Sequence record: OZ035813.1 | DNA from: Kayfunavirus LM33P1 | Length of the DNA: 38,979 bases | Strand: one strand, 5' to 3' | Translations under genes and position numbers: made by a program | The notes under the pieces: model-generated | Database searches by the model: none | Told to the model about the DNA's origin: nothing | What the model saw: only the letters and a program-made list of their open reading frames with translations | In this document: in pieces, positions 1 through 38,979 of the stretch | How the letters are laid out: each line of letters opens with the position of its first letter | Numbering within the stretch: position 1 is the stretch's first letter

Positions 1-29
1 TACAAGACGATTAAGAGCGGAGGTAAGAC

Positions 30-293
30 ATGACGCAGATGGACTTAGAGAAGTTCCTGTTAATGCTGGACACAGAACGTGCTAGACTAATGCTGCAAGA
101 CCTGCGGGATGACACTAAGCGTTCACCTCAGCTCTACAACGCCATTGAGAAACTGCTTGCTCGACACAACTTTGTGTTAAGCAAGGTGTCTGTGGACGAG
201 AAGACGCTGGCGGATATGGAGGCCTTGAACGAAGAGTACGATAAGGTGCTTTCAGCTACTGAGGATAATGACACCGGGTATGGTGTTCAATAA
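30..293 (+). CDS. small terminase subunit (T7 gp18-like)
   Basis: 87-aa ORF immediately upstream of spanin and large terminase genes; size and motifs (FLLMLDTE, RSPQLYNAIEKLL) resemble T7 gp18 as recalled; ATG at 30 overlaps the TGA that would end the holin ORF wrapping from the window end. Confidence 0.8.
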   Translation: MTQMDLEKFLLMLDTERARLMLQDLRDDTKRSPQLYNAIEKLLARHNFVLSKVSVDEKTLADMEALNEEYDKVLSATEDNDTGYGVQ

Positions 294-338
294 GTGTTAG
301 ACTCAAGGTCATCGTCAGGTGGCCTTTATGGTTAACAC
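294..338 (+). promoter_or_regulatory. RNase III-like processing hairpin (R18.5 position)
   Basis: conserved element GACTCAAGGTCAT..GTGGCCTTTATG flanked by complementary outer stem GTGTTA/TAACAC. Confidence 0.4.
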
Positions 339-389
339 TGACTAGTGGAGGCGACTCTACGTTAAATCTGATAAACCGGGAGGGCAACT

Positions 390-839
390 ATGCTCGAATT
401 TTTAAAGAGAGCGGCTCCGTGGTTACTTGCAGCAGTGATGTTTGCTGGTGGCTACCACACCGCTAACAATAAGTGGGAGGCTAAGGTCAATGCAGAATAC
501 ACCTCGAATCTTAAGGCATCGGAAGATACAAGGCTTGCTGTCCAAGCTGAAGTCAACAAAGTGTCCAAACGGTTTCAGGACGAAATGTCCTCGCTGGAAG
601 GCAGCACTGATAGGATTATTGCTGACCTTCAGTCTGACAATAAGCGGTTGCGCATCCGAGTCAAACCAACGAGTGGAACCACGCAAAGTGACGGTCGATG
701 CTTCATTGATGGTTACGCCGAACTTGACGAACGAGATGCTAAACGTCTTATCGCCATCGGAGTGAAAGGAGACAAGTGGATTAAGGCCCTTCAAGACACT
801 GTGAGAGCCTTACAGCAAGAGAAGGAGGTGACGCATTGA
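390..839 (+). CDS. i-spanin, Rz-like (T7 gp18.5-like)
   Basis: 149 aa, N-terminal hydrophobic helix ([14 protein letters not shown]), position between gene 18 and 19 as in T7; SD GGGAGGG upstream of ATG. Confidence 0.8.
490..765 (+). CDS. o-spanin, Rz1-like lipoprotein embedded in +1 frame of the i-spanin gene (T7 gp18.7-like)
   Basis: ORF fully inside 390..839 in another frame; signal-like stretch [18 protein letters not shown] with lipobox-like ISGC; start codon uncertain (ATG at 490 chosen). Confidence 0.5.
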   Translation: MQNTPRILRHRKIQGLLSKLKSTKCPNGFRTKCPRWKAALIGLLLTFSLTISGCASESNQRVEPRKVTVDASLMVTPNLTNEMLNVLSPSE

Positions 840-2599
840 GTAAAGACTTAGTGGCGCGTCAGGCGCTAATGACTGCACGTATGAAGTCAGACTTCGTGTT
901 CTTCCTGTTCGTCCTGTGGAAAGCTCTGTCGCTCCCAGTCCCGACTCGCTGTCAGATTGACATGGCGAAGAAACTATCGGCTGGGGACAACAGGCGCTTC
1001 ATCCTACAGGCGTTCCGTGGTATAGGGAAGTCCTTCATTACGTGTGCCTTCGTTGTCTGGAAGCTATGGAACAACCCAGACTTGAAGTTCATGATTGTGT
1101 CGGCCTCAAAGGAGCGAGCCGATGCTAACTCCATCTTCATCAAGCGAATCATCGACCTCATGCCTCAGCTTCAGGAACTCAAACCTAAGCAGGGACAGCG
1201 AGATGCGGTTATTAGCTTCGACGTGGGACCTGCCAAGCCAGACCACTCACCTTCGGTTAAGTCCGTTGGTATCACTGGTCAGTTGACTGGTAGTCGTGCT
1301 GACATCCTGATTGCCGATGACGTGGAGGTTCCGAACAACTCAGCGACTCAGGCTGCACGAGACCGTCTATCAGAGCTTGTGAAAGAGTTCGACGCTATCC
1401 TGAAGCCGGGAGGTACGATCATCTATCTGGGTACTCCTCAGAACGAGATGACCCTGTACCGTGAGCTGGAAGGTCGTGGGTACACCACTACTATCTGGCC
1501 CGCTCGTTATCCACGCGACAGGAAGGACTGGCAGTCTTACGGCGACCGTCTGGCTCCTATGCTTCAGGAAGAGCTGGAAGAGGACCCTGAGTCCTTCTAC
1601 TGGCGTCCGACTGATGAAGTACGCTTCGATGATACGGACCTGAAGGAACGTGAGCTGTCCTACGGTAAAGCTGGCTTCGCTCTACAGTTCATGCTTAACC
1701 CGAACCTGAGTGATGCCGAGAAGTACCCTCTTAAGCTCCGTGACCTTATCGTAGCCGACTTGGACCCAGCGTCCAGCCCAATGGTCTACCAATGGTTGCC
1801 GAACCCTCAGAACAAGCGTGAGGACGTTCCTAACGTTGGACTCATGGGTGACTCGTACCACACGTATCAGACTGTAGGTTCTGCCTTCAGCTCATACACC
1901 CAGAAGATTCTGGTCATTGACCCTAGTGGTCGTGGTAAGGATGAAACTGGATATGCGGTACTGTACCAGCTCAACGGCTACATCTTCGCTATGGAAGTTG
2001 GTGGCATGCGTGGTGGTTATGAAGACTCTACGCTGGAAGCCTTGGCTAAGATTGGTCGTAAGTGGAGGGTCAACGAATACGTCATTGAGGGTAACTTCGG
2101 TGATGGTATGTACCTTGAGTTATTCAAGCCTGTAGCTGCCCGTATCCATCCTGCTGCTGTAACTGAAGTGAAGAGTAAGGGTCAGAAAGAACTCCGCATC
2201 TGTGACGTTCTGGAGCCTATCATGGGGTCTCACAGACTTATCGTTAACGCTGCCGCTATCGTCCAAGACTACCAGTCAGCCTCTGATAAGGATGGTGTTC
2301 GTAACCCTATCTACTCTCTCTTCTACCAGATGACTCGTATCTCTCGTGAACGTGGAGCATTGGCACATGATGACCGACTTGATGCGCTGGCTATCGGTGT
2401 ACAGTTCTTCGTTGAGTCGATGGCTAAGGATGCCAACAAAGGCGAACGTGAAGTCACTGAGGAGTGGCTGGAGGAACAGATGGAGAACCCACGGAAAGGC
2501 TTCGAGTCCATCCACACTGAGTTCTGGGACAATGGGGTCCGGGTAACTCACGATACGGACGACGAGCTTGGACTAGGGTCATACGTTACGTTCCACTAG
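836..2599 (+). CDS. terminase large subunit (T7 gp19-like)
   Basis: 587 aa; strong similarity to recalled T7 gp19 ([64 protein letters not shown]); start is TTG at 836 preceded by AGGAGG, N-terminal length matches T7. Confidence 0.95.
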
Positions 2600-2609
2600 C
2601 TGAATGAAT

Positions 2610-2656
2610 AACTATAGGTGAAAGCTGCATTAATAAGCAGCTAGTAACCTATAGTT
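2610..2656 (+). repeat. imperfect inverted repeat after the terminase gene
   Basis: AACTATAGG..AGCTGC ATTAATAA GCAGCT..CCTATAGTT; central 6-bp stem with 8-nt loop and outer 9-bp arms. Confidence 0.5.
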
Positions 2657-2693
2657 ACTACCAGTCTAACATACTGTTTTACAAGGAGTTTGG

Positions 2694-2716
2694 ACTTAAC
2701 TATCACTATAGGGAAG
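2694..2716 (+). promoter_or_regulatory. phage RNAP promoter (phiOR-like, right end)
   Basis: ACTTAACTATCACTATAGGGAAG; predicted +1 at 2711. Confidence 0.75.
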
Positions 2717-2896
2717 ACCCCCGGTTACTTATAGTATTACTATAGTGAATATACATATGCAGACTTTATGCAAGACCTTAGGAGGCAGACTCCGAGTTCT
2801 TACCTAAGGCTTGCACCGATGGAAGGAGGGTGATATTAATCATAATCCCTCCAATACAGATAGTCACCGACCATAGATACAGGAGGTATGTAGCAT

Positions 2897-3055
2897 ATGG
2901 CAAAGACCAAAGCTGTACTTAAAGCTCTGGCGACCAATCGAGCTACATACAGGTTTCTTACTGCTGTTCTACTTGCTGCTGGCGTTACTGCTGGAAGTCA
3001 GTGGGTCGGGTGGGTCGAGACTCTCGTATGTTCTCTGGTCTCTCAGTGTAATTAA
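2897..3055 (+). CDS. small hydrophobic protein (gene 19.5 position)
   Basis: 52-codon ORF with AGGAGG 10 nt upstream, downstream of a phage promoter; below the length cutoff of the supplied ORF track. Confidence 0.45.
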   Translation: MAKTKAVLKALATNRATYRFLTAVLLAAGVTAGSQWVGWVETLVCSLVSQCN

Positions 3056-3164
3056 CGCAATCATGATAACAATCAACGAAAGGAGGTAGGGATGGACGAG
3101 GAGTCTTATGGGTCGTTCTCTGACGAAGATTATCAGACGGAGTGGGAATACGCGCATTGAAGAC

Positions 3165-3205
3165 CTAAGGTCAGTTCATAGCTGACGCTACTCTACTGAC
3201 CTTAG
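3165..3205 (+). repeat. 10-bp perfect inverted repeat (CTAAGGTCAG / CTGACCTTAG) near the right genome end
   Basis: arms separated by 21 nt; non-coding context. Confidence 0.5.
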
Positions 3206-3368
3206 CTACTGTAGTCAAGGACTTTAGGTAACACCTTAAGAGAAGCTCACTTAGGGTCATCCTACTTATTGGTCTATCCTAGTGTCGCCTGACCTACGGT
3301 CCTTGACCTACAGTGGCTGTGGCCTACAGTAGTGACGATGAGTTTTGGACAAAAAGTTTGAGACCACA

Positions 3369-3580
3369 TCTCACACTTCAAGAACCTCAAGTCTCCCCAT
3401 AGGCCCTCTTTCAGTCCAGACCAAAGGCCCTACCCGTTACTGCTCCTTGCAGTCACAGCCAGTCTATCATAAGGTTGGACAGATGGTCAAGACTTAAGGT
3501 CAACGATAGGCTGAGGCTATGGCTTAGGGAAGGACGATAGGTTGGGACTATTGGTCTTCTTTGAGTCTCTATCTGTATAA
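3369..3580 (+). repeat. predicted direct terminal repeat / genome left end (collapsed single copy)
   Basis: begins TCTCACA like the T7 left end and ends GAGTCTCTATCTGTATAACC resembling the end of the T7 terminal repeat; boundaries approximate. Confidence 0.35.
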
Positions 3581-3700
3581 CCATAAGTCACAACCATAGG
3601 TCACAGCCTACCTCTCACAACCATAAGTCATAACCTACAGTCTCACTAACCTACAGTCTCAACCATAAGACACCAACACCTACAGTCATAGACCTACAGT
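3581..3700 (+). repeat. array of short direct repeats (CCATAAGTCA / CCTACAGTC) next to the predicted terminal repeat
   Basis: at least 9 copies of the 8-10 bp motifs within 120 bp; analogous to the CCTAAAG heptamers at the T7 left end. Confidence 0.6.
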
Positions 3701-3790
3701 TAATAGACACAAGGCTATAGACTTAAGGTCTAAGACATGTTAGTCAAAGACTATATCCTCTTACACCATGGGGCCGACGATAGCTTAATC

Positions 3791-3840
3791 AATATTATTT
3801 CAAATTACCTATTGACTATAGGTCCAGACTATGGCCTAAT
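3791..3840 (+). promoter_or_regulatory. candidate host sigma70 early promoter (A1-like) with AT-rich upstream element
   Basis: AT-rich AATATTATTTCAAATTACCT then TTGACT at 3812-3817; -10 weak (CCTAAT at 17-bp spacing or TAATAG). Confidence 0.35.
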
Positions 3841-3951
3841 AGCTTCCGTCAACACGACACGGCAACAACCGGATAGTGAAGACGCCGGTCCGGTCCGGTT
3901 AAGTAGTCAGCCTGTAAGACATACGAACAACAGGCAACCGACAGAAAGTAG

Positions 3952-3981
3952 TTGACAGGCAGTAACGACTTAAAGTAATAT
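3952..3981 (+). promoter_or_regulatory. host sigma70 early promoter (T7 A3-like)
   Basis: TTGACA, 18-bp spacer, TAATAT; downstream GTACCACAT..GAAAC..GCTCTTTAACAATCTGG resembles the T7 A3 leader. Confidence 0.6.
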
Positions 3982-4095
3982 GTACCACATCGAAACAACG
4001 GTGATGACCAACACTGAATGGTCTACCTGAAGTCCTCTGACTGAAGGGAATGCTCTTTAACAATCTGGATAAACTCTTAATGTGCGCCGATAGCG

Positions 4096-4151
4096 ACTAA
4101 CTACAGGGCCTTTGAGTCTACATCTGAAGGCCCTGACTGATAGTCACTAAC
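4096..4151 (+). promoter_or_regulatory. early-region repeated hairpin element (copy 1)
   Basis: contains GGCCCTGACTGATAGTCACTAAC and a 7-bp stem CAGGGCC/GGCCCTG; lies just upstream of the first early ORF. Confidence 0.4.
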
Positions 4152-4158
4152 TTAAAGG

Positions 4159-4413
4159 ATGGACACTATGAAACACTTAAGCACAATCACTAATCGCAAT
4201 GAAGTATTCGTGAACACTAAAGGTTATGCGTGGATTCAGCTTAAAGAGATGACAGGAGCGCGTCACCGTGTGGTAGTGCGCAAGGTATCAAGCAAGCAGT
4301 TCAGCAACTACAGCGTCGATACTGTGCGTATAGACAACGAGACATACCTGATAGACTCGCAGATAACCGTGAGTCCTACAGTGGGCGTCTCAGCTCCTTA
4401 TTTCGCTAACTGA
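4159..4413 (+). CDS. hypothetical early protein, first gene after the host promoters
   Basis: 84-aa ORF about 90 nt downstream of the T7-like leader GCTCTTTAACAATCTGG; no recognisable motif; alternative ATG at 4168. Confidence 0.5.
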   Translation: MDTMKHLSTITNRNEVFVNTKGYAWIQLKEMTGARHRVVVRKVSSKQFSNYSVDTVRIDNETYLIDSQITVSPTVGVSAPYFAN

Positions 4414-4420
4414 GAGTGAT

Positions 4421-4468
4421 TAACTACAGGTCGTTAGACTGATAGCGGCCTGACTGATAGTCACTAAC
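4421..4468 (+). promoter_or_regulatory. early-region repeated hairpin element (copy 2)
   Basis: ACTACAGGTC..GGCCTGACTGATAGTCACTAAC upstream of ocr. Confidence 0.4.
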
Positions 4469-4496
4469 ACATAATTAACTTTGAGAGGATATAACT

Positions 4497-5000
4497 ATGG
4501 AACGTAATGCTAACGCATACTATGAGCTGCTGGCTGCAACCGTTGAGGCATTTATCGAGCGTATTCAGTACGACCACCTGACTCAAGATGACGACTACAG
4601 CGCTGCGCTGCATGAGGTCGTAGACGGTCAGGTTCCACACTATTACCACGAGATTTTTACGGTGATGGCTGCTGATGGTATAGACAACGAGTTCGAAGAC
4701 TCTGGGATGATACCTGAAACCAAGGACGTAACGCGTATCCTACAAGCTCGCATCTATGAGGCACTTTATAACGACGTGTCTAATAGCTTGGATGTAGTCT
4801 GGTTTGAGGATGAAGAGGCAGACGAAGAGGATGAATATTGGGTAGTTGACGCTAAAACAGGCGCAATAATTGTGCAAGCTGTAGCTCTTGAGGTCGCTAC
4901 TGCATGTGCCAAGGTCAACTATGTGATAGGTCGCCACCTTCAGGTGGAAGACATCAATGATAACGTAGTGTTTGACCCTGCTGCTGAGGACTGCGAGTGA
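4497..5000 (+). CDS. ocr: Ocr-like anti-restriction DNA-mimic protein (T7 gp0.3 homolog) with C-terminal extension
   Basis: residues 1-110 align with recalled T7 Ocr ([45 protein letters not shown] versus T7 [45 protein letters not shown]); acidic patch, then about 50 extra residues absent from T7 Ocr. Confidence 0.8.
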   Translation: [167 protein letters not shown]

Positions 5001-5149
5001 TGGTAACTTATGGCCTCTGCCAGCACCACGTCACTAACGCCCGGCTTATGGTCAAGACCGGGCAGTTAGACCACGATTGGGCTATGCGTCTCTTGAAAGT
5101 GGTCTACAGGAGACGCAAGCGTATACACGACAGTTTACACGCTAAGTGA
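5000..5149 (+). CDS. small basic hypothetical protein
   Basis: 49-aa ORF whose ATG overlaps the ocr stop (TGATG); ends just before a repeated hairpin element. Confidence 0.35.
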   Translation: MVTYGLCQHHVTNARLMVKTGQLDHDWAMRLLKVVYRRRKRIHDSLHAK

Positions 5150-5150
5150 C

Positions 5151-5196
5151 AGACTACAGGTCATCAATGCTGGTGGCCTGACTGATAGTCATTAAC
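5151..5196 (+). promoter_or_regulatory. early-region repeated hairpin element (copy 3)
   Basis: GACTACAGGTCA..GGCCTGACTGATAGTCATTAAC upstream of ORF 5213. Confidence 0.4.
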
Positions 5197-5212
5197 AACT
5201 GAGAGGGAAGAT

Positions 5213-5440
5213 ATGAACACAATCACTGGTGCCATAACCAAAGGTTTTCGAGCAATTTTCGGTGAAACGCAAGAAGTATGCACCAATCATAAATTCGTAC
5301 TTTCTTGCGTAGCAGGTGACGAGTTTGACGGGTTCGATAAACTGGTGGTTTGCGACCATTGCGGACAAGAGGCTATCCAACACTCAAACGGTAAATTTGA
5401 ATTAATAGACGATAGCCTTACAGAAGGAGACGGCGAGTAA
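5213..5440 (+). CDS. hypothetical early protein with four-cysteine (zinc-ribbon-like) motif
   Basis: 75 aa; Cys pairs in VCTNHKFVLSC and CDHC; SD GAGAGGGAAG upstream. Confidence 0.5.
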   Translation: MNTITGAITKGFRAIFGETQEVCTNHKFVLSCVAGDEFDGFDKLVVCDHCGQEAIQHSNGKFELIDDSLTEGDGE

Positions 5441-5572
5441 CCTAAATAAACAGGAGAGAACCAAATCATAGCTTGACCATAACACTGACGTGATGGTACT
5501 GAGTGATAGACGAGAGGTCATCGACTGATAGGTGGCCTCAAAGATTACCACTTACATTGATAGGAGTTAACT

Positions 5573-5677
5573 ATGAGCACTGCAATCATCTGGACTATCT
5601 CAGGCTTCGTAGCGTGGGGAATGTTTACTCTAGTCTGCAAACTACCGGTCCTTACTCAACTGTTATGGGGCTTATGA
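5573..5677 (+). CDS. small hydrophobic early peptide
   Basis: 34-aa ORF with SD TAGGAG upstream; TGA overlaps next ATG (ATGA). Confidence 0.3.
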   Translation: MSTAIIWTISGFVAWGMFTLVCKLPVLTQLLWGL

Positions 5678-5877
5678 CTATGAGTATCGCACTATTGATA
5701 GCCATAGGCTATGGACTTATCGCCTACGTGCTGGTGAGAGACATCAACAAAGCGCGTAAAGTCTACAAATTCAAATATGTACGTCTGGGTAGCTGGACTG
5801 TACGTCAACCTAACGGACGATTCATGCGTAACTTAGCGAACGTCTGGGATATAGCAACACTTGGGAGCAAACTGTAA
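5674..5877 (+). CDS. small membrane protein (early)
   Basis: 67 aa with N-terminal TM-like helix SIALLIAIGYGLIAYVLV; translationally coupled to neighbours by ATGA overlaps. Confidence 0.4.
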   Translation: MTMSIALLIAIGYGLIAYVLVRDINKARKVYKFKYVRLGSWTVRQPNGRFMRNLANVWDIATLGSKL

Positions 5878-6203
5878 TGAACAAGTCATACGGGATTAAT
5901 CTGGTACACTCTATGGACGCAGACATGCAAATGTTAAGCCTACTGGCTACCGGGTATCGTCACGGAACGTCAAGTCACTCCGCACGTCAACAGCAGGAGC
6001 GGGACCGGGTACTGCAAGCAAGACTCCGGGCTGAGGGCCATAAGTCCGAACTAATGTGTCTGGTGTATGGTGGACGACCAATCACTGACGATGGTAAACT
6101 TTTAGTCTCAGGCTGGAAGGCGATAGACCAACGGTCAACCATCAAGCACACGACTCATGGTGACTTCAGTCATCTCCACGCTAACCCGCTGATATGCAAG
6201 TAA
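5877..6203 (+). CDS. hypothetical early protein
   Basis: 108-aa ORF at the position where T7 carries the gp0.7 kinase; no kinase motifs seen. Confidence 0.55.
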   Translation: MNKSYGINLVHSMDADMQMLSLLATGYRHGTSSHSARQQQERDRVLQARLRAEGHKSELMCLVYGGRPITDDGKLLVSGWKAIDQRSTIKHTTHGDFSHLHANPLICK

Positions 6204-6208
6204 TTCTG

Positions 6209-6231
6209 ACTTAACTATCACTATAGGACTC
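6209..6231 (+). promoter_or_regulatory. phage RNAP promoter immediately upstream of the RNAP gene
   Basis: ACTTAACTATCACTATAGGACTC; predicted +1 at 6226. Confidence 0.7.
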
Positions 6232-6300
6232 AAGGTCTAAGACTCCAAGTGAAAGACCAAAGAGACTTTAAGTGAAAGACTAATAACAAGGACTTTAAGT

Positions 6301-8982
6301 ATGAGCGTCATCTCTATTGACAAGCACGACTTCTCTGATGTGTCGAACGCCATTGAGCCGTTTAACCTACTGGCTGACCACTACGGGCAAGACATTGCAG
6401 TCAAACAGCTTCAGCTTGAGCACGAGGCATACACTGAAGGCGAGCGACGTTTCATCAAGAACCTTGAGAGACAGACTGAGCGAGGGGAACTGGCAGACAA
6501 TCAGGTCGCCAAGCCTTTGATGCAGACTCTGGTCCCTAAGATTGCGCAAGCCGTCAAGGAGTGGCATGAAGGTCCAGACGGGAAGCTGTCAACCTCTCGT
6601 CCGAGCGTAGCGTTCACCATGTTGAGCACTGAAGAGAAGGCCGTAAAGGTCCGCTCTTTGCGCATCTCCTGCGAGTCTGCTGCGGTTATCATATTGAAGG
6701 TCATACTCTCCAAGCTGGTCAAGCCTGAAGGGATACCGATTACACCGATGGCCTCAGCGATAGGTCGCACACTTGAGGACGAAATCCGCTTCGGTCGCAT
6801 CCGTGACAAGGAGAAAGAGCACTTCAAGAAGGCGATAGCTGATAACCTGAATAAGCGGGCCGGGGCGTCCTACAAGAAAGCCTACATGCAAGCGGTCGAG
6901 GCATCCATGCTGGAGCAAGGCCAACTGGAAGATGCGTGGGGGACTTGGAGTCCGACCGAGGCTGTCCACGTTGGAATCAAGATGCTGGAGATTGTCATCC
7001 AGTCCACACAACTGGTCGAGCTTAAGCGTTACGGTGCTGGCAATGCAGCGGCTGACGTTGAGATGGTCCACCTGTCAGACTTCTGGGTCAAGAAGATGGC
7101 ACAACGAGGATTCAGCCTTGCGGGTATAGCTCCAGTCTACCAGCCTTGCGTCGTTCCACCTAAGCCGTGGACTGGTGTCGTAGGCGGTGGGTACTGGGCC
7201 AAAGGACGCAGACCATTACCACTGATTCGCTTAGGGTCTAAGTCTGCGGTAGCACGCTACGAAGACGTGTATATGCCTGAAGTCTATGACGCTGTGAACA
7301 TCATTCAGAATACACCTTGGAAAGTGAACAAGAAGGTTCTGGAAGTGGTGAACATGGTCGAGAAGCTGAACAACACGCCTATTGATGACATCCCTCAGAT
7401 GGAACCGCTGAAGCCTGAGGACTATGCGGGTGAGACTGAAGAAGAACTCAAGGCATGGAAGAAGGCTGCTGCTGGTATCTATCGCCGCGAGAAGGCCAGA
7501 CAGTCACGAAGATTGTCACTGAGCTTTATCGTCAACCAAGCGAACAAGTTCTCTCAGTTCAAGGCCATCTGGTTCCCGTATAACATGGACTGGCGCGGTC
7601 GCGTCTACGCTGTGCCGATGTTCAACCCTCAGGGTAACGACATGCAAAAGGGTCTTCTGACTCTGGCAGTCGGTAAGCCTATTGGTGCTGATGGTTTCAA
7701 ATGGCTGAAGGTCCACGGTGCAAACTGCGCGGGTGTCGATAAAGTCACCTTCGAGGAGCGTATCAAGTGGGTGGAAGATAACCACGACAACATCATGGCT
7801 GCTGCCAAGGCACCGATGGATAGCATTGAGTGGTGGGGCAAGTTAGACTCTCCGTTCTGCTTCCTAGCGTTCTGCTTCGAGTATGCTGGCGTAATGCACC
7901 ACGGCTTGTCTTACTCCTGCTCGCTGCCGATAGCGTTCGATGGGTCCTGCTCTGGGATTCAGCACTTCAGCGCTATGCTTCGCGACCACATCGGTGGACA
8001 TGCAGTAAACCTGACGCCATCCGGTAAGGTCCAAGACATCTACCGCATCGTGTCTGACCGCATTGAGGAGGAGCTTAAAGTCCTACTGGTTAACGGTACG
8101 GACAACGAGATGGTAACTCACGAGGACAAGAAAACTGGTGAGATTACCGAGCGTCTCAAGCTGGGGACACGAGAGCTTGCCCGTCAGTGGCTGACCTACG
8201 GTATGTCACGAAAGGTCACTAAGCGTTCGGTCATGACTCTGGCCTACGGGTCGAAAGAGTACGGCTTCGCAGACCAAGTTTACGAGGACATCGTGATGCC
8301 AGCGATTGACTCAGGGTCTGGCGCTATGTTCACTGAACCAAGCCAAGCATCTCGCTTCATGGCTAAGATGATTTGGGAAGCTGTGAGTGTGACCGTAGTT
8401 GCTGCGGTTGACGCGATGAAATGGCTTCAGGGTGCTGCCAAGCTGCTTGCTGCTGAAGTGAAGGACAAGAAGACTGGAGAAATCCTGAAGCCTTGTCTTC
8501 CGGTACACTGGGTCACACCTGATGGTTTCCCTGTCTGGCAGGAATACCGCAAGAAGGACACCACTCGTCTGAACCTGATGTTCTTAGGGTCATTCAACCT
8601 TCAGCCTACCGTCAACAAAGGCACGAAGAAAGAGCTGGACAAGCACAAGCAGGAGTCAGGCATTAGCCCGAACTTCGTCCACTCACAAGATGGTAGCCAC
8701 CTCCGCAAGACTGTAGTCCACACGCACCGCAAATATGGCGTGATGTCATTCGCAGTGATTCACGATAGCTTCGGGACCATCCCGGCTGACGCTGAGTATC
8801 TGTTCCGTGGAGTCCGTGAGACGATGGTCGAGACCTACCGCGACAACGATGTGCTGCTTGACTTCTACGAGCAGTTTGAATACCAGCTTCACGAGAGCCA
8901 GAGAGACAAGTTGCCTGAGCTTCCGAAGAAAGGTAAACTGAATATCGAAGACATCTTGTCTTCAGACTTTGCATTCGCTTAA
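6301..8982 (+). CDS. T7-like single-subunit DNA-directed RNA polymerase (gp1)
   Basis: 893 aa; characteristic T7 RNAP sequence throughout (for example PMFNPQGNDMQKGLLTLA, HDSFGT, AFCFEYAGV, C-terminal FAFA). Confidence 0.97.
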   Translation: MSVISIDKHDFSDVSNAIEPFNLLADHYGQDIAVKQLQLEHEAYTEGERRFIKNLERQTERGELADNQVAKPLMQTLVPKIAQAVKEWHEGPDGKLSTSRPSVAFTMLSTEEKAVKVRSLRISCESAAVIILKVILSKLVKPEGIPITPMASAIGRTLEDEIRFGRIRDKEKEHFKKAIADNLNKRAGASYKKAYMQAVEASMLEQGQLEDAWGTWSPTEAVHVGIKMLEIVIQSTQLVELKRYGAGNAAADVEMVHLSDFWVKKMAQRGFSLAGIAPVYQPCVVPPKPWTGVVGGGYWAKGRRPLPLIRLGSKSAVARYEDVYMPEVYDAVNIIQNTPWKVNKKVLEVVNMVEKLNNTPIDDIPQMEPLKPEDYAGETEEELKAWKKAAAGIYRREKARQSRRLSLSFIVNQANKFSQFKAIWFPYNMDWRGRVYAVPMFNPQGNDMQKGLLTLAVGKPIGADGFKWLKVHGANCAGVDKVTFEERIKWVEDNHDNIMAAAKAPMDSIEWWGKLDSPFCFLAFCFEYAGVMHHGLSYSCSLPIAFDGSCSGIQHFSAMLRDHIGGHAVNLTPSGKVQDIYRIVSDRIEEELKVLLVNGTDNEMVTHEDKKTGEITERLKLGTRELARQWLTYGMSRKVTKRSVMTLAYGSKEYGFADQVYEDIVMPAIDSGSGAMFTEPSQASRFMAKMIWEAVSVTVVAAVDAMKWLQGAAKLLAAEVKDKKTGEILKPCLPVHWVTPDGFPVWQEYRKKDTTRLNLMFLGSFNLQPTVNKGTKKELDKHKQESGISPNFVHSQDGSHLRKTVVHTHRKYGVMSFAVIHDSFGTIPADAEYLFRGVRETMVETYRDNDVLLDFYEQFEYQLHESQRDKLPELPKKGKLNIEDILSSDFAFA

Positions 8983-8997
8983 CAACAGGAGAAGTAT

Positions 8998-9228
8998 ATG
9001 TCAATGAAACTTGTAGCACACAACAGGGTATTCAACGATGGGTCGGGACGTTGCCATGTAGAGCTGACTTATAAGGATTTAATCATTCTCCGAGACAGAT
9101 TACAGTCGGGTGTGACTGGGTGGATTCAACCTAACGAGTACAACCTTATAGCTTCGATTGATGAAGTTCTTAACGCGTGGATGGAAGACGAGCGCATTCA
9201 GTATCCGTCATTCCCTCTAATTAGATAA
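8998..9228 (+). CDS. hypothetical protein
   Basis: 76-aa ORF with AGGAGA SD directly after the RNAP gene. Confidence 0.5.
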   Translation: MSMKLVAHNRVFNDGSGRCHVELTYKDLIILRDRLQSGVTGWIQPNEYNLIASIDEVLNAWMEDERIQYPSFPLIR

Positions 9229-9238
9229 GGAGAGAGTT

Positions 9239-9454
9239 ATGAAATTTGCACACAAGCATACTGGCGTTAATGGTGGGACTCAAATCGTGACCGTAACAGA
9301 ACACAACGGCAAGGGTCTGGTGAAGACCACGGTCATCCCTACCGAGATGTCCAAGCAGCTTAACATCCCGTTCAAGACTCTTGTATATCTGGTCGAGTCC
9401 AGCCACGAGAAGTACCTGAAGGACGCAGTGTCCAAGCTGGAGCAGGCCAAATGA
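9239..9454 (+). CDS. hypothetical protein
   Basis: 71-aa ORF with AAGGAGAG SD. Confidence 0.5.
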   Translation: MKFAHKHTGVNGGTQIVTVTEHNGKGLVKTTVIPTEMSKQLNIPFKTLVYLVESSHEKYLKDAVSKLEQAK

Positions 9455-9529
9455 CAGACATACAGTTACTGGCCTTGTGGCTGGGAGCACTCGCAGTATT
9501 CACTTTAATCCAACGCAGAAGAGGTTAAC

Positions 9530-9552
9530 CCTAAACTATCACTATAGGATTA
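9530..9552 (+). promoter_or_regulatory. phage RNAP promoter (phi1.1-like)
   Basis: CCTAAACTATCACTATAGGATTA; +1 at 9547. Confidence 0.75.
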
Positions 9553-9595
9553 GACTCAAGGTCATGACTCAAAGTCGTGGCCTTCATGATTAACC
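9548..9595 (+). promoter_or_regulatory. RNase III-like processing hairpin (R1.1 position)
   Basis: same conserved core GACTCAAGGTCAT..GTGGCCTTCATG just downstream of promoter +1. Confidence 0.4.
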
Positions 9596-9625
9596 CTAAA
9601 TAAACACTACTGGAGATTTAACCGT

Positions 9626-9805
9626 ATGTATCAGAACACTATCAACTTCGAGCGCATCCGTGAACGTCAGCAGACTGAAGGTTACATCCCTAAGGGCCGC
9701 AAGCTGAACAAGACTAAACGTGGAGGAGGTATCAAAGGTGCTTTCCGTAACGCTGAAGGTAAAGACTCTATGGTTAACCAAGAGAAATACTTCGTAGGAG
9801 CATAA
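9626..9805 (+). CDS. gp1.1-like small basic protein
   Basis: 59-aa ORF downstream of a phage promoter; KGRKLNKTKR motif matches recalled T7 gp1.1. Confidence 0.6.
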   Translation: MYQNTINFERIRERQQTEGYIPKGRKLNKTKRGGGIKGAFRNAEGKDSMVNQEKYFVGA

Positions 9806-9809
9806 CCAA

Positions 9810-10073
9810 ATGGGCAGACTTTATAGTGGCAACCTCAACGATTTCAAAGCAGCGTGTCACAGGCTTTATCAGTTAGACTTCGCTGTCATATCTCAGGAGT
9901 TTCAAGACTATACGTCACGCCAAGAGTGTATGAAACTCAGGGTGGAGGACCGAGCTGGTAACATCTTCGCGCTTGAGACCTTCGCACACTACGATGAAGA
10001 CGTGCTGTATAATACCGCAACCGACTACCTCAACGGTCTCGCTGACCATCTCGACACATGGAGCAAAGAATAA
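9810..10073 (+). CDS. gp1.2-like protein (dGTPase inhibitor family)
   Basis: 87 aa starting MGRLYSGNL..FKAA, as in T7 gp1.2. Confidence 0.8.
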   Translation: MGRLYSGNLNDFKAACHRLYQLDFAVISQEFQDYTSRQECMKLRVEDRAGNIFALETFAHYDEDVLYNTATDYLNGLADHLDTWSKE

Positions 10074-11161
10074 TGACAACTATCAAAACTAACCCTCACC
10101 GCGCTGTAGATTACTCTGAGTCTGGAATTAAGAAGGCACTGGAAGCAGCCGGGTCTCTGGAAGCTGAAGTGAAGTACGATGGTGTGCGCCTGAACCTCCT
10201 GGTCCTGCGTGAAGGTGAGACCTACTGGCTTAGCCGCGAGTCGAAACCTCTACCAGCCTTGGAGTGGATGAACTCTGAGTTAGGTAATGCGTGGACCCAA
10301 GCTGACTGGCGATGGTTCCTGCGTCAATCCGGCTACGAAGGTGTGGGCATGATGATTGATGGCGAGGTCATGGTCAAAGGTGTAGACTTCAACACCTCCT
10401 CAGGTCTCATCCGAACGAAGTGGCTCAAGCCTAACAACGAGGAGTTCGCTGAATACTATTCGCCGGCGACTGGTGGAAAGAAGCTCCCGTTCTGGGGATC
10501 CCGGTCACGACTTCAGGTTGTGGTCTACGGTGTCATCGACATGACAACCATTGCTGACCCGAAAGCCGAAGGTCCTATCCATAGCGTCACACGCCTGAAG
10601 GCCGAAGCTATCGTCCCTCTCCTCCAGAAATACTTCCCGGAAATCGACTGGGTTCTGTCTGAGTCACACACGGTCTATGACCTTGAGTCTCTCAACTCCC
10701 TGTACGAAGAGAAGCGTCTGGAAGGACACGAGGGTCTGGTAGTCAAGGACCCACTTGGTAAATACAAGCGCGGCAAGAAGTCAGGCATGTGGAAAATGAA
10801 GCCGGAGGACACCATTGATGGGACCGTGTGTGGACTCGTGTGGGGGACTCCTGGTAAGGCTAACGAAGGTAAGATCATCGGCTTTGAGGTTCTACTGGAG
10901 GATGGCATGGTGGTCAACGCCTGCGGTCTGTCTGAAGAACAGAAGGACGGGTTTACGGCTAAGGTCAAGGAGGACACGCTTGCTGCGGTTGGCATCTTTG
11001 CGCCGTACGGCATTGGTGGTAACGAACCTTGCTTCGATAACCCATACGAAGGCTGGCAGTGTGAAGTCCTCTTCATGGAGAGGTTCCCTGATGGCTCCCT
11101 TCGTCACCCCAGCTTCAAGTGCTGGCGTGGAACCGAAGACAACCCAACGGTGAAGTCATGA
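10073..11161 (+). CDS. ATP-dependent DNA ligase (gp1.3)
   Basis: KYDGVR adenylation motif, EGHEGLVVKDP, SLRHPSF; start taken at ATG 10073 overlapping the gp1.2 stop (TAATG) to match the T7 N-terminus MxxIKTNP. Confidence 0.9.
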   Translation: MTTIKTNPHRAVDYSESGIKKALEAAGSLEAEVKYDGVRLNLLVLREGETYWLSRESKPLPALEWMNSELGNAWTQADWRWFLRQSGYEGVGMMIDGEVMVKGVDFNTSSGLIRTKWLKPNNEEFAEYYSPATGGKKLPFWGSRSRLQVVVYGVIDMTTIADPKAEGPIHSVTRLKAEAIVPLLQKYFPEIDWVLSESHTVYDLESLNSLYEEKRLEGHEGLVVKDPLGKYKRGKKSGMWKMKPEDTIDGTVCGLVWGTPGKANEGKIIGFEVLLEDGMVVNACGLSEEQKDGFTAKVKEDTLAAVGIFAPYGIGGNEPCFDNPYEGWQCEVLFMERFPDGSLRHPSFKCWRGTEDNPTVKS

Positions 11162-11337
11162 GTACACAACTTTATATCAACATAGCAAGTAGTCAACTCT
11201 ACGCTGTGGTAAATGGCGAGCTGTGGTATCGTAAACTCAAGAAGTGGGCCAAGTCCTCCTACGATGAAGAGACAATATCAACCATGAGTCATCGCTACCG
11301 TAAGGCTGCTAAGGTGAACAACTTTAAGATGCGTTAA
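11158..11337 (+). CDS. hypothetical small protein (gene 1.4 position)
   Basis: 59-aa ORF whose ATG overlaps the ligase stop (ATGA). Confidence 0.4.
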   Translation: MSTQLYINIASSQLYAVVNGELWYRKLKKWAKSSYDEETISTMSHRYRKAAKVNNFKMR

Positions 11338-11341
11338 CGTC

Positions 11342-11378
11342 AACCCAGTGGTCTTATGACTGCTGGGTTTCTTTGCGT
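11342..11378 (+). terminator. candidate early terminator (TE-like) after the ligase operon
   Basis: 12-bp stem AACCCAGTGGTC/GACTGCTGGGTT (two G-U pairs), loop TTAT, then TTTCTTT. Confidence 0.45.
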
Positions 11379-11396
11379 ACGGGCCACCAGCTAGAC

Positions 11397-11419
11397 CCTA
11401 AGCTATCACTATAGGACAA
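11397..11419 (+). promoter_or_regulatory. phage RNAP promoter (variant)
   Basis: CCTAAGCTATCACTATAGGACAA; +1 at 11414. Confidence 0.65.
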
Positions 11420-11445
11420 CCCTAACCGACCAAAGGAGAAACCTT

Positions 11446-11700
11446 ATGTCTAAAAACTTAATGTTCAACCGATTTACTCGAAGCTTCCACCTGTCGCATA
11501 GCCCATTCAGCTTCCATAAATCTAATCAACCATTACCCCGCTTTGGTAAGACAGTGGCTCTGTCTCCCACAGTTCATGCGCTAGTCACCCGCAAGTCTAT
11601 GCTGAAGGCTATGGATAAAGAACAAGTCGATGTACCTGTGGTCGTTACAAAATGGCCTCGCATTAAGCTGGCCCTTCTGGTAATTAAGGAAGTGTTTTGA
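11446..11700 (+). CDS. gp1.6-like protein
   Basis: 84 aa; C-terminus TKWPRIKLALLVIKEVF resembles recalled T7 gp1.6 ending RLLLKRIKEVF. Confidence 0.65.
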   Translation: MSKNLMFNRFTRSFHLSHSPFSFHKSNQPLPRFGKTVALSPTVHALVTRKSMLKAMDKEQVDVPVVVTKWPRIKLALLVIKEVF

Positions 11701-12038
11701 TGGCATATTGTGATAGCACCACATACTGTGAAGCATGTAATGGTGATGACCGCTTCCCACACGTTGGTAAACTTGTAGGTAACAAGCTGCAAGAAATTGA
11801 TGGTGTACGCAAGCCATCCCACTATCAGGTCTTTGATGGCGTGGAATCCATTGAGATTATCGCACGGTCAATGACTGTGAGTGAGTTCCGTGGGTTCTGC
11901 ATGGGTAACGTCCTGAAGTATCGACTCCGGGCTGGTAAGAAGTCAGAGCTGGCAACTATGGAGAAGGACCTGAACAAAGCAGCCTTCTATCAGGAGCTGT
12001 TCGACCTGCATAAAGGTAAGTGCTATGCTTCCGAGTGA
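11697..12038 (+). CDS. gp1.7-like protein (nucleotide kinase family), short form
   Basis: 113 aa; KPSHYQVFDGVESIEIIARSMTVSEFRGFCMGNVLKYRLRAGKKSELA matches the C-terminal half of T7 gp1.7 as recalled. Confidence 0.65.
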   Translation: MMAYCDSTTYCEACNGDDRFPHVGKLVGNKLQEIDGVRKPSHYQVFDGVESIEIIARSMTVSEFRGFCMGNVLKYRLRAGKKSELATMEKDLNKAAFYQELFDLHKGKCYASE

Positions 12039-12116
12039 GTGGTGTGAAATGATGTTCGAGAAGACAGGTAACACTGACTACCTTGAATTGTATAACCAGT
12101 GGAAGGAGCGCGGTTT

Positions 12117-12275
12117 ATGACTGAGGTTGAGAAGAAATACATCGTGGAGCTTGAGGGTCGCGTTCAGTCCTTCGAGGTTCCGTTGTACGCAAAGTCTCTT
12201 GAAGAGGCTACCCTGAAGTCCCAAGAGTATGAGGACGCTGGGTTTGTGGTCGGACGGATTCGCCCTGAGACCTAA
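12117..12275 (+). CDS. host RNA polymerase inhibitor (gp2-like)
   Basis: 52 aa; [15 protein letters not shown]....[10 protein letters not shown] resembles T7 gp2 (HSFEVPIYAETLDEA...AGFEVTRVRP); stop TAA lies inside the next phage promoter. Confidence 0.7.
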
Positions 12276-12293
12276 ACTATCACTGTAGGACAG
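12271..12293 (+). promoter_or_regulatory. phage RNAP promoter (phi2.5-like, variant)
   Basis: CCTAAACTATCACTGTAGGACAG; +1 at 12288. Confidence 0.6.
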
Positions 12294-12332
12294 ACGTCCA
12301 GTTAGTAACTTTAAATTAGGAGATTTACACCA

Positions 12333-13025
12333 ATGGCTAAAGAGCAACTGAAGACTTTCACCACTCCGGTAGCTGGTATCGTTGAGCCTTACGCATGGCT
12401 GAACAAAGCAGACACCAAGTTTAATGAACGTGGTGAGCATAAGGTTAACCTGACGTTCGACCTGAGCGACCCGAAGGTCCGTAAGATGATTGATGTCTTA
12501 CAGAAGATTCACGACGATGCGTATGCGAAAGCACTCGCAGACCACGAGAAGAACCCACCTCAGGTTCAGCGTGGCAAGAAGCCTATTGAACCACGTGAAG
12601 GCGACATGCCGTGGATTGAGAATGGTGACGGTACTGTTACCCTTAAGTTTAAATGCTTTGCGTCTTACCTGAAAGACGGCAAGTCCGAGCCTATCTTATT
12701 ACGGTTCTACGACACCGATGCTAAACTCATCCGTGACGTCCCGAATATTAGCGCTGGCTCCAAACTGAAGGTCAAGTTTAAAGTCCTGCCGTTCAAGTGG
12801 AACGCTGCGACCGGTGCAAGCGTTAAGCTCCAGCTTGAGTCCTGCCTTCTTGTAGAACTGAAGGAGTGGAAAGGTGCTGGTGGTGATGGTGGCTGGGGTG
12901 ATGATGAAGACCTTGGTACTGGCTACAAAGCGCCAACCGATGGTGACTTCGGGTCTGATGCCTTCGGTGACGATGGTTCCGAAGGTGGTGACGACTCCAG
13001 CTCTGGTGGCGATTACGACTTCTAA
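12333..13025 (+). CDS. single-stranded DNA-binding protein (gp2.5)
   Basis: 230 aa; EPYAW, RGKKPIEPREGDMPW, SKLKVKFKVLPFKWNAATGASVKLQLES, acidic C-terminal tail ending in F as in T7 gp2.5. Confidence 0.9.
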   Translation: MAKEQLKTFTTPVAGIVEPYAWLNKADTKFNERGEHKVNLTFDLSDPKVRKMIDVLQKIHDDAYAKALADHEKNPPQVQRGKKPIEPREGDMPWIENGDGTVTLKFKCFASYLKDGKSEPILLRFYDTDAKLIRDVPNISAGSKLKVKFKVLPFKWNAATGASVKLQLESCLLVELKEWKGAGGDGGWGDDEDLGTGYKAPTDGDFGSDAFGDDGSEGGDDSSSGGDYDF

Positions 13026-13477
13026 TGGCCCAATGGTCTGCAAAACGGGGGCACTCTGTGGGTGCCTACCGCTCTGGACTTGAAGCCAAGAACCAGCAGT
13101 GGCTGGAACAGAACGGCGTCAAAGCGGAGTACGAAAGCCATTATATCAACTATGTGATTCCGGCTTCCGACCACAAGTACACACCAGATTTTATCCTTCC
13201 TAACGGTATCATCGTGGAGACCAAAGGTATCTTCGATAGTGATGACCGTAAGAAGCACCTTCTGGTACGAGAACAGCACCCAGAGTTAGACATCCGGTTC
13301 GTGTTCTCAAGTTCACGCTCCAAGTTATACAAAGGGTCTCCAACCACGTATGGCGCATGGTGCGAAAAGAACGGCTATAAGTATGCCGATAAATTCATCC
13401 CGGTTGAGTGGCTTCGAGAGGCGACTGTACGTCTGCCTTCAGGTATACTCATCCCCAAGAAGAAAGGAGTTAAGTGA
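13025..13477 (+). CDS. endonuclease I, Holliday junction resolvase (gp3)
   Basis: 150 aa; IPASDHKYTPDFILPNGIIVETKG, DDRKKHLLVREQHPELDIRFVFSSSRSKLYKGSPT closely match T7 gp3. Confidence 0.9.
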   Translation: MAQWSAKRGHSVGAYRSGLEAKNQQWLEQNGVKAEYESHYINYVIPASDHKYTPDFILPNGIIVETKGIFDSDDRKKHLLVREQHPELDIRFVFSSSRSKLYKGSPTTYGAWCEKNGYKYADKFIPVEWLREATVRLPSGILIPKKKGVK

Positions 13478-13968
13478 TGAGCAAGAAGTTTAAACTGTTA
13501 GTAGATGCGCATGGCTGGCCTAGTGGGACTATAGTTACCAAGTGTGAGAATGACCCCGTACCAGATTCAAGAATGACCCTAGTTGAGTGCCAGATTCCAG
13601 GCGCATACAAACATGGGTCTAACGGCTGCAATACTCAGCCTGAGGGTATGTGGGGAGCATGGGTCCTTAATTGGAAACTTGAGGAAATCAAGCCGGAAGA
13701 GAAACTCACTGGTGTCCAAACCACTCAAGTCCTGCCAGCTTCGAGCGTACCGCCTGTGACTTTGAAGCGTGAAGTCCTGACCATCGACAAGATTGGTGTA
13801 GGCCAGACGTTCATCGTCCATGGAAAGCCTGAAGAAGTTTACGTGAAGATTAGCAACTCACACGTCTTCAACCATAAGCATCTCCAGATGCACACCACGG
13901 ACGCACAACGCTTCACCCAGCACCTGAATCTGGTTGTCGTAGAATTGGTGGTGTACAATGGTAAGTAA
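13477..13968 (+). CDS. hypothetical protein inserted between endonuclease I and lysozyme
   Basis: 163-aa ORF with AAGGAG SD, start overlapping the gp3 stop; no counterpart at this position in T7 as I recall it. Confidence 0.6.
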   Translation: MSKKFKLLVDAHGWPSGTIVTKCENDPVPDSRMTLVECQIPGAYKHGSNGCNTQPEGMWGAWVLNWKLEEIKPEEKLTGVQTTQVLPASSVPPVTLKREVLTIDKIGVGQTFIVHGKPEEVYVKISNSHVFNHKHLQMHTTDAQRFTQHLNLVVVELVVYNGK

Positions 13969-14416
13969 GGTACAGTTCAATCCACGGTCCCGGACCGACG
14001 CTATCTTCGTACACTGTTCGGCTACCAAGCCAGAGATGGACATCGGGGTAGAGACCATCCGTATGTGGCACAAGCAGCAAGGCTGGCTGGACGTAGGCTA
14101 CCACTTTATCATCAAGCGCGATGGCACTGTGGAAGAGGGACGCCCGGTCAATGTCGTAGGGTCACACGTTAAGGACTGGAACTCACGGTCTGTAGGCGTC
14201 TGCCTTGTAGGTGGAATTGACGCTAAGGGCAAGTTTGAAGCTAACTTCACTCCGGCCCAGATGAACTCCCTGCGCAACAAGCTGGCTGACCTGAAGGACT
14301 TGTATCCTCAGGCAGAAATCAAAGCACATCATGACGTAGCACCAAAGGCGTGTCCAAGTTTCGACTTGCAACGCTGGCTGTCTACCAATGAACTGGTCAC
14401 TTCCGACCGAGGCTAA
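13958..14416 (+). CDS. lysozyme, N-acetylmuramoyl-L-alanine amidase (gp3.5)
   Basis: 152 aa; TDAIFVHCSATKP, GWLDVGYHFIIKRDGTVEEGR, HDVAPKACPSFDL, ELVTSDRG nearly identical to T7 gp3.5. Confidence 0.9.
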   Translation: MVSKVQFNPRSRTDAIFVHCSATKPEMDIGVETIRMWHKQQGWLDVGYHFIIKRDGTVEEGRPVNVVGSHVKDWNSRSVGVCLVGGIDAKGKFEANFTPAQMNSLRNKLADLKDLYPQAEIKAHHDVAPKACPSFDLQRWLSTNELVTSDRG

Positions 14417-14434
14417 ACTATCACCGTAGGGATG
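14412..14434 (+). promoter_or_regulatory. phage RNAP promoter (variant)
   Basis: GCTAAACTATCACCGTAGGGATG; +1 at 14429. Confidence 0.6.
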
Positions 14435-14479
14435 AGACCACGAGTCTTGTCCCTTTGTTCGCATTTGAGATTAAGAAAT

Positions 14480-14558
14480 GTCTCCATAGCTCAAACGGTA
14501 GAGCGGCGGGTCGTGATGGCCTATTGCGATTAGGGTTCGAATCCCCGTGGAGACGCCA
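14480..14558 (+). tRNA. tRNA-like element with encoded CCA; anticodon arm irregular, identity unresolved
   Basis: 7-bp acceptor stem GTCTCCA/TGGAGAC, D-arm TAGCTCAAACGGTAGAGC, T-arm GGGTTCGAATCCC with canonical TTCGAAT loop, discriminator G then CCA; the segment between D and T arms (about 26 nt) does not fold into a clean 5-bp anticodon stem by eye. Confidence 0.4.
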
Positions 14559-14569
14559 CTAAGGAGTGA

Positions 14570-16273
<1,704 letters not shown>

Positions 16274-16315
16274 TCGGGACATCGCTGACTATAAGAATTT
16301 TACGGAGGACCGTTA

Positions 16316-16480
16316 GTGTTAAAGAAACTTAAAGCTCGCTACCATCGGTTCATGTACAAATGGTGGAGCGACGAAGCAACCTGCCTGTCGAACATTCTGG
16401 GAGACCAGCGGTTCAACTCTGAGGCATGGAAGAAAGCTAACCGGAAGTTCATGTATCACTTCTTGCGTACAGACTTCTAG
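16316..16480 (+). CDS. hypothetical small protein
   Basis: 54-codon ORF with GTG start 6 nt after GGAGGA, between the primase-helicase and DNA polymerase genes. Confidence 0.3.
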   Translation: MLKKLKARYHRFMYKWWSDEATCLSNILGDQRFNSEAWKKANRKFMYHFLRTDF

Positions 16481-16526
16481 GTCTAGACTCAAGGTCATTC
16501 ACATAGAGTGGCCTTTATGATTAGAC
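16481..16526 (+). promoter_or_regulatory. RNase III-like processing hairpin upstream of the DNA polymerase gene
   Basis: same conserved core with outer stem GTCTA/TAGAC. Confidence 0.4.
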
Positions 16527-16543
16527 TAAACGGAGGATTAACC

Positions 16544-18715
16544 ATGTTTGACCTTAAGAGTATCTGGGGTTCTGACATCGAGACCAACGGTCTCCTTGAT
16601 ACAGTCTCCCAGTTTCACTGTGGGGTCCTGATTAACGCCGAGTCGAATGAGACCCTTAAGTATGGGGTAGCTCCGATGGTCGGTATCGTCGGTGGCTTCA
16701 AAGAGTATGTGCAGAAGGTGGAAGAGATTGCCGCATCACCTGATGGTATGCTGGTATTCCACAACGGTATCAACTATGACGTCCCGGCTATTGACAAGCT
16801 GAAGCGTCTGTACTTCGGGAAACGCTTTAACTTCCCGAAACACAAGATGATTGATACCTTGGTGCTGGGTCGCTTGATGTATCCCAACATTAAGTTCTCA
16901 GACATGGGCGCAGTGAAAGCTGGTCGTCTGCCACCTAAGATGATGGGACGCCAGTCTCTTGAGGCTTGGGGCTATCGTCTCGGTGAGATGAAAGGTGAGT
17001 ACAAACACGATTACGTTGCCAAGTGCAAGGCTGAAGGTATCGAATATAAGGCTGGGGACGAATGGTTGTTCCCGTCTCAGGAGATGCTAGACTATAACGT
17101 TCAAGACGTTGTGGTCACACTGGCGTTGTTCAAGAAGTTCCTGACTGACAAGTATTACTTCCAGTCTGAACAGTTCGCTTTCGACCAGATTTATGCGTTG
17201 CGTCTGGAACATGATGCTGCGTGGACCTGTGCGAAGATGGAACGTAACGGCTATCCGATGAACACCGAGATGGTCGAAGGCTTATATCGTGAACTCACCG
17301 TCAAACGTGCAGAGCTGCTGGACAAGCTGCGTTCGACTTTCGGTAGCTGGTACGCACCAAAGGGCGGAAAGGAGTTCTTCAAGCACCCACGGACAGGCAA
17401 GGACCTTCCGAAGTATCCGAGAGTCGTGTATCCTAAGGTCGGTGGCATCTTTAAGAAGCCGAAGAACAAAGCTCAACGCTTAGGTCTTGAACCCTGTGAA
17501 CGCGATACGCGAGACACGATGGAGGGAGCACCATTCACGCCAATCACTTACGTTGAGTTTAATCCGGGAAGCGGAGACCACTTAGCGAAAGTCTTGATGG
17601 AGCGTGGCTGGGAGCCTGTGGACTTCACTGACACCGGGAAACCTGTAGTCGATGACGAGACGTTGGAACACGTTAAGTTACCAGACGCAGAGGCTCAGGC
17701 TTGCGTAGAGCTGGTCCGTGAGTATCTGGTAGTCCAGAAGCGCATCGGTCAGGCGGCTGAAGGTAAGAACGCATGGTTGAAACTTGTAGGTCAAGACGGA
17801 CGTATGCACGGTTCAATCAACCCATGCGGGGCAGTAACCGGACGTGCGACCCATAGTGCACCAAACATGGCTCAGGTACCTGCTAACGGTGCTCCGTATG
17901 GTGAGACTTGCCGTGGTGCTTTCGGTGCAGCGTGGAACAAGAAGGACGGCAAGCCAGACCCTTGGGTTCAAGTAGGCGTGGATGCTTCAGGTCTTGAGCT
18001 TCGTTGTCTGGGGAACCGAGCGGCACCGTTTGATGGTGGCGACTATGCTAAGACTGTGGTAGAAGGCGACATCCACTGGGCCAACGCAGTCAACGCTGGG
18101 TTAGCACCTAACGTCCCACGCGACAAGTCGAGCCATGACCACGATGCTTTCCGTAATAACGCCAAGACGTTCATCTATGCGTTCCTGTATGGCGCAGGGG
18201 CCGCTAAGATTGGACTGATAGTTGGTGGTGGTAAGAAGGAAGGTGCGGCCCTGATGAAGAAATTCATTGAGGGTACACCAGCTATCAAGGACCTCAGGGA
18301 AGCTGTGAGTAATACGTTAATCTCAGACTCTAAGTGGGTGGACGGAGAGAACATCGTTAAGTGGAAACGCCGTTGGCTGCGTGGACTTGATGGTCGCCGT
18401 ATCCACATCCGGTCTCCACACTCAGCACTGAACGCATTACTTCAAGGTGATGGTGCGGTAGTCTGTAAGACTTGGTTCACTTGGCTGGAGCGTAACCTCG
18501 AAGCTAAGGGCTATGTTCACGGGTGGGATGGGGACTTTGCGATTATGGCATTTGTCCACGATGAAGTTCAGGTTGCTGCCCGCACCATGGAGATTGCTGA
18601 GGACATCGTTAAGGTTGCTCAGTCCACGATGCGCGAGGTGGGTGAGTTCTATCAGTTTAAATGCGTATTGGACACCGAGGGCAAGATAGGCCCTACGTGG
18701 AAAGAATGCCACTAA
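16544..18715 (+). CDS. DNA polymerase (gp5)
   Basis: about 723 aa from ATG 16544 (SD GGAGGA); exonuclease motif SDIETNGL, polymerase motifs RDNAKTFIYAFLYGAG, HDEVQV; matches T7 gp5 over its length. Confidence 0.95.
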   Translation: MFDLKSIWGSDIETNGLLDTVSQFHCGVLINAESNETLKYGVAPMVGIVGGFKEYVQKVEEIAASPDGMLVFHNGINYDVPAIDKLKRLYFGKRFNFPKHKMIDTLVLGRLMYPNIKFSDMGAVKAGRLPPKMMGRQSLEAWGYRLGEMKGEYKHDYVAKCKAEGIEYKAGDEWLFPSQEMLDYNVQDVVVTLALFKKFLTDKYYFQSEQFAFDQIYALRLEHDAAWTCAKMERNGYPMNTEMVEGLYRELTVKRAELLDKLRSTFGSWYAPKGGKEFFKHPRTGKDLPKYPRVVYPKVGGIFKKPKNKAQRLGLEPCERDTRDTMEGAPFTPITYVEFNPGSGDHLAKVLMERGWEPVDFTDTGKPVVDDETLEHVKLPDAEAQACVELVREYLVVQKRIGQAAEGKNAWLKLVGQDGRMHGSINPCGAVTGRATHSAPNMAQVPANGAPYGETCRGAFGAAWNKKDGKPDPWVQVGVDASGLELRCLGNRAAPFDGGDYAKTVVEGDIHWANAVNAGLAPNVPRDKSSHDHDAFRNNAKTFIYAFLYGAGAAKIGLIVGGGKKEGAALMKKFIEGTPAIKDLREAVSNTLISDSKWVDGENIVKWKRRWLRGLDGRRIHIRSPHSALNALLQGDGAVVCKTWFTWLERNLEAKGYVHGWDGDFAIMAFVHDEVQVAARTMEIAEDIVKVAQSTMREVGEFYQFKCVLDTEGKIGPTWKECH

Positions 18716-18725
18716 GGAGGTGCAG

Positions 18726-19034
18726 ATGGGCGGTGTAGCCACTCTCCGCTTCCACAAGATGCCTACGGGTTGTATCGTTTGTGTATCCCACCGTAGAAAT
18801 CAGGATGGGTACTTTCGGTATACTGTAGGCTCTGCCCGTAAGCCGGGACGTAAAGCGTTTATGTTTCACCGCTGGGTCTGGGAGCAACAGGTCGGACCGA
18901 TTCCTGAGGGATTCGAGATAGACCATTTGTGTTTAAACCGTGGGTGCTGTAACATTGAGCACTTGCAGTGTATTGACGGGACCGAGCATACTGTCAAGAC
19001 CAACCGTGAGCGGAAGCTCATCAAGAAGAAATAA
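18726..19034 (+). CDS. HNH endonuclease (homing-endonuclease-like)
   Basis: 102 aa from ATG 18726 (SD AGGAGG); motif EIDHLCLNRGCCNIEHLQ typical of HNH nucleases. Confidence 0.8.
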   Translation: MGGVATLRFHKMPTGCIVCVSHRRNQDGYFRYTVGSARKPGRKAFMFHRWVWEQQVGPIPEGFEIDHLCLNRGCCNIEHLQCIDGTEHTVKTNRERKLIKKK

Positions 19035-19045
19035 GGAGAAAGCTA

Positions 19046-19345
19046 ATGGCTATGACCAAACGCGCTATCGTAAGTTTCAACCTTAAGGCTGTACTTCCTA
19101 CAGACCAAGAGGAAATCATCATTGGTGGTCTGCGTGAGCTGGCTAAGAGCGTTAACTCAGGTGAAATCGAGCCTGACGGTAAGCAGCGCCATATGTTGAC
19201 CCTGTGGCTAACAGAAGGTATGGACTCGGTGATTGAGTTCGTTCTGCGCGCTAGCTTACGGTCAATGGTTAAAGATGCTGTACAGGAATATTCAGACTCA
19301 GAGTTCTTCAGTGTCTCACCAGCCACCGTGAGGTTCAAACAATGA
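19046..19345 (+). CDS. gp5.5-like protein (H-NS binding family)
   Basis: 99 aa starting MAMTKR, ending SPATVR..., strong resemblance to T7 gp5.5. Confidence 0.8.
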   Translation: MAMTKRAIVSFNLKAVLPTDQEEIIIGGLRELAKSVNSGEIEPDGKQRHMLTLWLTEGMDSVIEFVLRASLRSMVKDAVQEYSDSEFFSVSPATVRFKQ

Positions 19346-19551
19346 GTGAATACTTACGGGTCCTAGCGGCCCTCAAGTCCTGCCCGAAGACCTTCCAGTC
19401 CAACTATGTGCGCAACAACGCTGCACTTGTGGCTGAGGCTGCGAGTCGTGGACATCTAAGCTGCCTGTCTATGGATGGGCGTAACAACGGTGCGTGGGAG
19501 ATTACCGCTGCTGGCACCAAGTTCCTGAACCAACACGGAGGATGCCTGTGA
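19342..19551 (+). CDS. gp5.7-like protein
   Basis: 69 aa; MSEYLRVLAALKSCPKTFQSNYVRNNAALVAEAASRGH nearly identical to T7 gp5.7. Confidence 0.8.
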   Translation: MSEYLRVLAALKSCPKTFQSNYVRNNAALVAEAASRGHLSCLSMDGRNNGAWEITAAGTKFLNQHGGCL

Positions 19552-20414
19552 GCGAAAAGAAAATAGCTCTGGTGCTAGACGGTGACTACTTAGTGTTCTC
19601 TTCTATGGCTGCTGCCGAGGACGAGACAGACTGGGGTGATGGCATCTGGACCCTTATCTGCGACCATGAGAAGGCTCGTCGTATCCTTGAGAACACCATC
19701 GCTGAAATCGTTAAGAAGCGTAAGGCGTGGAAAGACGCTAAGATTGTGATGTGCTTTACTGACGATAACAACTGGCGTAAGGACGTGCTACCTACCTATA
19801 AGGCCAACCGTAAAGGTTCTCGCAAGCCTGTAGGTTACAAGAAGTTCGTAGCCGAAGTGATGGCTGACCCACGGTTCAACAGCTTCCTACGTCCTACACT
19901 TGAGGGTGATGACTGTATGGGTATCATCGGGACACGACCTCAGATTGTAGGCTGTGACCATGCTGTTCTGGTGTCCTGCGATAAGGACTTCAAGACCATC
20001 CCGAACTGTGAGTTCTTCTGGTTAACCACTGGTGAAATTCTAAGTCATACTACTGCTGAGGCAGACTACTGGCACATGGAGCAGACCATCAAGGGTGACA
20101 CTACAGATGGCTACGGTGGCATTCCGGGGATGGGCGAGGATACTACTCGTGCGTTCCTTGACGAGCCGTACTACTTCGTGCAGGAGAGCCGTGAGCTTAA
20201 GACTGGCAAGAACAAAGGCCAGATTAAGACTGAGTGGAAGAAGTATCCTAAGCGTGAAGACATGACGCTGTGGGACTGCATGGTGACTCTGGCTGCTAAA
20301 GCTGGGATGACCGAGGAGGAACTTCTGGTCCAAGCTCAGGTAGCTCGTATTTGTCGAGCCTCCGACTACGACCCTACGTCCAAGGAGGTCATCCTATGGA
20401 CACCATCCATGTAA
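19548..20414 (+). CDS. 5'-3' exonuclease (gp6)
   Basis: homology to T7 gp6 (YKANRK, KPVGY, SCDKDFKTIPNC, TIKGDTTDGY); start placed at GTG 19548 (6 nt after GGAGG); in-frame ATG at 19542 has no spacer. Confidence 0.88.
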   Translation: MSEKKIALVLDGDYLVFSSMAAAEDETDWGDGIWTLICDHEKARRILENTIAEIVKKRKAWKDAKIVMCFTDDNNWRKDVLPTYKANRKGSRKPVGYKKFVAEVMADPRFNSFLRPTLEGDDCMGIIGTRPQIVGCDHAVLVSCDKDFKTIPNCEFFWLTTGEILSHTTAEADYWHMEQTIKGDTTDGYGGIPGMGEDTTRAFLDEPYYFVQESRELKTGKNKGQIKTEWKKYPKREDMTLWDCMVTLAAKAGMTEEELLVQAQVARICRASDYDPTSKEVILWTPSM

Positions 20415-20488
20415 TTTACTGGGTCGGACTTCTGGCCCTTTACTGCATGTACAAGTGGTTCGGGTCGAACAACCGTCCTAAACACTGA
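20396..20488 (+). CDS. small hydrophobic peptide (gene 6.3 position)
   Basis: 30-aa ORF with AAGGAGGT SD overlapping the end of gp6. Confidence 0.3.
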   Translation: MDTIHVIYWVGLLALYCMYKWFGSNNRPKH

Positions 20489-20540
20489 GTCTAACCGATA
20501 GTCATATCCTATCAATCCAATAGTCATCCATAGGTGAAAC

Positions 20541-20563
20541 ACTAAACTATCACTATAGGGACT
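20541..20563 (+). promoter_or_regulatory. phage RNAP promoter (phi6.5-like)
   Basis: ACTAAACTATCACTATAGGGACT; +1 at 20558. Confidence 0.75.
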
Positions 20564-20624
20564 TTAGGACCTAAGATATGACTATAAGATAGACTTTAGT
20601 CTTAACTTAAAGAGGAGATTCAAG

Positions 20625-20897
20625 ATGGCGATTAATGCTATTGAAAACGTTGTTAAGCAGTTACAGGAAGAAAGACTTGATGTCCCGAACATCTCCCAGT
20701 CTGCCATCCAGTTCATGCACGTACTGTTCAACGCAAGCTACGCTGAGAAGACTGGAGCTATCAGTCTCCTCAAGCAGCAAGGCTACAGCGATGCGTTCAT
20801 TGCCGGATTCATCAAGGGTCTCCAGTATTGTTCTGACACTCTCGACTCTGCGATTGCTATGCGTCGTGAGCTGAAAGATACCGTTCAGTTCGATTAA
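20625..20897 (+). CDS. hypothetical protein (gene 6.5 position)
   Basis: 90-aa ORF downstream of a phage promoter. Confidence 0.6.
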   Translation: MAINAIENVVKQLQEERLDVPNISQSAIQFMHVLFNASYAEKTGAISLLKQQGYSDAFIAGFIKGLQYCSDTLDSAIAMRRELKDTVQFD

Positions 20898-20911
20898 CTG
20901 TAGGAGGGACT

Positions 20912-21136
20912 ATGTGTTTCAGTCCAAAGATTAGCACTCCGAAGCCTTCGGTCCAAGCGCCTGAACCAGCACCTCTGAGTGAGGAGGTTGCGTCAGTTGA
21001 CATCGGGGCTGAATCGGATGTGGACACCAACGAGACCAAAGGTATCAAAGACCTTAAGGTTAAGAAGGAGTCTGCACCTAAAGATAAATCGTCAGTGAGT
21101 CGCGCTATGCGAGCCTCTGGCGTAAACATGGGGTAA
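20912..21136 (+). CDS. gp6.7-like virion protein
   Basis: 74 aa starting MCFSPKI as T7 gp6.7; VEPAPL-like segment. Confidence 0.7.
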   Translation: MCFSPKISTPKPSVQAPEPAPLSEEVASVDIGAESDVDTNETKGIKDLKVKKESAPKDKSSVSRAMRASGVNMG

Positions 21137-21140
21137 GACA

Positions 21141-21563
21141 ATGCTACCATATCTCAACTCACGCGAAGGTCGCCACATGTGCGCCTGCCGCCTCTGGGAA
21201 GACGGGCAGTCTAACTTCAAGTCATTCGAGGACTTCAAGGCTCATACTTACCGTATTGCTGACGAGTTCGACGGTGAAGAGTACACAATCTACGATGTCT
21301 CAGGTCAACCAGTAGCGTATCTCTACATGCTGGCTACCACATCTTGGCACCGACCGACTCCCGGTCTTGACCTTTCAATCGTCGCTATTCGTCGTGACTC
21401 GCAGTCCTCCCGCAAGGTTCTTGAGACTGTCAGGTACATCATAGACGAAGAGTGCAAGCGTTGGGGTCTTGGCTGGTATTCTCGTGTCAAGCATGTTTCC
21501 GGGTCGGTAGACATCGTAACAACCAAGTGCGTTAGCGCGAACAAGGAGATTAACCGTGGGTAA
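21141..21563 (+). CDS. hypothetical protein (gene 7 position)
   Basis: 140-aa ORF with conserved gene order. Confidence 0.6.
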   Translation: MLPYLNSREGRHMCACRLWEDGQSNFKSFEDFKAHTYRIADEFDGEEYTIYDVSGQPVAYLYMLATTSWHRPTPGLDLSIVAIRRDSQSSRKVLETVRYIIDEECKRWGLGWYSRVKHVSGSVDIVTTKCVSANKEINRG

Positions 21564-21804
21564 ATCAATCAGTAAGGCCTTCAGTAAAGTAGTAAAAGGT
21601 GCTTTAGGGACCGTTGGTCTTGGTTCTAACGATGCACCTAAGGTTGTTGAGGCTCAGACCCCAGCAGCACCAGTGGAAGTACCGAACGACAAAGTGGAGG
21701 ATGTGGATACTGAAACAACCGCATCTGACGAGAAGAAAGTGAAGCGCTCCGGTAAGCGTAGCCTTCAGGTCTCTCGTACATCTGGTGGCGGTATTTCTAT
21801 ATAA
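21556..21804 (+). CDS. gp7.3-like tail/host-range protein
   Basis: 82 aa; starts MGK, ends KRSLQVSRTSGGGISI resembling the T7 gp7.3 C-terminus. Confidence 0.7.
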   Translation: MGKSISKAFSKVVKGALGTVGLGSNDAPKVVEAQTPAAPVEVPNDKVEDVDTETTASDEKKVKRSGKRSLQVSRTSGGGISI

Positions 21805-21815
21805 GGAGGTGACGA

Positions 21816-23384
21816 ATGGCTGAACGTGAAGGGTTCGCTGCTGAAGGCGCTAAGTCAGTTTATGATAGATTGAAGAACGGACGACAGCCTTACGAGACCC
21901 GCGCACAGAACTGTGCTGCTGTCACTATCCCGTCACTGTTTCCTAAGGAATCAGACAACTCGTCTACTGAATATACCACTCCGTGGCAAGCTGTAGGTGC
22001 TCGCTGCTTGAACAACTTGGCTGCAAAGCTGATGTTGGCGTTATTCCCTCAGTCACCGTGGATGCGACTGACAGTCTCCGAATATGAGGCCAAGACCTTG
22101 AGTCAGGACTCAGAGGCTGCTGCTCGTGTTGACGAAGGGCTTGCTATGGTCGAGCGTGTGTTGATGGCCTACATGGAGACTAACAGTTTCCGTGTGCCAT
22201 TGTTCGAAGCTCTGAAGCAGCTTATCGTCTCCGGTAACTGTCTGCTTTACATTCCAGAGCCTGAACAGGGTACTTACAGTCCGATGCGGATGTACCGCTT
22301 AGTGTCTTACGTTGTTCAACGTGATGCGTTCGGTAACATCTTGCAGATTGTGACTCTCGACAAGGTAGCTTTCAGTGCTCTACCGGAAGACGTGAAGTCT
22401 CAACTCAATGCAGACGACTATGAGCCTGACACCGAGCTTGAAGTGTATACGCACATCTACCGTCAAGACGACGAGTATCTACGCTACGAGGAAGTGGAAG
22501 GGATTGAGGTAGCAGGGACCGATGGTTCCTACCCGCTGACTGCATGTCCGTACATCCCGGTACGAATGGTTCGACTGGATGGTGAAGACTACGGTCGTTC
22601 TTACTGCGAGGAGTATCTGGGCGACCTTAACTCGCTGGAGACGATTACAGAAGCTATCACCAAAATGGCTAAGGTAGCCTCCAAGGTGGTGGGACTCGTT
22701 AACCCGAACGGTATCACGCAACCTCGACGTCTGAACAAGGCGGCTACAGGTGAGTTCGTGGCTGGTCGCGTTGAGGACATCAACTTCCTGCAACTGACGA
22801 AAGGTCAGGACTTTACGATTGCCAAGTCGGTGGCTGACGCTATAGAGCAACGTTTAGGCTGGGCCTTCCTTCTTAATAGTGCTGTTCAGCGTAATGCCGA
22901 GCGGGTCACTGCTGAAGAGATTCGTTATGTTGCTGGCGAACTGGAGGCGACCTTAGGTGGCGTGTACTCAGTACAATCACAAGAGCTTCAGTTGCCTATC
23001 GTCCGTGTGCTGATGAACCAGCTTCAGTCTGCTGGCATGATTCCTGACCTTCCGAAAGAAGCGGTAGAGCCTACGGTCTCCACTGGTCTTGAAGCGTTAG
23101 GCCGTGGTCAAGACTTAGAGAAGCTGACTCAGGCAGTCAACATGATGACCGGGCTACAGCCTCTGGCTCAGGACCCAGACATTAACTTGCCGACCCTGAA
23201 GCTGCGACTGCTGAATGCCTTAGGCATTGACACCGCTGGTCTACTCCTTACGCAGGACGAGAAGATTCAGCGCATGGCTGAACAGTCGTCTCAACAGGCA
23301 GTAGTCCAAGGTGCTGGTGCTGCTGGTGCCAACATGGGCGCTGCTGTAGGTCAGGGAGCTGGTGAGGACATGGCTCAAGCCTAA
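21816..23384 (+). CDS. portal (head-to-tail connector) protein (gp8)
   Basis: 522 aa; extensive match to T7 gp8 (ERLKNGRQPYETRAQNCA, YRLVSYVVQRDAFGN, RSYCEEYLGDL, RVTAEEIRYVAGELE). Confidence 0.95.
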   Translation: MAEREGFAAEGAKSVYDRLKNGRQPYETRAQNCAAVTIPSLFPKESDNSSTEYTTPWQAVGARCLNNLAAKLMLALFPQSPWMRLTVSEYEAKTLSQDSEAAARVDEGLAMVERVLMAYMETNSFRVPLFEALKQLIVSGNCLLYIPEPEQGTYSPMRMYRLVSYVVQRDAFGNILQIVTLDKVAFSALPEDVKSQLNADDYEPDTELEVYTHIYRQDDEYLRYEEVEGIEVAGTDGSYPLTACPYIPVRMVRLDGEDYGRSYCEEYLGDLNSLETITEAITKMAKVASKVVGLVNPNGITQPRRLNKAATGEFVAGRVEDINFLQLTKGQDFTIAKSVADAIEQRLGWAFLLNSAVQRNAERVTAEEIRYVAGELEATLGGVYSVQSQELQLPIVRVLMNQLQSAGMIPDLPKEAVEPTVSTGLEALGRGQDLEKLTQAVNMMTGLQPLAQDPDINLPTLKLRLLNALGIDTAGLLLTQDEKIQRMAEQSSQQAVVQGAGAAGANMGAAVGQGAGEDMAQA

Positions 23385-23402
23385 ACTATCACTATAGGAA
23401 CA
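23380..23402 (+). promoter_or_regulatory. phage RNAP promoter (phi9-like)
   Basis: CCTAAACTATCACTATAGGAACA; +1 at 23397. Confidence 0.75.
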
Positions 23403-23478
23403 ACACCGTAAGTCCAACTCTAGGTGAGTCAACTAGACGAGGCAGGTGTTACCTATTAACTACCAAAGGAGAGACTTA

Positions 23479-24363
23479 ATGTCCCAATCAGTTTATGCCG
23501 AGTTCGGCGTTAGTCCTAATGCAATCACTGGTTCCGTTGAGGACCTGAACGAACACCAGAAGTCTATGCTTGAACAGGACGTAGCTGTTCGTGATGGCGA
23601 TGACGCTATTACCTTCAAGCAACTGGAAGCCGAAAACGAAGAGGCTACCGAAGAAGACGAGAACGTCGAAGAGACTGAAGGTGAAGAAGACCACGAGTCA
23701 GATGATGAAGAGTCTGAGACCGATGGTGAGCAGCCGGAGTTCATCGAACTAGGTGATGCGCCGAAAGAGCTGACTGAAAGTGTCACCGCTCTGGATGAAA
23801 ACGAAGCTGCATTCGACGACATGGTGTCTTCTGCTGTAGAAGCTGGCAAGGTCACTGCTGATGAAATTACCGCTATCAAGGCTGAATACGCCAAGGACGG
23901 TAAGCTGTCTGACGCATCCTACGCTAAGTTGCAGGAAGCAGGTTACACAAAGCGTTTCGTAGATTCGTTTGTCCGTGGTCAGGAAGCTCTGGCTGAACAG
24001 TATGCTGCTGGTGTGGTTCGCTACGCTGGTGGTGCTGAACAGTTTAATCGCATCCTGTCACACCTTGAGTCCAACGACCCGTCAACTCGTGAAGCATTGG
24101 AAGCTGCCATCGTTCGTAAGGACATTGCGACTACCAAAGCTCTGCTGAATCTGGCTGGCAAGACTCTGGGTAAAGCTGTAGGCGTTAAACCTCAGCGTAC
24201 CATCACCAATCAGGCTAAACCTGTGGTTGCACCTAAGGCTCCTCAGACCGAAGCATTCAGCTCCAAGGCTGACATGATTAAGGCTATGAGTGACCCGCGA
24301 TACCTGCGTGACGCTAAGTACACGATGGAAGTTCGAGCTAAGGTAGCTGCCTCAAGCCTGTAG
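23479..24363 (+). CDS. capsid assembly scaffolding protein (gp9)
   Basis: 294 aa from ATG 23479; highly acidic; AMSDPRY and FVRGQEALAEQY match T7 gp9. Confidence 0.9.
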   Translation: MSQSVYAEFGVSPNAITGSVEDLNEHQKSMLEQDVAVRDGDDAITFKQLEAENEEATEEDENVEETEGEEDHESDDEESETDGEQPEFIELGDAPKELTESVTALDENEAAFDDMVSSAVEAGKVTADEITAIKAEYAKDGKLSDASYAKLQEAGYTKRFVDSFVRGQEALAEQYAAGVVRYAGGAEQFNRILSHLESNDPSTREALEAAIVRKDIATTKALLNLAGKTLGKAVGVKPQRTITNQAKPVVAPKAPQTEAFSSKADMIKAMSDPRYLRDAKYTMEVRAKVAASSL

Positions 24364-24364
24364 G

Positions 24365-24387
24365 ACTAAACTATCACTATAGGGAGA
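24365..24387 (+). promoter_or_regulatory. phage RNAP promoter (phi10-like, full consensus)
   Basis: ACTAAACTATCACTATAGGGAGA upstream of the capsid gene; +1 at 24382. Confidence 0.85.
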
Positions 24388-24490
24388 CCAAGAGACAGAC
24401 TCAAGGTTTCCCCTATTACTTAAGTCCATACGGATTGGGCGTACAGTAAGTAATAAACTTTATTTTTCAATTGAATAGGAGAATTATCAT

Positions 24491-25540
24491 ATGGCAAACG
24501 TTCCGGGTCAGAAAGTTGGTACAGACCAAGGTAAAGGCAACTCTGGTTCCGACGCTCTGGCGTTGTTCCTGAAGGTATTTGCTGGCGAAGTCCTGACCGC
24601 ATTCACTCGCCGCTCTGTAACTGCTGACAAGCATATTGTCCGTACCATTCAGAACGGTAAGTCTGCTCAGTTCCCGGTCATGGGTCGCACCTCTGGTGTG
24701 TATCTGGCTCCGGGTGAGAGACTGTCCGATAAGCGTAAAGGTATCAAACATACCGAGAAAGTGATTACCATTGATGGTCTGCTGACTGCCGATGTGATGA
24801 TTTTCGACATTGAAGACGCGATGAACCACTATGACGTGGCTGGTGAGTATTCCAACCAGTTGGGTGAAGCTCTGGCTATCGCTGCCGATGGTGCGGTACT
24901 GGCTGAGATGGCTATTCTGTGTAACCTACCGGCTGCATCTGATGAAAACATCGCTGGTCTTGGCAAAGCGTCTGTGCTGGAAGTTGGTACTAAAGCAGAC
25001 CTGAACACTCCGGCTAAGCTGGGTGAAGCAATCATCGGTCAACTGACCATTGCTCGTGCGAAGCTGACATCCAACTACGTTCCTGCTGGCGACCGTTACT
25101 TCTACACCACGCCGGACAACTACTCTGCAATCCTCGCGGCTCTGATGCCGAACGCTGCTAACTATGCTGCGCTGATTGACCCAGAGACTGGTAACATCCG
25201 TAACGTAATGGGCTTCGTGGTTGTTGAAGTTCCACACTTGACTCAGGGTGGTGCTGGGGAAACTCGTGGTGCCGATGGTATCACTATTGCGACTGGTCAG
25301 AAGCACGCCTTCCCAGCTACTGCTACTGGTGATGTTAAAGTTGCTCTGGACAACGTTGTGGGCCTGTTCTCTCACCGTTCTGCTGTAGGTACTGTTAAGC
25401 TGCGTGACTTGGCGCTGGAACGTGACCGTGACGTCGATGCTCAGGGCGACCTGATTGTTGGTAAGTACGCTATGGGTCACGGTGGTCTGCGTCCAGAAGC
25501 AGCAGGCGCACTGGTTTTCACAGCGGCGTCAGCGGGTTAA
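24491..25540 (+). CDS. major capsid protein (gp10A)
   Basis: 349 aa; near-identity to T7 gp10A in many blocks (KHTEKVITIDGLLTADV, AILAALMPNAANYAALIDPE, RSAVGTVKLRDLALER, KYAMGHGGLRPEAAGA). Confidence 0.95.
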   Translation: MANVPGQKVGTDQGKGNSGSDALALFLKVFAGEVLTAFTRRSVTADKHIVRTIQNGKSAQFPVMGRTSGVYLAPGERLSDKRKGIKHTEKVITIDGLLTADVMIFDIEDAMNHYDVAGEYSNQLGEALAIAADGAVLAEMAILCNLPAASDENIAGLGKASVLEVGTKADLNTPAKLGEAIIGQLTIARAKLTSNYVPAGDRYFYTTPDNYSAILAALMPNAANYAALIDPETGNIRNVMGFVVVEVPHLTQGGAGETRGADGITIATGQKHAFPATATGDVKVALDNVVGLFSHRSAVGTVKLRDLALERDRDVDAQGDLIVGKYAMGHGGLRPEAAGALVFTAASAG

Positions 25541-25803
25541 CGACCTTTAAGGCCCTCTCTACAGAGGGTCCTACCTTAGAGACGTATAGTTCTACGGTGG
25601 GAACCAGCCTGAAGGTTGACTTCCCTGAGCTTTCAGATGTGACCGATTGGTCGCTGCTTGAGGTGACTACGCCTGATGGTGTTAGCTACTCCCGTAGAAC
25701 CAACAGTCTCTACTTCAAGGCCACCTCTGGCGTGGAAGGTCTGGTGATTGTTGGGTATGACGGGACGCCTGTGCGTTCCTTCAACGTATCTTTCACAAAC
25801 TAA
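24491..25803 (+). CDS. minor capsid protein gp10B, predicted product of a -1 programmed frameshift near the end of gp10A
   Basis: slippery heptamer G GTT TTC at 25513-25519, identical to the T7 site; the -1 frame stays open from 25519 to 25803. Confidence 0.5.
25513..25519 (+). promoter_or_regulatory. -1 ribosomal frameshift slippery site (G GTT TTC)
   Basis: heptamer in the gp10A reading frame 21 nt before its stop; identical to the T7 gene 10 frameshift site. Confidence 0.55.
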
Positions 25804-25806
25804 TTG

Positions 25807-25846
25807 AAACCCCTTGGGTGCCTTCGGGTGCTTGAGGGGTTTTTTT
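25807..25846 (+). terminator. T-phi-like terminator after the capsid gene
   Basis: 13-bp GC-rich stem CCCCTTGGGTGCC/GGGTGCTTGAGGGG with TTCG tetraloop followed by T7 run; resembles T7 Tphi. Confidence 0.85.
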
Positions 25847-25861
25847 GCTTAAGGAGGGACT

Positions 25862-25951
25862 ATGGTCCTTATTTACACAGGGTTAGCACTATTCGTCTTA
25901 TTCTGGGCGTACCTGCTGTCCAGCTCACCGTCTAGCGCCTATGACCGTTAA
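25862..25951 (+). CDS. small hydrophobic peptide
   Basis: 29-aa ORF with strong SD AAGGAGGG immediately after the capsid terminator. Confidence 0.3.
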   Translation: MVLIYTGLALFVLFWAYLLSSSPSSAYDR

Positions 25952-25962
25952 GGAGTAAACCT

Positions 25963-26529
25963 ATGGCTCAATACATTCCACTGAATGCTAACGATGACTT
26001 AGATGCCATCAACGATATGTTAGCAGCTATCGGTGAACCAGCAGTCCTACAGCTTGACGAAGGTAACGCTGACGTCTCGAACGCTCAACGTATCCTGCAT
26101 CGTGTCAATCGTCAGGTCCAAGCTAAAGGCTGGAACTTTAACATCAACGAAGCTGCTGTCCTGACGCCTGATGTCCAAGACAACAGGATTAGATTCCTGC
26201 CGTCTTACCTTCGGGTCATGACTGCTGGTGCTACCAGTTACTACAGCAACATGGGGGGCTATCTCTATGACCTGTCCACTCAGTCCACGACCTTCACTGG
26301 ACCAATTACAGTCGAACTGGTGGAGATGAAACCGTTCGCTGAGATGCCTGTAGTATTCCGTGACTACATCGTTACCAAGGCTAGCCGTGAGTTCAACGCT
26401 AAGTTCTTCGGTAGCCCAGAGTCTGAACTGTACCTTCGTGAGCAGGAAGCAGAACTCTATCAGCAGGTTATGGAATACGAGATGGACACTGGTCGCTACA
26501 ACATGATGTCTGACATTGGGAGGGACTAA
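25963..26529 (+). CDS. tail tubular protein A (gp11)
   Basis: 188 aa; INDMLAAIGEP, RILHRVNRQVQAKGWNFN, IVTKASREFNAKFFG, MEYEMD match T7 gp11. Confidence 0.9.
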   Translation: MAQYIPLNANDDLDAINDMLAAIGEPAVLQLDEGNADVSNAQRILHRVNRQVQAKGWNFNINEAAVLTPDVQDNRIRFLPSYLRVMTAGATSYYSNMGGYLYDLSTQSTTFTGPITVELVEMKPFAEMPVVFRDYIVTKASREFNAKFFGSPESELYLREQEAELYQQVMEYEMDTGRYNMMSDIGRD

Positions 26530-26756
26530 TGGCTAGTCACAACCTGAAGATTCACCGCCAGCACTTTGGTCCGGTACAGCTAGGTCTAAAGACAGCAGAG
26601 CTGAGACTTAACGACCGGGACTTTAAGGTTGGCGACTGGCTTATCCTGAATGAGTGGGACAACGGGTATACTGGACAACAGGTAGCACGTAAGGTTGTCC
26701 ACATTGCTGACGTTGGTGACATCGCTGAGGGATACGTCCTAATGAGTATGATTTAA
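26529..26756 (+). CDS. DUF3850/ASCH (PUA-like) family small protein
   Basis: 75 aa; pattern LKIH..HF.PV..GLKTAELRLNDRDFKVGDWLILNEW..GYTG......V..I......EGYVLM fits the DUF3850 signature as I recall it; sits between the tail tubular genes. Confidence 0.65.
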   Translation: MASHNLKIHRQHFGPVQLGLKTAELRLNDRDFKVGDWLILNEWDNGYTGQQVARKVVHIADVGDIAEGYVLMSMI

Positions 26757-26765
26757 GGAGGGCAT

Positions 26766-29123
26766 ATGCCGCTTATTACGCAAAGCATAAAAAATCTTAA
26801 GGGTGGCATTAGCCAACAGCCTGACATCCTGAGGTTCTCAGACCAAGGCGAGGCTCAAGTTAACTGCTGGTCATCCGAGAGTGATGGCCTCCAGAAGCGT
26901 CCACCTACAGTCTTCAAGCGACGTCTTAACATCGACGTTGGGAGCAACCCTAAGTTCCACCTGATTAACCGTGATGAGCAGGAGCAGTATTACATCGTGT
27001 TCAACGGGTCCAACATTCAGGTAGTCGACTTGAGCGGTAATCAATACTCAGTTTCAGGTGCGGTAGACTACGTTAAGTCGTCCAACCCGCGAGATGACAT
27101 CCGTGTCGTTACAGTTGCAGACTATACGTTCATCGTGAACCGTAAGGTTGTCGTTAACGGTGGAAGCGAGAAGTCACACTCTGGTTATAATCGTAAAGCT
27201 CGTGCTTTAATTAACCTGCGTGGTGGACAGTATGGTCGCACCCTTAAGGTAGGAATCAACGGAGGCGTTAAGGTTTCGCATAAGTTGCCAGCAGGTAATG
27301 ATGCCGAGAATGACCCTCCTAAGGTTGATGCTCAGGCTATCGGTGCAGCTCTGAGAGACCTTCTTGTTGCTGCTTACCCTACCTTCACGTTCGACCTTGG
27401 GTCTGGATTCCTGTTAATCACTGCCCCTTCAGGGACTGACATTAACTCAGTGGAGACGGAGGATGGCTACGCTAACCAGCTAATCAGCCCAGTACTCGAC
27501 ACGGTGCAAACAATCTCTAAGCTGCCTCTTGCAGCTCCAAATGGGTACATCATTAAGATTCAAGGTGAGACCAACAGTAGCGCCGATGAGTATTACGTGA
27601 TGTATGACTCCAACACTAAGACGTGGAAGGAGACAGTAGAGCCGGGAGTGGTCACTGGGTTCGATAACACCACAATGCCACATGCTCTGGTTAGACAATC
27701 TGACGGCTCCTTTGAGTTCAAGACTCTGGACTGGTCTAAGCGGGGTGCTGGTAATGATGACACAAACCCTATGCCTAGCTTCGTGGATGCTACGATTAAC
27801 GATGTGTTCTTCTACAGGAACAGGCTAGGGTTCTTGTCAGGAGAGAACGTAATCATGAGCCGTTCAGCCAGCTACTTTGCGTTCTTCCCTAAGAGTGTGG
27901 CGACATTGAGTGATGATGACCCTATTGACGTAGCTGTAAGTCACCCTAGAATCTCAATACTTAAGTATGCCGTTCCGTTTAGCGAGCAGCTACTACTTTG
28001 GTCAGATGAGGTGCAGTTCGTGATGACAAGCTCGGGGGTCCTTACCTCGAAGTCTATCCAGCTTGATGTAGGCTCAGAGTTTGCCTTAGGAGATAACGCC
28101 AGACCGTTCGCTGTAGGACGCTCAGTCTTCTTCTCAGCGCCTCGTGGATCATTCACCAGTATTAAGCGATACTTCGCTGTAGCAGATGTGTCTGACGTGA
28201 AGGATGCCGATGATACCACTGGTCACGTACTGTCCTATATCCCTAACGGGGTGTTTGACATTCAAGGTACAGGGACTGAGAACTACATCTGCGTCAACTC
28301 CACAGGTGCATACAACCGAATCTACATCTACAAGTTCTTGTTTAAGGACGGCGTACAACTTCAAGCCTCTTGGTCGCACTGGGAGTTCCCTAAAGCTGAT
28401 AAGATTCTGGCGTCTGCGTCGATTGGCTCTACCATGTTCATTGTTCGTCAGCACCAATGGGGTGTGGACATTGAGCACCTTAAGTTCATCAAGGAGGCAA
28501 CCGACTTTCCATTAGAGCCGTATAGACTCCACGTTGACTCTAAGGTGTCTATGGTAATCCCAATTGGCTCATATAACGCTGACACCTATGAGACTACGGT
28601 CGACATTGGTTCTGCTTATGGTGGAAACGCTCCGTCTCCCGGTCGGTACTATCTGATTGACAGTCAGGGTGCCTATGTGGACCTTGGTGAACTGACCAAC
28701 ATCTCAACTGTGGCTATACTCAATGGCGATTGGTCGGGACGTACAGTGTTCATCGGACGGTCTTATCTGATGTCCTACAAGTTCTCACGGTTCCTGATTA
28801 AGATTGAAGACGATAGTGGCACTCAGTCTGAAGACACTGGACGTCTACAGCTTCGTAGGGCTTGGGTCAACTACAAGGACACTGGCGCTCTTAGACTCAT
28901 TGTCAGAAACGGTGAGCGGGAGTTCGTGAACACCTTTAATGGGTACACCCTTGGTCAGCAACCCATCGGGACTACCAACATTGGGGACGGTCAGTATCGC
29001 TTCGCTATGAATGGTAACGCATTAACCACGAGTCTAACCTTAGAGTCAGACTATCCTACCCCAGTGTCCATCGTTGGGTGTGGCTGGGAGGCGTCATACG
29101 CTAAGAAAGCTCGTTCCGTCTAA
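26766..29123 (+). CDS. tail tubular protein B (gp12)
   Basis: 785 aa; ITQSIKNLKGGISQQPDILR, RNRLGFLSGEN, ILKYAVPFSEQLLLWSDE, GRLQLRRAWVNY match T7 gp12. Confidence 0.95.
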   Translation: MPLITQSIKNLKGGISQQPDILRFSDQGEAQVNCWSSESDGLQKRPPTVFKRRLNIDVGSNPKFHLINRDEQEQYYIVFNGSNIQVVDLSGNQYSVSGAVDYVKSSNPRDDIRVVTVADYTFIVNRKVVVNGGSEKSHSGYNRKARALINLRGGQYGRTLKVGINGGVKVSHKLPAGNDAENDPPKVDAQAIGAALRDLLVAAYPTFTFDLGSGFLLITAPSGTDINSVETEDGYANQLISPVLDTVQTISKLPLAAPNGYIIKIQGETNSSADEYYVMYDSNTKTWKETVEPGVVTGFDNTTMPHALVRQSDGSFEFKTLDWSKRGAGNDDTNPMPSFVDATINDVFFYRNRLGFLSGENVIMSRSASYFAFFPKSVATLSDDDPIDVAVSHPRISILKYAVPFSEQLLLWSDEVQFVMTSSGVLTSKSIQLDVGSEFALGDNARPFAVGRSVFFSAPRGSFTSIKRYFAVADVSDVKDADDTTGHVLSYIPNGVFDIQGTGTENYICVNSTGAYNRIYIYKFLFKDGVQLQASWSHWEFPKADKILASASIGSTMFIVRQHQWGVDIEHLKFIKEATDFPLEPYRLHVDSKVSMVIPIGSYNADTYETTVDIGSAYGGNAPSPGRYYLIDSQGAYVDLGELTNISTVAILNGDWSGRTVFIGRSYLMSYKFSRFLIKIEDDSGTQSEDTGRLQLRRAWVNYKDTGALRLIVRNGEREFVNTFNGYTLGQQPIGTTNIGDGQYRFAMNGNALTTSLTLESDYPTPVSIVGCGWEASYAKKARSV

Positions 29124-29130
29124 CTTATTG

Positions 29131-29180
29131 AAGGGCCTATAGATTTACCTTAACTATCACTATAGGGACTATAGGCCCTT
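29131..29180 (+). repeat. 12-bp perfect inverted repeat bracketing the phi13-like promoter
   Basis: AAGGGCCTATAG at 29131-29142 and CTATAGGCCCTT at 29169-29180. Confidence 0.6.
29148..29170 (+). promoter_or_regulatory. phage RNAP promoter (phi13-like)
   Basis: CCTTAACTATCACTATAGGGACT; +1 at 29165; bracketed by a 12-bp inverted repeat. Confidence 0.75.
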
Positions 29181-29199
29181 AAGGTTATAAGGAGACTTT

Positions 29200-29670
29200 A
29201 TGTATATTCGCAAGGCTACGGAACAGGATGTCCACTACTTTCTGTGGCATCTTTCAGCAGATGATGTTAATGAGTGCAAAGCAAACTACGGGTCAACCGT
29301 GGGTCTCTCAGAGAGACTGCTTAAGCATCTATCTCCGTCATCTGTGGTTTTAACGAACGGTGTAGGTGAAGTGTTTGCCTATGGTGGAAACCAAGGGGAT
29401 AACGTATGGTTCTTGACTTCGGGTCTGGTCCACAAGCTGAGACCTAAAGAGAAGCGAGAGTTCATAAAGCGTATCTCTGAGTACAGGGACTTAATGTTAG
29501 ACCAATACGGGACCATCTGGAACTACGTGTGGTCAGGCAATAAGTCTCACATTAAATTCTTGAAGTTGCTTGGGGCTAAGTTCCATGATGATTGGACTAT
29601 CAGCCCGGTAACTGGTGAGCATTTTCAATTATTCACTATCTCTAAGGAGGACGTATGTGTGAACCCGTAA
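29200..29670 (+). CDS. hypothetical protein at gene 13 position (possible internal virion/assembly protein)
   Basis: 156-aa ORF downstream of a phage promoter and upstream of gp14; assignment by position only. Confidence 0.6.
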   Translation: MYIRKATEQDVHYFLWHLSADDVNECKANYGSTVGLSERLLKHLSPSSVVLTNGVGEVFAYGGNQGDNVWFLTSGLVHKLRPKEKREFIKRISEYRDLMLDQYGTIWNYVWSGNKSHIKFLKLLGAKFHDDWTISPVTGEHFQLFTISKEDVCVNP

Positions 29671-30242
29671 GTATCGGCATGGGTATCATGGCTGTAGCCG
29701 GGGCCACTATGTCCGCATCCCAGCAGGCAAAGGCCGAAGGTGCAGCAATTGACGCTCAGAACCGACAGGCTCAGGAAATGGTTAAGCAGATGAACTACTC
29801 TGACGCCAACCTGAGAATGCAGGAGCGAGACCTGAAGGAGCAGCAGATGGCTGAATTGACAGAGACCACGCTCAACGGTATACGCAATCAGGGCATGGTC
29901 AGAGCTGCAGTGGCTGAGTCAGGTCTGGAAGGTAACTCTATGGACAGGATTGAACGTCAGGTCAAAGGAGATACAGTCAAGGAGCGAGCAGGGATTACCG
30001 AAAGTTACAACCGAGACTATGCGGCTATCTTCGGGAACCGTATCGCCAACATTGAGAACACAAAGTCTGCTATCCGTGGTCAAGGTAAAATCATCAAGAC
30101 CAGCCCACTGGCCCATGCACTTAATGTTGCTAGCGCCGGGATGCAAGGTTACGCCGCTGGTAAGTCAATCTCTGGAGCGTCCAGCTCTGGCGGTGCTGCA
30201 CCTATTAGTGCTGCTAAAGGCACACCTACAGGTCATAGCTAA
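29655..30242 (+). CDS. internal virion protein B (gp14)
   Basis: 195 aa starting MC, with GNSMDRIER and NYRRDYAAIF resembling T7 gp14. Confidence 0.85.
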   Translation: MCEPVSIGMGIMAVAGATMSASQQAKAEGAAIDAQNRQAQEMVKQMNYSDANLRMQERDLKEQQMAELTETTLNGIRNQGMVRAAVAESGLEGNSMDRIERQVKGDTVKERAGITESYNRDYAAIFGNRIANIENTKSAIRGQGKIIKTSPLAHALNVASAGMQGYAAGKSISGASSSGGAAPISAAKGTPTGHS

Positions 30243-30253
30243 GAGGAGGAATA

Positions 30254-32536
30254 ATGGCTAGTAATATTGAATCAGCTCTGGCTAATCGGACTATGGGTCG
30301 TGGCAGGGCTCCGGGTAAAACTATCGCCGTCAACTATCAAGCAGCCAGCGTTCAGGCTCCTACTGGTGACTCCGGTCTGGCTCGTGCGTTAACCAACTTC
30401 GTTGAGTCTGGGACAGGATTGTACAAGCAGTTCAAGGACGAGGAGAAGACACGGGCCGACGAGCGGTCTAACGAGATTATCCGTAAACTGACACCTCAGC
30501 AAAGACGTGAGGCTATCCAGAACGGTACATTGCTGTATCAGGATGACCCTTACGCTATGGAAGCACTTCGAGTCAAGACGGGCCGTAACGCTGCCTTTGC
30601 GGTTGATGACGAGATTAACGTTAAGATTCAGAACGGTGAGTTCCGTACACGTCAGGACATGGAAGAGTATCGCCACCAGAGACTTCAGGACGCCGCTAAG
30701 TCCTATGCTGAAGAGGCTGGTATTAACCCTACCGACGAGTTCTTCCAGCGCGGGTTCAACGATAACATCACAGACCGAAACATCGCTATCTATGGGTCTT
30801 TCAATAAGTATTTCAGCAAGCAGTCTGAAGAGACAGCAATGTTGAACACTCGTATTGAGATGAACTCGTTCCTTAACGATGGGGACCTGATGCGTTCGCC
30901 TGAGTCTGGAAAGACCTTCATGGCCTACCTTCGGGATGGACTGACGACTGCTGCTATCCCTTCGGACCAGCGAGCACGAGAGGTAATCACCCAGACTGTC
31001 CGTGACGCAATCCAGAAGTCAGGAGGCTCAAACTTCCTACAGCAAGTCCGTGGCGAGCGTATCACCCTTAACGGTGTGGACGCTACAGTCGAAGAGATTG
31101 TAGGCCCTGACGTCTTCAATGCTGCTGTGGTTGAGGCTCAAGGTACCGAGTACAAGTTGGTGGCTAAGTATCAGGAAGACTTATCGTTAGGCGTTCAGTC
31201 TGCGATTCTTCAGGACGACCCAACCATCGGTCTGGACCAGATTCAGAAACTCAAGGAGCAGAACAACCTGCTTCAGCCGGGTGAAGAACTCACGCCTCAG
31301 CGTCAGATGCTTATTAATGCCGAAGCCAGCTTACTGGAAGCGGTCAAGCGTAAGTCCGCTGAACAGGCGAAGGAGAACACTAAGTTAATCCAGACCCAGA
31401 ACAAGCAACTAGTCATAGACCAAGTGTATCAGCGACGTCTGGCTGGGGACAACGTGTCCACCAACTATGAGGACCTTCCGGTCTCAGATGCTACAGGAGA
31501 GTTCAAACGTTCAGACATGAACAACTATGCGTCTGCCAAGCTACAGCAGATTGACCAGATGGACATCCCTGAGGCTGCTAAGGACGCCCAGAAGGTGGCA
31601 TTGTTAAGGGCTGACACTAACAACGGTCCGTTCCGTAATGCCTTCCAGACGCTTACTCAGGACGCTGCTGGTGAGTGGCAAGCTGCGGTCATCCGTGGAC
31701 AGTACGACCCAGACAAGATGAAACGCTTCGAGTCTCTTCGTCGTGCCTACACTCAGGACCCTTCAAGTTTCGCTGCTCTGTATCCTGACCAAGCTCAGTT
31801 GTTCTCTACGTTCGACCAGATGGACAAGATGGGTCTGGACCCTCAGACGATGATTGAAGCTGATAAGCAAGCTGCAAGTCAAAGCCGTGAGATGCGCATG
31901 GAGTCAGACAAGGCGTGGCAGGAGTTGAAGAACGACTCTCGGAATAAGGACCTTTCGCGTCTTCCTACGTCTCTGGACGCAAGTGCTCGTAAGGTCTGGG
32001 ACTCATGGTACTATCGTACAGGTAACGCTGACGCTGCAACTCAGCAGACTCAACGCTGGCTGAATGAGAACACCGTAACGTTCCAGTCTGATGGTTCTGA
32101 TGGTAAGTCCATCGGCATGGTGTCCAAGCACCAGCTTATGGTCGGGGATAACCCAGAGTCGTGGCAGGTGGGTCGAGACATTATCGACACCGCTCGTAAG
32201 CAGCTCATTAAGGACAACCCTTGGGTAGTGAACTCTCAGTTGTCCGTTGTTGAACAGAACGGCTCTATCTTCCTCCAAGACGCTACGGGGACTATTCGTA
32301 TTCGATACGATAAAGAACTTGTAGGTAAACTCTACCGCGAACAACAGCAGAAGGTACAAGATGCCGCATATGCTCAGGCAGAACGTGACGCTAACAAGCG
32401 AGCGCGTATCGTCGGGACTAAAGCTGCTGGTGACAAACGTCGAGCTGACCGAGAGGCCAACATCGAGAAGAGCGGTGGGATGTACAATGACGTCTCACTG
32501 GAGGGTATCGCAAACGTACTAATTGGTAAGGAGTAA
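30254..32536 (+). CDS. internal virion protein C (gp15)
   Basis: 760 aa, size and position of T7 gp15; assignment by gene order. Confidence 0.9.
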   Translation: MASNIESALANRTMGRGRAPGKTIAVNYQAASVQAPTGDSGLARALTNFVESGTGLYKQFKDEEKTRADERSNEIIRKLTPQQRREAIQNGTLLYQDDPYAMEALRVKTGRNAAFAVDDEINVKIQNGEFRTRQDMEEYRHQRLQDAAKSYAEEAGINPTDEFFQRGFNDNITDRNIAIYGSFNKYFSKQSEETAMLNTRIEMNSFLNDGDLMRSPESGKTFMAYLRDGLTTAAIPSDQRAREVITQTVRDAIQKSGGSNFLQQVRGERITLNGVDATVEEIVGPDVFNAAVVEAQGTEYKLVAKYQEDLSLGVQSAILQDDPTIGLDQIQKLKEQNNLLQPGEELTPQRQMLINAEASLLEAVKRKSAEQAKENTKLIQTQNKQLVIDQVYQRRLAGDNVSTNYEDLPVSDATGEFKRSDMNNYASAKLQQIDQMDIPEAAKDAQKVALLRADTNNGPFRNAFQTLTQDAAGEWQAAVIRGQYDPDKMKRFESLRRAYTQDPSSFAALYPDQAQLFSTFDQMDKMGLDPQTMIEADKQAASQSREMRMESDKAWQELKNDSRNKDLSRLPTSLDASARKVWDSWYYRTGNADAATQQTQRWLNENTVTFQSDGSDGKSIGMVSKHQLMVGDNPESWQVGRDIIDTARKQLIKDNPWVVNSQLSVVEQNGSIFLQDATGTIRIRYDKELVGKLYREQQQKVQDAAYAQAERDANKRARIVGTKAAGDKRRADREANIEKSGGMYNDVSLEGIANVLIGKE

Positions 32537-32540
32537 CATA

Positions 32541-35500
32541 ATGGCGACTCGTGGTATTCGCAATAACAATCCGGGTAACATCCGGGTAAGTAAGGACCAA
32601 TGGGAAGGGATGACTGGAGATGATGGCGCATTCGTCACCTTCGATAGTCCAGAGTCTGGCGTCCGAGCTTTAGGTAAAAACCTGCTGTCCTACGGTCGCC
32701 AAGGTTATGACTCCATCGAGAAGATTATCAACCGATGGGCACCTCCTAACGAGAACGACACTAAGGCTTATATTGACTCAGTGGTGGCTGCAACTGGTAT
32801 TCCAGCTACCCAGAGTCTAGACCTATCTGACCCTGACACCCTGTCTTCTCTGGCACAAGCTATCAGCTTCCATGAGACAGGATCACGGTACGACCCTGAA
32901 GTCTATCAGAAGGGAGTCGCACGGGCACTCAATGGCATTAGCCCAAAGACTCCACCAGTAAGCGCTAACGTATTTGACGCACTCACGGAAGGACTCAAGG
33001 CTAAACCTAAAGTAGATCTGGGCGAGAACCTTCCGACCGCTGCTGGTCTAAACATTGAGGGTCAAGCACCTGAAGCTCCCAACGAATCGTTCGGTGAGAT
33101 GTTCTATAAGTCTACTGGCGAGACCATGCAGGAACGAGAGGATCGCTCTACGTGGTTCGGTTTCGGCTCGGCTACAGAAGCTGAAGTGAAGAACTCTATG
33201 GTCGGCGTGGCTATCCGCGCTGGTCAGACCGAGGACTCACTTGATGTCATTGGCGATGTGTTTAACCCGACCCGCTGGAACAACCATAAGTGGTCTCGTG
33301 AGGAGCTGGACCAGATTCGTAACGCTGGAGTTCTTCCTCAGTATTACGGGGTCATTACTGGTGGCTCCCCTCAGAACCTGACCGAGCTTATTAACTTGGC
33401 GCTTGAGAATCAGAAGTTGGACCAAGAGAAGGCCAAGGCTGGGATTGGTGCTCAGTTAGCTGCTGGTGTGATTGGGGCTGGCGTGGACCCTCTGACCTAC
33501 GTTCCTATTGCTGGGCAGGTAGGCAAAGGTGGGAAGCTAGTCAACAAGATGTTCACTGTGGCAGCTCAGTCTGGTGCTCTGGCTGGTGTGTCTGAGATGG
33601 CCCGTACCTCAGTGGCTGGTGGTGATGCTCATGTGGCTGAAGCTATCCTTGGCGGTGCTCTCTTCGGTGGTGGCATGACTGCTATCGCTGATGGGTTAGG
33701 CAGAGCCTTAGGCCGCAACACTAATGAGTTTGCTGGCCCAGCTACACGTCTGGAAGCTCGTGAGACCGCTCGTAACGTTGATGGTCAGGACCTGTCTCGT
33801 CTTCCTATTCAGGAAGGTGAGCAGACCTTTAGTCATCAAGGTGTTAAGTTCGCAGACGTTCCGAACGAGCCGGGTAGTGTACGACTGGAAGATGGTTCAA
33901 TCCTGATTGGTGAGAATCCTCTGAACCCTCAGACACGTAAAGTCTTTGACGAAGTGATTGAGCCTGAACGTGCCGCTGCTGGTGTGAACCTTGGTGGGCT
34001 GACTGAGATTGGCCTGAAGCTGCTTCGGTCCGAGAACCCTGAGATTCGTGGAGTAGCTGCTGACTTAGTACGTTCACCGACTGGTATGCAGTCTGGGGCC
34101 TCAGGTAAAATAGGGACAACTGCGTCAGACGTATTCGAGAGACTTCGTGCTGTGGACCATCGGTTCTACAATGACATCGACGATGCGGTTACTGAGGCAC
34201 TAAAGGACCCGTACTTCCAGACAGCATTCTGGCGAGACTCTGGCGCATTCCGTCAAGACATCTATCAGCGCGTGTCTATGGCTATCGAAGATGGTAGCGG
34301 AAACCTGAAGGCTGAATTGACTCCGGGAGAACTGAAAGTCTATGACCTGCTGAAGAACCAGTTTGACGCCAAGCGTGAGATGATGGAGAACCCCGCTATG
34401 TTTGGTCGCCCAGACGCTCAGTCTATCTTTCCGGGTAGCCGCTTCAAGGGAACATACGTCCCGCATGTGTATAGCAACCAGATGAAGGAGCTGTACATCA
34501 AGGAGCTTGGGAGTCCAGAGGCACTACAGGAGGCCATCAAGAAGTCATGGTTGACCAGCTATGCGTCTCGACCTGAAGTCAAGAAACGTGTGGACGAGGC
34601 ACTCTTAGAGGCTGACCCTACGTTGACTCCAGAAGGACTTGCGGCTGCGGTCGATAAGTACGCCAACGATAAGGCTTATGGTATCTCTCACACCGAGCAG
34701 TTCGAGCGTTCATCCGTAATGGAAGAGAACATCAATGGTCTGGTGGGTCTGGAGAACAACAGCTTCCTTGAGGCTCGTAACCTGTTCGATAGCGATATGT
34801 CAATCGTCCTACCTAACGGTCAGACCTTCAGTGTCAACAACCTGCGTGAGTGGGACATGGACAAGATTGTCCCGGCCTACAACCGTCGAGTTAATGGCGA
34901 TATTGCTATCATGGCTGGTACAGGCAAGACCACGAAGGACATGAAGGACTTGGTTGAGACCCTGATGAACAAGGCTGGGGATGACGGTAAGTTGAAAGGT
35001 GAAGTATCTACCTTACGTGACACTTTGAAGATTCTAACTGGTCGTGCTCGACGTGATGGTGCTGATGATGCGGCCTTCGCTACCGTGATGCGCACAATGA
35101 CAGACCTATCGTTCTTCGCTAAGAATGCCTACATGGGTGTTCAGAACTTAACGGAGATTGGTGGTATGCTGGCTCGTGGTAACGTTCGTGCAATGCTTCA
35201 TGGAGTCCCAATTTTCCGTGACCTAGCCTTCCGTAACAAGAAGGTTGGGGCCTCAGAGATTAAGGACCTGCACAATGTTATCTTCGGTAAGGAACTGGAT
35301 GACTCAATCCGTCCGTCTAAACAGGATGTCATTGACCGTCTGCGATCTTACAGTGACCTCGGTCGTGGTACAGCTACAGCTCTGGGGACTGCCAAGTATT
35401 ACACTGGCGAACTTGCAGTACGCTCTCCGTTCACTAAAGTCCTCAACGGTACGACCAACTACCTGTTAGATGCTGGACGTCAGGGCTTCCTGTCTGACAT

Positions 35501-36428
35501 CGTGGAGCATAGCCTGACTGGTAGTAAGCGTAAGTTCGATGACCGCTGGCTGAAGACCGCTGGTATCTCTGACGAGCAGTGGAAGGGCATTAAGTCCCTA
35601 ATCCGTGAGTCAGTGACTCGTGGTCCAGACGGGAAGTACACCATCAAGGATAAGAAGGCGTTCAGTCAGGACCCAAGGGCTATGGACCTCTGGCGTATGG
35701 GTGACACCATCGCTGACGAGACGTTACTCCGGCCTCATAAGCTGTCAAACATGGACGCCAAGGCTTATGGTCCTCTCGCTAAGACTGTCCTTCAGTTTAA
35801 GAACTTCGTCATCAAGTCTATCAATGGGAGAACCATGCGAACCTTCTATAACGCCACGAAGAACAACAGAGCGATTGACGCTGCACTGTCGACCGTGATG
35901 TCTATGGGTCTGGCTGGTATCTACTACATGGCTCAGGCGCATGTCAAGGCTTATGCTATGCAGGATGGTCGAGACCGTGACTACCTTAAGCAAGCTCTGG
36001 ACCCAACGATGATTGGCTATGCGGCCCTGTCCCGTAGTTCACATCTTGGTGGCCCACTTGGGGTAGCTAACATTCTGGGTGGAATCGCTGGGTATGAGGA
36101 CACTAAGATGCTCCGCTCGTCAATCCTTCCGCGCTCACCTACCGAGAAGACGGAGAAGCCAATCGCCTTTGGTGCTGCTTCCAGTGGTCCGGTAATGAAT
36201 GTGGTCGGCAACTTCCTTGAGCAGGTCCCGGCTTTCGGCTATGCTGCTAACGTTGGTGCTACGGCTTACAACTTGGCGGGATACCTCAAGGCTGATACCC
36301 GTGTCAACGAGCGAGACTACATGACCGGGATGTATAACACGTTCCGTGAACTTGTACCGAATGACCCGATTACCCAGAAGTTGCTGCTTGGAACGTTTGA
36401 GGAGCAGGGCATCCACATCAAGGACTAA
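32541..36428 (+). CDS. internal virion protein D (gp16) with divergent N-terminal domain
   Basis: about 1295 aa from ATG 32541; from about residue 200 onward close match to T7 gp16 (RSPTGMQSGASGK, MENPAMFG, NGDIAIMAGTGKTTK, FKNFVIKSINGRTMRTFY, GTFEEQG); first about 190 residues lack the T7 transglycosylase-like sequence. Confidence 0.9.
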   Translation: MATRGIRNNNPGNIRVSKDQWEGMTGDDGAFVTFDSPESGVRALGKNLLSYGRQGYDSIEKIINRWAPPNENDTKAYIDSVVAATGIPATQSLDLSDPDTLSSLAQAISFHETGSRYDPEVYQKGVARALNGISPKTPPVSANVFDALTEGLKAKPKVDLGENLPTAAGLNIEGQAPEAPNESFGEMFYKSTGETMQEREDRSTWFGFGSATEAEVKNSMVGVAIRAGQTEDSLDVIGDVFNPTRWNNHKWSREELDQIRNAGVLPQYYGVITGGSPQNLTELINLALENQKLDQEKAKAGIGAQLAAGVIGAGVDPLTYVPIAGQVGKGGKLVNKMFTVAAQSGALAGVSEMARTSVAGGDAHVAEAILGGALFGGGMTAIADGLGRALGRNTNEFAGPATRLEARETARNVDGQDLSRLPIQEGEQTFSHQGVKFADVPNEPGSVRLEDGSILIGENPLNPQTRKVFDEVIEPERAAAGVNLGGLTEIGLKLLRSENPEIRGVAADLVRSPTGMQSGASGKIGTTASDVFERLRAVDHRFYNDIDDAVTEALKDPYFQTAFWRDSGAFRQDIYQRVSMAIEDGSGNLKAELTPGELKVYDLLKNQFDAKREMMENPAMFGRPDAQSIFPGSRFKGTYVPHVYSNQMKELYIKELGSPEALQEAIKKSWLTSYASRPEVKKRVDEALLEADPTLTPEGLAAAVDKYANDKAYGISHTEQFERSSVMEENINGLVGLENNSFLEARNLFDSDMSIVLPNGQTFSVNNLREWDMDKIVPAYNRRVNGDIAIMAGTGKTTKDMKDLVETLMNKAGDDGKLKGEVSTLRDTLKILTGRARRDGADDAAFATVMRTMTDLSFFAKNAYMGVQNLTEIGGMLARGNVRAMLHGVPIFRDLAFRNKKVGASEIKDLHNVIFGKELDDSIRPSKQDVIDRLRSYSDLGRGTATALGTAKYYTGELAVRSPFTKVLNGTTNYLLDAGRQGFLSDIVEHSLTGSKRKFDDRWLKTAGISDEQWKGIKSLIRESVTRGPDGKYTIKDKKAFSQDPRAMDLWRMGDTIADETLLRPHKLSNMDAKAYGPLAKTVLQFKNFVIKSINGRTMRTFYNATKNNRAIDAALSTVMSMGLAGIYYMAQAHVKAYAMQDGRDRDYLKQALDPTMIGYAALSRSSHLGGPLGVANILGGIAGYEDTKMLRSSILPRSPTEKTEKPIAFGAASSGPVMNVVGNFLEQVPAFGYAANVGATAYNLAGYLKADTRVNERDYMTGMYNTFRELVPNDPITQKLLLGTFEEQGIHIKD

Positions 36429-36446
36429 ACTATCACTATAGGAAAC
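36424..36446 (+). promoter_or_regulatory. phage RNAP promoter (phi17-like)
   Basis: ACTAAACTATCACTATAGGAAAC; +1 at 36441. Confidence 0.75.
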
Positions 36447-36492
36447 TGGAGGCGCTACCATAGGTCTCCGTTTAAATCACAAAGGAGGCATA

Positions 36493-38673
36493 ATGTCCAC
36501 GATTACACAATTCCCTTCAGGAAACACTCAGTACAGGATAGAGTTCGACTACCTAGCCAGAACGTTTGTTGTTGTTACGCTGGTGAATAGCTCTAACCCT
36601 ACCCTGAACCGTGTACTGGAAGTTGGTCGAGATTACCGATTCCTTAATCCAACGATGATTGAGATGTTGGCTGACCAATCAGGTTTCGACATCGTTCGTA
36701 TTCACCGTCAGACTGGAACTGACTTAGTGGTAGACTTCAGGAATGGCTCAGTGTTGACAGCTAGTGACCTGACCAATTCAGAGCTTCAGGCTATCCATAT
36801 TGCAGAAGAAGGTCGAGACCAAACGGTTGACTTAGCGAAGGAATATGCCGATGCTGCTGGTAGCTCTGCTGGCAACGCTAAGGATAGCGAGGACGAATCA
36901 CGCCGAATCGCTGCGAGTATCAAGGCAGCTGGTAAAATTGGCTATATTACCCGTCGCTCCTTCGAGAAAGGCTTCAACGTTACAACATGGAACGAGGTCC
37001 TGCTATGGGAAGAGGATGGTGATTATTACCGCTGGGATGGTACGCTTCCAAAGAACGTTCCCGCTGGTTCAACTCCTGAATCATCTGGTGGTATTGGGCT
37101 GAGTGCGTGGGTTAGTGTTGGTGATGCGTCACTTAGAGCAAACCTGGCTGATAGTGATGGCGCTAAATACATAGGCAGTGGAGAAAGGACATTACTTGAG
37201 CACAACAATGATGTTTTGCACTCAAAAGACTTTCCAACACTGCAGGCAGCTATAGATGCATCTTTGCAAAAAAATGATCTACTGGTGTCTCCTGGCAATT
37301 ATACTGAAAAAGTTACTATTGGAAACGCGCAGTTAAAAGGTGTTGGCGGGGCCACGGTACTAAAAACTCCGGCAGACTTTACAAACACTGTTCAGGTTAA
37401 TTTAGCTACACCTCATTGGCAATTCCGCCATAGTGGTGGTTTTGCTATAGATGGTTCCGGGACAACCGGGGCCGTAGGTATTAGTTTTGACCCGTCAGAC
37501 CAATATTCCGGACGTCATAATTTTAGTGATGTATACATCCACAACATCAACAAGGCCATTCAGAAGCCTTCCGGGAACATCGGCAATACTTGGAGAAATA
37601 TTGGGATATCTACGTGTGATTGGGGGTATTACGCGATTAGTGGCTCAGAGATGCATTGCGGGGCCGATACCCTCTACAATATCCACTTCGATGGCATCTC
37701 CACCTATGCAGTCTATCTAGACGGCACTGTCGATAATGGCGGGGGGGGCGCATGGTGGCTTAAAGACTCCATTATTGAGGCTTCCGGAGGTGGCGGGATA
37801 TACTTAAAAAGTAAATCGGGCGACTGTCCTACATCTCCATGCGGGGTATCCAATATATGGATGGAAGCGATCGCAACATCACCGGCTGTTCAGGTAGACG
37901 GCGTGGCGCAAAAACCGCGAGTTCTCAAGTTGGTAGACACAGCGATATTCTTTGCTGAGTATTCTTATCTCAACAACATCGAGCTATCCAACTCCAACTT
38001 AGTAACTTATGGTTGCCGTTTTGACAACGCTGATGGCAATCAGGATATTGTCGTGGATGCACAAAGTACCATTGTAGCCCATGACGTGTATTTAAACGGC
38101 AGTTCTGGAAAGGACGTTATTGTGGAGTCCGTAGCATCGCAATCTGCAACGATAGCTGCCACAAACTTATCTCTGAGGGGCAACTTAACAAGAGGGAGAG
38201 TATTTAATACGCCGACAGGGAATAAATTAATGGCTATCACATTTGACTCAGGTAGCCATAATTTTTCTGGCAGCGGCACCGTTAACGGTTCGACTGTATC
38301 TGACGGACTTCACGCCGCTACATGTACCGAATTTTCATTCCCCGGAGCCGGTTTATATGAAATGGTAGCGACAAGAACAACCATTACATCCGGTAGATGG
38401 TACGTGTGGGGAGTTAACTCACGCCTACAATCTGGCTCGGCGGATATTAGTATAACGTCAGGTATTACCATGGGTAGTGTTTACACAAAGCCGGGGGAGT
38501 GGATTAGCACTTTCGGTGTAGGAAAGGCATCTACCACTGGCACTGTAGCGCTATACGTTTCCACAGGAGGAGGTTCGGGAGCTACGGTCAGATTCAGTGA
38601 CTTTTTCATCGCTGAGTTTACGACGCAAGCTCAGGCTTTAGCTTTCGCCAATTCAAGGATGTCGTTATCATAA
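36493..38673 (+). CDS. tail fiber / tailspike (gp17): T7-like N-terminal adaptor fused to beta-helix-like C-terminal domain
   Basis: 726 aa; N-terminus (EFDYLARTFVVVTL, DYRF, DFRNGSVLTASDL, IHIAEEGRDQTVD) matches the T7 gp17 N-terminal domain; remainder is rich in G/N/S/T repeats typical of parallel beta-helix tailspikes and has a different base composition. Confidence 0.9.
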   Translation: MSTITQFPSGNTQYRIEFDYLARTFVVVTLVNSSNPTLNRVLEVGRDYRFLNPTMIEMLADQSGFDIVRIHRQTGTDLVVDFRNGSVLTASDLTNSELQAIHIAEEGRDQTVDLAKEYADAAGSSAGNAKDSEDESRRIAASIKAAGKIGYITRRSFEKGFNVTTWNEVLLWEEDGDYYRWDGTLPKNVPAGSTPESSGGIGLSAWVSVGDASLRANLADSDGAKYIGSGERTLLEHNNDVLHSKDFPTLQAAIDASLQKNDLLVSPGNYTEKVTIGNAQLKGVGGATVLKTPADFTNTVQVNLATPHWQFRHSGGFAIDGSGTTGAVGISFDPSDQYSGRHNFSDVYIHNINKAIQKPSGNIGNTWRNIGISTCDWGYYAISGSEMHCGADTLYNIHFDGISTYAVYLDGTVDNGGGGAWWLKDSIIEASGGGGIYLKSKSGDCPTSPCGVSNIWMEAIATSPAVQVDGVAQKPRVLKLVDTAIFFAEYSYLNNIELSNSNLVTYGCRFDNADGNQDIVVDAQSTIVAHDVYLNGSSGKDVIVESVASQSATIAATNLSLRGNLTRGRVFNTPTGNKLMAITFDSGSHNFSGSGTVNGSTVSDGLHAATCTEFSFPGAGLYEMVATRTTITSGRWYVWGVNSRLQSGSADISITSGITMGSVYTKPGEWISTFGVGKASTTGTVALYVSTGGGSGATVRFSDFFIAEFTTQAQALAFANSRMSLS

Positions 38674-38817
38674 AAACAACCTCAGCCGAATCGGGTTATT
38701 TATCATCAGAACGGTATTGAATCATCGAAGGTTGTGGAGGTAGAGGCTAACTACACGTTGACCAACGTATGATAACAACTTTGGGTCACGGACGACCCGC
38801 TTTAAACTGGAGGTTTT

Positions 38818-38979
38818 ATGATTGAGTTAGACTTCAAGAATGAGGTCCTCAAAGCCTCGCCTATCGTCGGGACCGCTGCGGCTGATGGTGCCAGTCGGTT
38901 CTTCTTTGGGCTAACGCTCAACGAATGGTTCTACGTCGCTGCTATCGCGTACACCGTGGTGCAGATTGGCGTCCTAATT
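38818..38979 (+). CDS. holin (gp17.5), 3' end runs off the window
   Basis: MIELDFKNEVLKASPIVGTAAADGASRFFFGLTLNEWFYVAAIAYTVVQIG closely matches T7 holin; ORF is still open at the last base and stays in frame into bases 1-33 if the window is circularly joined. Confidence 0.8.
   Translation, partial: MIELDFKNEVLKASPIVGTAAADGASRFFFGLTLNEWFYVAAIAYTVVQIGVLI

Follow-up and report, generated by a model that had tools for sequence, protein, structure and literature searches.

Homology with congeneric genome ends points to a 202-bp direct terminal repeat within the circularly permuted sequence of Escherichia phage LM33_P1

Introduction

The locus considered here raises the question of whether the physical ends of a phage genome lie in the interior of its assembled sequence and, if so, at which bases. 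The window, by which is meant the whole 38,979-nt stretch of DNA that was analysed (OZ035813.1), opens within a holin gene. An initial annotation, made from its letters, had placed the genome ends and a terminal repeat of roughly 210 bp between positions 3369 and 3580, on the basis of a likeness to the T7 terminal repeat. The evidence assembled below argues that phage LM33_P1 has a short exact direct terminal repeat (DTR) of T7 type, 202 bp in length, and that 3369..3570 is its one copy in the assembly, a reading to which a probability of roughly 0.87 is assigned. The physical ends and terminal redundancy of this phage are inferred by homology to Kayfunavirus DTRs and were not observed, because the assembly, being collapsed, holds one copy only. 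All features described below lie on the + strand.

The window and the deposited record

The window is the 38,979-bp genome of Escherichia phage LM33_P1 (LT594300.1/NC_031937.1, genus Kayfunavirus) after a rotation of 3,376 bases, with base 1 of NC_031937.1 falling at window 3377. Identity around the DTR region is 100% by BLAST, and the sole difference between the window and the rotated record is a group of 12 mismatches at 8267-8285. The initial annotation had the holin ORF running off the end of the window and being finished in frame by bases 1-33, which is borne out by both translation and the annotation of the record. The 5' part of the holin gene (gene 17.5, 38818..38979), when joined with 1-33, encodes a 64-aa protein without an internal stop, and its TGA at 31-33 overlaps the ATG of gene 18 at 30-32. 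The coordinates that NC_031937.1 gives for the holin (35442-35636) and for the small terminase (35633-35896) agree with the layout of the window. The related proposal, that a full genome is present in circularly permuted form, is also correct, with the trivial cause that the deposited record has been rotated.

The window contains no second copy of 3369-3570, and no 15-mer of the segment recurs in it. Assemblers are reported to put the first base of genomes with such repeats at an arbitrary position (PMC5557969). The two copies of the repeat would have been collapsed into a circle during assembly, so that the record and the window each hold it once; such a collapse would also explain why the public record starts 8 bp inside the predicted repeat and why the window could open in the holin gene. 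Among the papers searched, those that mention LM33_P1 contain nothing on its genome ends, and the phage is absent from the PhageTerm paper.

The public linear record opens at window 3377 and ends ...CCACATCTCACAC, and if these termini were taken at face value the true left end would be 3377, with the octamer TCTCACAC present at the right end only. Unlike those of congeners with known repeats, however, this record has neither a terminal duplication (exact prefix-equals-suffix length 0) nor a repeat annotation, which indicates that its ends are choices of assembly or editing, and all relatives with determined ends, as well as T7, open with TCTCAC 8 bp further upstream. A left end at 3377 is consequently regarded as extremely improbable, and 3369 is retained as the predicted left end.

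Homology with the terminal repeats of Kayfunavirus phages

By BLAST, 225 phage records contain a match to the segment 3369-3570. Against annotated or record-terminal repeats the E-values range from 1e-54 to 6e-84 with 100% of the segment covered, and identity to the DTRs of congeneric phages is 82-95%. Matches lie at the record ends of K1F (1-179), EcoDS1 (1-178), Mt1B1_P3 (1-202), Milel, Bia and KM02. The end columns are shared in eight relatives (K1F, EcoDS1, Mt1B1_P3, Milel, Bia, KM02, SH3 and Peacock), the ends of which were obtained by run-off sequencing, with PhageTerm or from the duplication at the record ends. The segment is therefore orthologous to the repeats of its congeners, whose left and right boundaries occupy the same columns of the alignment. 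The surroundings agree as well: on the left lie gene 19.5 and short repeats, and on the right ATCTGTAT, an array of short repeats and the early promoters for host RNA polymerase.

When computed from the records (some lengths from alignment files and not from whole records), the exact prefix-equals-suffix repeat measures 178 bp in K1F and in EcoDS1, 179 bp in Bia, 177 bp in KM02, 184 bp in SH3 and 202 bp in both Milel and Mt1B1_P3. The ends of SH3 were determined by run-off sequencing of virion DNA, giving 183 bp (PMC4925675), and the repeat of K1F is cited within the same paper as 179 bp. PhageTerm was used to set the ends of Mt1B1_P3 (PMC10470868) and those of Peacock and Penshu1, in which the repeats are 179 bp long, and for the genus as a whole repeats of 179-286 bp have been reported (PMC13298934). 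Annotations of the repeat_region type are carried by EcoDS1, SH3 and Peacock; EcoDS1 labels 1-178 as 'terminal repeat' and 177-184 (CTATCTGT) as 'concatemeric junction'.

A 24-bp indel (GTTACTGCTCCTTGCAGTCACAGC), located in the region of window 3392-3415 within the repeat (alignment columns 192-215), splits the Kayfunavirus repeats into two classes. The class of about 178 bp comprises K1F, EcoDS1, Bia, KM02, SH3, HC13 and Peacock, whereas the class of about 202 bp carries the insertion and comprises LM33_P1, Mt1B1_P3, Milel and HC12.

An assembly that closes as a circle, with the holin gene continuous across the window ends, could also be expected from headful (pac) packaging, in which case virion molecules would be circularly permuted and differ in their ends, and the segment would amount to a pac region alone. 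Moreover, PhageTerm returned a 'headful (pac)' call for the Kayfunavirus Sparklingdew beside a DTR of 212 bp, and the authors took their data to mean headful packaging (PMC13298934). Nevertheless, circular assemblies are also produced by the collapse of a short terminal repeat (PMC5557969), the large terminase of LM33_P1 bears a T7-specific nuclease domain, and the ends of congeners, obtained by independent laboratories and methods, are exact, fixed and at homologous positions. Headful packaging is thus considered very improbable for LM33_P1, for which fixed ends bearing a DTR are the preferred reading.

The left end

Among the aligned relatives that begin at their physical end, all left ends fall in the column of window 3369, so that the left end given in the initial annotation is exactly right. 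HC12 and HC13, which are single-copy records, are opened at precisely this base. The first base of the left-terminal octamer TCTCACAC (3369..3376) is the predicted left physical end, as judged from alignments of relatives and T7. The octamer TCTCACAG is found in T7 and in almost all relatives, and TCTCACAC matches it at 7/8 positions. The exception is the eighth base, 3376, which is C in the window and G in 22 matching loci and in T7.

Base 3376 is also the last base of the public LM33_P1 record, and an end-of-contig error was considered as the source of the C. This is unlikely, and the C is probably a natural polymorphism, because it recurs in one independent and otherwise divergent metagenomic contig from IMG/VR (L017).

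The right boundary and the comparison with T7

The right ends that can be read in relatives stop at GAGTCTC(T), equivalent to window 3569/3570. In Mt1B1_P3, Bia, EcoDS1 and KM02 the right end lies at GAGTCTCT, and in Milel at the variant GAGTCCAT; GAGTC(TC/CA)T, the last base of which corresponds to window 3570, closes the exact repeats of Mt1B1_P3, Milel, Bia and EcoDS1. The record of K1F stops at 3569, one base short of this, and that of SH3 4 bp further on (3574), giving a spread of up to 5 bp among the records of relatives. The alignments thus place the right end of the predicted LM33_P1 repeat at 3570, uncertain by a few bases, with a probable length of 202 bp (range 201-206).

The initial annotation had put this end near 3580; matched to the final 20 bases of the T7 repeat, the string GAGTCTCTATCTGTATAACC implies 3582. 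The strings that it quoted are present in the window (TCTCACACTTCAAG...CCCCATAGG from 3369, and GAGTCTCTATCTGTATAACC at 3563-3582), and the repeat to which it pointed is real, but congeners give 3570 and its boundary was about 12 bp too far to the right. With the right boundary moved inward by that amount, its overall interpretation is supported.

The resemblance to the T7 repeat that it had noted is above chance. When 3369-3570 is aligned globally with the 160-bp repeat of T7 (sequence taken from NC_001604.1), the score of 20.5 exceeds those of all 500 shuffles (6.6 +/- 2.6, maximum 17), and the left junction shares 38/60 identities with that of T7 without gaps. Both repeats open with TCTCACA. 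Towards the left end they have in common the blocks ACCT-AAGT and CCCCATAGG, and towards the right end TTGAGT-TCT; in each case ATCTGT comes straight after the repeat. The two phages are also alike in the genomic placement of the repeat, the type of terminase and the presence of a phiOR-like promoter upstream. In contrast, the repeat of LM33_P1 exceeds that of T7 by 42 bp and has a diverged interior. The short motifs of the ends occur at chance frequency in the window, with 5 matches to TCTCACAS (5.0 expected), 2 to CTATCTGTW (0.7 expected, not significant) and 3 to HATCTGTT (4.2 expected), so that motifs alone would be an insufficient basis for the claim; it is homology to congeners that carries the weight for the predicted ends.

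T7 has a near-duplicated stretch at its right junction (TCTCTCTGTGT / CCCTATCTGTT), as a result of which two registers score similarly and T7 alone cannot decide the right boundary. Its use as sole arbiter was dropped in view of these near-equal scores, and congeners were used instead. A repeat that starts at 3369 and runs to near 3582 (about 214 bp), as suggested by the final 20 bases of the T7 repeat, gives 21/32 ungapped identities at the T7 right junction, compared with 18/32 for the 3570 register, and is the register picked by MAFFT. However, none of the Kayfunavirus records with duplicated ends reaches so far, seven of them stopping in the columns of 3569-3574. In addition, the 3570 register aligns CT before the boundary and ATCTGT after it in both genera (T7 reads CCCT and then ATCTGTT), and fits the junction annotated in EcoDS1. 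There is thus very little probability that the repeat extends to 3582, and 3570 is kept as the predicted right end.

On these comparisons, the LM33_P1 repeat is an ordinary one, a further member of an already well-described class with the canonical end architecture of the T7 group.

The junction motif

The heptamer ATCTGTA (3571..3577) directly follows the predicted repeat and, by position and homology, is the putative counterpart of the class II pause/termination motif at the T7 concatemer junction, with a function that would correspond. Within the genus, ATCTGTAT is invariant in all aligned left ends. In T7 the repeat ends in CCCT and is followed at once by ATCTGTTACAG; the window, reading T-ATCTGTA, matches 6/7 bases of the T7 heptamer at the homologous position and differs in the last base (ATCTGTT in T7). 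The class II pause heptamer is said to have been given by He et al. in 1998 as ATCTGTT, preceded by A, C or T. More recently, the T7 concatemer junction has been described as a class II pause/terminator with a strictly conserved 7-base core (bioRxiv 10.64898/2026.02.12.705533). By analogy, ATCTGTA probably pauses phage RNA polymerase reading from the phiOR-like promoter at 2698.

Packaging genes and flanking DNA

A T7-type terminase (gp18 + gp19) is encoded in the window. Gene 18, for the small subunit, occupies 30..293 (Pfam PF11123 DNA_Packaging_2, E = 3.5e-12), and gene 19, for the T7-type large subunit, occupies 836..2599 (Pfam PF22530 Terminase-T7 RNaseH-like, E = 1.3e-37), both in accordance with the annotation of the record. 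Between genes 19 and 19.5 there is a phiOR-like phage RNA polymerase promoter core (2698..2712), which is an exact match to the EcoDS1 'phiOR'. The window has 11 matches to the phage promoter core, this one included, where 0.8 would be expected, and all 11 are on the + strand.

The predicted repeat is non-coding and lies between the last late gene (19.5), which ends at 3055, and the early promoters and gene 0.3. A stretch of 1,103 bp separates gene 19.5 from the first well-supported early gene, and a homologue of ocr is located at 4497-5000 (Pfam PF08684). To the left of the repeat, the non-coding right-end region (3056..3368; repeat families D2, D3 and D4, and alignment) contains short repeats of the ACCTACAGT/CCTAAGG type, together with some 35 bp of nearly invariant sequence (GACGATGAGTTTTGGACAAAAAGTTTGAGACCACA) that would abut the left-end cut site in the concatemer. 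The last 45 or so bases of this region are conserved in 10 Kayfunavirus sequences, and the last 20 or so are partly common to T7. The units of the flanking short repeats are ACCTACAGT/ACCATAAGT in LM33_P1, whereas that of T7 is CCTAAAG.

To the right, short imperfect direct repeats (AACCATAAGTCA / AACCTACAGTC) form an array at 3578..3735 (repeat families D1, D3 and D4), which is kept in relatives with variation in length and is placed in the same way as the short-repeat array beside the left repeat of T7. The first transcription signal inside the left end is an A1-like early promoter for host RNA polymerase (3812..3848), corresponding to the EcoDS1 'host RNAP promoter' at 469-505, and a second early host promoter, TTGACA-18-TAATAT (3952..3981), was found by promoter scan and corresponds to the EcoDS1 host promoter at 609-647. 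T7 has phiOL at position 405, whereas LM33_P1 is apparently without an equivalent; between the repeat and gene 1, no phiOL-like phage promoter core is present in 3578-6212, the first match being at 6213, just upstream of gene 1.

The 'homolog to Gp0.1 in K1F' that was added manually to the record is a 72-aa ORF at 3737-3955, for which Pfam gives no match. The ORF overlaps the first early host promoter (3812-3848) and extends as far as the start of the second (3952), and its coding status is doubtful.

Proposed maturation of concatemers

The maturation mechanism envisaged for LM33_P1 is inferred from T7, the present analysis having addressed homology and boundaries. Replication would yield head-to-tail concatemers in which adjacent genomes share one copy of the repeat, and the gp18/gp19 terminase would cut at fixed sites on either side of this shared copy. 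The left-end cut is predicted to fall before TCTCACAC (3369) and the right-end cut after ...GAGTCTCT (3570). The shared copy would then be duplicated by DNA synthesis from staggered nicks, leaving a repeat at both ends of each packaged molecule; an origin of such repeats by extension synthesis at staggered nicks has been described (PMC5557969). Transcription from 2698 and pausing at ATCTGTA (3571-3577) would probably assist the maturation of the concatemer. In T7, polymerase pausing at the concatemer junction has been linked to this process.

To the left of the DTR, a perfect 11-nt inverted repeat (CTAAGGTCAGT / ACTGACCTTAG; 3165..3205) with a 19-nt loop was identified by repeat search and DNA folding. 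Its arms (3165-3175 and 3195-3205) lie 164-204 nt from the DTR, and its computed folding energy as DNA is -11.5 kcal/mol (z = -2.7). The inverted repeat is also present in K1F, EcoDS1 has arms of 13 nt, and the arms are kept in all aligned Kayfunavirus sequences; no covariation support for the hairpin could be obtained among the aligned relatives, in which the arms are invariant. In the equivalent region of T7 there is only a weaker inverted repeat. A model with a hairpin intermediate was once proposed for the duplication of the T7 terminal repeat. On that model, 3165-3205 might be the site at which the concatemer snaps back as a hairpin to prime duplication of the DTR, a suggestion that must be considered speculative and rather unlikely. 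Were it true, the hairpin and the ATCTGTA pause site would together constitute a compact, sequence-defined maturation module of Kayfunavirus, and the rare TCTCACAC terminus would imply that the cut-site octamer can do without a fixed eighth base.

Significance of the ends and the RNA polymerase gene

The value of the predicted ends is mainly practical, in that neither the ends nor the length of the public record would represent the packaged DNA. If the repeat is present at both ends, the packaged LM33_P1 genome would be about 39,181 bp rather than 38,979 bp. Correct ends matter for the rebooting or engineering of LM33_P1, which is a therapeutic candidate, and for the comparison of genomes in a common register. 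The contexts of both cut sites, …GAGACCACA followed by TCTCACA… on the left and …GAGTCTCT followed by ATCTGTA… on the right, are conserved across the genus.

The mismatches between the window and the deposited record (window 8267-8285) correspond to 4891-4909 of NC_031937.1 and lie inside the ORF at 6301-8982. At this site NC_031937.1 has a local duplication, GAGGACATCGTGATGCC-AG-GGACATCGTGATGCC, which is found in no other locus and breaks the gene for the phage RNA polymerase into two CDS. GFADQVYEDI is encoded here by the window and by 11 relatives, and the RNA polymerase ORF of the window is intact, with 893 aa. 'Two RNA polymerases' have been noted in LM33_P1 (PMC13298934); given the intact ORF of the window and a duplication that is unique to the record, these look like a record error.

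Follow-up and report, generated by a model that had tools for sequence, protein, structure and literature searches.

The concatemer junction of the Escherichia phage LM33_P1 carries, on each flank of its predicted terminal repeat (TR), an array of short units in a single orientation, and judged by sequence and position these two arrays are the local form of a family-wide element of T7-type phages, the SRL/SRR arrays. From their position and conservation, the arrays may plausibly act in cis during the processing or packaging of concatemers, and we hypothesize here that the units are putative, redundant, cis-acting protein-binding sites that help to process the concatemer junction, a reading to which we assign a probability of roughly 0.45. 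The kind of array is known, and what we add to it is modest: a definition of the unit, its polarity, its turnover and its lineage-specific cores. SRL and SRR are the names of the arrays that flank the 160-bp TR of T7, where they were reportedly described by Dunn and Studier in 1983, and we take the Kayfunavirus arrays to be their counterparts. To our knowledge, no function has been assigned to the T7 arrays, which have been part of the published sequence since 1983, and no description of the arrays of LM33_P1 or other Kayfunavirus members was found in the literature that we could reach.

The window, by which we mean the whole stretch of 38,979 nucleotides analysed here, was 99.9% identical to LM33_P1 (LT594300 / NC_031937; megablast with 20 kb of the window, matched over the full length). 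The LM33_P1 record has the same length of 38,979 bp and belongs to Kayfunavirus, Studiervirinae, within the K1F group of T7 relatives. The window is a rotated form of this record, record position 1 falling on window position 3377, and the concatemer junction thereby becomes internal; in the record, the array region bears no annotation. Junctions were compared among 27 genomes, comprising 17 Kayfunavirus genomes from GenBank, with Escherichia, Salmonella and Cronobacter as recorded hosts, and 10 IMG/VR contigs. Scans of IMG/VR returned 5 loci with an exact pattern and 24 loci with the gp19.5 protein as anchor.

The TR of LM33_P1 was predicted by homology. The annotation of EcoDS1 places the TR at 1-178 and a 'concatemeric junction' at 177-184 (CTATCTGT), a feature that is also annotated in K11, and alignment of the window to EcoDS1 yields a TR at 3369-3570. 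Window positions 3569-3571 correspond to the right ends of the records of K1F, CR44b and Vec13, and position 3369 to the left ends of those of HC13, LS2 and LS3; the termini of K1F, SH3, SH4 and SH5 have been determined experimentally (PMC4925675). With its one 202-bp copy of the TR the window appears to represent the concatemer-junction form, the boundaries in LM33_P1 being inferred from relatives. The deposited record starts 8 nt inside the inferred TR and contains the repeat once, unannotated, so that virion DNA should measure about 38,979 + 202 = 39,181 bp. The TR begins with TCTCAYA in all 27 genomes, and its length in close relatives lies between 166 and 231 bp. Compared with the 179 bp of K1F, the excess in LM33_P1 is a 20-26-nt insertion (3435-3460, including GTTACTGCTCCTTGCAGTCACAG) that is common to SR04 and absent from K1F, EcoDS1 and LNA5.

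Some further observations concern the TR itself. Both boundaries (3352-3376 and 3554-3578) display YTGAG, then 5-6 nt, then (A)TCT, a pattern present in 27 of 27 Kayfunavirus genomes; with a slash for the boundary, the left one reads TTTGAGACCACA/TCTCACA and the right one TTTGAGTCTCT/ATCTGTA, and unit-like decamers are located about 5-20 nt after each. At the right TR boundary of T7, a YTGAG-type pattern is spaced differently from that of Kayfunavirus. Within the TR, a leftward sigma-70-like promoter can be recognized on the minus strand at 3461-3490 (TTGACC, 18 nt, TAGACT, with a TG extension), and its position resembles that of the leftward A0 promoter annotated inside the T3 repeat.

Table 1. 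Features of the LM33_P1 concatemer junction, in window coordinates.
Feature	Position	Strand	Basis or remark
Phage RNA polymerase promoter phiOR	2694-2716	+	23-nt identity to annotated EcoDS1 phiOR
Perfect 11-bp inverted repeat CTAAGGTCAGT ... ACTGACCTTAG, 19-nt loop	3165-3205	.	DNA fold z = -2.69
Left array (SRR equivalent), units ACCTACGGTC, ACCTACAGTG, GCCTACAGTA	3292-3331	+	Cores, relatives
Near-invariant spacer with left-cut context (...AAAGTTTGAGACCACA/TCTCACA)	3332-3368	+	Identity before the TR
Direct TR, single copy	3369-3570 (202 bp)	+	Begins TCTCACA, ends GAGTCTCT; predicted by homology
ATCTGTAT, concatemer-junction signal	3571-3578	+	Proposed counterpart of T7 class II pause site ATCTGTT
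Right array (SRL equivalent), 8 intact units and 1 decayed	3580-3701	+	Sequence, repeat finders, relatives
Near-palindromic unit-like site GACTTAAGGTC closing the right array	3720-3730	.	Identical 11-mer in the TR, 3491-3501
First early host (sigma-70) promoter	3812-3848	+	3 mismatches in 37 nt to EcoDS1 promoter 469-505
Second early host promoter, strong	3952-3981	+	TTGACA-18-TAATAT

The first unit of the right array starts 10 nt after the end of the TR, and the array is complete before the first host promoter, which marks the end of a non-transcribed leader containing it. Its eight intact decamers (CCATAAGTCA twice, CCATAGGTCA, CCATAAGACA, CCTACAGTCT twice, CCTACAGTCA and CCTACAGTTA) start at 3580, 3593, 3620, 3633, 3649, 3662, 3678 and 3692, and the strict cores, CC(TAC/ATA)[AG]G, at 3581, 3594, 3621, 3634, 3650, 3663, 3679 and 3693, all on the plus strand. 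Starts of successive units are 13, 27, 13, 16, 13, 16 and 14 nt apart, the distance of 27 nt spanning the decayed unit, whose CCTACCT core occupies 3607-3613 (decamer 3606-3615). A preliminary description of this DNA had reported a dense array of short repeats at 3581-3700 with at least nine units; the array is real, while a count of nine is reached by adding the decayed unit to the eight intact ones and is slightly generous. The eight cores fall within 120 nt, whereas the next densest 120-nt stretch of the whole genome, on either strand, holds two, and the maximum in 300 first-order Markov simulations was three. CCTACAGT occurs 12 times in the window compared with 1.6 expected, a count that none of 100 shuffles reached, and six of these 12 copies flank the TR. 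Tandem Repeats Finder likewise delimited overlapping arrays with periods of 13, 16, 27 and 29 at 3579-3708, and a general repeat finder recovered these arrays as well.

In the whole 570-nt junction, unit-like decamers are about five times denser than elsewhere in the genome. A few are on the opposite strand within the right half of the TR (3478, 3546), and a near-palindromic unit-like site other than the one listed in Table 1, GACCTAAGGTC, occurs once, at 3162-3172. An inverted arrangement of units around the right cut was considered and rejected, given the thin support from the few sites obtained with the unit matrix (3478, 3491, 3546). A genome-wide role of the core was likewise dropped. Genome-wide, the four heptamers of the core, together with their reverse complements, are 3-4 times commoner than first- and third-order models predict, but their counts equal the expectation from 6-mer content, and the excess therefore seems to reflect codon or word usage and not a dispersed signal.

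On the other side of the TR, related copies had been announced for 3290-3330, and these were confirmed as the cores of the left array, CCTACGG at 3293 and CCTACAG at 3307 and 3323, the last unit ending 39 nt before the TR. A sigma-70-like match in this array (3303-3330) is weak, with 9 of 12 positions, and probably due to chance. Further left, the inverted repeat of Table 1 lies about 165 nt from the TR, between the left array and a small open reading frame that follows gene 19.5; in EcoDS1 the stem is kept and the loop is different. It could form a DNA or RNA hairpin, as a counterpart of the hairpin proposed for concatemer processing in T7, or be an RNA processing site. The small reading frame (3092-3160), located directly after gene 19.5 and unannotated in the record, comprises 22 codons and is very acidic (MDEESYGSFSDEDYQTEWEYAH).

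Comparison of the termini of relatives placed both arrays at equivalent positions on either side of the TR in each of the 27 Kayfunavirus genomes, and in none of these close relatives were they absent. The orientation of the units is absolute: the 27 genomes contain 245 strict cores on the plus strand and none on the minus strand (172 and 0 in the right array, 73 and 0 in the left). Behind the TR comes ATCTGTAT, with the right array beginning 10-38 nt later, and the left array, situated 37-56 nt before the TR, consists of two to three CCTACRG units in 26 genomes and of one in EcoDS1. From 78 distinct units the logo A-CC(TAC/ATA)AG-TC was obtained, with little information beyond these ten positions.

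Equivalent arrays are present in T7, T3, K11, fPS-7, gh-1 and SP6, and each lineage uses its own core, the one of T7 and T3 being common to both. T7 and T3 have CCTAAAG or CTTAAAG units at both TR flanks with a period of 13 nt, which is strict in T7; the right flank of T7 has about 12-13 units and the left flank five, and another three are located within the left portion of its TR. The core of K11 is CCTGAG (unit ACCTGAGG(T)), on both flanks, and arrays of CCATAGG in gh-1 and of CYTTAGT in SP6 follow the left TR, the comparison for these two phages covering the left genome end. For T7, T3, K11 and Kayfunavirus, the words most frequent in a lineage's right array reappear in its own left array and not in the left arrays of other lineages. 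The main unit of fPS-7, ACCAYTGAGTA, does not occur on the left flank, and CCTAATG was noted on both flanks by visual inspection.

The resemblance to the CCTAAAG arrays of T7, which had been pointed out beforehand, extends to position, core, period, orientation and non-coding nature. As in the SRL and SRR of T7 and T3, the LM33_P1 arrays lie just outside both TR boundaries, the right one after ATCTGT, and consist of units of single orientation with a 7-nt core of the CCTAxAG type and a period of about 13 nt, in non-coding DNA before the early host promoters. Unlike the CCTAAAG of T7, however, the core of LM33_P1 is CCTACAG, one base different, and is joined by a second type, CCATAAG, which is confined to the right array; the units recur every 13-16 nt, where T7 keeps strictly to 13 nt, and the right array has eight of them instead of about 12-13. 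A further difference from T7 is that EcoDS1, a relative with good annotation, has no annotated phiOL promoter behind its array. The fPS podoviruses of Yersinia (Helsettvirus) share both positions relative to the TR, the ATCTGTA signal and a variable copy number. Their repeats measure 10-11 bp where they separate the left TR from promoter P1 and 10-22 bp ahead of the right TR; among isolates of 90-97% identity, the left arrays differ in copy number, from 11 to 34, and the repeats on the right vary too (PMC5923468). They differ in their units (ACCAYTGAGTA, TCATTGAGTA and CCTAATG), in a shorter period and in the absence of the main left-end unit from the right end.

Within Kayfunavirus the array is kept in kind and not in detail, the core being maintained while spacers and copy number turn over. 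The 27 genomes hold 24 distinct versions of the right array, with 3-12 units in 84-184 nt. Runs of identical 14-16-nt units, with five copies in L043 and L039, four in Esher2 and three in EcoDS1, look like recent duplications, and decayed units such as CCAACAG, CCATCGG and CCTACCT are frequent. Mean pairwise identity among the 27 genomes was 0.92 for the 45 nt before the TR, 0.87 for the TR, 1.00 for ATCTGTAT and 0.94, and thus above the TR, for the 100 nt after the array (3700-3800), but 0.71 for the right array; conservation of the junction peaks beside the cuts and is lowest in this array. The unit-like site at 3720-3730 belongs to the stretch with 0.94 identity. An open reading frame at 3737-3955 ('gp0.1', 72 aa, manually added in the record) begins in the conserved 3700-3800 stretch and overlaps the early host promoters, and both a gene and regulatory DNA are possible sources of the conservation there.

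The turnover of the right array, with its apparent tandem duplications, its range of copy numbers, its decayed units and its low identity, is what would be expected of a neutral minisatellite that is made by slippage, has no sequence-specific function and persists in the non-coding DNA beside the genome ends, where replication slippage and unequal recombination are frequent and where it would serve at most as a spacer. Such an origin is possible but, in our view, rather unlikely. It does not readily account for arrays on both flanks in all Kayfunavirus genomes, T7, T3, K11 and fPS-7, and after the left TR in gh-1 and SP6 (the genome end compared for these two), nor for the absolute orientation of the units, nor for a core that stays the same despite unrelated spacers and is common to both arrays in T7, T3, K11 and Kayfunavirus. 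Pure drift should not hold the core or the likeness between the flanks, although gene conversion between the flanks could.

The right array follows directly on a predicted signal for the phage RNA polymerase. ATCTGTAT is unique and invariant directly after the TR in all 27 genomes, its ATCTGT beginning at 3571, the first base past the TR and on the same strand as phiOR. This promoter is directed rightward, and in concatemers transcription from it crosses gene 19.5, the left array, the TR and ATCTGTAT before entering the right array; ten further promoter-like sites in the window carry CTATCACTATAGG as phiOR does. T7 bears the class II signal ATCTGTT at its junction, to which the heptamer of the window, ATCTGTA, is a 6/7 match. 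For T7 polymerase, any base change in ATCTGTT has been reported to abolish termination. Given that ATCTGTAT is invariant in the 27 genomes and that fPS-7 and gh-1 likewise have ATCTGTA, this heptamer suggests a lineage-specific form of the signal.

With the array placed directly behind this invariant, putative pause signal, a transcriptional role of the right array has to be considered, in which it would be a landing zone after ATCTGTAT that shapes pausing or release of the polymerase or shields the early promoters against read-through over the junction; its C/A-rich, G-poor and unstructured transcript might also load Rho. The composition of the array is compatible with this: its plus strand has 12% G and a GC skew of -0.42, with similar values in T7 (9-14% G in Kayfunavirus and T7, unlike in K11), its RNA is essentially unstructured, and CC dinucleotides recur every 13-16 nt. 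The strand skew, however, is absent in K11 and weak in fPS-7 and T3, and the left array, situated upstream of the pause and free of skew, nevertheless has the identical core. Moreover, termination by T7 polymerase at the class II signal reportedly requires a U run further downstream, and no such run is present in the array. We therefore consider a transcriptional role of this type to be quite unlikely.

Several other functions were rejected for the right array. A coding role was ruled out, as no open reading frame of at least 20 aa spans 3598-3736, and the 'hypothetical proteins' annotated there in some relatives are likely artefacts. No Rfam match was obtained at E <= 1, which excludes a known RNA family, and the folding energy of the array transcript (-13 kcal/mol over 140 nt, z = -0.69), being no better than that of shuffled sequences, excludes a structured RNA. 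Within the array no promoter or terminator pattern was detected. Primase sites were dismissed on inspection, the bases needed by T7 primase not being located 3' of the GTC that many units contain and the T7 units having no constant GTC.

It had also been suggested that the repeats might pause the entry of DNA during infection, and in such a role the array would slow or stop the leading end or hold it in the portal or ejection channel. Counted from the left end, the array occupies 212-333 bp, ahead of the early host promoters, and in T7 the left end enters first (PMC13128918). However, the same units stand beside the TR at the trailing right end, the array precedes the promoters whose transcription draws the DNA into the cell, and the length of the array varies two-fold among isolates, from 84 to 184 nt with 3-12 copies, so that a role in entry is disfavoured; we regard it as very improbable, and the earlier suggestion is left unsupported. 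According to work by Garcia, Kemp and Molineux, transcription-independent entry of T7 DNA reportedly halts about 850 bp in, well past the array, and we know of no evidence that this stop depends on sequence.

The reading of the units as binding sites draws on their position, their absolute polarity, the preservation of the core amid the turnover of spacers and the core common to both flanks in four lineages. It is known that packaging of T7 and T3 in vivo requires transcription by the phage polymerase, and packaging depends on an interplay of RNA polymerase, gp18 and gp19 at the junction (PMC3276506, PMC1828717). In the concatemer, the right and left arrays would bracket the single TR. We propose that the units are low-specificity sites for an oligomeric phage protein, the best candidate being gp18, the small terminase subunit, or the gp18-gp19 complex. 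Phage RNA polymerase coming from phiOR would pause at ATCTGTAT, just before the array, and gp18 or gp18-gp19 would be recruited at this point; the bound protein would tag the DNA beyond the TR and, in the course of packaging, assist in placing both cuts and the TR duplication. As the sites would be many and equivalent, single units may decay and arrays may slip to become longer or shorter with the function kept. Viable isolates with 3-12 copies and the decay of single units indicate that any constraint on the array is weak. Other findings speak against binding sites: the 13-16-nt period is out of phase with the DNA helix, CCATAAG units are restricted to the right array, and conservation in the junction is highest beside the cuts and not in the array. 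Furthermore, T3 and T7 are reported to differ in packaging specificity despite their common CCTAAAG core (PMC3276506), and the core can therefore not be the sole determinant of specificity.

Repeated recognition elements for terminase are known from other phages, namely the R sites of lambda cosB, the hexamers on both sides of the cut in P1 pac and pacL/pacR of SPP1. The LM33_P1 arrays, one 10 nt and the other 39 nt away from the TR, resemble them as clusters of short similar sites beside a terminase cut, as in P1 on both sides of it. In contrast to these systems, for which binding of the small terminase subunit has been demonstrated, the LM33_P1 units are putative sites proposed from sequence, and they are unrelated to the elements named. 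Maturation of the T7 type, unlike that of the cosB and pac systems, also needs transcription and duplication of the TR.

Two extensions of the binding-site reading were considered. The core of the unit might be a lineage-specific address for the phage's own packaging machinery, which would contribute to packaging specificity by helping to keep the concatemers of co-infecting T7-like phages apart. As the core differs between genera and is the same on both flanks in four lineages, it would in this case co-evolve with gp18, gp19 or RNA polymerase. We consider an address function doubtful. In a weaker variant, the units would mimic, in reverse, the initiation region of phage promoters and engage the polymerase itself. 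Two promoter-like sites at 12271-12293 and 14412-14434 have CACTGTAGG and CACCGTAGG in place of CACTATAGG. Of their reverse complements, CCTACAGTG equals the unit at 3307 exactly and CCTACGGTG matches the unit at 3293 (CCTACGGTC) at 8 of 9 bases. The match is possibly a coincidence.

The 10-nt unit, its strict polarity, the cores that differ between lineages and the natural isolates with 3 to 12 copies provide clean experimental handles on the element. If the units guide the terminase or the polymerase, they would be part of the minimal packaging signal for transducing particles and phagemids of the T7 type, and the engineering of therapeutic phages such as LM33_P1 would have to preserve them. 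Without such a role, the arrays would be an instructive case of satellite DNA that evolves rapidly inside a very compact genome.

Follow-up and report, generated by a model that had tools for sequence, protein, structure and literature searches.

The early region of Escherichia phage LM33_P1 (a Kayfunavirus and relative of T7 that is a candidate for therapeutic use) raises the question of what role is played by a sequence of about 22 bp that recurs, nearly unchanged, just upstream of three consecutive genes. The window, that is, the whole stretch of 38,979 nt analyzed here, is a circularly permuted form of this genome, and the first-pass annotation had taken the repeat for an early-mRNA processing or stability element of the R0.3/R0.5 type, with a repeated operator as the alternative. 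The analysis upholds the former reading: the repeat is very probably the 3′ strand of intercistronic RNA hairpins that are RNase III processing sites of the T7 group, at which we infer cleavage. The features that point to it, all of them read from sequence, are the topology of the hairpins, their scores under a model built from T7 and T3 sites, the matches between their arms and those of the T7 sites, the covariation among relatives and the restriction to the gene strand.

The repeat family upstream of the early genes

The repeat has the form GGCC(C)TGACTGATAGTCAYTAAC and is found in three copies on the + strand of the window, at 4129-4151 (GGCCCTGACTGATAGTCACTAAC), 4447-4468 (GGCCTGACTGATAGTCACTAAC) and 5175-5196 (GGCCTGACTGATAGTCATTAAC). 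A motif search of the window for its 18-nt core, TGACTGATAGTCAYTAAC, returned three exact copies, every one on the + strand, whereas dinucleotide shuffles led to an expectation of 0.10 copies with up to three mismatches allowed, and the observed count was reached in 0 shuffles. The family is therefore present ahead of three consecutive early genes as originally described, with coordinates shifted by 1-2 nt, and repeat-finding on the window returns it as family D6. The exact 18-mer is rare elsewhere, being found in only 18 stretches among 2.9 million viral contigs. Additionally, each copy is preceded by a 5′ partner, ACTACAGGKC (ACTACAGG(G/T)C), located on the + strand at 4100-4109, 4423-4432 and 5153-5162 and paired with copies 1, 2 and 3 respectively. 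The 3′ ends of the repeats lie 17-29 nt ahead of the start codons (4168 or 4159, 4497 and 5213) and 4-15 nt ahead of the Shine-Dalgarno sequences; the placement upstream of ribosome-binding sites is thus correct, but the distance is slightly shorter than the 10-50 nt first given for it.

The repeat as the 3′ half of RNA hairpins

Repeat copies 1-3 form the 3′ halves of RNA hairpins of 51-59 nt, and a fourth hairpin was also found; the sites start at or just past stop codons and are located 17-41 nt upstream of start codons. The first hairpin (c1, 4091..4149, + strand), whose 3′ half is copy 1, is followed by the gene at 4159/4168-4413; it has a minimum free energy (MFE) of -24.8 kcal/mol (z -5.2) and a covariance-model score of 32.4 bits (E 1e-5), and it folds in the order lower stem,. 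( .., upper stem, ... )., lower stem. By position and sequence, c1, the first RNase III-type site past the early promoter, corresponds to T7 R0.3. The second hairpin (c2, 4414..4466, + strand) has copy 2 as its 3′ half, abuts the stop codon at 4411-4413 and precedes the ocr-like gene at 4497-5000 (MFE -23.3 kcal/mol, z -4.6; 40.6 bits, E 8e-8). The third (c3, 5144..5194, + strand) has copy 3 as its 3′ half, overlaps with its 5′ end the terminus of a small ORF (4997-5149) and lies upstream of the gene at 5213-5440 (MFE -19.3 kcal/mol, z -2.9; 39.1 bits, E 2e-7); its lower stem, of 6 bp, is weaker, and a large 6x7 internal loop is predicted where the others have the C:G pair and mismatch. The fourth (c4, 5501..5553, + strand; 3′ arm GGCCUCAAAGAUUACCACUU) precedes a gene whose start is at 5573 (MFE -18.1 kcal/mol, z -3.2; 33.1 bits, E 6e-6) and corresponds, on the same kind of evidence, to T7 R0.5.

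In RNAfold, c1, c2 and c4 share the structure (((((.(..((((((((((loop))))))))))...).))))), that is, a lower stem, an A/A mismatch, a single C:G pair, a 2x3 internal loop and an upper stem of about 10 bp, which is the fold of the T7 and T3 RNase III sites. The imperfect hairpin that had been drawn between the repeat and its partner is therefore borne out by structure prediction, the z values given above for all four elements being relative to shuffles. Hairpins c2, c3 and c4 are stable as sense RNA only, with antisense z values of -0.8, -0.2 and -1.3 respectively, an asymmetry that is expected because the helices carry G·U pairs. A fourth degenerate copy of the repeat had also been suggested near 5520; a homologous hairpin does exist there, but the repeat-like segment was misplaced, since CGACTGATAGG (about 5522-5532), probably the string that was taken for the fourth copy, belongs to the apical loop and upper stem of c4, whose true counterpart of the repeat is GGCCTCAAAGATTACCACTTAC at 5534-5555.

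A covariance model of T7 and T3 sites

The covariance model was trained on 14 sites only (seven from T7 and seven from T3), contained no sequence from the window and was run with filters off. The T7 RefSeq and V01146 records list no RNase III features, and the T7 sites were therefore placed from the coordinates attributed to Dunn and Studier (1983). Training sites were kept only where the canonical hairpin is truly present: T7 R3.8 and R13 and T3 R3.8, R6.5 and R13, which have other shapes, were left out, and so was T7 R6.5, at whose presumed coordinate no hairpin is found. Applied to both strands of the 38,979 bp, the model returned exactly seven significant matches, every one of them on the + strand. 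Scores for the four early hairpins are 32-41 bits (E of about 1e-5 to 8e-8), and the next-best match in the window reaches 12.6 bits (E 1.3). The genome-wide search thus yields, on the gene strand alone, the four early hairpins plus three canonical sites.

These three sites, all of the canonical T7 type, appear to occupy the R18.5, R1.1 and R4.7 positions. The first, ACUCAAGGUCAU...GUGGCCUUUAUGGUUA at 292..340 (+ strand; 57.1 bits, E 4e-12), sits between two ORFs, one with its end at 293 and the other at 390-839; judging from the T3 layout and the translations, these would be homologues of genes 18 and 18.5, which would put the site at the R18.5 position. The second (9545..9598, + strand; 47.3 bits) is the one at the R1.1 position and lies directly 3′ of the phage promoter at 9525-9549 (promoter family D1). 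The third (16478..16529, + strand; 49.1 bits) is located between a 566-aa ORF (14573-16273) and a 735-aa ORF starting at 16508, which from their size and order would be the primase/helicase (gene 4) and the DNA polymerase (gene 5), with the site at the R4.7 position as in T3. Before gene 1, the model found no match to an R1-type site, and a half-motif alone, GACTCAAGGTCTAAGAC, is present at 6227-6243. No Rfam family matched 3300-11000 at E<=1, and Rfam appears to hold none for the T7 RNase III sites; in the literature, no paper was found linking RNase III with K1F, Kayfunavirus or LM33_P1.

Conservation and covariation among relatives

Across 80 related loci (832 kb), all 217 model matches at E<=0.01 fall on the gene strand and 0 on the other. 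In the 83 Kayfunavirus matches, 94% of the cells are paired compared to 21-48% with slid partners, double-sided changes occur in 12 of 19 pairs, compensatory cells number 204 against 71±7 in shuffles and the covariation score is 0.519 against 0.211, although the pair counts are biased upward because the alignment was fitted to the model. Orthologous sites alternate CAGG...CCUG with AAGA...UCUU and GACUA/UAGUC with GAUUA/UAAUC, compensatory changes that keep the pairing. The CCUG-ACU-GAU variant is confined to Kayfunavirus loci among the 80 scanned, and the span of the hairpin varies from 51 to 83 nt across sites and orthologues, with an apical insertion of about 25 nt in some relatives.

The early-gene content also differs among these relatives, and the differences in gene presence or absence stop exactly within the repeats.

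Repeats as possible recombination linkers

A reading that is compatible with RNase III processing is that the repeats are primarily recombination linkers: the conserved sequences of 22 bp (about 50 bp in the wider sense) on either side of each early gene would offer short homologies for the gain, loss or exchange of early-gene cassettes between co-infecting Kayfunaviruses. Recombination or gene conversion, and not the demands of RNase III, would then keep the copies nearly identical. This is a real possibility, though the lesser one. One case is the cassette 4152..4468 (+ strand), which is flanked by repeat copies 1 and 2, comprises a leader, the gene at 4159-4413 and, from c2, the 5′ arm with the loop and the repeat, and behaves as an indel with its ends exactly in the two copies: in five loci of close relatives (L011, L013, L019, L021 and L027) c1 is fused straight to the ocr leader, with the junction inside the 22-bp repeat. 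Similarly, five loci (L009, L011, L012, L014 and L019) are devoid of the gene 5213-5440 and have a single c4-type site there, L008 carries three repeat copies in the same stretch, one above the c1-c2 part of the window, and the c4 site and its ribosome-binding site, although conserved, are followed by different genes in different phages. Accurate recombination between T3 and T7 can take place inside 8 bp of homology (PMC3276506), which also counts for this reading.

Of 114 BLAST homology breakpoints, 70 lie within ±25 nt of the four sites (25% of the interval), but the enrichment is confounded because the sites fill the intergenic regions, where any viable gene gain or loss predicts breakpoints, and the breakpoints are not independent because the loci are related. 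The 3′ arm is less variable than the 5′ arm (mean column entropy of 0.25 compared to 0.52 bits), a difference that stems partly from G residues able to pair with either C or U of the 5′ arm. Moreover, recombination does not explain why the elements form hairpins, why their pairs covary or why they are homologous to T7 sites, and linkage of cassettes would be at most a secondary consequence. A combined view, which we put forward tentatively and consider somewhat unlikely, is that the RNase III hairpins together with leader and ribosome-binding site double as portable homology linkers, the early host-takeover genes being site-leader-gene cassettes swapped within repeats of 22-50 bp and the identity of the 3′ arms deriving partly from recombination.

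Other explanations of the hairpins and repeats

A very unlikely variant of the RNase III reading keeps the hairpins but removes their processing: they would be bound by RNase III, or by a different factor that recognizes dsRNA, but not efficiently cleaved, and would serve as stabilizers or translational regulators, the C:G or G:C closing pair acting as an antideterminant. Pertzev and Nicholson show that changes in the proximal box reduce binding, and that GC or CG pairs flanking the scissile bond can allow binding to be uncoupled from cleavage (PMC1540722). It is also at exactly the closing pair and the internal loop that the early sites depart from the canonical sites of LM33_P1 itself at 292, 9545 and 16478 (ACU or AAA compared to UAU or CAU). 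Against this, R1 of T7 and T3 carries the same CAGG...CCUG closing pair, and T7 R1 is reportedly processed in vivo.

The alternative raised at the outset, in which a regulator from phage or host would control the early genes by binding the repeats as DNA operators, is barely credible. Three near-identical 22-bp copies just upstream of genes would suit an operator, as would the core TGACT-GAT-AGTCA, which forms a short inverted repeat of the 5-3-5 type. The conserved partner, made up of ACTACAGGKC and the lower-stem strand, lies however at a distance that varies between sites and orthologues, and the conservation obeys RNA pairing, with compensatory changes and G·U wobbles that duplex DNA does not have. 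The confinement of the whole family to the transcribed strand in the related loci and the failure of the antisense of three of the four elements to fold likewise speak against an operator, and so do the location of the copies inside the transcription unit, downstream of the early promoter and away from promoters, and the continuity of the family with the T7 and T3 RNase III sites.

Finally, a reading of the repeats as promoters for the phage RNA polymerase, or as intrinsic terminators, prompted by a loose likeness of AGTCACTAAC to T7-group promoter cores and by the hairpin form of the elements, has a negligible probability: the phage promoter consensus of the genome is CTAAACTATCACTATAGGR (families D1-D3, at least 11 copies), with no copy overlapping the repeats and no shared register, and the hairpins are followed by CACUAAC with no U-run.

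Proposed processing of the early transcript

For the preferred reading, the hairpins as RNase III processing sites, the sequence suggests the following course of events. The best match in 3300-11000 to a sigma-70 promoter, a strong and near-consensus one (TTGACA, 18 nt, TAATAT; 10 of 12 positions), is located at 3952..3981 on the + strand, and the terminator scan found no + strand terminator-like site between 3981 and 10636. Host RNA polymerase would start at one or more early promoters, such as the promoter-like site at 3952-3981, which would drive transcription through the four hairpins and give a polycistronic early transcript. This transcript would fold into the four hairpins, with upper stems of about 10 bp (CAGGKC.../...GGCCUG, or GAGGUC/GGCCUC in the fourth), followed in c1, c2 and c4 by an asymmetric internal loop (UA or AG on the 5′ side, ACU or AAA on the 3′ side) and then the C:G pair and A/A mismatch, and in all four by a lower stem of 6-9 bp (GAGUGAYUA/UAGUCAYUA). 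E. coli RNase III would bind the resulting quasi-continuous helix of about 20 bp and, because of the internal loop, cut the 3′ strand alone, at the bond aligned with CCUUUAU^GAU, where T7 is said to be cut.

The predicted cuts are U4138^G4139 in c1, U4455^G4456 in c2, U5183^G5184 in c3 and A5542^G5543 in c4, and the resulting mRNAs would span 4139-4455, 4456-5183 (the ocr-like gene plus the small ORF), 5184-5542 and 5543 onward. Each upstream product would end in a protective 3′ hairpin, and the downstream products would begin with pGAUAGUCAYUAAC, about 30-40 nt ahead of the start codon. Internal loops are described as limiting RNase III cleavage to one phosphodiester, so that the 3′ hairpin stays in place as a protection (PMC1540722). 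A point against the scheme is the pair that closes the upper stem at the internal loop, C:G (G:C in c4) where most T7 sites have A:U: altered proximal-box pairs can weaken the binding or the cutting by RNase III (Pertzev and Nicholson), and the early sites could be less reactive for this reason, although R1 of T7 and T3 shares the C:G pair. The sequence itself shows the hairpins, their homology to the T7 and T3 sites, the strand specificity and the covariation; that the sites are transcribed and cut, where exactly the cuts fall and how they affect mRNA stability and translation, we infer.

Significance of the sites

The value of these observations lies mainly in annotation: at least seven RNase III-type processing signals lie unannotated in LM33_P1, in K1F and in their relatives, and they mark the likely units of early mRNA, among them the ocr message for anti-restriction. 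The variant particular to this lineage, with a C:G closing pair and an ACU loop, offers natural variation for defining the tolerance of E. coli RNase III, and the repeat-bounded cassettes suggest how early accessory genes get shuffled. As natural junctions for insertions and deletions, the sites are relevant to phage engineering. The current view of the biology of the T7 group is unchanged by them.

Comparison with the sites of T7 and T3

The early sites of LM33_P1 share their location with R0.3 and R0.5 of T7, being the first intercistronic sites past the early host promoters, one of them before ocr/0.3, and the topology of c1, c2 and c4 is that of R0.3, R0.5 and R1.1 in T7 and of R0.3, R0.5 and R4.7 in T3. 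The arms of T7 R0.3, TAGCGGATAACTCAAGGG...GCCCTTTATGATATTCACTAA, are matched by those of c1, TAGCGACTAACTACAGGG...GCCCTGACTGATAGTCACTAA, and the arms of T7 R0.5, GAGTGATAGACTCAAGGTC...GGCCTTTATGATTATCACTTTAC, by those of c4, GAGTGATAGACGAGAGGTC...GGCCTCAAAGATTACCACTTAC; within the latter, the 5′ arm segment GAGTGATAGAC of c4 recurs unchanged in T7 R0.5, while its 3′ arm segment GATTACCACTTAC matches GATTATCACTTTAC of T7. The differences lie in the 3′ strand of the internal loop, which is ACU or AAA in the early sites of LM33_P1 and UAU in T7 R0.3 and R0.5, and in the pair closing the upper stem, which is C:G (G:C in c4) in the early sites and A:U in most T7 sites.

The closest parallel to c3 is R1 of T7 and T3. 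T7 R1 has the same upper stem as c3 (CAGGUCAUC/GGUGGCCUG), and in both phages the R1 upper stem, ACAGGUCAUC...GGUGGCCUG, is closed by C:G, just as that of c3 is, but R1 possesses a simple 2x3 internal loop (UA/AAU) and another lower stem, unlike c3. R1 also immediately precedes gene 1, a place taken in LM33_P1 by a phage promoter (6204-6228). T7 R1.1, in turn, has the segment AGGUCAU/GUGGCCU, with both U·G pairs common to c3 and c4. By the covariance model, the T3 sites R0.3, R0.5, R1, R1.1, R1.3, R4.7 and R18.5 (NC_003298) belong to the same family; the T3 record annotates its RNase III sites as stem_loops, whereas the LM33_P1 and K1F records do not annotate theirs. Unlike T7, LM33_P1 carries the R0.3-type 3′ arm three times (c1-c3) and has four sites upstream of gene 1. 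Set beside these phages, the repeat hairpins of LM33_P1 are an ordinary, unannotated case of a well-known element.

Repeat Copies and Genome Setting

The 22-bp GGCC(C)-type repeat that the first-pass annotation placed before early genes was borne out: its 18-nt core occurs in three exact copies, all on the + strand, whereas only 0.10 matches are expected in shuffles even with three mismatches allowed. The copies lie at 4129–4151 (GGCCCTGACTGATAGTCACTAAC), 4447–4468 (GGCCTGACTGATAGTCACTAAC) and 5175–5196 (GGCCTGACTGATAGTCATTAAC), 1–2 nt away from the positions first assigned to them, and each has ACTACAGGKC upstream (4100, 4423 and 5153). In a viral collection of 2.9 million contigs the exact 18-mer is present in only 18 stretches, mostly contigs of ~39–40 kb, each with 1–3 copies.

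Window 3900–5800 is 100% identical by megablast to the Escherichia phage LM33_P1 record (LT594300/NC_031937; 38,979 bp; Autographiviridae, Studiervirinae, Kayfunavirus, K1F group). The window is that record circularly permuted (record position + 3376 = window position), the physical left genome end lying at ~3377, so the repeats fall in the classical T7-type early region, ~0.7–2.2 kb from that end. Right-end genes, among them apparent terminase genes, and a phage promoter (2689–2713) occupy window 1–3376. Short direct repeats (AACCATAAGTCACAACC four times, interleaved with CCTACAGTC-type units) cluster at 3579–3700, just inside the left end and upstream of the early promoter. In the repeat region the record's annotation is limited to CDSs, including an ocr-like anti-restriction gene (4497–5000) and several small genes of unassigned function. 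A PHROG search of the early ORFs (4159–6203) assigned a function to ocr only, and detected none homologous to the gene 0.7 protein kinase of T7, a stimulator of RNase III during T7 infection. The Ocr-like protein has 167 aa, of which the PHROG ocr profile spans residues 1–141 only; homology to relatives is repeatedly lost at ~4818–4831 and regained at ~4980–4999, which suggests a variable C-terminal module, especially at 4818–4999.

The Repeat as Half of an RNA Hairpin

RNA structure prediction, proposed earlier as a check, gave four + strand hairpins with z-scores from -2.9 to -5.2: c1 (4091–4149; -24.8 kcal/mol, z -5.2), c2 (4414–4466; -23.3 kcal/mol, z -4.6), c3 (5144–5194; -19.3 kcal/mol, z -2.9) and c4 (5501–5553; -18.1 kcal/mol, z -3.2). 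c1, c2 and c4 share a lower stem, a 1-nt bulge, a single C:G pair, an internal loop of 2 nt (5') by 3 nt (3'), an upper stem of ~10 bp and an apical loop, the same topology as the RNase III sites R0.3, R0.5 and R1.1 of T7 and R0.3, R0.5 and R4.7 of T3 when folded identically, and the c3 upper stem CAGGUCAUC/GGUGGCCUG is that of T7 and T3 R1. The fold of the four elements makes the 22-nt repeat the entire 3' half of the hairpin: GGCCUG (bottom of the upper stem), ACU, G, A (internal loop) and UAGUCAYUA (3' strand of the lower stem). The antisense RNAs of c2, c3 and c4 do not fold (z -0.8, -0.2 and -1.3) because of the G·U pairs.

A fourth, degenerate copy had been suspected near 5520. A genuine fourth element does exist there (5501–5553), but the look-alike string GACTGATAGG at ~5523 sits in the apical loop of c4, and the part truly homologous to the repeat is the 3' arm GGCCTCAAAGATTACCACTTAC at 5534–5555. 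The repeat-derived string GACTGATAG recurs in the apical loop/upper-stem region of c2 (4436–4444) and c4 (5523–5531), and in c2 this second string produces an imperfect 15-nt tandem, GACTGATAGCGGCCT/GACTGATAGTCACTA; the recurrence is not kept in orthologues and is thus probably a duplication or slippage remnant.

Covariance-Model Search

A covariance model was built on an alignment of seven T7 and seven T3 sites with no window sequence included; the T3 sites were the stem_loop features "RNase III recognition site" of NC_003298, and the T7 sites, at coordinates which we take to be those of Dunn and Studier (1983), were retained only where a canonical hairpin was actually present. The consensus has 19 pairs, with compensatory changes in 11. 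Run against the whole window with filters off, the model returned exactly seven significant matches, all on the + strand, followed by a best remaining match of 12.6 bits (E 1.3). Four are c2 (40.6 bits), c3 (39.1 bits), c4 (33.1 bits) and c1 (32.4 bits). The others are canonical RNase III-type hairpins, unannotated in the public record, at 292–340 (57 bits), 9545–9598 (47 bits) and 16478–16529 (49 bits), taken to be at the R18.5, R1.1 and R4.7 positions of T7/T3 respectively, with the genes flanking R18.5 and R4.7 named by ORF size and order. They read ACUCAAGGUCAU...GUGGCCUU(U/C)AUG(A/G)UUA, the canonical T7 sequence being ACUCAAGGUCAU...GUGGCCUUUAUGAUUA.

Pairing and Variation in Relatives

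In 80 viral contigs that code for gene 1 RNA polymerase relatives (58–99% identity), taken with flanks, the model found 217 sites at E ≤ 0.01, all 217 on the gene strand. In an alignment of 83 matches from the window and 22 Kayfunavirus loci, which was fitted to the model and so favours structure, standard pairs fill 94% of cells (21–48% with slid partners), 12 of 19 pairs show double-sided changes, compensatory cells number 204 against 71 ± 7 in shuffles, and the covariation score is 0.519 against 0.211. Across the 80 loci most sites have UAU or CAU on the 3' side of the internal loop; CCUG|ACU|GAU occurs only in Kayfunavirus loci, with AAA and AAU types elsewhere. Some c1 orthologues read ...ACTCAAGAGAC...GTCTCTTTCTGATAATCAC, with a T7-like A:U closing pair and a GAUUA/UAAUC lower stem, which indicates that compensatory changes interconvert the T7 form and the Kayfunavirus variant. 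The 3' arm is less variable than the 5' arm (0.25 vs 0.52 bits per column), partly because its G residues pair with C or U. In five loci (L016, L018, L025, L026 and L027) the c1 orthologue carries a ~25-nt apical insertion, CCGCGAGACGGGCTTGACTTGAGCGAC, giving an element of 81–82 nt (e.g., L026:835–916) with unchanged arms.

The alternative raised at first, a repeated DNA operator for a regulatory protein, is contradicted by the complete strand bias (217/217 on the gene strand), the dependence of pairing on G·U, the variable spacing between arms and the continuity with the T7/T3 RNA sites. A phage promoter was rejected since the genome's own promoter consensus, CTAAACTATCACTATAGGR, is unrelated to the repeat, and terminators were rejected for want of a U-tract.

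Early-Gene Cassettes and Possible Recombination

When LM33_P1 is compared with 22 relatives, 70 of 114 homology breakpoints fall no more than ±25 nt from the four sites, which take up 25% of the interval, a clustering drawn from non-independent loci and confounded with intergenic location. L011, L013, L019, L021 and L027 lack window 4152–4468 (gene 4159–4413 and most of c2), with the junction inside the 22-bp repeat and c1 directly before the ocr leader; gene 5213–5440 is absent from L009, L011, L012, L014 and L019, each of which has one c4-type site; and L008 has an extra cassette with a third copy of the repeat. Close relatives have 2–4 model matches per locus upstream of gene 1 (L008:851–2275 and other Kayfunavirus loci) and also differ in their set of small early genes between these sites, and the c4 site and ribosome-binding site are conserved across phages while the gene after them differs. 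For recombination between T3 and T7, 8 bp of homology can be enough (PMC3276506). Taken together, it is plausible that early-gene cassettes recombine at the repeats, if only incidentally.

Predicted Processing and Comparison with T7 and T3

The fold, the covariance model and the relatives support the main reading of the first-pass annotation, early mRNA processing or stability elements, and from them we infer cleavage; the hairpins, which carry no annotation, are best read as sequence variants, specific to this lineage, of the well-known RNase III processing sites of the T7 group. Upstream, at 3952–3981, lies a sigma-70 promoter close to consensus (TTGACA, 18 nt, TAATAT), and no + strand terminator-like site is predicted between it and 10636, so the hairpins should belong to the host-polymerase early transcript. 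RNase III binds ~2 turns of helix. Aligned to CCUUUAU^GAU, which we take to be the T7 cut position, the predicted cuts are 4138^4139, 4455^4456, 5183^5184 and 5542^5543. They would release RNAs for an 84-aa protein (4139–4455), the ocr-like gene with a 50-aa ORF (4456–5183) and a 75-aa protein (5184–5542), and a last product from 5543 onward.

A phage-type promoter, TTCTGACTTAACTATCACTATAGGA, stands at 6204–6228, immediately before the gene for the phage RNA polymerase (start 6301), a position held in T7 and T3 by host promoter C and site R1. A half-motif after it, GACTCAAGGTCTAAGAC (within 6227–6290), is similar to an RNase III site's 5' arm; in this interval a canonical 3' arm is missing and the covariance model gives no match. 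Similar half-motifs occur at 3491–3507 and 3720–3736.

Internal loops limit RNase III to cutting a single phosphodiester, and the 3' hairpin that is kept shields upstream RNA from 3' exonucleases (PMC1540722). Residual uncertainty concerns the reactivity of the sites to RNase III, as the closing pair by the internal loop is C:G or G:C, not A:U, and binding or cleavage can suffer from substitutions in the proximal box (PMC1540722). T7 and T3 R1 have the same closing pair as the window's early sites. Additionally, the c1 arms TAGCGACTAACTACAGGG...GCCCTGACTGATAGTCACTAA parallel those of T7 R0.3 (TAGCGGATAACTCAAGGG...GCCCTTTATGATATTCACTAA) and the c4 arms GAGTGATAGACGAGAGGTC...GGCCTCAAAGATTACCACTTAC those of T7 R0.5 (GAGTGATAGACTCAAGGTC...GGCCTTTATGATTATCACTTTAC), so that the original description of the elements as R0.3/R0.5-type was accurate.

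What the first reader, a model, noticed from the sequence alone, without database searches (positions are those of the whole stretch)
5000..6203. Early region lacks a gp0.7-type kinase and instead encodes several small unknown proteins
Between ocr and the RNAP gene T7 carries 0.4-0.7 including the 359-aa protein kinase / host-shutoff protein. Here there are only small ORFs: a 49-aa basic peptide, a 75-aa four-cysteine protein, 34- and 67-aa hydrophobic peptides and a 108-aa protein. Several are joined by ATGA/TGATG overlaps, indicating a co-translated early cassette of unknown host-takeover functions.
Basis: partly seen in the sequence, partly recalled or inferred. Interest (0 to 1): 0.45.

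Follow-up and report, generated by a model that had tools for sequence, protein, structure and literature searches.

The report
Kinase-less early region of phage LM33_P1
This is the ordinary early "host-takeover" gene block of a published K1F-type coliphage, which does lack the T7 protein kinase; the one new point is that its 49-residue peptide is a hidden relative of T7's cell-division (FtsZ) inhibitor gp0.4.

Summary
The window is Escherichia phage LM33_P1 (Kayfunavirus, NC_031937), rotated. All five small ORFs exist exactly as described, with the stated stop/start overlaps. No gp0.7-type kinase is encoded in any frame.

The ORFs do not stand in for the kinase:
- ORF A (5000-5149) is a remote homolog of T7 gp0.4, the FtsZ inhibitor. 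It has the same position and the same 1-nt overlap with ocr, hhalign gives 94% probability, and 5 of the 6 residues needed for FtsZ inhibition are identical.
- ORF D is the T3 "gene 0.6" family.
- ORF E is a core gene restricted to Kayfunavirus-like phages.
- D and E sit next to a 244-aa gp0.7-type kinase in 7 of 22 related genomes.
- ORF B is a rare four-cysteine protein. Its cassette is 87% DNA-identical to unrelated Kagunavirus siphoviruses.

Three T7/T3-type RNase III hairpins divide the region into [ocr-A], [B] and [C-D-E]. ORF overlaps occur only inside these units.

Kinase absence is a known, genus-typical polymorphism. The gp0.4 link appears unrecognised: a 2022 paper states that K1F lacks gene 0.4 although it shows the same FtsZ phenotype. 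B, C, D and E have no established function.

The parts
4418..4472 (+). RNase III-type hairpin and leader upstream of ocr (equivalent to R0.3)
   Evidence: The fold is -23.3 kcal/mol with z -4.2. It aligns with the annotated T3 R0.3/R0.5/R1 sites and the T7 sites, with invariant AGGTC...GGCCT stem arms.
4497..5000 (+). ocr (gene 0.3) homolog, 167 aa, with a C-terminal extension of about 50 aa
   Evidence: Pfam ocr 5.2e-28 over residues 8-94. It is 58% identical to T7 gp0.3.
5000..5149 (+). ORF A, 49 aa, basic: a remote gp0.4-family protein and the predicted FtsZ inhibitor. It is not annotated in the LM33_P1 records.
   Evidence: Reciprocal PHROG cross-hits between phrog_5058 and phrog_7202. blastp gives 36.6% identity over 41 aa to T7 gp0.4. 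hhalign gives probability 94.4% and E 9e-8, against 0 of 300 column shuffles. Its 1-nt overlap with the ocr stop is the same as T7 0.3/0.4.
5148..5200 (+). Second RNase III-type hairpin; a diverged copy of the pre-ocr leader
   Evidence: The fold is -18.5 kcal/mol. The stem CAGGUCAUC...GGUGGCCUG is nearly that of T7/T3 R1. The segment is 78% identical to window 4415-4469.
5193..5466 (+). Horizontally acquired cassette: the RBS and ORF B, plus a remnant of the next gene's Shine-Dalgarno from the donor context
   Evidence: 87% nucleotide identity over 275 nt to Kagunavirus vB_EcoS_XY1. It is absent from all 80 related T7-like loci.
5213..5440 (+). ORF B, 75 aa, acidic, four invariant Cys (candidate zinc ribbon); function unknown
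   Evidence: phrog_32657 at 1.7e-53. Only 5 full-length clusters (plus one partial match) were found among 5.8 billion proteins, all with C23/C32/C47/C50 invariant. It occurs in 56 phage records split between Kayfunavirus and Kagunavirus. The AF2 model is a four-strand beta model with pLDDT 55.
5467..5503 (+). 3' remnant of a displaced small gene (the phrog_33188 type, 41 aa, intact in relatives)
   Evidence: Window 5467-5590 is 88% identical to L007, where this stretch is the end of the ORF ...HHSLTITLTGGY*. The TTGACC at 5473 belongs to this remnant.
5500..5556 (+). Third RNase III-type hairpin, upstream of C
   Evidence: The fold is -19.8 kcal/mol. It aligns with the T3/T7 sites and is conserved in K1F and other relatives after the gp0.4-like gene.
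5573..5677 (+). ORF C, 34 aa hydrophobic peptide (one predicted membrane helix). It is not annotated in the LM33_P1 records.
   Evidence: SD TAGGAG lies 6 nt upstream. Homologs of the same length and position exist in L026 (91%) and L019 (47%). No PHROG or Pfam hit.
5674..5877 (+). ORF D, 67 aa (65 aa from ATG 5680): N-terminal membrane helix plus a basic tail; T3 gene 0.6 family
   Evidence: phrog_2385 at 1.7e-32. 40% identity and E 9e-10 to T3 gp0.6. hhalign probability 100%. Present in 21 of 22 Kayfunavirus-like loci and upstream of the kinase in about 40 Klebsiella/T3-like loci.
5877..6203 (+). ORF E, 108 aa, conserved core at residues 27-108; a core early protein of unknown function restricted to Kayfunavirus-like phages
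   Evidence: phrog_7066 at 7e-46. Present in 22 of 22 Kayfunavirus-like loci and 221 phage records. Only 12 representative clusters were found in 1.84 billion proteins. AF2 pLDDT is 61 with a helical model, and there is no PDB match.
6205..6227 (+). Phage-RNAP promoter directly upstream of the RNA polymerase gene; it marks the end of the small-ORF block
   Evidence: It matches the consensus cTaAACTATCACTATAGG. The core CACTATAGG occurs 9 times on the + strand against 0.25 expected. It is conserved in relatives including K1F.
6301..8982 (+). T7-type single-subunit RNA polymerase (gene 1), 893 aa
   Evidence: 58-99% identity to 80 related loci.
12117..12275 (+). gp2-type inhibitor of host RNA polymerase, available for kinase-independent host shutoff
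   Evidence: Pfam RNA_pol_inhib PF16857 at 1.5e-19.

Best explanation
Window 5000-6203 is the class I (early) accessory block of the K1F-type T7-like phage LM33_P1.

Inferred by analogy with T7/T3:
- Host RNA polymerase transcribes it rightward from the left-end promoters.
- RNase III cuts the transcript at three conserved hairpins into three messages: [ocr + A], [B] and [C + D + E, running on towards gene 1].
- Within a message the genes are translationally coupled through 1-4 nt stop/start overlaps.

Shown at sequence level:
- A is a diverged gp0.4.
- D is the T3 gp0.6 family.
- E is a core gene restricted to Kayfunavirus-like phages.
- B is a rare 4-Cys gene carried on a 274-bp cassette shared with Kagunavirus siphoviruses. 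That cassette, fused to a copy of the ocr leader, replaced most of an older small gene.

Inferred function:
- A binds FtsZ through the conserved V11/V18/M29/L32/Y36 face and blocks Z-ring assembly. This would be the unidentified division inhibitor reported for K1F.
- C and D are small inner-membrane proteins. E and B are soluble host-directed factors. Their targets are unknown.
- B's rarity, mobility and first-gene position in Kagunavirus fit an accessory, strain-specific host-takeover or anti-defence role.

The kinase is simply absent. It belongs to an alternative left-arm module (SAMase + 244-aa kinase) carried by other Kayfunavirus-like phages. Host transcription shutoff can rely on the gp2 homolog.
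For: Identity: the region is 100% identical to LM33_P1 over 2001 bases, and the whole window equals the record rotated by 3376 bases except for 12 mismatched bases.

gp0.4 link:
- Reciprocal PHROG hits.
- hhalign probability 94.4%, E 9e-8, score 36.3, against shuffles with mean 8.8 and maximum 22.3.
- Synteny, and the same 1-nt overlap with ocr as in T7.
- Of the six T7 gp0.4 residues whose substitution abolishes FtsZ inhibition (PMC13423816), five are identical in A. All six aligned positions, including H25 in place of W28, are invariant or nearly so across 15 A-family sequences. The hypergeometric P is 0.014.
- K1F infection gives the gp0.4-like multi-ring filament phenotype although BLAST finds no gene 0.4 (PMC9372555). 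K1F encodes the same 49-aa protein (phrog_5058 at 1.2e-24).

RNase III sites: the folds and the alignment to annotated T3 sites.

D and E.

B cassette and its junctions.

Kinase absence and polymorphism.

gp2 homolog.
Against: - No expression, processing or protein data exist for this phage, so transcription, RNase III cleavage and translational coupling are all inferred by analogy.
- A differs from T7 gp0.4 at W28 (H25 here). W28L abolishes FtsZ binding in T7.
- A is strongly basic (pI 10.6) whereas gp0.4 is acidic (pI 4.7). The homology covers only 40 columns with low alignment diversity (Neff 1.3).
- For B, C, D and E no homolog with a known function was found by any method. Their proposed roles rest on context only.
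- The AF2 models of B and E are low confidence (pLDDT 55 and 61).
Confidence: 0.72

Rival explanations
1. A shares ancestry with gp0.4 but no longer targets FtsZ. The change of charge and the loss of W28 reflect retargeting to another host protein, and the K1F division block is caused by a different gene, for example one of the membrane peptides C or D, or E.
For: W28 of T7 gp0.4 aligns with His in every A-family member, and W28L/W28A abolish FtsZ binding in T7. pI is 10.6 for A against 4.7 for gp0.4. PHROGs keeps the two groups as separate families.
Against: Five of the six functionally required interface residues are identical and are invariant or nearly so in the A family. K1F, which carries A but not B or C, shows the gp0.4-like FtsZ phenotype. 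The inter-helix loop that holds W28 is one residue longer in A, so the contact could be made differently.
Confidence: 0.25
2. The small ORFs are functional replacements for the missing kinase and host-shutoff protein, forming a dedicated alternative host-takeover cassette.
For: They occupy the interval that holds 0.4-0.7 in T7. No kinase exists elsewhere in the genome.
Against: D and E lie immediately downstream of a 244-aa gp0.7-type kinase (phrog_15752 at 8e-112) in 7 of 22 Kayfunavirus-like genomes. D lies upstream of the kinase in about 40 Klebsiella/T3-like genomes. Profile comparison of A-E with gp0.7, including its C-terminal shutoff domain, finds nothing. A gp2 homolog is present.
Confidence: 0.08
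3. Some of the ORFs, most plausibly the unannotated A and C, are not translated and are conserved only as part of RNA leader or processing elements.
For: A and C are missing from both LM33_P1 database records. Their codon-position substitution bias is weak, 114/56/108 for A and 16/13/23 for C. C has no PHROG family.
Against: Both have good Shine-Dalgarno sequences and tight coupling to neighbouring genes. Both are annotated in sister genomes. C keeps its exact length and hydrophobic pattern at only 47% identity. A has profile-level homology to a protein of proven function.
Confidence: 0.08

Closest known systems
Early (class I) region of phage K1F and other Kayfunavirus (NC_007456: 0.3, 49-aa ORF, 55-aa ORF, '0.6', gene 1)
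   Same: Same order: ocr, then the 49-aa gp0.4-like ORF overlapping the ocr stop, an RNase III hairpin, the D ('0.6') gene, and a phage promoter before gene 1. No kinase is annotated.
   Different: LM33_P1 carries B and C in the variable slot where K1F has a 55-aa membrane protein (phrog_7319). The K1F record does not annotate E, although tblastn finds it.
T7 gp0.4, the 51-aa FtsZ inhibitor (Kiro et al. 2013 as cited in PMC9372555; PMC13423816)
   Same: Similar size, and the same position with a 1-nt overlap after gene 0.3. The shared motif is YGL..V.....MV..G....AM..LK..Y...K. The FtsZ-contact residues V15, V22, M32, L35 and Y39 are conserved.
   Different: About 36% identity, so BLAST against databases misses it. 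W28 is replaced by His. A is basic rather than acidic. None of the five residues that contact the CapRel(Ebc) sensor (A12, T14, L16, S19, R23) is identical. Function has not been tested.
T7 early region genes 0.3-0.7 with RNase III sites R0.3, R0.5 and R1
   Same: ocr comes first and small overlapping genes follow. RNase III hairpins with the same stem sequence lie between gene groups, and gene 1 is downstream.
   Different: There is no gene 0.7. There are no homologs of T7 0.5 or 0.6A/B. There is no R1 site or E. coli promoter C before gene 1; a phage promoter sits there instead.
T3 'gene 0.6 protein' (NP_523298, 65 aa), phrog_2385
   Same: D is 40% identical to it, with the same N-terminal hydrophobic helix and the basic tail motif TVR..NGRF.
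   Different: In T3 and the Klebsiella phages it precedes the kinase. Here it precedes E and gene 1. No function is known for any member.

Membership tests
T7 gp0.7 protein kinase / host shutoff protein | Sequence homology to the gp0.7 kinase domain (PHROGs 2828, 15752, 18305) anywhere in the genome | tested here: not met
   tblastn gives a best E of 0.71. Unfiltered hmmsearch with three kinase HMMs against six-frame segments gives a best E of 0.4-1.2. As a positive control, the same queries find kinases in about 55 related loci.
T7 gp0.7 protein kinase / host shutoff protein | An ORF of at least 240 aa between the ocr block and gene 1 | tested here: not met
   The largest ORF in 5000-6300 is 108 aa (124 aa if counted from an upstream GTG in the D frame).
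T7 gp0.4 family (FtsZ inhibitor), tested for ORF A | Detectable sequence homology to T7 gp0.4 | tested here: met
   Reciprocal PHROG cross-hits at 4.9e-4 and 9e-5. hhalign probability 94.4% and E 9e-8, with 0 of 300 shuffles reaching the score.
T7 gp0.4 family (FtsZ inhibitor), tested for ORF A | A protein of about 50 aa encoded immediately after gene 0.3 and coupled to it | tested here: met
   The ATG at 5000 shares a base with the ocr stop. T7 0.3 ends and 0.4 starts at base 1278 in the same way.
T7 gp0.4 family (FtsZ inhibitor), tested for ORF A | Conservation of the residues required for FtsZ inhibition (V15, V22, W28, M32, L35, Y39) | tested here: inconclusive
   Five of six are identical (V11, V18, M29, L32, Y36). 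W28 aligns with H25.
T7 gp0.4 family (FtsZ inhibitor), tested for ORF A | Two antiparallel helices that bind FtsZ and block Z-ring assembly | not testable with these tools
The only support is indirect: the K1F phenotype.
T3 gene 0.6 family (phrog_2385), tested for ORF D | Sequence homology, with the architecture of an N-terminal membrane helix plus a basic tail | tested here: met
   blastp E 9e-10. hhalign probability 100%. The Kyte-Doolittle 19-residue window scores 2.35 at residue 3, and pI is 10.8.
T7 gp0.5 / gp0.6A/B, tested for ORFs C, D and E | Sequence or profile homology | tested here: not met
   No hhalign pair exceeds 20% probability. The PHROGs differ.
T7/T3 RNase III processing sites | An intergenic hairpin with the conserved AGGTC...GGCCT stem and flanking lower stem | tested here: met
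   Folds and the alignment with annotated T3 R0.3/R0.5/R1.
T7/T3 RNase III processing sites | Cleavage by host RNase III in vivo | not testable with these tools
   Requires RNA end mapping.
Zinc-ribbon proteins, tested for ORF B | Four conserved Cys at beta-hairpin knuckles, and the zinc-ribbon fold | tested here: inconclusive
   The four Cys are invariant in all 6 sequences. The AF2 model shows 4 strands with CxxC in a turn but has pLDDT 55. Foldseek against PDB gives nothing below E 0.8.

The most novel reading that the evidence does not exclude
The 49-aa ORF A family is found after ocr, or after the 174-aa protein that replaces ocr in some relatives, in about 180 phage records including K1F. 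It may be the "missing" FtsZ inhibitor of K1F-type phages. On this reading it is a gp0.4 variant that keeps the FtsZ-binding face but has replaced every residue read by the CapRel(Ebc) immune sensor, making it an immune-evasive form of a known trigger. Separately, B would be a mobile zinc-binding early protein exchanged between podoviruses and siphoviruses that infect extraintestinal pathogenic E. coli.
Probability: 0.5. Interest if true: 0.5.

Novelty: new member of a known kind. Interest (0 to 1): 0.33.

Why it matters
The kinase absence is not news. K1F-type genomes have been annotated without gene 0.7 for years, and the genus is polymorphic for it.

The useful result is the gp0.4 link. A 2022 study reported that K1F blocks FtsZ like T7 but "lacks the 0.4 gene", and it proposed a novel inhibitor (PMC9372555). 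This analysis names a specific, easily testable candidate that is present in LM33_P1, a phage studied for therapy against ST131 E. coli.

The link also offers a natural variant for separating FtsZ binding from CapRel sensing.

The B cassette is a clean example of an early gene being exchanged between unrelated lytic phages, with one junction lying in a duplicated RNase III leader.

Tried and rejected
- Pfam and NCBIfam scans of A-E gave nothing above threshold.
- T7 gp0.7 itself has no Pfam family. A Pfam Pkinase scan would therefore not have been a valid test, and custom HMMs were used instead.
- AlphaFold2 models of E (pLDDT 61) and B (pLDDT 55) were too weak. Foldseek against PDB gave no hit below E 0.8.
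- Profile searches of PDB sequences with A, B and E found nothing.
- A profile search of 1.84 billion representatives with E found only 12 clusters and no informative relative.
- I tested whether E or D corresponds to the C-terminal shutoff domain of gp0.7, or to T7 0.5/0.6 or T3 0.65. hhalign found nothing.
- I considered a sigma-70 promoter at 5473 (TTGACC). I rejected it because the consensus scan does not call it and the sequence is the 3' remnant of a displaced gene.
- I considered the 174-aa protein that replaces ocr in some relatives to be a mini-kinase, because it has a GKGAF motif and some records call it "protein kinase". hhalign probability to gp0.7 is 0.8% and its PHROG has unknown function, so this is not supported.
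- I searched the supplements of the accessory-gene screen of Silas et al. for peptides from A, B, D and E, and found no match.
- The K1F genome paper (PMC1317022) is not held in the library. Prior knowledge of kinase absence in K1F therefore rests on the RefSeq annotation.
Full report
**Identity of the window.** The 2-kb stretch around the finding is 100% identical to Escherichia phage LM33_P1 (Kayfunavirus, Studiervirinae; LT594300 / NC_031937). The whole window equals that 38,979-bp record rotated so that record base 1 is window base 3377. The only difference is 12 mismatched bases at window 8267-8285. More than 220 phage records share this region at 80-100% identity.

**Observation.**
- ocr lies at 4497-5000 (Pfam ocr 5e-28).
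- A is 5000-5149, 49 aa, pI 10.6.
- B is 5213-5440, 75 aa, with Cys at 23/32/47/50.
- C is 5573-5677, 34 aa, hydrophobic.
- D is 5674-5877, 67 aa. Relatives mostly start two codons later, at 5680.
- E is 5877-6203, 108 aa.
- The RNA polymerase gene is 6301-8982.
- The overlaps are TGATG (ocr/A), ATGA (C/D) and TAATG (D/E).

All five ORFs have Shine-Dalgarno-like sequences. A, B, D and E each match a PHROG family at 1e-25 to 1e-53, all labelled "unknown function". C has no family, but it recurs with the same length and position at 91% and 47% identity. Substitutions against relatives favour codon position 3 for B, D and E, and less clearly for A and C.

**No kinase.**
- T7 gp0.7 finds homologs in 913 phage records but nothing in the window (best E 0.71).
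- T7 gp0.7 itself does not match any Pfam family, so I built my own HMMs. They came from about 110 gp0.7 homologs, from the 244-aa kinases of close relatives, and from a 174-aa kinase-annotated protein.
- I ran these unfiltered against all 662 stop-to-stop segments of the six frames. The best result was E 0.4-1.2 at under 6 bits.
- The RefSeq gene list leaves no unassigned ORF of kinase size.

**The ORFs do not replace the kinase.** I fetched 80 loci through the RNA polymerase and mapped the early genes.
- Among 22 Kayfunavirus-like genomes (21 with RNAP 88-99% identical to the window's, plus L019 at 79%), E is present in 22 and D in 21. Both always lie just before gene 1.
- A is present in 15, C in 3, and B only in the window.
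- Seven of these genomes carry a 244-aa gp0.7-type kinase (phrog_15752 at 8e-112). It usually sits with a T3-type SAMase in place of ocr and A, and it lies directly upstream of D and E.
- In about 40 Klebsiella or T3-like genomes the D homolog lies just upstream of the kinase.
- Kinase presence is therefore a module-level polymorphism. LM33_P1 and K1F carry the kinase-less ocr + A arm.
- A gp2-type host RNA polymerase inhibitor is present at 12117-12275 (PF16857 at 1.5e-19). From established T7 biology, gp0.7 is non-essential and gp2 is an inhibitor of host RNA polymerase.

**ORF A is a hidden gp0.4.**
- blastp aligns A to T7 gp0.4 at 36.6% identity over 41 residues.
- A hits phrog_5058 (4e-25) and, weakly, phrog_7202 (5e-4). 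T7 gp0.4 hits phrog_7202 (5e-33) and, weakly, phrog_5058 (9e-5).
- An alignment of 15 A-family sequences compared with 10 gp0.4-family sequences gives hhalign probability 94.4%, E 9e-8 and score 36.3.
- 300 column shuffles gave a mean of 8.8 and a maximum of 22.3. The reversed control scored 7.7.
- Both genes start on the last base of the ocr stop codon.
- PMC13423816 shows that V15A, V22A, W28A/L, M32A, L35A/P and Y39A abolish FtsZ inhibition by gp0.4. In the alignment these map to V11, V18, H25, M29, L32 and Y36 of A. Five of six are identical. All six positions, including H25, are invariant or nearly so across the A family. The chance of at least 5 of 6 falling among the 14 identical columns out of 40 is 0.014.
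- The five residues that contact the CapRel(Ebc) sensor (A12, T14, L16, S19, R23) map to Q8, H10, T12, R15 and K19. None is identical.
- PMC9372555 reports that K1F produces the same multi-ring filament FtsZ phenotype as T7. It states that K1F "lacks the 0.4 genes", that BLAST found no similarity, and that the inhibitor is unknown.
- K1F encodes the same 49-aa protein right after ocr (phrog_5058 at 1.2e-24). tblastn with A does not reach T7, which explains why the link was missed.
- I found no later paper that identifies the K1F inhibitor.
- Caveats: W28 is not conserved, A is basic whereas gp0.4 is acidic, and function is untested.

**ORF D.** D is 40% identical to the T3 "gene 0.6 protein" (E 9e-10; hhalign probability 100%). 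It has a membrane helix plus a basic tail. It is unrelated to T7 0.6. No member has a known function, and all 117 database relatives are "hypothetical". D is frameshifted by an extra A in the 99.5%-identical phage MZ234021. This is either dispensability or a sequencing error.

**ORF E.** E is restricted to Kayfunavirus-like phages. It occurs in 221 phage records and 144 protein clusters, all unnamed, and in only 12 representatives among 1.84 billion proteins. The conserved core is residues 27-108, ending in DDGKLLVSGWKAIDQRS.IKHTT.GDFSHLHANPLICK. The N-terminus varies between versions of 83, 108, 130 and 139 aa.

**ORF B.**
- Only 5 full-length protein clusters (plus one partial match) exist in 5.8 billion sequences, and all four Cys are invariant.
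- In the phage collection B occurs in 56 records. These split between Kayfunavirus (the LM33_P1 species and a few others) and 42-46 kb Kagunavirus siphoviruses of E. coli, several of which were isolated on K1 or uropathogenic strains.
- In Kagunavirus XY1 it is the first gene of an operon divergent from a dicA-like repressor.
- Window 5193-5466 is 87% nucleotide-identical to XY1. The match includes B's RBS and, downstream, the Shine-Dalgarno of the next XY1 gene, which has no ATG after it in LM33_P1.
- Left of the cassette, 5145-5197 is a 78% copy of the phage's own pre-ocr leader.
- Right of it, 5467-5503 is the 3' end of a 41-aa gene (phrog_33188) that is intact in relatives.
- B is therefore a recent horizontal replacement within the variable slot between the gp0.4-like gene and D.

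**RNA layout.** Three hairpins (4418-4472, 5148-5200 and 5500-5556) fold stably. They align with the annotated RNase III sites of T3 and the corresponding T7 sequences, sharing invariant AGGTC...GGCCT arms. They delimit [ocr-A], [B] and [C-D-E]. Every ORF overlap lies inside one unit. Unlike T7 and T3, there is no R1 hairpin or E. coli promoter C before gene 1. Instead a full phage-type promoter sits at 6205-6227.

**Verdict.** The added value is the assignment of A to the gp0.4 family, which carries a testable prediction. B, C, D and E still have no known function.

Noticed in passing
window 6205-6227 (and 6228-6300): A full phage-RNAP promoter (TCTGACTTAACTATCACTATAGG) sits directly upstream of the RNA polymerase gene itself, where T7 and T3 have the RNase III site R1 and E. 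coli promoter C. This implies positive autoregulation of gene 1. It is present in all 22 Kayfunavirus-like loci including K1F. Five loci have the single-base variant CACTAAAGG although their other promoters keep CACTATAGG. The leader also holds two copies of AAGTGAAAGAC.
   Followed up: partly
window 8267-8285: The window differs from NC_031937.1 by 12 mismatches in a 19-nt stretch. In the window the RNA polymerase is one intact 893-aa ORF, as in relatives. The RefSeq record has a stop there and annotates two CDSs.
   Followed up: partly
window 4497-5000: GenBank LT594300 labels the ocr gene "Phage protein kinase", which is a misannotation. The ocr here is 167 aa. The Pfam ocr domain covers only residues 8-94, and about 50 extra residues follow the acidic tail. 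Relatives have either 110-114 aa or 166-169 aa forms.
   Followed up: no
L009, L011, L013, L014, L025 (e.g. L014:1138-1662): Five relatives carry a 174-aa protein (phrog_11084, unknown function) in place of ocr, directly upstream of the gp0.4-like gene. It has a kinase-like G-loop motif (IGKGAF...K) and is called "protein kinase" in some GenBank records. It shows no significant similarity to gp0.7.
   Followed up: partly
L009:3152-3574, L021, L023, L024: An endonuclease VII-type HNH gene (140 aa, phrog_2633 at 6e-42) is inserted between D and E in four relatives. This is probably a homing endonuclease.
   Followed up: no
L002:1775-1985 (MZ234021.1): In a 99.5%-identical phage, gene D is frameshifted by one extra A in an A-run and is annotated as 39 aa. 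This is either real loss of D or a homopolymer sequencing error.
   Followed up: partly
window 3737-3955 and 3303-3981: Sigma-70-like sites lie upstream of the early genes: TTGACA-18-TAATAT at 3952-3981, TTGACC-16-TACAGT at 3303-3330, and TTGACT at 3812. They may be the A1-A3 equivalents. Two of them lie within or at the end of the manually added 72-aa "gp0.1" ORF, which raises doubt about that ORF.
   Followed up: no

Follow-up and report, generated by a model that had tools for sequence, protein, structure and literature searches.

Whether a phage RNA polymerase (RNAP) of the T7 type can transcribe its own gene, and so amplify its own synthesis during infection, is the question raised by a promoter-like sequence that lies directly upstream of gene 1 in a Kayfunavirus genome. 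The preliminary description of this DNA, made from its letters, proposed that the sequence is a full-strength promoter 75 nt ahead of the RNAP start codon, that the polymerase could transcribe its own gene from it once first made by host transcription, that T7 differs in this respect, and that a variant base shared with two other promoters might define a subclass related to replication origins. The analysis reported here takes up each of these points in the setting of the whole genome and of its relatives.

The window, i.e. the whole stretch of 38,979 nt that was analysed (Kayfunavirus LM33P1, record OZ035813.1), is a circularly permuted Kayfunavirus genome belonging to the K1F-like group of Studiervirinae. 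Homology to phage EcoDS1 places the left genome end at 3369, the terminal repeat being present once, and a megablast search with positions 5800-9000 returned Escherichia phages vB_EcoP-U8 and LM33_P1 at about 99.6-99.9% identity. The polymerase is 63.7% identical to T7 RNAP, carries the specificity-loop motif RLNLMFLGSFNLQ and found a match in 2750 phage records by tblastn. In the LM33_P1 RefSeq record (NC_031937) the RNAP is split into two CDS (2925-4892 and 4920-5606), whereas the window has one intact ORF of 893 aa; the same length and about 99.6% identity, and yet a split gene, suggest a frameshift error or a variant in the public record. The features discussed below are collected in Table 1.

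Table 1. Features of the window that bear on transcription of gene 1; promoter starts were mapped onto the annotations of LM33_P1, EcoDS1 and K1F.
Feature	Position	Strand	Remarks
phiOR start	2711	+	
Two putative host sigma-70 early promoters	3812-3990	+	TTGACT 3812, TTGACA 3952; homologous to EcoDS1 'host RNAP promoter' features
Upstream early gene, 108 aa, function unknown	5877-6203	+	positional counterpart of K1F/EcoDS1 gene 0.38; PHROG 7066
phi1, predicted phage-RNAP promoter	6209-6231 (-17 to +6)	+	reads ACTTAACTATCACTATAGGACTC; predicted start G 6226
5' leader of predicted phi1 transcript, 75 nt, A-rich	6226-6300	+	63% A+T, A = 32/75
Gene 1, single-subunit T7-type RNA polymerase, 893 aa	6301-8982	+	from the ORF list
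phi1.1 start	9547	+	
TE-like early terminator hairpin	~11341-11372	+	AACCCAGTGGTC..GACTGCTGGGTT + TCTTTG; after ligase region
phi1.6 start	11414	+	
phi2.5 start	12288	+	
Gene 3.5 homologue (amidase / T7-lysozyme type)	13958-14416	+	LM33_P1 amidase annotation, record 10582-11040 (window +3376)
phi4 start	14429	+	
phi6.5 start	20558	+	
phi9 start	23397	+	
phi10 start	24382	+	
phi13 start	29165	+	
phi17 start	36441	+	

The sequence before gene 1 belongs to a well-defined promoter set. A search of the window with the 19-nt pattern CTWAACTATCACTATAGGR, allowing up to three mismatches, gave exactly 11 matches (shuffled sequences lead one to expect 0.04), all on the + strand, i.e. the strand of the genes, and each preceding a gene block at the position equivalent to that of a T7 promoter. 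The copy before gene 1, phi1, matches the genome consensus with 0 mismatches, has G at +1 and shares its core from -13 to +2 with the capsid promoter phi10, as expected of a member of the T7-type class. It is intergenic, occupying part of a 97-nt gap (6204-6300) and beginning 6 nt past the TAA stop (6201-6203) of the upstream ORF, whose coding runs up to this TAA in all aligned relatives. The coordinates and letters first reported were all confirmed against the sequence and the ORF list, including the distance of 75 nt from the predicted start to the ATG at 6301, and the labels 'right-end promoter' and 'phi13-like' given to two other sites agree with the mapping on annotated genomes. A sequence-identical site is present in K1F. 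Counted from the left genome end phi1 is the first phage promoter, and no phiOL-type site was found between that end and the upstream gene (3369-6200), even at three mismatches; on the linear genome, gene 1 thus has no phage promoter upstream of it other than phi1.

Between phi1 and gene 1 the path appears clear. A Shine-Dalgarno sequence (AAGGA, 6287-6291) lies 9 nt ahead of the ATG, the leader has no significant fold in comparison with shuffled sequences (z +1.0 for 6226-6320 and -0.2 for 6226-6270), no terminator-like site was detected on the + strand from 2600 to 6300, and the ATCTGTT pause motif is absent from the 75 nt. With no terminator or stable hairpin in the way and a good ribosome-binding site, a transcript starting at 6226 should run into gene 1 and be translated. 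The locus therefore has the structure of an autogenous unit, with a cognate promoter upstream on the same strand and no terminator before the gene and, as nothing separates the two, positive feedback on RNAP synthesis would be the simplest consequence.

The leader has further features of its own. It contains a 21-nt direct repeat (6240-6260, AGACTCCAAGTGAAAGACCAA; 6263-6283, AGACTTTAAGTGAAAGACTAA; 23-nt spacing) as well as two exact copies of GACTTTAAGT, the second of which ends at the ATG; these repeats could be a translational enhancer or a protein-binding site, to name two possibilities. Other Kayfunavirus genomes, those with the diverged 81-nt leader, have similar AGACTYTAAGT units there. 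The leader also opens with one of four + strand copies of GACTCAAGGTC (302, 6229, 9555 and 16488), three of which begin hairpins like those of T7 RNase III sites (GACUCAAGGUCAU...GUGGCCUUUAU), all of them strong (z -2.3 to -2.9). An RNase III site comparable to R1 of T7 and T3 was considered for the leader and rejected, as the copy at 6229 folds no better than shuffled sequences (z -0.2); this copy may be a decayed R1-like site.

The early region is otherwise T7-like, and gene 1 is also part of a unit laid out for the host enzyme. In the scan for sigma-70 sites the putative host promoter at 3952 scored highest (10/12), and at the other end the TE-like hairpin, which matches at 92% the EcoDS1 stretch with an annotated TE, marks the end of the host-transcribed early unit containing gene 1. 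A host-type counterpart of the T7 C promoter was rejected, since the + strand at about 6100-6300 has no sigma-70-like match. No homologue of the gene 0.7 kinase was found in the early region (3369-6203), whose ORFs match only ocr and PHROGs of unknown function; GW1 (L129) and CR8 (L128), unlike the window, have a 0.7-like gene upstream of gene 1. Homologues of both gp2 and gp3.5 are encoded in the window. A CJ-like TATCTGT (3570-3576), situated just inside the left terminal repeat, is followed by short imperfect repeats in an array (ACCATAAGTCA / ACCTACAGTCT; 3570-3700 including the motif) comparable to the repeat arrays near the T7 genome ends, and k-mers related to these repeats are the most repeated words in several relatives. 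In the 3' part of gene 1, TATCTGTT (8797-8804) matches the core of the T7 class II pause/termination signal, a single occurrence of this type being at chance level (1.13 expected).

From this layout we infer a course of events in which host RNAP would start at about 3812 and 3952 and read the early genes and gene 1 as far as TE, so that host-driven transcripts would supply the first polymerase molecules. These would bind phi1 and initiate at G 6226. The mRNA so made would carry gene 1, and the 1.x genes beyond it, behind an A-rich, unstructured leader with a good ribosome-binding site. RNAP synthesis would in this way turn self-amplifying and, after shut-off of the host enzyme by gp2, would no longer depend on it. 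Damping would come later, probably from the gp3.5 lysozyme-type inhibitor, which by analogy with T7 is the likely brake on the loop, and from competition by stronger late promoters. Judged on genomic evidence, phi1 is very probably a functional promoter for the phage's own RNAP that amplifies polymerase synthesis. In the literature that was searched, neither transcript mapping nor transcription in vitro nor mutants were found for any Kayfunavirus.

Comparison with relatives bears directly on this reading. Eighty IMG/VR loci encoding RNAP relatives (numbered here with the prefix L) were collected and the promoters proper to each genome were located; for about 10 loci core-anchored promoter scans were relied on, as automatic de novo motif picking latched onto other repeats. 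An own-type promoter lies 63-81 nt before the RNAP ATG in all 21 evaluable loci whose RNAP shares at least 79% identity with that of the window, and the alignment shows it to be kept across two diverged forms of the leader, 75 and 81 nt long. For K1F, EcoDS1 and the window, part of the conservation reflects nothing more than low divergence, the leader next to the site being conserved to the same degree. The bases from -8 to -12, in addition, covary with the specificity loop of the polymerase, in that three loop variants pair with three promoter types, each of which includes the copy preceding gene 1. The window has N/N/Q at T7 positions 748/756/758 and promoters that read AACTATCAC. The lineage of Cronobacter phage GW1 (L018 and L038, the latter being Kayfunavirus GW1 itself) has the loop RLDLMFLGTFRLQ, with the T3-type residues D/R/Q at the same positions, and promoters of the form AAACCCTCACTATAGG that read AAACCCTCAC; its gene-1 copy, ATTAAACCCTCACTATAGGACTC, shows 0 mismatches to its own consensus. 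Citrobacter phage CR8 (L016, genus Caroctavirus), with K at 748 and the loop RIKLMFMG-VQYR, has promoters of the type AAGGAAGGTACACTATAGG, reading GGAAGGTACAC, and again a copy with 0 mismatches before gene 1. Within one genus, and with an RNAP 89% identical, the GW1 lineage has thus switched all its promoters from AACTATCAC to AAACCCTCAC alongside a T3-type loop, and its comparison with the window is a clean natural case of polymerase-promoter co-evolution. Because the promoter before gene 1 tracks the polymerase through three specificity changes, it would seem to be under selection as a polymerase target; conservation and loop covariation together argue for a selected, functional phi1. The proposal that the polymerase could transcribe its own gene is accordingly well backed at the level of sequence, there being also nothing between phi1 and gene 1 to prevent it.

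The arrangement in T7 and T3 is different. In the T7 record phiOL (405) is followed by phi1.1A (5848) as the next T7 promoter, and gene 1 (start 3171) is adjoined by the minor Escherichia coli C promoter at 3113; phiOL lies 2.8 kb upstream of gene 1, whereas in the window phi1 adjoins it. T3 likewise has a C promoter, together with the RNase III site R1, before gene 1, and its phiOL (366-388) lies 2.6 kb upstream. The statement that T7 gene 1 is transcribed from the host A promoters only is thus right in that no phage promoter adjoins the gene, but it overlooks phiOL upstream of the whole early region, from which the phage polymerase could in principle reach gene 1 in T7 too. More widely, in none of the 57 evaluable loci of T7, T3, K11, KP32 and related types does a promoter lie closer than about 600 nt to gene 1, and these loci have instead a phiOL-type site 2.1-3.4 kb upstream. 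On the other hand, an own-type promoter precedes the RNAP gene by about 90-130 nt in nine of nine Pseudomonas T7-like loci (Pifdecavirus, Ghunavirus and relatives), or in 10 of 10 genomes when the gh-1 record is added, and two further lineages (L122 and L125) have one as well; no promoter of this arrangement was seen in the SP6-like and ICP3/VP4-like loci examined. The locus can therefore not be called unusual, the arrangement being common outside the T7/T3/K11 group. A degenerate stretch, AGATACGATTTACTAAC, 32 nt before the T7-type gene 1 (7-8 mismatches) was rejected as a promoter because it scores at background level. The same stretch, with 12/19 matches to the T7 promoter, is present about 32-38 nt before gene 1 in L027, L033, L035, L036 and L081 and, given the background score, may be a chance likeness and no remnant of a lost phi1. 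One T7-relative contig (L037) carries near its left end 11 tandem copies of a 21-nt unit, AGGAACCACTGAGTATCATTR (201-431).

How strong phi1 might be is another matter. Its leave-one-out PWM score is 27.0 bits, the second-lowest of the 11 sites (range 23.6-37.8), and its initially transcribed GGACTC, conserved across the genus, is pyrimidine-rich in comparison with GGGAGA at phi10; a low rank and a less purine-rich start mean that phi1 could be weak. A strong promoter and a moderate, class II-like one are equally likely, and the term 'full strength' had to be given up, since strength cannot be read from the letters of a site that combines a perfect core with such a score and such a start.

The same low score and pyrimidine-rich start would fit a phi1 that is a relic or is blocked in vivo, with gene 1 transcribed essentially by the host as in T7, but a relic would hardly follow the polymerase through three changes of specificity, persist in all 21 close relatives, all the Pseudomonas T7-like genomes examined, L122 and L125, and keep the core of the capsid promoter, so that a negligible phi1 is barely credible. 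A reading with somewhat more to commend it, and yet an unlikely one, is that phi1 is kept for transcription-driven genome entry and for the start of class II expression (1.1-1.3 and beyond), functionally in place of the missing phiOL, and that transcription of gene 1 from it is an unselected by-product. The window and all Kayfunavirus loci do lack a left-end phiOL-type site, while the T7-, T3-, K11- and KP32-type genomes have theirs 2.1-3.4 kb ahead of gene 1; moreover, host terminators are inefficient at stopping T7-type RNAP, so transcripts from phi1 would continue past TE. Most Pseudomonas loci, however, carry both a left-end phiOL-like site and phi1, which is hence not simply a relocated phiOL; phi1.1 could equally serve genome entry and class II expression, as phi1.1A/B do in T7; and since four separate lineages have phi1 within 63-130 nt of the gene-1 start, gene 1 itself would seem to be its target.

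The -14T variant (cTTAACTATCAC) is indeed common, as first described, to phi1, to the phiOR-equivalent site that follows the terminase gene 19 (2694-2716) and to the phi13-equivalent site that precedes gene 13 (29148-29170); of the remaining eight promoters, seven read TAAACTATCAC and one TAAGCTATCAC. That these three promoters form a functional subclass tied to replication origins or packaging is suggested by the presence of -14T at the same three sites in the window, EcoDS1 and K1F, though these are closely related and their shared trio is weak evidence, and by -14T at phiOR in seven of the seven permuted loci in which it was seen (L005, L006, L007, L009, L013, L017 and the window). Five Kayfunavirus loci (L012, L013, L014, L020 and L021) nevertheless have -14A at phi1, together with a T-to-A change at -2, and one of them, L013, still has -14T at phiOR; phi1 of the GW1 type and of CR8 fits its own consensus with no distinguishing base; and position -14 holds only 0.7 bits, the least inside the conserved block. 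A promoter of the T7 origin-associated type (phiOL, phiOR, phi1.1A/B) would be expected to combine a distinguishing conserved variant with a distinct AT-rich block downstream, and phi1 has neither: an origin-like block after phi1 was looked for, but the A+T fraction at +1..+75 (0.63) is within the range of the other promoters (0.53-0.64). As -14 is unconserved at phi1 across the genus and of low information, and the A+T content downstream ordinary, -14T is treated here as a tolerated variant, and the origin-related subclass is highly improbable.

Accepting phi1 as a polymerase target leads to the history of the arrangement. In a rough neighbour-joining tree of the RNAPs, built without bootstraps, all enterobacterial types in which the promoter is absent fall into one clade, and the basal Pseudomonas group is among the lineages that have it. 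Such a tree would fit ancestral presence followed by loss but does not prove it. It is tentatively possible, though the doubts prevail, that a promoter for the phage's own polymerase before gene 1 is the ancestral majority state in Studiervirinae and that the textbook T7/T3/K11 design, with gene 1 left wholly to the host enzyme and phiOL far upstream, is a derived loss. If so, Kayfunavirus would represent a natural polymerase autogene, in which feedback bounded by the lysozyme-type inhibitor sets the speed of host take-over.

The promoter before gene 1 is already known at the level of annotation and prediction and is not new. In the EcoDS1 record (NC_011042) positions 2244-2266, 70 nt ahead of gene 1, have exactly the same 23 bp and are marked 'promoter phi', a computational annotation without functional comment; this phage, of the same genus, resembles the window in the site between gene 0.38 and gene 1 and in its host promoters, TE, phi1.6 and phi2.5. 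The LM33_P1 record and the GenBank and RefSeq records of K1F contain no promoter features, while the CR8 record lists a 'predicted promoter' (3356-3378) before gene 1. For the field the result is a modest refinement and no discovery. It corrects an over-generalisation from T7, in that the polymerase gene of many relatives would not be purely 'early' and host-transcribed, and it bears on models of infection timing, e.g. T7 simulations in which auto-amplification made predictions erratic, and on K1F-type polymerase/promoter pairs as orthogonal expression parts. In therapeutic engineering of Kayfunavirus phages such as LM33_P1 and K1F, edits in the gap between 0.38 and gene 1 would hit phi1.

Among known systems, gh-1 and the other Pseudomonas T7-like phages have, like the window, an own-type promoter before the RNAP gene, but with another consensus (AAAACCCTCACC..ACAGG), and most of these genomes also have a left-end phiOL-like site, of which the window has none. 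The gh-1 record (NC_004665) names the site 'phi1; putative gh-1 RNAP promoter' (939-961); gene 1 is there the first annotated gene, and phi1 overlaps a putative host terminator and host promoter. A phi1 promoter is also listed for phiIBB-PF7A (PMC3080317), and in phiA318 a phage promoter precedes the kinase and RNAP genes, for which autoregulation was suggested (PMC4099482). For engineered genomes, auto-amplification is expected once T7 gene 1 follows a T7 promoter (PMC3737178, citing Endy et al. 2000). The RNAP gene of LUZ100 has a mapped start site immediately ahead of it, and the positive feedback proposed there begins with host read-through, which gives the first RNAP; this is then amplified from a phage promoter placed as in the window (PMC10134795). 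LUZ100 differs in being distant and temperate-like, in its experimentally mapped start, and in the proposed gating of the loop by a MarR-type repressor and an upstream terminator, whereas neither a repressor nor an integrase nor a terminator lies upstream in the window. An engineered T7 autogene was reportedly described by Dubendorff and Studier in 1991; such an autogene and the relocated gene 1, although artificial, have the cognate promoter directly ahead of the polymerase gene, just as the window does.

Follow-up and report, generated by a model that had tools for sequence, protein, structure and literature searches.

Small open reading frames between the RNA polymerase gene and the phi1.1A-type promoter of Kayfunavirus LM33_P1, including a conserved and seldom annotated frame of 25 codons

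Three small genes with syntenic homologues in related phages lie between the T7-type RNA polymerase (RNAP) gene and the phi1.1A-type promoter of Kayfunavirus LM33_P1, and the shortest of them (ORF-C, 25 aa), which is hardly ever annotated, is very likely a conserved gene under selection, as judged from its frame-specific pattern of substitution. All three are ordinary uncharacterised phage early genes; ORF-A (phrog_28104) and ORF-B (phrog_8082) are already annotated, as hypothetical proteins, and ORF-C is the modestly new point. We consider it moderately probable that the three form an early accessory cassette co-expressed with RNAP, in which ORF-A would be an optional, moron-like gene and ORF-B and ORF-C a coupled soluble protein and membrane peptide, with host interaction as the most likely role. 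The window analysed is the whole LM33_P1 genome (38,979 nt), circularly permuted relative to LT594300 / NC_031937 (window coordinate = record coordinate + 3376). A blastn search with 8900-9650 matched this record of Escherichia phage LM33_P1 (Kayfunavirus, K1F group) at 100%. The features referred to below are as follows.

6209..6231, + strand: K1F-type phage promoter directly 5' of gene 1, ACTTAACTATCACTATAGGACTC, +1 at 6226 (pattern match; presumed active)
6301..8982, + strand: gene 1, T7-type single-subunit RNAP, 893 aa, intact
8987..8991, + strand: Shine-Dalgarno AGGAG of ORF-A, with the ATG 6 nt downstream (from sequence)
8998..9228, + strand: ORF-A, 76 aa, phrog_28104 (synteny, clean indel, pN/pS)
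9227..9232, + strand: Shine-Dalgarno AAGGAG of ORF-B, with the ATG 6 nt downstream, overlapping the ORF-A stop codon (from sequence)
9239..9454, + strand: ORF-B, 71 aa, phrog_8082 (family match, synteny, pN/pS)
9451..9528, + strand: ORF-C, 25 aa, MTDIQLLALWLGALAVFTLIQRRRG (start overlap, conservation, pN/pS)
9530..9552, + strand: phi1.1A-type (K1F-type) phage promoter, CCTAAACTATCACTATAGGATTA, +1 at 9547 (consensus; alignment with T3 phi1.1 and T7 phi1.1A)
9549..9595, + strand: homologue of the R1.1-type RNase III site, ACTCAAGGTCAT...GTGGCCTTCATGATTAAC (T3/T7 alignment and fold; putative cleavage)
9595..9617, + strand: degenerate second promoter-like sequence at the T7 phi1.1B position, …AAACACTACTGGAGATT (pattern match, alignment)
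9626..9805, + strand: true gene 1.1 homologue, 59 aa, PF08200 (E = 6.1e-11), the downstream border of the region

An earlier note on this DNA had reported two Shine-Dalgarno-preceded ORFs (76 and 71 aa) between the RNAP gene and a phi1.1-type promoter, and their coordinates and ribosome-binding sites are as it gave them. It had set this layout against that of T7, with promoters right after gene 1, and indeed phi1.1A of T7 lies 26 nt past gene 1 with no gene between. In LM33_P1 the phi1.1A-type promoter, a perfect match to the K1F type, begins 2 nt past the ORF-C stop and is followed by the true gene 1.1 (the 9626-9805 ORF scores 43.1 bits against PF08200, cut-off 21), gene 1.2 (PF10922) and the ligase gene. 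The general layout in relatives is gene 1, ORF-A (optional), ORF-B, ORF-C, gp1.05 (PF25755, optional), phi1.1A, hairpin, 1.1, 1.2 and 1.3. The ORFs had also been described as inserted, and had been left open to refutation by a lack of conservation in relatives. ORF-A, ORF-B and ORF-C all have syntenic homologues; ORF-A does behave as an insertion, whereas ORF-B and ORF-C are found in every related locus examined.

Genome comparison shows ORF-A to be optional, an insert the size of a gene between gene 1 and ORF-B: against K1F and CR44b it stands out as a clean indel, and similar stop-plus-Shine-Dalgarno motifs bound it (TAACAACAGGAGAAG and TAAGGAGAGAG). It matches the PHROG 28104 profile over its full length (E = 2.1e-56, residues 1-76 on positions 1-76), and it was found in 39 phage records (identity of at least 84%) and, by a word-indexed search, in 9 clusters; the records include EcoDS1, where an 'unknown product' (ACF15786) is the orthologue in the same slot with 93% identity. 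An exhaustive HMMER scan of 1.84 billion representatives returned five matching clusters, four of them distant (33-51% identity, full length, from independent metagenomic phages). All four distant relatives are encoded directly after a T7-type RNAP gene, and an ORF-B homologue comes next in all three of the contigs that extend far enough. The family is phage-restricted. It is very unlikely, in our judgement, that ORF-A is a decaying or spurious frame without function. Its limitation to 39 phage records (K1F itself has no ORF-A), its low-confidence structure prediction (pLDDT 67) and its GC content below that of the genome (0.44 versus 0.50) would suit such a reading, but the frame has been kept at full length in the unchanged slot of four independent metagenomic phages at 33-51% identity, it is preceded by a strong Shine-Dalgarno sequence, the motifs DGxG, VE.T and VTGW are retained among homologues, and pN/pS is 0.48 in frame as compared to 1.05 and 1.24 in the other frames (nine copies, uncorrected). 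The product would be a small acidic (pI 5.5) soluble protein, optional and variable among phages.

ORF-B follows gene 1 in every Kayfunavirus locus examined (including those of K1F, CR44b, vB_EcoP_F, AN17P1, and Enterobacter and Salmonella phages), directly unless the optional ORF-A intervenes. It matches the PHROG 8082 profile (E = 4.7e-42, residues 1-66 on positions 1-66) and 219 phage records, with a lowest identity of 42%, and its pN/pS is 0.36 (uncorrected); a further profile-based search yielded close relatives only among the best 120 matches listed. Several orthologues at the same position after gene 1 carry other names: K1F 'gp1.1' (AAZ72969 / YP_424917; 98.6% identity), EcoDS1 'gp1.1' (ACF15787; 93%) and CR44b '1.05' (YP_009007142; 74%). 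These labels mislead, since neither PF08200 nor PF25755 matched; a Pfam search at E <= 1 gave no match for ORF-A or ORF-B, PF08200 included. The two ORFs share a similar start (MK.(V)AH…GG/DG), and an origin as tandem paralogues was considered and ruled out (hhalign probability 0.8%); no paralogue of either was found elsewhere in the LM33_P1 genome.

The ORF-B product is predicted to be a small basic alpha/beta protein. In the structure model (pLDDT 91), three long strands are followed by two helices, the first short and the second, at the C-terminus, long; the sequence has a pI of 9.5, invariant lysines, no cysteine and no signal peptide. A fold search gave LptE- and chaperone-like matches without a functional assignment, the likeness to the LptE/RlpB fold and to type III secretion class I and SecB-type chaperones being one of fold only, at low identity and partial coverage. 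The BFVD viral structure library gave uncharacterised proteins only; one look-alike there comes from ECBP5, where no candidate gene of 58-59 aa stands immediately 3' of the RNAP gene. The LptE-like matches raise the reading that ORF-B mimics the LPS-assembly lipoprotein LptE and disturbs LPS transport to the outer membrane, which we regard as highly improbable: identity to LptE is 3-12%, the match leaves more than half of LptE uncovered, the scores of many unrelated small alpha/beta folds come close, and no Pfam LptE family match was found for ORF-B. Unlike the LptE lipoprotein, ORF-B has no signal peptide with a lipobox cysteine (its N-terminus reads MKFAHKHTGV), so a cytoplasmic location is expected, whereas LptE acts in the periplasm and outer membrane.

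A different role, in which ORF-A and/or ORF-B serve as regulators of transcription or replication of the phage itself and are not directed at the host, seems unlikely to us. A basic protein with invariant lysines, present in every locus examined, could for example bind nucleic acid or RNAP near the phi1.1 promoters (where T7 and T3 have their primary replication origin region), and the position of the two genes beside gene 1 and the phi1.1A/R1.1/phi1.1B region is fixed. However, T7 and T3 are without any such gene, no DNA-binding family matched, and ORF-B alleles can differ by more than 50% while the RNAP C-termini are 99-100% identical and the promoters identical; such divergence would hardly be expected if ORF-B had RNAP or its promoters, both so conserved, as its partner.

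The earlier note had mentioned a possible hydrophobic peptide of 25 aa overlapping the second stop, and the evidence now makes this very likely a real gene. The ATG of ORF-C overlaps the ORF-B stop as ATGA, with GGAG 7 nt upstream. In 33 out of 33 loci (all loci of relatives where ORF-B could be located) the frame is open, overlaps the stop and has 25 codons (26 in one); the overlap is ATGA in 31 loci and GTGA in two. The last residues of the peptide are QRRRG (in one locus QQRRG), and the stop codon is TAA, TAG or TGA; the RRG C-terminus is invariant, and R22 is replaced by Q in one of the 28 distinct sequences. For these 28 sequences the in-frame pN/pS is 0.27, as against 1.0-1.1 for the two alternative frames, and 30 of the 53 distinct single-nucleotide variants are synonymous in frame, as compared to 27% expected (p = 7e-6); neither of the other two frames has significant synonymous enrichment.

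ORF-C has nevertheless been almost invisible in the databases. Its peptide matches at least 175 phage records (tblastn), nearly all labelled Kayfunavirus or from enterobacterial hosts, whereas annotated copies were found in GA2A and IMM-002 only and the LM33_P1 records have no annotation for it. GA2A gp10 (YP_009324944, 25 aa; 76% identity) and IMM-002 gp14 (YP_009812842; 72% identity) are orthologues, and both have the same ATGA overlap with the ORF-B homologue. The 'DUF2842' label of the latter is unsupported: four ORF-C variants, one of them identical to the IMM-002 peptide, gave no match to the Pfam DUF2842 model at E <= 10. The ORF-C peptide of the window and the commonest variant are not among 15 billion proteins searched; one other variant is present. 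Several records of the LM33P1 species annotate instead a 38-aa ORF in another frame that runs through the promoter, and no coding signature was found in that frame.

The scarcity of ORF-C in annotations and protein collections would also agree with an untranslated element, i.e. 78 nt conserved as nucleic acid (as the ribosome-binding region of a downstream gene, as promoter or replication-origin context, or as RNA structure) with the open frame being incidental. Two further observations point in this direction: the last codons (AGA AGA GGT) serve as the Shine-Dalgarno sequence of gp1.05 or gp1.1 in relatives, and pS is lower in the 3' half than in the 5' half (0.25 versus 0.37). Part of the conservation may thus act at the nucleotide level. 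As an account of the whole frame, we give this explanation a small probability, because the selection is frame-specific: the synonymous excess is confined to the frame of ORF-C, and pN/pS is about 1 outside it. Length, start overlap and stop position are moreover kept in all 33 loci despite swaps between ATG and GTG and among TAA, TAG and TGA. The most distant copy (locus L014) builds the same hydrophobic pattern and the QRRRG end from different codons, and ORF-C stays conserved even where about 480 nt separate it from the promoter.

As a translated gene, ORF-C forms with ORF-B a pair that has the geometry of translational coupling, with the start-stop overlap conserved in all of the loci. The overlap and the length of 25-26 codons are kept across ORF-B alleles that are only 42-56% identical, and the linkage holds with the promoter, gp1.05 or gp1.1 as the neighbouring element downstream. 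A programmed frameshift fusing ORF-B to ORF-C was considered and rejected on inspection, as CCAAATGA contains no slippery heptamer. In the proposed mechanism, ORF-A and ORF-B would be translated from their own Shine-Dalgarno sequences, and ORF-C by termination-reinitiation at the ATGA overlap.

The ORF-C peptide has an acidic N-terminus, a 15-residue stretch whose mean Kyte-Doolittle hydropathy reaches 2.5, and a tail of RRR, which together suggest a single membrane helix with its C-terminus in the cytoplasm. The product may thus be a 25-aa single-helix peptide of the inner membrane with a cytoplasmic QRRRG tail. Ibs, TisB and MgtS are bacterial small membrane proteins or type I toxin peptides. 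ORF-C resembles them in size, in its single hydrophobic helix and in its charged end; no sequence relationship to them was found, and ORF-C differs in being phage-encoded and coupled to an upstream protein gene, without an antisense RNA context. ORF-B and ORF-C probably act as a pair, with the soluble ORF-B as partner or chaperone of the membrane peptide, a role made plausible by fold neighbours that are chaperone-like and by the fact that ORF-B is invariably coupled to a hydrophobic peptide. Only tentatively do we go further, to a reading in which ORF-C is a translated inner-membrane micropeptide made from the RNAP mRNA in fixed proportion with ORF-B through the stop-start coupling, the two being a module with an early role at the host membrane. 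If this possibility is true, the module could block a membrane-associated defence, exclude superinfecting phage, or alter membrane physiology.

The slot after gene 1 is variable. When identities are taken from one set of genome pairs, the C-terminal 150 residues of RNAP are 90-100% identical, as compared to 33-51% for ORF-A, 42-75% for ORF-B and 54-96% for ORF-C. The strong divergence of ORF-A and ORF-B beside conserved RNAP C-termini marks a mosaic accessory hot spot, in which ORF-C is, by these identities, the most conserved element. For ORF-B and ORF-C, found together in every locus examined, a core function fits at least as well as an accessory one. In EcoDS1 and many IMG/VR contigs, a PF25755 gene (156-164 aa) that the window lacks separates the ORF-C stop from the promoter; in L014 this family is recorded for a separate gene of 164 aa after ORF-C.

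PF25755 (Phage_T3_1_05) is the family of T3 gene 1.05 (NP_523302), to which the earlier note had likened this region by pointing to small genes of T3-type phages at this position. T3 gene 1.05 is indeed also a small gene between gene 1 and phi1.1/R1.1, but it belongs to an unrelated family (no PF25755 match was found for ORF-A, ORF-B or ORF-C) and to a different slot, since the PF25755 gene of Kayfunavirus relatives is an optional module of its own, located past ORF-C and not in the ORF-A/ORF-B slot. It also sits behind its own promoter, phi1.05, 12 nt after gene 1, whereas a pattern search found no phage promoter core between 8982 and 9530 of the window. As far as these sequence comparisons go, the parallel is positional only.

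The homology and structure searches that had been called for returned families and homologues, and no function was assigned. None of the three ORFs has a match in Pfam, NCBIfam or PADLOC (the PADLOC library holding defence proteins, not anti-defence proteins), and their PHROGs matches are to function-less families only. Sequence profile searches of the PDB with family alignments gave nothing significant, and the fold matches are to generic small alpha/beta or helical-hairpin motifs. No account of ORF-A, ORF-B or ORF-C was found in the literature searched, and their sequences are absent from the supplements consulted of two accessory-gene screen papers (Silas et al.). In the cassette reading that we prefer, the three products would be non-essential host-interaction factors (host takeover, anti-defence or exclusion) timed with RNAP. 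Because Kayfunavirus phages, LM33_P1 among them, feature in phage-therapy papers, their uncharacterised early genes bear on safety and host range. This small recombination hot spot after gene 1, with an optional gene, a fast-diverging gene and a micropeptide skipped by gene callers, yields a short list of candidates for host takeover or anti-defence that would be easy to test, and it illustrates how conserved peptides of under 30 aa are lost from phage annotation. It would add no new principle unless the ORF-B/ORF-C pair has a specific membrane target.

As to expression, the earlier note had the ORFs extending the host-transcribed early operon. No terminator-like site was found on the + strand between gene 1 and the phi1.1A-type promoter, and the early terminator TE lies at about 11342-11376, after the ligase gene and one further small ORF (the EcoDS1 record annotates TE at the same place), which places the three ORFs in the host-transcribed early unit. 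Host RNAP starting from the left-end early promoters would thus read through gene 1, ORF-A, ORF-B and ORF-C to TE. The claim needs qualifying on one point: with a consensus phage promoter directly 5' of gene 1 (6209-6231; its equivalent in EcoDS1, 2244-2266, is annotated 'phi'), gene 1 and the three ORFs are presumably also read by phage RNAP starting there, and transcription by host RNAP alone is, from this layout, probably not the case.

The hairpin at 9549-9595 folds at -17.7 kcal/mol (z = -3.9). It can be aligned with the R1.1 RNase III site of T3, where this is annotated, and with that of T7, and ACTCAAGGTCAT…GTGGCCTT(C/T)ATGATTAAC is the sequence in common. By analogy with T7, a cut by RNase III in this hairpin would leave the gene 1 mRNA with the three small genes at its 3' end. 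A search 5' of gene 1 gave no counterpart of the T7/T3 R1 site that could set the 5' end of this putative processed mRNA; Rfam gave no match on 8900-9700. Promoter function of the sequence at 9595-9617 is doubtful, as it has several mismatches to the consensus core. In the ASO2B record, the equivalent of the 9549-9595 hairpin is labelled a terminator.

Between the stop codon of ORF-C, the last of the three small genes that follow gene 1, and the phi1.1A-type promoter (window 9530-9552), many relatives carry an optional gene for gp1.05, a product of 156-164 aa, which fills exactly this gap and is missing from the window. Copies are found in EcoDS1 (L001:2129-2599), in a more distant relative (L014:5560-6054; the copy for which Pfam PF25755 is recorded) and in many IMG/VR loci. 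The start of the gene is served by AGAGG within the final codons of ORF-C, and at the sole downstream junction inspected, that of EcoDS1, its stop codon falls within the promoter. The other features of the window considered around this gap are as follows:

9221-9490, minus strand: ORF of 89 aa, overlapping ORF-B
9477-9593: ORF of 38 aa with a GTG start, annotated in several records of the LM33P1 species (e.g. MZ234009)
9549-9595: hairpin 3' of phi1.1A, corresponding to the T7/T3 RNase III site R1.1
9595-9617: degenerate promoter-like sequence, AAACACTACTGGAG, at the position of T7 phi1.1B

Judged by its sequence, the hairpin is a clear homologue of R1.1, and the label of rho-independent terminator given to the equivalent element in the ASO2B record is probably a mis-annotation. 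The promoter-like sequence that follows is also kept in K1F, CR44b and AN17P1, and could represent either a relic or a promoter of low strength. The 38-aa ORF traverses both the phi1.1A promoter and the hairpin; it is likely spurious, since its frame has a pN/pS of about 1 and is interrupted by stops in 8 of 28 relatives. We also set aside the 89-aa antisense ORF as a chance ORF because the annotated genes of the region are all on the plus strand (in the window and in all relatives read).

Upstream, a consensus K1F-type phage promoter (window 6209-6231; the equivalent site is named 'phi' in the EcoDS1 annotation) lies directly 5' of the RNAP gene, which implies that gene 1 would be transcribed autogenously, unlike in T7 and T3, which are without such transcription at this position. 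Within gene 1, a 19-nt stretch (window 8267-8285) differs from both public LM33_P1 records. The window has TCGCAGACCAAGTTTACGA here, the same as K1F, and encodes an intact RNAP of 893 aa, whereas the public records have GAGGACATCGTGATGCCAG, a near-duplicate of the sequence directly 3' that creates a TGA stop, as a result of which gene 1 is split into two annotated CDSs in these records.

The region downstream of gene 1 is also found at about 90-96% identity in three phage records with non-enterobacterial host labels (OR786095, Staphylococcus phage MBBL139; PV615262, Acinetobacter phage vB_Aba_01KA; and PQ520054, Enterococcus phage IME_EF3), which probably reflect wrong host labels or contaminated samples.

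Further downstream, one more small ORF follows the ligase gene:

11159-11337: ORF encoding about 59 aa when read from its ATG (at 11159), overlapping the ligase stop codon

It terminates just 5' of a hairpin resembling the early terminator TE (at about 11342-11376).

Follow-up and report, generated by a model that had tools for sequence, protein, structure and literature searches.

The R1.1 RNA of phage T7 is the standard substrate for RNase III from E. coli. T7 has ten RNase III sites, commonly paired with promoters, and is able to grow in RNase III-deficient hosts (PMC6938266), which indicates that sites of this kind have modest functional importance. Internal loops confine the enzyme to one phosphodiester, and the 3' hairpin that remains protects against 3'-5' exonucleases (PMC1540722, PMC3867540). 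Cleavage of the minimal R1.1 substrate does not depend on loop sequence, and in R1.1-derived substrates neither the sequence nor the position of the loop sets the site; removal of one bp from a minimal substrate lowers reactivity 50-fold (PMC1540722).

The window analyzed here is the whole 38,979-bp genome of Escherichia phage LM33_P1 (Kayfunavirus, Studiervirinae), rotated such that window position equals record position + 3376; a 3-kb probe from it gave a 100% match to this phage. Its sole difference from RefSeq NC_031937 is a 19-bp stretch (8267-8285) within the RNA polymerase gene; a 20-mer is duplicated there in the RefSeq record, splitting the gene into two CDS, and in the window the gene is a single intact 893-aa ORF (6301-8982).

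An earlier note had proposed three intergenic sites of RNase III type sharing the core GACTCAAGGTCAT...GTGGCCTT(T/C)ATG. All three were found on the plus strand, with ends offset by 1-2 nt (293-339, 9546-9597 and 16480-16527, hereafter sites 1, 2 and 3), and the core is common to them (3 matches, 0 expected). Of the composite pattern GACTCAAGGTCAT-N(4-20)-GTGGCCTTYATG the window has exactly three copies, on the plus strand only, and 100 shuffles gave 0. Each site (3/3) folds into a hairpin of about two helical turns in which a lower stem of 6-7 bp and an upper stem of 9-12 bp are split by an asymmetric internal loop of 5 + 6 nt, whose 5' strand reads GACUC and whose 3' strand reads (U/C)AUG(A/G)U. 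The upper stems start AAGGUCAU/GUGGCCUU. The inner stem AAGGUC/GGCCUU, said to hold a G-U pair, indeed consists of A-U, A-U, G-C, G-C, U-G and C-G, and it extends to 9, 12 and 10 bp in sites 1, 2 and 3, adding a second U-G. The outer stems had been described as differing in sequence yet remaining complementary, which is true of sites 1 (AGUGUUA/UAACACU, 7/7 paired) and 3 (GGUCUA/UAGACU, 6/7) but not entirely of site 2 (AGGAUUA/UAACCCU, 6/7), where an A.C mismatch had gone unmentioned. RNAalifold on the three copies, the check proposed at the time, returned the same structure, in which three pairs of the lower stem carry compensating changes on both sides. Folded singly, sites 1-3 have energies between -20.2 and -21.2 kcal/mol, with z between -3.5 and -4.8, and 0 of 200 shuffles folded as well. 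Since the reverse complements fold poorly (z -1.0 for site 1 and -0.5 for site 3) or less well (z -2.4 for site 2), the structure is one of plus-sense RNA and not a DNA palindrome.

A covariance model of the hairpin was calibrated on known sites. The T7 RefSeq and V01146 feature tables are without RNase III sites, and T3 (AJ318471) was used as the benchmark instead; its ten stem-loops annotated 'RNase III recognition site' form an independent set. At E<1e-4, seven of the ten T3 stem-loops (R0.3, R0.5, R1.1, R1.3, R4.7, R6.5 and R18.5) were recovered to within a few bases and no false positive arose; matches to R1 and R3.8 are weak and R13 gives none. The annotated T3 sites score 29.8-66.2 bits. 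For T7, 8/10 sites were recovered at E<0.01, the next match having E>1. Sites 1-3 score 62.6-64.3 bits (E about 1e-14), level with the best T7 and T3 sites. Together with homology to experimentally defined T7 sites, these T3-validated scores support the RNase III-type reading advanced earlier; cleavage itself we infer by homology.

Site 1 (293..339, plus strand; 63.6 bits, E 3e-14; fold z -3.87), an R18.5-type hairpin, begins at the final base of the stop codon (TAA, 291-293) of gene 18, the small terminase gene, with the Rz-like gene 18.5 downstream. Its lower stem (293-299/333-339) and its 9-bp upper stem (305-313/318-326, loop GUCA) flank an internal loop of GACUC (300-304) and UAUGGU (327-332), and the predicted cut, 329^330 (a caret marks the bond), is 60 nt 5' of the gene 18.5 ATG (390). 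Site 3 (16480..16527, plus strand; 64.3 bits; fold z -3.47), of the R4.7 type, has the primase-helicase region upstream and the DNA polymerase gene downstream. It comprises a lower stem at 16480-16485/16522-16527, an internal loop at 16486-16490 and 16516-16521, and a 10-bp upper stem (16491-16500/16506-16515, loop ACAUA) identical to that of T7 R1.1; the cut is predicted at 16518^16519, 25 nt 5' of the DNA polymerase ATG (16544).

Site 2 (9546..9597, plus strand; 62.6 bits; fold z -4.80) is an R1.1-type hairpin situated between the RNA polymerase gene, with two small ORFs, and the ORF preceding gene 1.2. The lower stem (9546-9552/9591-9597), which holds the A.C mismatch, and the 12-bp upper stem (9558-9569/9573-9584, loop CAA) are separated by an internal loop at 9553-9557 and 9585-9590, and the predicted cut, 9587^9588, is 38 nt 5' of the next ATG (9626). 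Fused to the hairpin is a phage RNA polymerase promoter core (9535..9548, plus strand), the 14-mer ACTATCACTATAGG, of which the window has eight exact copies, all on the plus strand. The +1 of this promoter is presumably G9547, and therefore promoter-initiated transcripts would start within the 5' arm of the lower stem. The same promoter-hairpin arrangement is seen in T7 phi1.1A/R1.1 and T3 phi1.1/R1.1; in T3 the promoter (5984-6006) overlaps stem-loop R1.1 (6003-6053). The 3' arm and tail of site 2 (9590-9615, TTAACCCTAAATAAACACTACTGGA) resemble a decayed copy of the upstream promoter (9520-9547, TTAACCCTAAACTATCACTATAGGA), which would correspond in position to the second promoter of T7, phi1.1B. 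The conserved A.C mismatch of promoter-fused lower stems may thus be explained by a 3' arm that is a decayed promoter copy. In addition, the distal upper stem of site 2 (9566-9578, plus strand; GACUCAAAGUC) is a near-copy of the 5' half of the core (GACUCAAGGUC) and looks like a nested partial duplication, present in K1F and absent from the orthologous site in contig L017.

GC-containing hairpins between genes could also act as intrinsic terminators or attenuators of transcription. None of the three is followed by a U-run, however (tails UGACUAGUGG, CUAAAUAAAC and AAACGGAGGA), and a scan of 9300-9800 around site 2 gave 0 terminator-like sites; on these grounds we treat termination as excluded, its chance of being correct being next to nil.

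The positions originally assigned to the hairpins, R18.5, R1.1 and R4.7, agree with the flanking large genes in T3 and T7: 18/18.5, 1/1.2 with the promoter, and 4/5, respectively. This synteny rests on the large neighbors because no similarity to T3 genes 1.1 and 4.5 could be detected in the small ORFs beside sites 2 and 3. As in the window, R4.7 of T3 is directly 5' of gene 5, and its R18.5 overlaps gene 18 at the end of that gene. The T7 signals are likewise intergenic and on the sense strand, with the same neighboring large genes and a promoter fused to R1.1, and T7 R1.1, R0.5, R4.7 and R18.5 have the same core, ACUCAAGGUC...GUGGCCUU(U/C)AUGAU, and the same three-part architecture as the window sites. 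In R0.5, R1.1 and R4.7 this core ends CCUUUAU^GAU, and around the cleavage point (ACUCAAGGUC...GGCCUUUAU^GAU) sites 1-3 are identical to T7 R0.5 and R1.1. The T7 cleavage coordinates, which we take to be those of Dunn & Studier 1983, were checked against their context: the canonical ones share the same U of CCUUUAU^GAU and, because each falls at this junction, they fit the classical ends of the T7 early mRNAs, 3'-UUUAU-OH and 5'-pGAU.

What differs from T7 is the lower stems and terminal loops, and the changes are compensated. Site 3 and T7 R1.1 are exactly alike in upper stem and internal loop, only the terminal loop and lower stem being different, and the upper stems of sites 1 and 2 have 9 and 12 bp, respectively, versus 10 in T7 R1.1. 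T3, which belongs to another genus (Teetrevirus), also has different lower stems (AGTGATA/TATCATT and others). In K1F (NC_007456), the type species of the same genus as LM33_P1, the orthologous sites (36443-36502, 5563-5622 and 12850-12907) have identical stems, apart from an R18.5 upper stem of 11 bp versus 9 in site 1; site 2 is identical in K1F, and the lower stem of site 1 is the same in K1F and compensated in T3 and T7. The R4.7 lower stems illustrate such compensation: AGGTCTA/TAGACTA in LM33_P1 and K1F, AGTGATA/TATCATT in T3 and AGTGGTA/TACTATT in T7. In this orthologous comparison, compensated lower stems were found at each of the three positions.

The claim that covariation supports a conserved RNA structure proved strong when extended across T7-like phages. 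Using the covariance model (R1), we gathered 99 matches, 88 of them distinct, at 41 loci; in the 88 distinct T7-like copies compensatory changes are seen at 15 of 17 pairs, and pairing holds in 95.0% of cells, versus 27-47% in slid controls. This alignment was fitted to the model and hence leans towards it, but the same answer came from a core-only scan of viral contigs (CTCAAGGTC-N(6-24)-TGGCCTT, then a filter on the 3' loop bases), in which the lower stem is free to vary. Of 55 candidates, two core-pattern matches from non-T7-like contigs (L119 and L016) were removed before alignment, leaving 53 distinct T7-like copies. In these, six of seven lower-stem pairs are changed on both sides with 92.7% of cells paired, the structure as a whole is 95.9% paired compared with 25-51% for slid 3' partners, and the core columns are invariant or nearly so.

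The unusually good conservation of the core for a purely structural element, along with the promoter fused to site 2, would be in keeping with DNA-level repeats (protein-binding palindromes, recombination sites or promoter-linked elements) instead of RNA structures. In DNA, however, each conserved U-G wobble would amount to a mismatch, and to A.C on the opposite strand, and the compensatory changes in both the 53- and 88-copy sets keep RNA pairing, G-U included. Moreover, folding of the minus strand is poor and its score with the covariance model is about 9 bits, and a phage promoter adjoins only 1/7 members of the family. Conservation of the wobbles and the strand asymmetry thus make repeats acting at the DNA level very improbable.

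The family is larger than the three members first proposed: the covariance model identified seven in LM33_P1, the additional four lying in the early region. All seven (7/7) are intergenic and in sense orientation. The early sites are plus-strand hairpins with an internal loop, located between early genes (z -2.5 to -4.5), and their variant type of core, ACUACAGG...CCUGACUGAU or GACGAGAGG...CCUCAAAGAU, resembles T7 R1. The weakest (4092..4148, model match 4087-4151; 12.4 bits, E 1.4; fold z -3.72) has the core ACUACAGG...CCUGACUGAU and an 11-bp upper stem, and is intergenic, just 5' of an ORF starting at 4159. It has its internal loop and 3' arm (ACUGAU AGUCACU AAC) in common with the site at 4415..4465 (model match 4410-4468; 31.3 bits, E 1e-5; fold z -4.51), which is upstream of the ocr (gene 0.3) homologue, the R0.3 position, and has a K1F orthologue at 1027-1085. 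Between ocr and the next small ORF is a third (5145..5193, model match 5140-5196; 36.2 bits, E 6e-7; fold z -2.54) with a T7 R1-like core, GACUACAGGUCAU...GUGGCCUGACUGAU. The fourth (5502..5552, model match 5497-5555; 36.8 bits, E 4e-7; fold z -2.76), with the core GACGAGAGGUCAUC...GGUGGCCUCAAAGAU, lies between an ORF that ends at 5440 and one that starts at 5674, is intergenic, and has its K1F orthologue at 1763-1821; K1F thus carries two of the four early variants. Canonical copies of R1, R1.3 and R6.5 were sought in the window with the covariance model and none was found, the four early variants being found instead.

Several other occurrences of the core were considered and rejected as members. 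The recurrence reported at about 24395, after the phi10-like promoter, proved to be only a 10-nt half-core, GACTCAAGGT (24398-24407), equivalent to the core's 5' half. The 3' half is missing and there is no model match; in the leader hairpin of gene 10 this half-core forms the 3' arm, pairing with GGGAGACC at the start of the phi10 transcript. At 6214-6227 (plus strand), directly upstream of the RNA polymerase gene (ATG 6301), is an exact phage promoter core followed by the half-core GACTCAAGGTC. At this R1 position GACTCAAGGTC was rejected, with folds of z -0.4 and -1.7 and no model match. An exact reverse-strand 13-mer of the core in the ligase gene (10677-10689, minus strand) was also rejected as a long-range pairing partner; it was found only in close relatives and, since it encodes YDLES and is absent from K1F, it is probably a chance match. 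A one-mismatch reverse-complement copy of the 13-nt core in gene 8 (22092-22104, minus strand) is likewise treated as chance.

Analogues of T7/T3 R3.8, R6.5 and R13 are present in the window at 14429-14456, about 20484-20600 and 29131-29180, respectively. These three promoter-associated structures are without the ACUCAAGG/GGCCUU core and unrecognized by the model, and are, by analogy of position and architecture only, candidate RNase III sites. At 14417-14470 (plus strand) a promoter-like ACTATCACCGTAGG precedes the leader hairpin GGGAUGAGAC-CACG-AGUCUUGUCCC, after which comes CCCUUUGUUCGCAUU. The region is homologous to phi3.8/R3.8 of T7 and T3, with CCCUUUGUUCGCAUU conserved and the K1F stem change compensated, and the T3 record annotates its equivalent as RNase III site R3.8. 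The long hairpin at 20484-20600 (plus strand; z -3.75), which includes a perfect 11-bp stem (AUAGUCAUAUC/GAUAUGACUAU), encloses a phage promoter at 20546, upstream of gene 6.5, and its architecture is that of T7/T3 R6.5. Upstream of gene 13, a perfect 12-bp stem (AAGGGCCUAUAG/CUAUAGGCCCUU; 29131-29180, plus strand; z -3.1) surrounds a phage promoter at 29153, analogous to T7/T3 R13; both of its arms would be present only in read-through transcripts.

Between the R3.8-type hairpin and the primase gene is a tRNA-like gene (14480-14558, plus strand), called tRNA-Thr(CGT) by ARAGORN and scoring 36.7 bits with the Rfam tRNA model versus a gathering threshold of 29. Its acceptor, D and T arms match, its anticodon region is atypical (21 nt vs 17) and CCA is encoded. 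A 166-nt query containing this gene is matched over most of its length in only about 34 phage records, and most Kayfunavirus genomes share only the 66 nt preceding the gene. In a search of the window with 4227 Rfam models at gathering threshold, this tRNA (14480-14555) was the sole hit and there was no match at the hairpins.

Taken together, we consider it about 90% probable, by homology, that the hairpins are host (E. coli) RNase III processing signals in polycistronic plus-strand transcripts. We infer the exact cut positions by homology with T7, as well as the effects on mRNA stability and translation. In the quasi-continuous helix of about two turns, with a 6-7 bp lower stem, a conserved internal loop (5' GACUC, 3' UAUGAU) and a 9-12 bp upper stem, the internal loop would, as in the homologous T7 sites, hold RNase III to a single cut, placed 3' in the loop at CCUU(U/C)AU^G. 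With the upper-stem hairpin at its end, the upstream message would be shielded from 3'-5' exonucleases, and the downstream message would begin with a 5'-monophosphate, leaving 5' UTRs of 60, 38 and 25 nt after sites 1, 2 and 3, respectively.

Weak points for cleavage are the upper stem of only 9 bp in site 1, though with the full lower stem kept, and the difference of site 2 from R1.1 at two bp equivalent to the distal box, plus its A.C mismatch. Such a short upper stem and altered distal pairs could mean that the hairpins are not cleaved and serve as stabilizing or translation-modulating structures, or as sites bound by RNase III and left uncut; each of the three is 25-60 nt 5' of a start codon, and R1.1 variants that are competent for binding and resistant to cleavage exist (PMC1540722). 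Nevertheless, cleavage in T7 R1.1 is set by the internal loop and the proximal stem, and in both of these the hairpins are identical to T7 sites that are cleaved, which disfavors the bound-but-uncut reading; their scores, too, are on a par with the best of T7 and T3. We therefore regard uncleaved hairpins as unlikely and retain processing by RNase III as the preferred explanation. The unpaired internal-loop bases and the proximal stem are near-invariant across paralogous sites and genera, which goes beyond the presumed requirements of E. coli RNase III. A second constraint, such as a phage factor that recognizes the sites or gene conversion still under way among them, might lie behind the near-invariance and the lineage-specific set of four early variants, a suggestion that we rate as improbable.

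The hairpins of LM33_P1 are orthologues and paralogues of the textbook RNase III processing signals of T7 and T3, and as such represent known biology and nothing new. They are absent from the annotation of the LM33_P1 and K1F RefSeq records, and the main worth of the family is in annotation, no new question being opened. To the known picture are added four early-region members, predicted cleavage bonds and three promoter-associated candidate sites. The covariance model can be transferred to other T7-like genomes, and for LM33_P1, a phage-therapy candidate, the map of seven canonical-type sites and three promoter-associated candidates predicts the boundaries of its mRNAs.

What the first reader, a model, noticed from the sequence alone, without database searches (positions are those of the whole stretch)
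13477..13968. Unknown 163-aa gene inserted between endonuclease I and lysozyme
The gp3 and gp3.5 genes are adjacent in T7. Here a well-coupled ORF (AAGGAG SD, start overlapping the gp3 stop, end overlapping the lysozyme start) encodes a 163-aa protein with no motif I recognise. Its tight translational coupling argues it is a real middle-class gene; insertions at this locus are candidate host-interaction or anti-defense genes.
Basis: seen in the sequence. Interest (0 to 1): 0.55.

Follow-up and report, generated by a model that had tools for sequence, protein, structure and literature searches.

The report
Kayfunavirus gp3.2, two-module unknown protein
The ORF is a real gene already catalogued as gp3.2 of K1F-like phages, a protein of unknown function with a conserved C-terminal beta-barrel present across the genus and a fast-changing, swappable N-terminal beta-barrel, which makes it a reasonable but untested host-interaction candidate.

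Summary
A 163-aa ORF (13477-13968, +) has an AAGGAG Shine-Dalgarno, a TGATG overlap with the gene 3 stop and an 11-nt overlap with the lysozyme start.

The window is the complete genome of Escherichia phage LM33_P1 (Kayfunavirus). The ORF is annotated there as 'Phage protein' and is the orthologue of gp3.2 of K1F and EcoDS1 (PHROG 16385, unknown function).

It is not an individual insertion. Its C-terminal ~70 aa occur in 219 phage records, just upstream of the amidase in every record inspected. That is nearly all K1F-like phages. T7 and about 1,100 other T7-like phages lack it.

The protein has three parts:
- An N-terminal SH3-like barrel (res 1-72). It is hypervariable, replaced by at least five unrelated modules, or absent in about 55% of isolates.
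- A Pro/Thr-rich linker of variable length.
- A C-terminal SH3-like barrel under purifying selection (omega ~0.12) with the motif Y-x3-SNSHVFN-x4-QMHTT-x3-RF.

A Providencia-phage sister clade keeps the same design.

No Pfam, NCBIfam, PADLOC or PDB relative exists, fold matches are generic, and I found no functional study.

The best guess (confidence 0.4) is a non-enzymatic modular binder involved in host takeover. An anti-defence role is possible but untested. Interest is moderate.

The parts
12266..12290 (+). Phage-RNAP promoter (phi2.5-like) that heads the 2.5-3-3.2-3.5 transcription unit
   Evidence: It is a member of the 11-copy family CTAAACTATCACTATAGGR. No copy lies between it and the end of the lysozyme gene.
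13025..13477 (+). Gene 3, endonuclease I (150 aa). Its stop overlaps the gp3.2 start.
   Evidence: Pfam PF05367, E=2.8e-81. ORF coordinates.
13464..13469 (+). Shine-Dalgarno AAGGAG, 7 nt upstream of the ATG
   Evidence: Read directly from the sequence.
13477..13968 (+). gp3.2 coding sequence (163 aa plus TAA)
   Evidence: ORF list. 100% identical to LM33_P1 BOX15_gp20 'Phage protein'. PHROG 16385, E=5e-95.
13477..13692 (+). N module 'type A' (res 1-72): an SH3-like beta-barrel that is hypervariable and exchangeable
13693..13755 (+). Flexible Pro/Thr/Ser-rich linker (res 73-93) of variable length
   Evidence: pLDDT is below 50. Length variants and repeat duplications occur (TGVQTT x2 in P0022, PEVGEQT x2 in P0113). 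The linker also hosts an extra 65-aa module in the 221-227-aa variants.
13756..13965 (+). C module (res 94-163): the conserved SH3-like beta-barrel that is the genus-wide core of gp3.2
13840..13914 (+). Invariant motif Y122-x3-S126 N S H V F N132-x4-Q137 M H T T141-x3-R145 F146
   Evidence: These residues are invariant across Kayfunavirus and the distant Providencia-phage clade. In the model they lie on the hairpin between two strands, the following strand and a short helix.
13958..14416 (+). Gene 3.5, lysozyme/amidase (152 aa). Its start lies 11 nt inside gp3.2.
   Evidence: Pfam PF01510, E=8e-17. ORF coordinates.

Best explanation
gp3.2 is a middle-expressed protein, presumably cytoplasmic, that most likely works by binding rather than by catalysis. 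It consists of two small SH3-like beta-barrels joined by a flexible linker.

The C-terminal barrel (res 94-163) is the core of the gene and the only part present in about half of all K1F-like phages. It carries an invariant polar, His-rich surface (SNSH...N...Q-H-TT...RF). I infer that this surface docks on a partner that does not vary between Enterobacterales hosts. That partner would be a conserved host machine or a phage protein.

The N-terminal barrel (res 1-72) is an optional specificity module. Its core is fixed and its loops change fast. In other phages the whole module is replaced by unrelated modules, doubled up with a second module, or deleted. I infer that it recognises a variable host factor and couples it to, or blocks it together with, whatever the C module holds. 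That would make gp3.2 a modular host-takeover or counter-defence binder.

Shown here: the gene is real, and its architecture, folds, selection pattern, module exchange, synteny and taxonomic range are as described.
Inferred: that it binds rather than catalyses, the nature of both partners, and any link to host defence.
For: - C module as core gene. It occurs in 219 phage records, against 232 records with a Kayfunavirus-like lysozyme. Omega is 0.11-0.14 with substantial dS, so the constraint acts on the protein and not on a DNA element.
- N module variability. dN is 5 times that of the C module. It shows 5.4 nonsynonymous changes per codon against 0.94, at similar synonymous rates, concentrated in loop patches. 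Nucleotide diversity peaks exactly over it.
- Module exchange. At least five other N modules show no detectable sequence relationship to type A, and hhalign probabilities are below 15% among the three tested. Counts in isolates are A 55, B 27, C 4, D 2, E 11, and roughly 120 with none. A+B double-module forms exist, as do natural deletion derivatives (P0136 and P0137).
- Mosaicism. N modules and C alleles reassort, as seen in L005 versus L006 and in L053.
- Some host bias. Type A is mostly in Escherichia phages and type E is 8/11 in Enterobacter phages.
- Sister clade. The same design, with variable N, linker and invariant C, and the same position after endonuclease I are kept in a Providencia-phage clade that is only 43-49% identical.
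- Not an obvious enzyme. There is no match to any enzyme family. The size and genomic class match the small class II host inhibitors of T7, which is established knowledge.
Against: - There is no direct evidence of any binding partner.
- No single N-module site reaches p<0.05 for dN>dS in my counting test (best p=0.07). High dS of about 1.1 in the N module shows that old, recombining alleles, and not only positive selection, produce the diversity.
- About 55% of isolates do without any N module, so that module is dispensable in many hosts.
- Phages on the same K1 host type carry different modules (K1F has A; Pipis on UTI89 and PhiNW-B1 have B). This weakens a simple host-specific reading.
- The two invariant His residues, together with Ser/Asn/Thr/Arg, could equally form a small-ligand or catalytic site.
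Confidence: 0.4

Rival explanations
1. gp3.2 is an accessory regulator of the phage's own DNA metabolism or transcription. The C module would bind a phage protein, for example endonuclease I, the lysozyme/RNAP-inhibitor, the RNA polymerase or the replisome, and tune its activity. The N module would be a secondary add-on.
For: - The C module is near-universal in the genus and evolves like the flanking core genes (omega 0.11, against 0.12 for lysozyme and 0.06 for endonuclease).
- It is always wedged between genes 3 and 3.5 and translationally coupled to both.
- It is transcribed with genes 2.5, 3 and 3.5.
- The sister clade keeps it directly after endonuclease I.
Against: - T7 and about 1,100 other T7-like phages run the same enzymes without it.
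- In PSTCR2 two other genes separate it from the endolysin, so coupling to gene 3.5 is not obligatory.
- Tight gene packing is the rule in T7-like class II regions and is weak evidence of interaction.
- This reading does not explain the N-module turnover.
Confidence: 0.2
2. The C module is a small-ligand or metal binder. It could be a sponge for a host immune signalling nucleotide or a metal-dependent site, built on its invariant His/Ser/Asn/Thr/Arg cluster.
For: - The polar motif SNSH...Q-H-TT...RF is invariant even at 43-49% overall identity. This fits a ligand that cannot change.
- Known sponges are of similar size, which is established knowledge.
Against: - There is no Pfam match to DUF2829 (Tad2), FeoA or any other family.
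- The oligomeric state is unknown.
- A sponge model gives no role to the variable N module.
Confidence: 0.12
3. gp3.2 is a nucleic-acid-binding protein. Tandem small barrels of the KOW, Tudor or L2 kind would act on phage or host RNA or DNA.
For: - Fold neighbours include EF-P domain I, ribosomal L2, the OapB KOW-like protein and RimP.
- The neighbouring genes act on DNA.
Against: - By my reading of the sequence, neither module is markedly basic or acidic.
- There is no sequence match to any nucleic-acid-binding family.
- Loop hypervariability is unusual for a nucleic-acid binder.
Confidence: 0.1
4. The ORF is a functionless or selfish remnant, such as a decayed mobile-element gene, that persists only because it sits between two essential genes.
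For: - The junction accepts foreign sequence, including different N modules and extra genes in PSTCR2.
- Frameshifted copies occur in metagenome assemblies and in the unverified TH20 record.
Against: - Purifying selection is strong (omega 0.12) over high synonymous divergence.
- It is present in 219 records.
- A 25-residue motif is conserved across two clades.
- There is no HNH, GIY-YIG or other homing-endonuclease signature.
Confidence: 0.02

Closest known systems
gp3.2 of Escherichia phages K1F (CAJ29361) and EcoDS1 (ACF15799); PHROG 16385
   Same: - Same position between genes 3 and 3.5.
- Same three-part architecture.
- Full-length HMM match, E=5e-95.
- The N module is 70% identical to K1F, and the whole protein is 87% identical to EcoDS1.
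   Different: - K1F-type proteins are 157 aa because the linker is 6-7 residues shorter.
- The N-module loops differ.
- No function is known for any member.
Short 74-aa gp3.2 of Cronobacter phage Dev2, Citrobacter phages SH3-SH5, CLB_P1 and most Salmonella Kayfunaviruses; PHROG 15211
   Same: - The C module aligns end to end (E=4e-39; 81-83% identity).
- It overlaps the amidase start in the same way.
   Different: - These proteins lack the N module and linker entirely.
- The window's protein is the N-terminally extended form.
152-aa protein of Providencia phage PSTCR2 (QPB11931) and about 35 related clusters
   Same: - It follows endonuclease I directly.
- It has variable N modules, a linker and an invariant C module with the same Y-x3-SNSHVFN-x4-QMHTT-x3-RF motif.
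   Different: - It is only 43-49% identical in the C module.
- It has other N-module families.
- It has a conserved WYDEKSAMRE connector.
- In PSTCR2, two further genes lie before the endolysin.
SH3-like small beta-barrels (eukaryotic SH3, FeoA, EF-P domain I/KOW, L2 C-domain, Tudor)
   Different: - There is no sequence similarity and no Pfam match.
- This is a resemblance in fold class only, which carries no specific function.
Small class II host inhibitors of T7 (gp2, gp4.5, gp5.5, gp5.7, gp5.9)
   Same: - They share the genomic class: middle genes interleaved with DNA-metabolism genes.
- They are of similar small size.
- They are presumed to act stoichiometrically by binding. This is established knowledge of T7, used here only as an analogy.
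   Different: - No sequence relationship exists. Profile HMMs of gp3.2's C module and of N modules A, B and C score below 6 bits against all T7 ORFs.
- None of the T7 proteins has the conserved-plus-exchangeable two-module build.
Tethered adaptors such as SspB, and the anti-Thoeris sponge Tad2
   Same: - The analogy to SspB is only that a small beta-barrel is joined by a flexible linker to a conserved docking element. This comparison comes from memory.
   Different: - There is no homology and no DUF2829 match.
- Partners and oligomeric state are unknown.

Membership tests
gp3.2 family of K1F-like phages (PHROG 16385) | Full-length profile match | tested here: met
   phrog_16385 E=5.4e-95, residues 1-163 against profile positions 1-157/157. 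EcoDS1 gp3.2 is 87% identical.
gp3.2 family of K1F-like phages (PHROG 16385) | Located between endonuclease I (gene 3) and amidase (gene 3.5), overlapping both | tested here: met
   Searches show the same arrangement in every locus inspected.
Short gp3.2 / PHROG 15211 (C module) | About 70-aa domain with the motif Y-x3-SNSHVFN-x4-QMHTT-x3-RF | tested here: met
   phrog_15211 E=4.3e-39 on residues 94-163. Motif invariance is shown.
SH3-like beta-barrel fold class | Five- or six-stranded small barrel topology in a confident model | tested here: met
Tad2 (DUF2829) anti-Thoeris sponge | Sequence match to the DUF2829 profile | tested here: not met
Tad2 (DUF2829) anti-Thoeris sponge | Oligomer that sequesters gcADPR or hisADPR | not testable with these tools
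   This needs biochemistry.
FeoA | Match to the Pfam FeoA profile | tested here: not met
Homing endonuclease inserts of T7-like phages (like T7 genes 2.8, 3.8, 7.7) | HNH or other endonuclease motif, with sporadic distribution | tested here: not met
   No Pfam or NCBIfam match. The distribution is genus-wide and not sporadic.
Known T7 class II host inhibitors (gp2, gp4.5, gp5.5, gp5.7, gp5.9) | Sequence homology to one of them | tested here: not met
   Module HMMs against all T7 ORFs give best scores below 6 bits. An exhaustive phmmer search of 1.84 billion representatives found only 15 proteins, all family members or fragments of them.
Known anti-phage defence components (PADLOC-DB) | Profile match to a catalogued defence-system protein | tested here: not met
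   PADLOC gives no hit for the window protein and only chance-level hits (E>0.002) for two variants. No anti-defence library was available to search.

The most novel reading that the evidence does not exclude
gp3.2 is a plug-and-play counter-defence or host-takeover scaffold of K1F-like phages. An invariant C-terminal barrel would dock onto a conserved hub, either a host machine or a phage protein. Interchangeable N-terminal barrels, swapped by recombination at the conserved linker, would each capture a different strain-specific host factor such as a defence protein. This would be a cytoplasmic analogue of the conserved-anchor, variable-tip logic of tail fibres.
Probability: 0.2. Interest if true: 0.7.

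Novelty: already known. Interest (0 to 1): 0.38.

Why it matters
K1F-like phages (Kayfunavirus) are widely isolated for therapy against capsulated and O-antigen-typed E. coli, Salmonella Typhi, Enterobacter and related bacteria. LM33_P1 itself infects E. coli strain LM33.

gp3.2 is one of the few genes that sets the genus apart from T7, and nobody has assigned it a function. The analysis here turns a 'hypothetical protein' into a defined experimental object with three features:
- a 70-residue conserved barrel with a sharply defined invariant surface;
- an N-terminal module that is a local diversity peak (26-36% against 1-7% in most flanking windows);
- a natural set of module swaps and deletions that can be used directly as controls.

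If the N modules prove to target strain-specific host factors, they would be a compact catalogue of host-range determinants acting after adsorption. That would be useful for choosing or engineering therapeutic phages. If not, gp3.2 is an ordinary conserved accessory gene.

Tried and rejected
- Sequence family searches returned nothing for the window protein and only chance-level hits for variants. I tried Pfam, NCBIfam, PADLOC and PDB sequences with profiles of the whole protein and of the C module.
- An exhaustive phmmer search of 1.84 billion representatives found 15 proteins, all family members or fragments of them.
- The first structure prediction used 51 close homologues and left the C module at pLDDT below 50. 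It folded confidently only after distant homologues were added.
- I tested whether the C module's conservation reflects a DNA or RNA element or an overlapping frame. I rejected this because dS is high (0.46-0.88) while dN is low, and no promoter copy lies inside the gene.
- I tested whether the modules are diverged duplicates of each other. hhalign probabilities are below 15%.
- I tested whether T7 hides a counterpart elsewhere in its genome. It does not.
- I tested whether N modules occur elsewhere in these genomes. In the window and in every locus I fetched, they occur only in gp3.2.
- The site-wise positive-selection test was suggestive but not significant (best p=0.07).
- Literature searches on gp3.2, K1F, Kayfunavirus, anti-defence, escape mutants and accessory-gene screens found no functional data. 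The original K1F genome paper is not in the held library.
- An apparent insertion between genes 2.5 and 3 in my multiple alignment did not hold up in the one relative I checked, where genes 2.5 and 3 abut. I make no claim about it.

Full report
**1. What is in the sequence**

The window is the complete genome of Escherichia phage LM33_P1 (LT594300 / NC_031937, genus Kayfunavirus, 38,979 bp). It is rotated so that window position 13025 equals record position 9649.

- The ATG is at 13477 and the TAA stop at 13966-13968, giving 163 codons.
- AAGGAG lies at 13464-13469, seven bases before the ATG.
- The stop of gene 3 (TGA, 13475-13477) shares its last base with the ATG.
- The amidase gene starts at 13958, eleven bases inside the ORF.

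The flanking genes are confirmed as endonuclease I (PF05367, E=3e-81) and an Amidase_2 lysozyme (PF01510, E=8e-17). In T7 these two genes abut directly.

The phage promoter consensus CTAAACTATCACTATAGGR occurs 11 times in the genome. One copy lies at 12266-12290, upstream of gene 2.5, and a weaker variant lies at 14413-14435, just after the lysozyme gene. No copy lies in between. The ORF therefore belongs to the 2.5-3-3.2-3.5 middle transcription unit.

**2. It is a known, named, uncharacterised gene**

The ORF is annotated 'Phage protein' (BOX15_gp20) in the LM33_P1 record. It is the orthologue of 'gp3.2' in K1F (CAJ29361) and EcoDS1 (ACF15799).

It matches PHROG 16385 over its full length (E=5e-95). 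Its residues 94-163 match a second family, PHROG 15211 (E=4e-39). Both PHROGs are of unknown function.

Other libraries gave nothing:
- Pfam, NCBIfam and PDB sequence searches found no relative.
- PADLOC gave no hit for the window protein and only chance-level hits for two variants.
- An exhaustive phmmer scan of 1.84 billion cluster representatives returned only 15 proteins, all members or fragments of this family.
- Full-text searches found no functional study. The only paper naming gp3.2 in a phage lists it in a gene table.

**3. Anatomy: two barrels and a linker**

Residues 73-93 are Pro/Thr/Ser-rich, predicted disordered, and vary in length among homologues through short duplications.

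**4. The C module is the genus-wide core**

tblastn with the C module finds it in 219 phage records. In every row listed it lies immediately upstream of or overlapping the amidase gene. The hosts include Escherichia, Salmonella, Enterobacter, Citrobacter, Cronobacter, Klebsiella, Shigella, Providencia, Morganella, Hafnia and Pectobacterium.

For scale, 232 records have a lysozyme at least 80% identical to this one. About 1,100 further T7-like phages with 40-80% identical lysozymes do not appear among the C-module hits. T7 has no ORF that matches any module profile.

Pairwise dN/dS over 25 loci gives omega of 0.11-0.14 for the C module at dS of 0.46-0.88. This is similar to the lysozyme (0.11-0.12) and the endonuclease (0.06-0.07). 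The conservation is therefore selection on the protein and not a hidden DNA element.

A 25-residue motif is invariant even in the most distant relatives: Y122-x3-S-N-S-H-V-F-N132-x4-Q-M-H-T-T141-x3-R-F146. In the model it covers a hairpin turn, the next strand and a short helix.

**5. The N module is the variable, optional part**

The relatives carry several architectures:
- Type A, as in this window, occurs in 55 isolate records, mostly Escherichia phages.
- Type B occurs in 27 records.
- Type C occurs in 4 records.
- Type D occurs in 2 records and type E in 11, of which 8 are Enterobacter phages.
- Type F was seen only in metagenomes.
- A+B double-module proteins of 221-227 aa also exist.
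- By subtraction, roughly 120 of the 219 isolates carry only the 74-aa C module.

In every row listed by those searches the N module lies at this locus, and within the loci I fetched and the window it occurs nowhere else. Profile-profile comparison finds no relationship among modules A, B, C and the C-terminal module (probabilities below 15%). Natural deletion derivatives keep the first few codons and the linker (P0136, P0137).

Within 23 distinct type-A genes I ran a parsimony count of substitutions:

| Region | Nonsynonymous changes per codon | Synonymous changes per codon | Omega |
|---|---|---|---|
| N module | 5.4 | 2.9 | 0.52 |
| C module | 0.94 | 2.4 | 0.12 |

The nonsynonymous changes cluster at residues 8-12, 28-33, 43, 49-52 and 64-67. 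The barrel core (GWPxGTIVTKC, TLVE, GMWGAWV) is fixed. No single site reaches significance for dN>dS (best p=0.07).

Sliding-window diversity among seven type-A genomes peaks at 26-36% over 13464-13689. It is 1-7% in gene 2.5 and the lysozyme, up to 18% in the 5' half of gene 3, and 6-15% in the C module.

N modules and C-module alleles reassort. L005 and L006 share an N module but differ in the C allele. L053 combines a K1F-like N module with the C allele typical of the short 74-aa class. Synonymous divergence in the N module is near saturation (about 1.1). Old alleles shuffled by recombination therefore contribute to the diversity, alongside any positive selection.

**6. The design is conserved in a sister clade**

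Providencia phage PSTCR2 and about 35 related protein clusters from 39-40 kb T7-like contigs encode 142-156-aa proteins directly after endonuclease I. Each has variable N modules, a short conserved connector (WYDEKSAMRE), a variable linker and an invariant C module with the same motif. Identity to the Kayfunavirus C module is only 43-49%.

In PSTCR2 two further small genes lie between this gene and the endolysin. The first of them reappears as the N-terminal part of P0147. That protein comes from a 551-bp contig, so the fusion may be an assembly chimera.

**7. Interpretation**

What is shown:
- It is a real middle-class gene.
- It has a conserved C-terminal barrel with a sharply defined invariant surface.
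- It has an optional N-terminal barrel that is a local diversity peak and is exchanged wholesale.
- It has no enzymatic signature.

What I infer, at confidence 0.4: the protein works by binding. The C module would hold a partner that does not vary across Enterobacterales, either a host machine or a phage protein. The N module would recognise something that does vary. This fits the small class II host inhibitors of T7 in genomic class and size, although there is no homology to them.

Rival explanations are:
- a regulator of the phage's own enzymes (0.2);
- a small-ligand or metal binder built on the His/Ser/Asn/Thr/Arg cluster (0.12);
- a nucleic-acid binder (0.1);
- a functionless remnant (0.02, contradicted by the selection data).

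It has no direct support, and I put it at about 0.2.

**8. Verdict**

It is also partly wrong: this is not an individual insertion but the long-known gp3.2, whose C-terminal half behaves as a core gene of the genus.

Novelty of the entity is 'already known'. What this analysis adds is the two-module anatomy, the module exchange and the invariant motif. Interest is moderate (0.38).

Noticed in passing
window 11700-12038 (gene 1.7 homologue, annotated as nucleotide kinase): The N-terminal part of this 112-aa protein looks unrelated by eye to the N-terminal part of the 146-aa orthologue in phage ST31 (L007 385-825). K1F gp1.7 is 155 aa. The C-terminal part (KPSHYQVFDGVESIEII...) is shared. This is a second middle gene with a variable N-terminus and a conserved C-terminus.
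   Followed up: partly
window 14417-14572: LM33_P1 has no + strand ORF of at least 40 aa confined to the gap between the lysozyme and the primase. K1F has a full-length gp3.7 there, and EcoDS1 a shorter ORF annotated gp3.7. The 156-nt gap keeps a promoter-like variant, CTAAACTATCACCGTAGGGA, at 14413-14435 that overlaps the lysozyme stop.
   Followed up: partly
window 6301-8982: RefSeq NC_031937 annotates the phage RNA polymerase as two CDSs, labelled 'N4-like RNA polymerase' and 'RNA polymerase'. The window contains one intact 893-aa ORF, so the split is an annotation artefact.
   Followed up: yes
window 3579-3677: There are four closely spaced copies of AACCATAAGTCACAACC about 200 nt to the right of the record's position 1 (window 3377). 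They may be terminal-repeat-adjacent repeats of the kind known in T7-like genomes.
   Followed up: no
window 4123-5197: Three copies of a roughly 30-nt element (core CCTGACTGATAGTCAYTAAC) lie in the early region. They may be early host-RNAP promoters or regulatory sites.
   Followed up: no
L026 2705-3278 (Providencia phage PSTCR2): Two extra small genes (117 and 79 aa) lie between the gp3.2 homologue and the endolysin. The first also occurs fused to a C module in P0147, which comes from a 551-bp contig and may be a chimera.
   Followed up: partly
MT350292 (Enterococcus phage EFA-1), record 10846-11037: A record labelled as an Enterococcus faecalis phage carries a gp3.2 C module 91% identical to the window's, next to its amidase gene. 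Its genome is 40.7 kb, the size of a Kayfunavirus. The host label looks doubtful.
   Followed up: no
L080 898-1206 (Escherichia virus TH20, UNVERIFIED); P0123, P0130, P0132, P0133: Several gp3.2 copies in metagenome assemblies and in one unverified isolate record are frameshifted or truncated after the N module. I could not tell whether these are sequencing errors or real pseudogenes.
   Followed up: no
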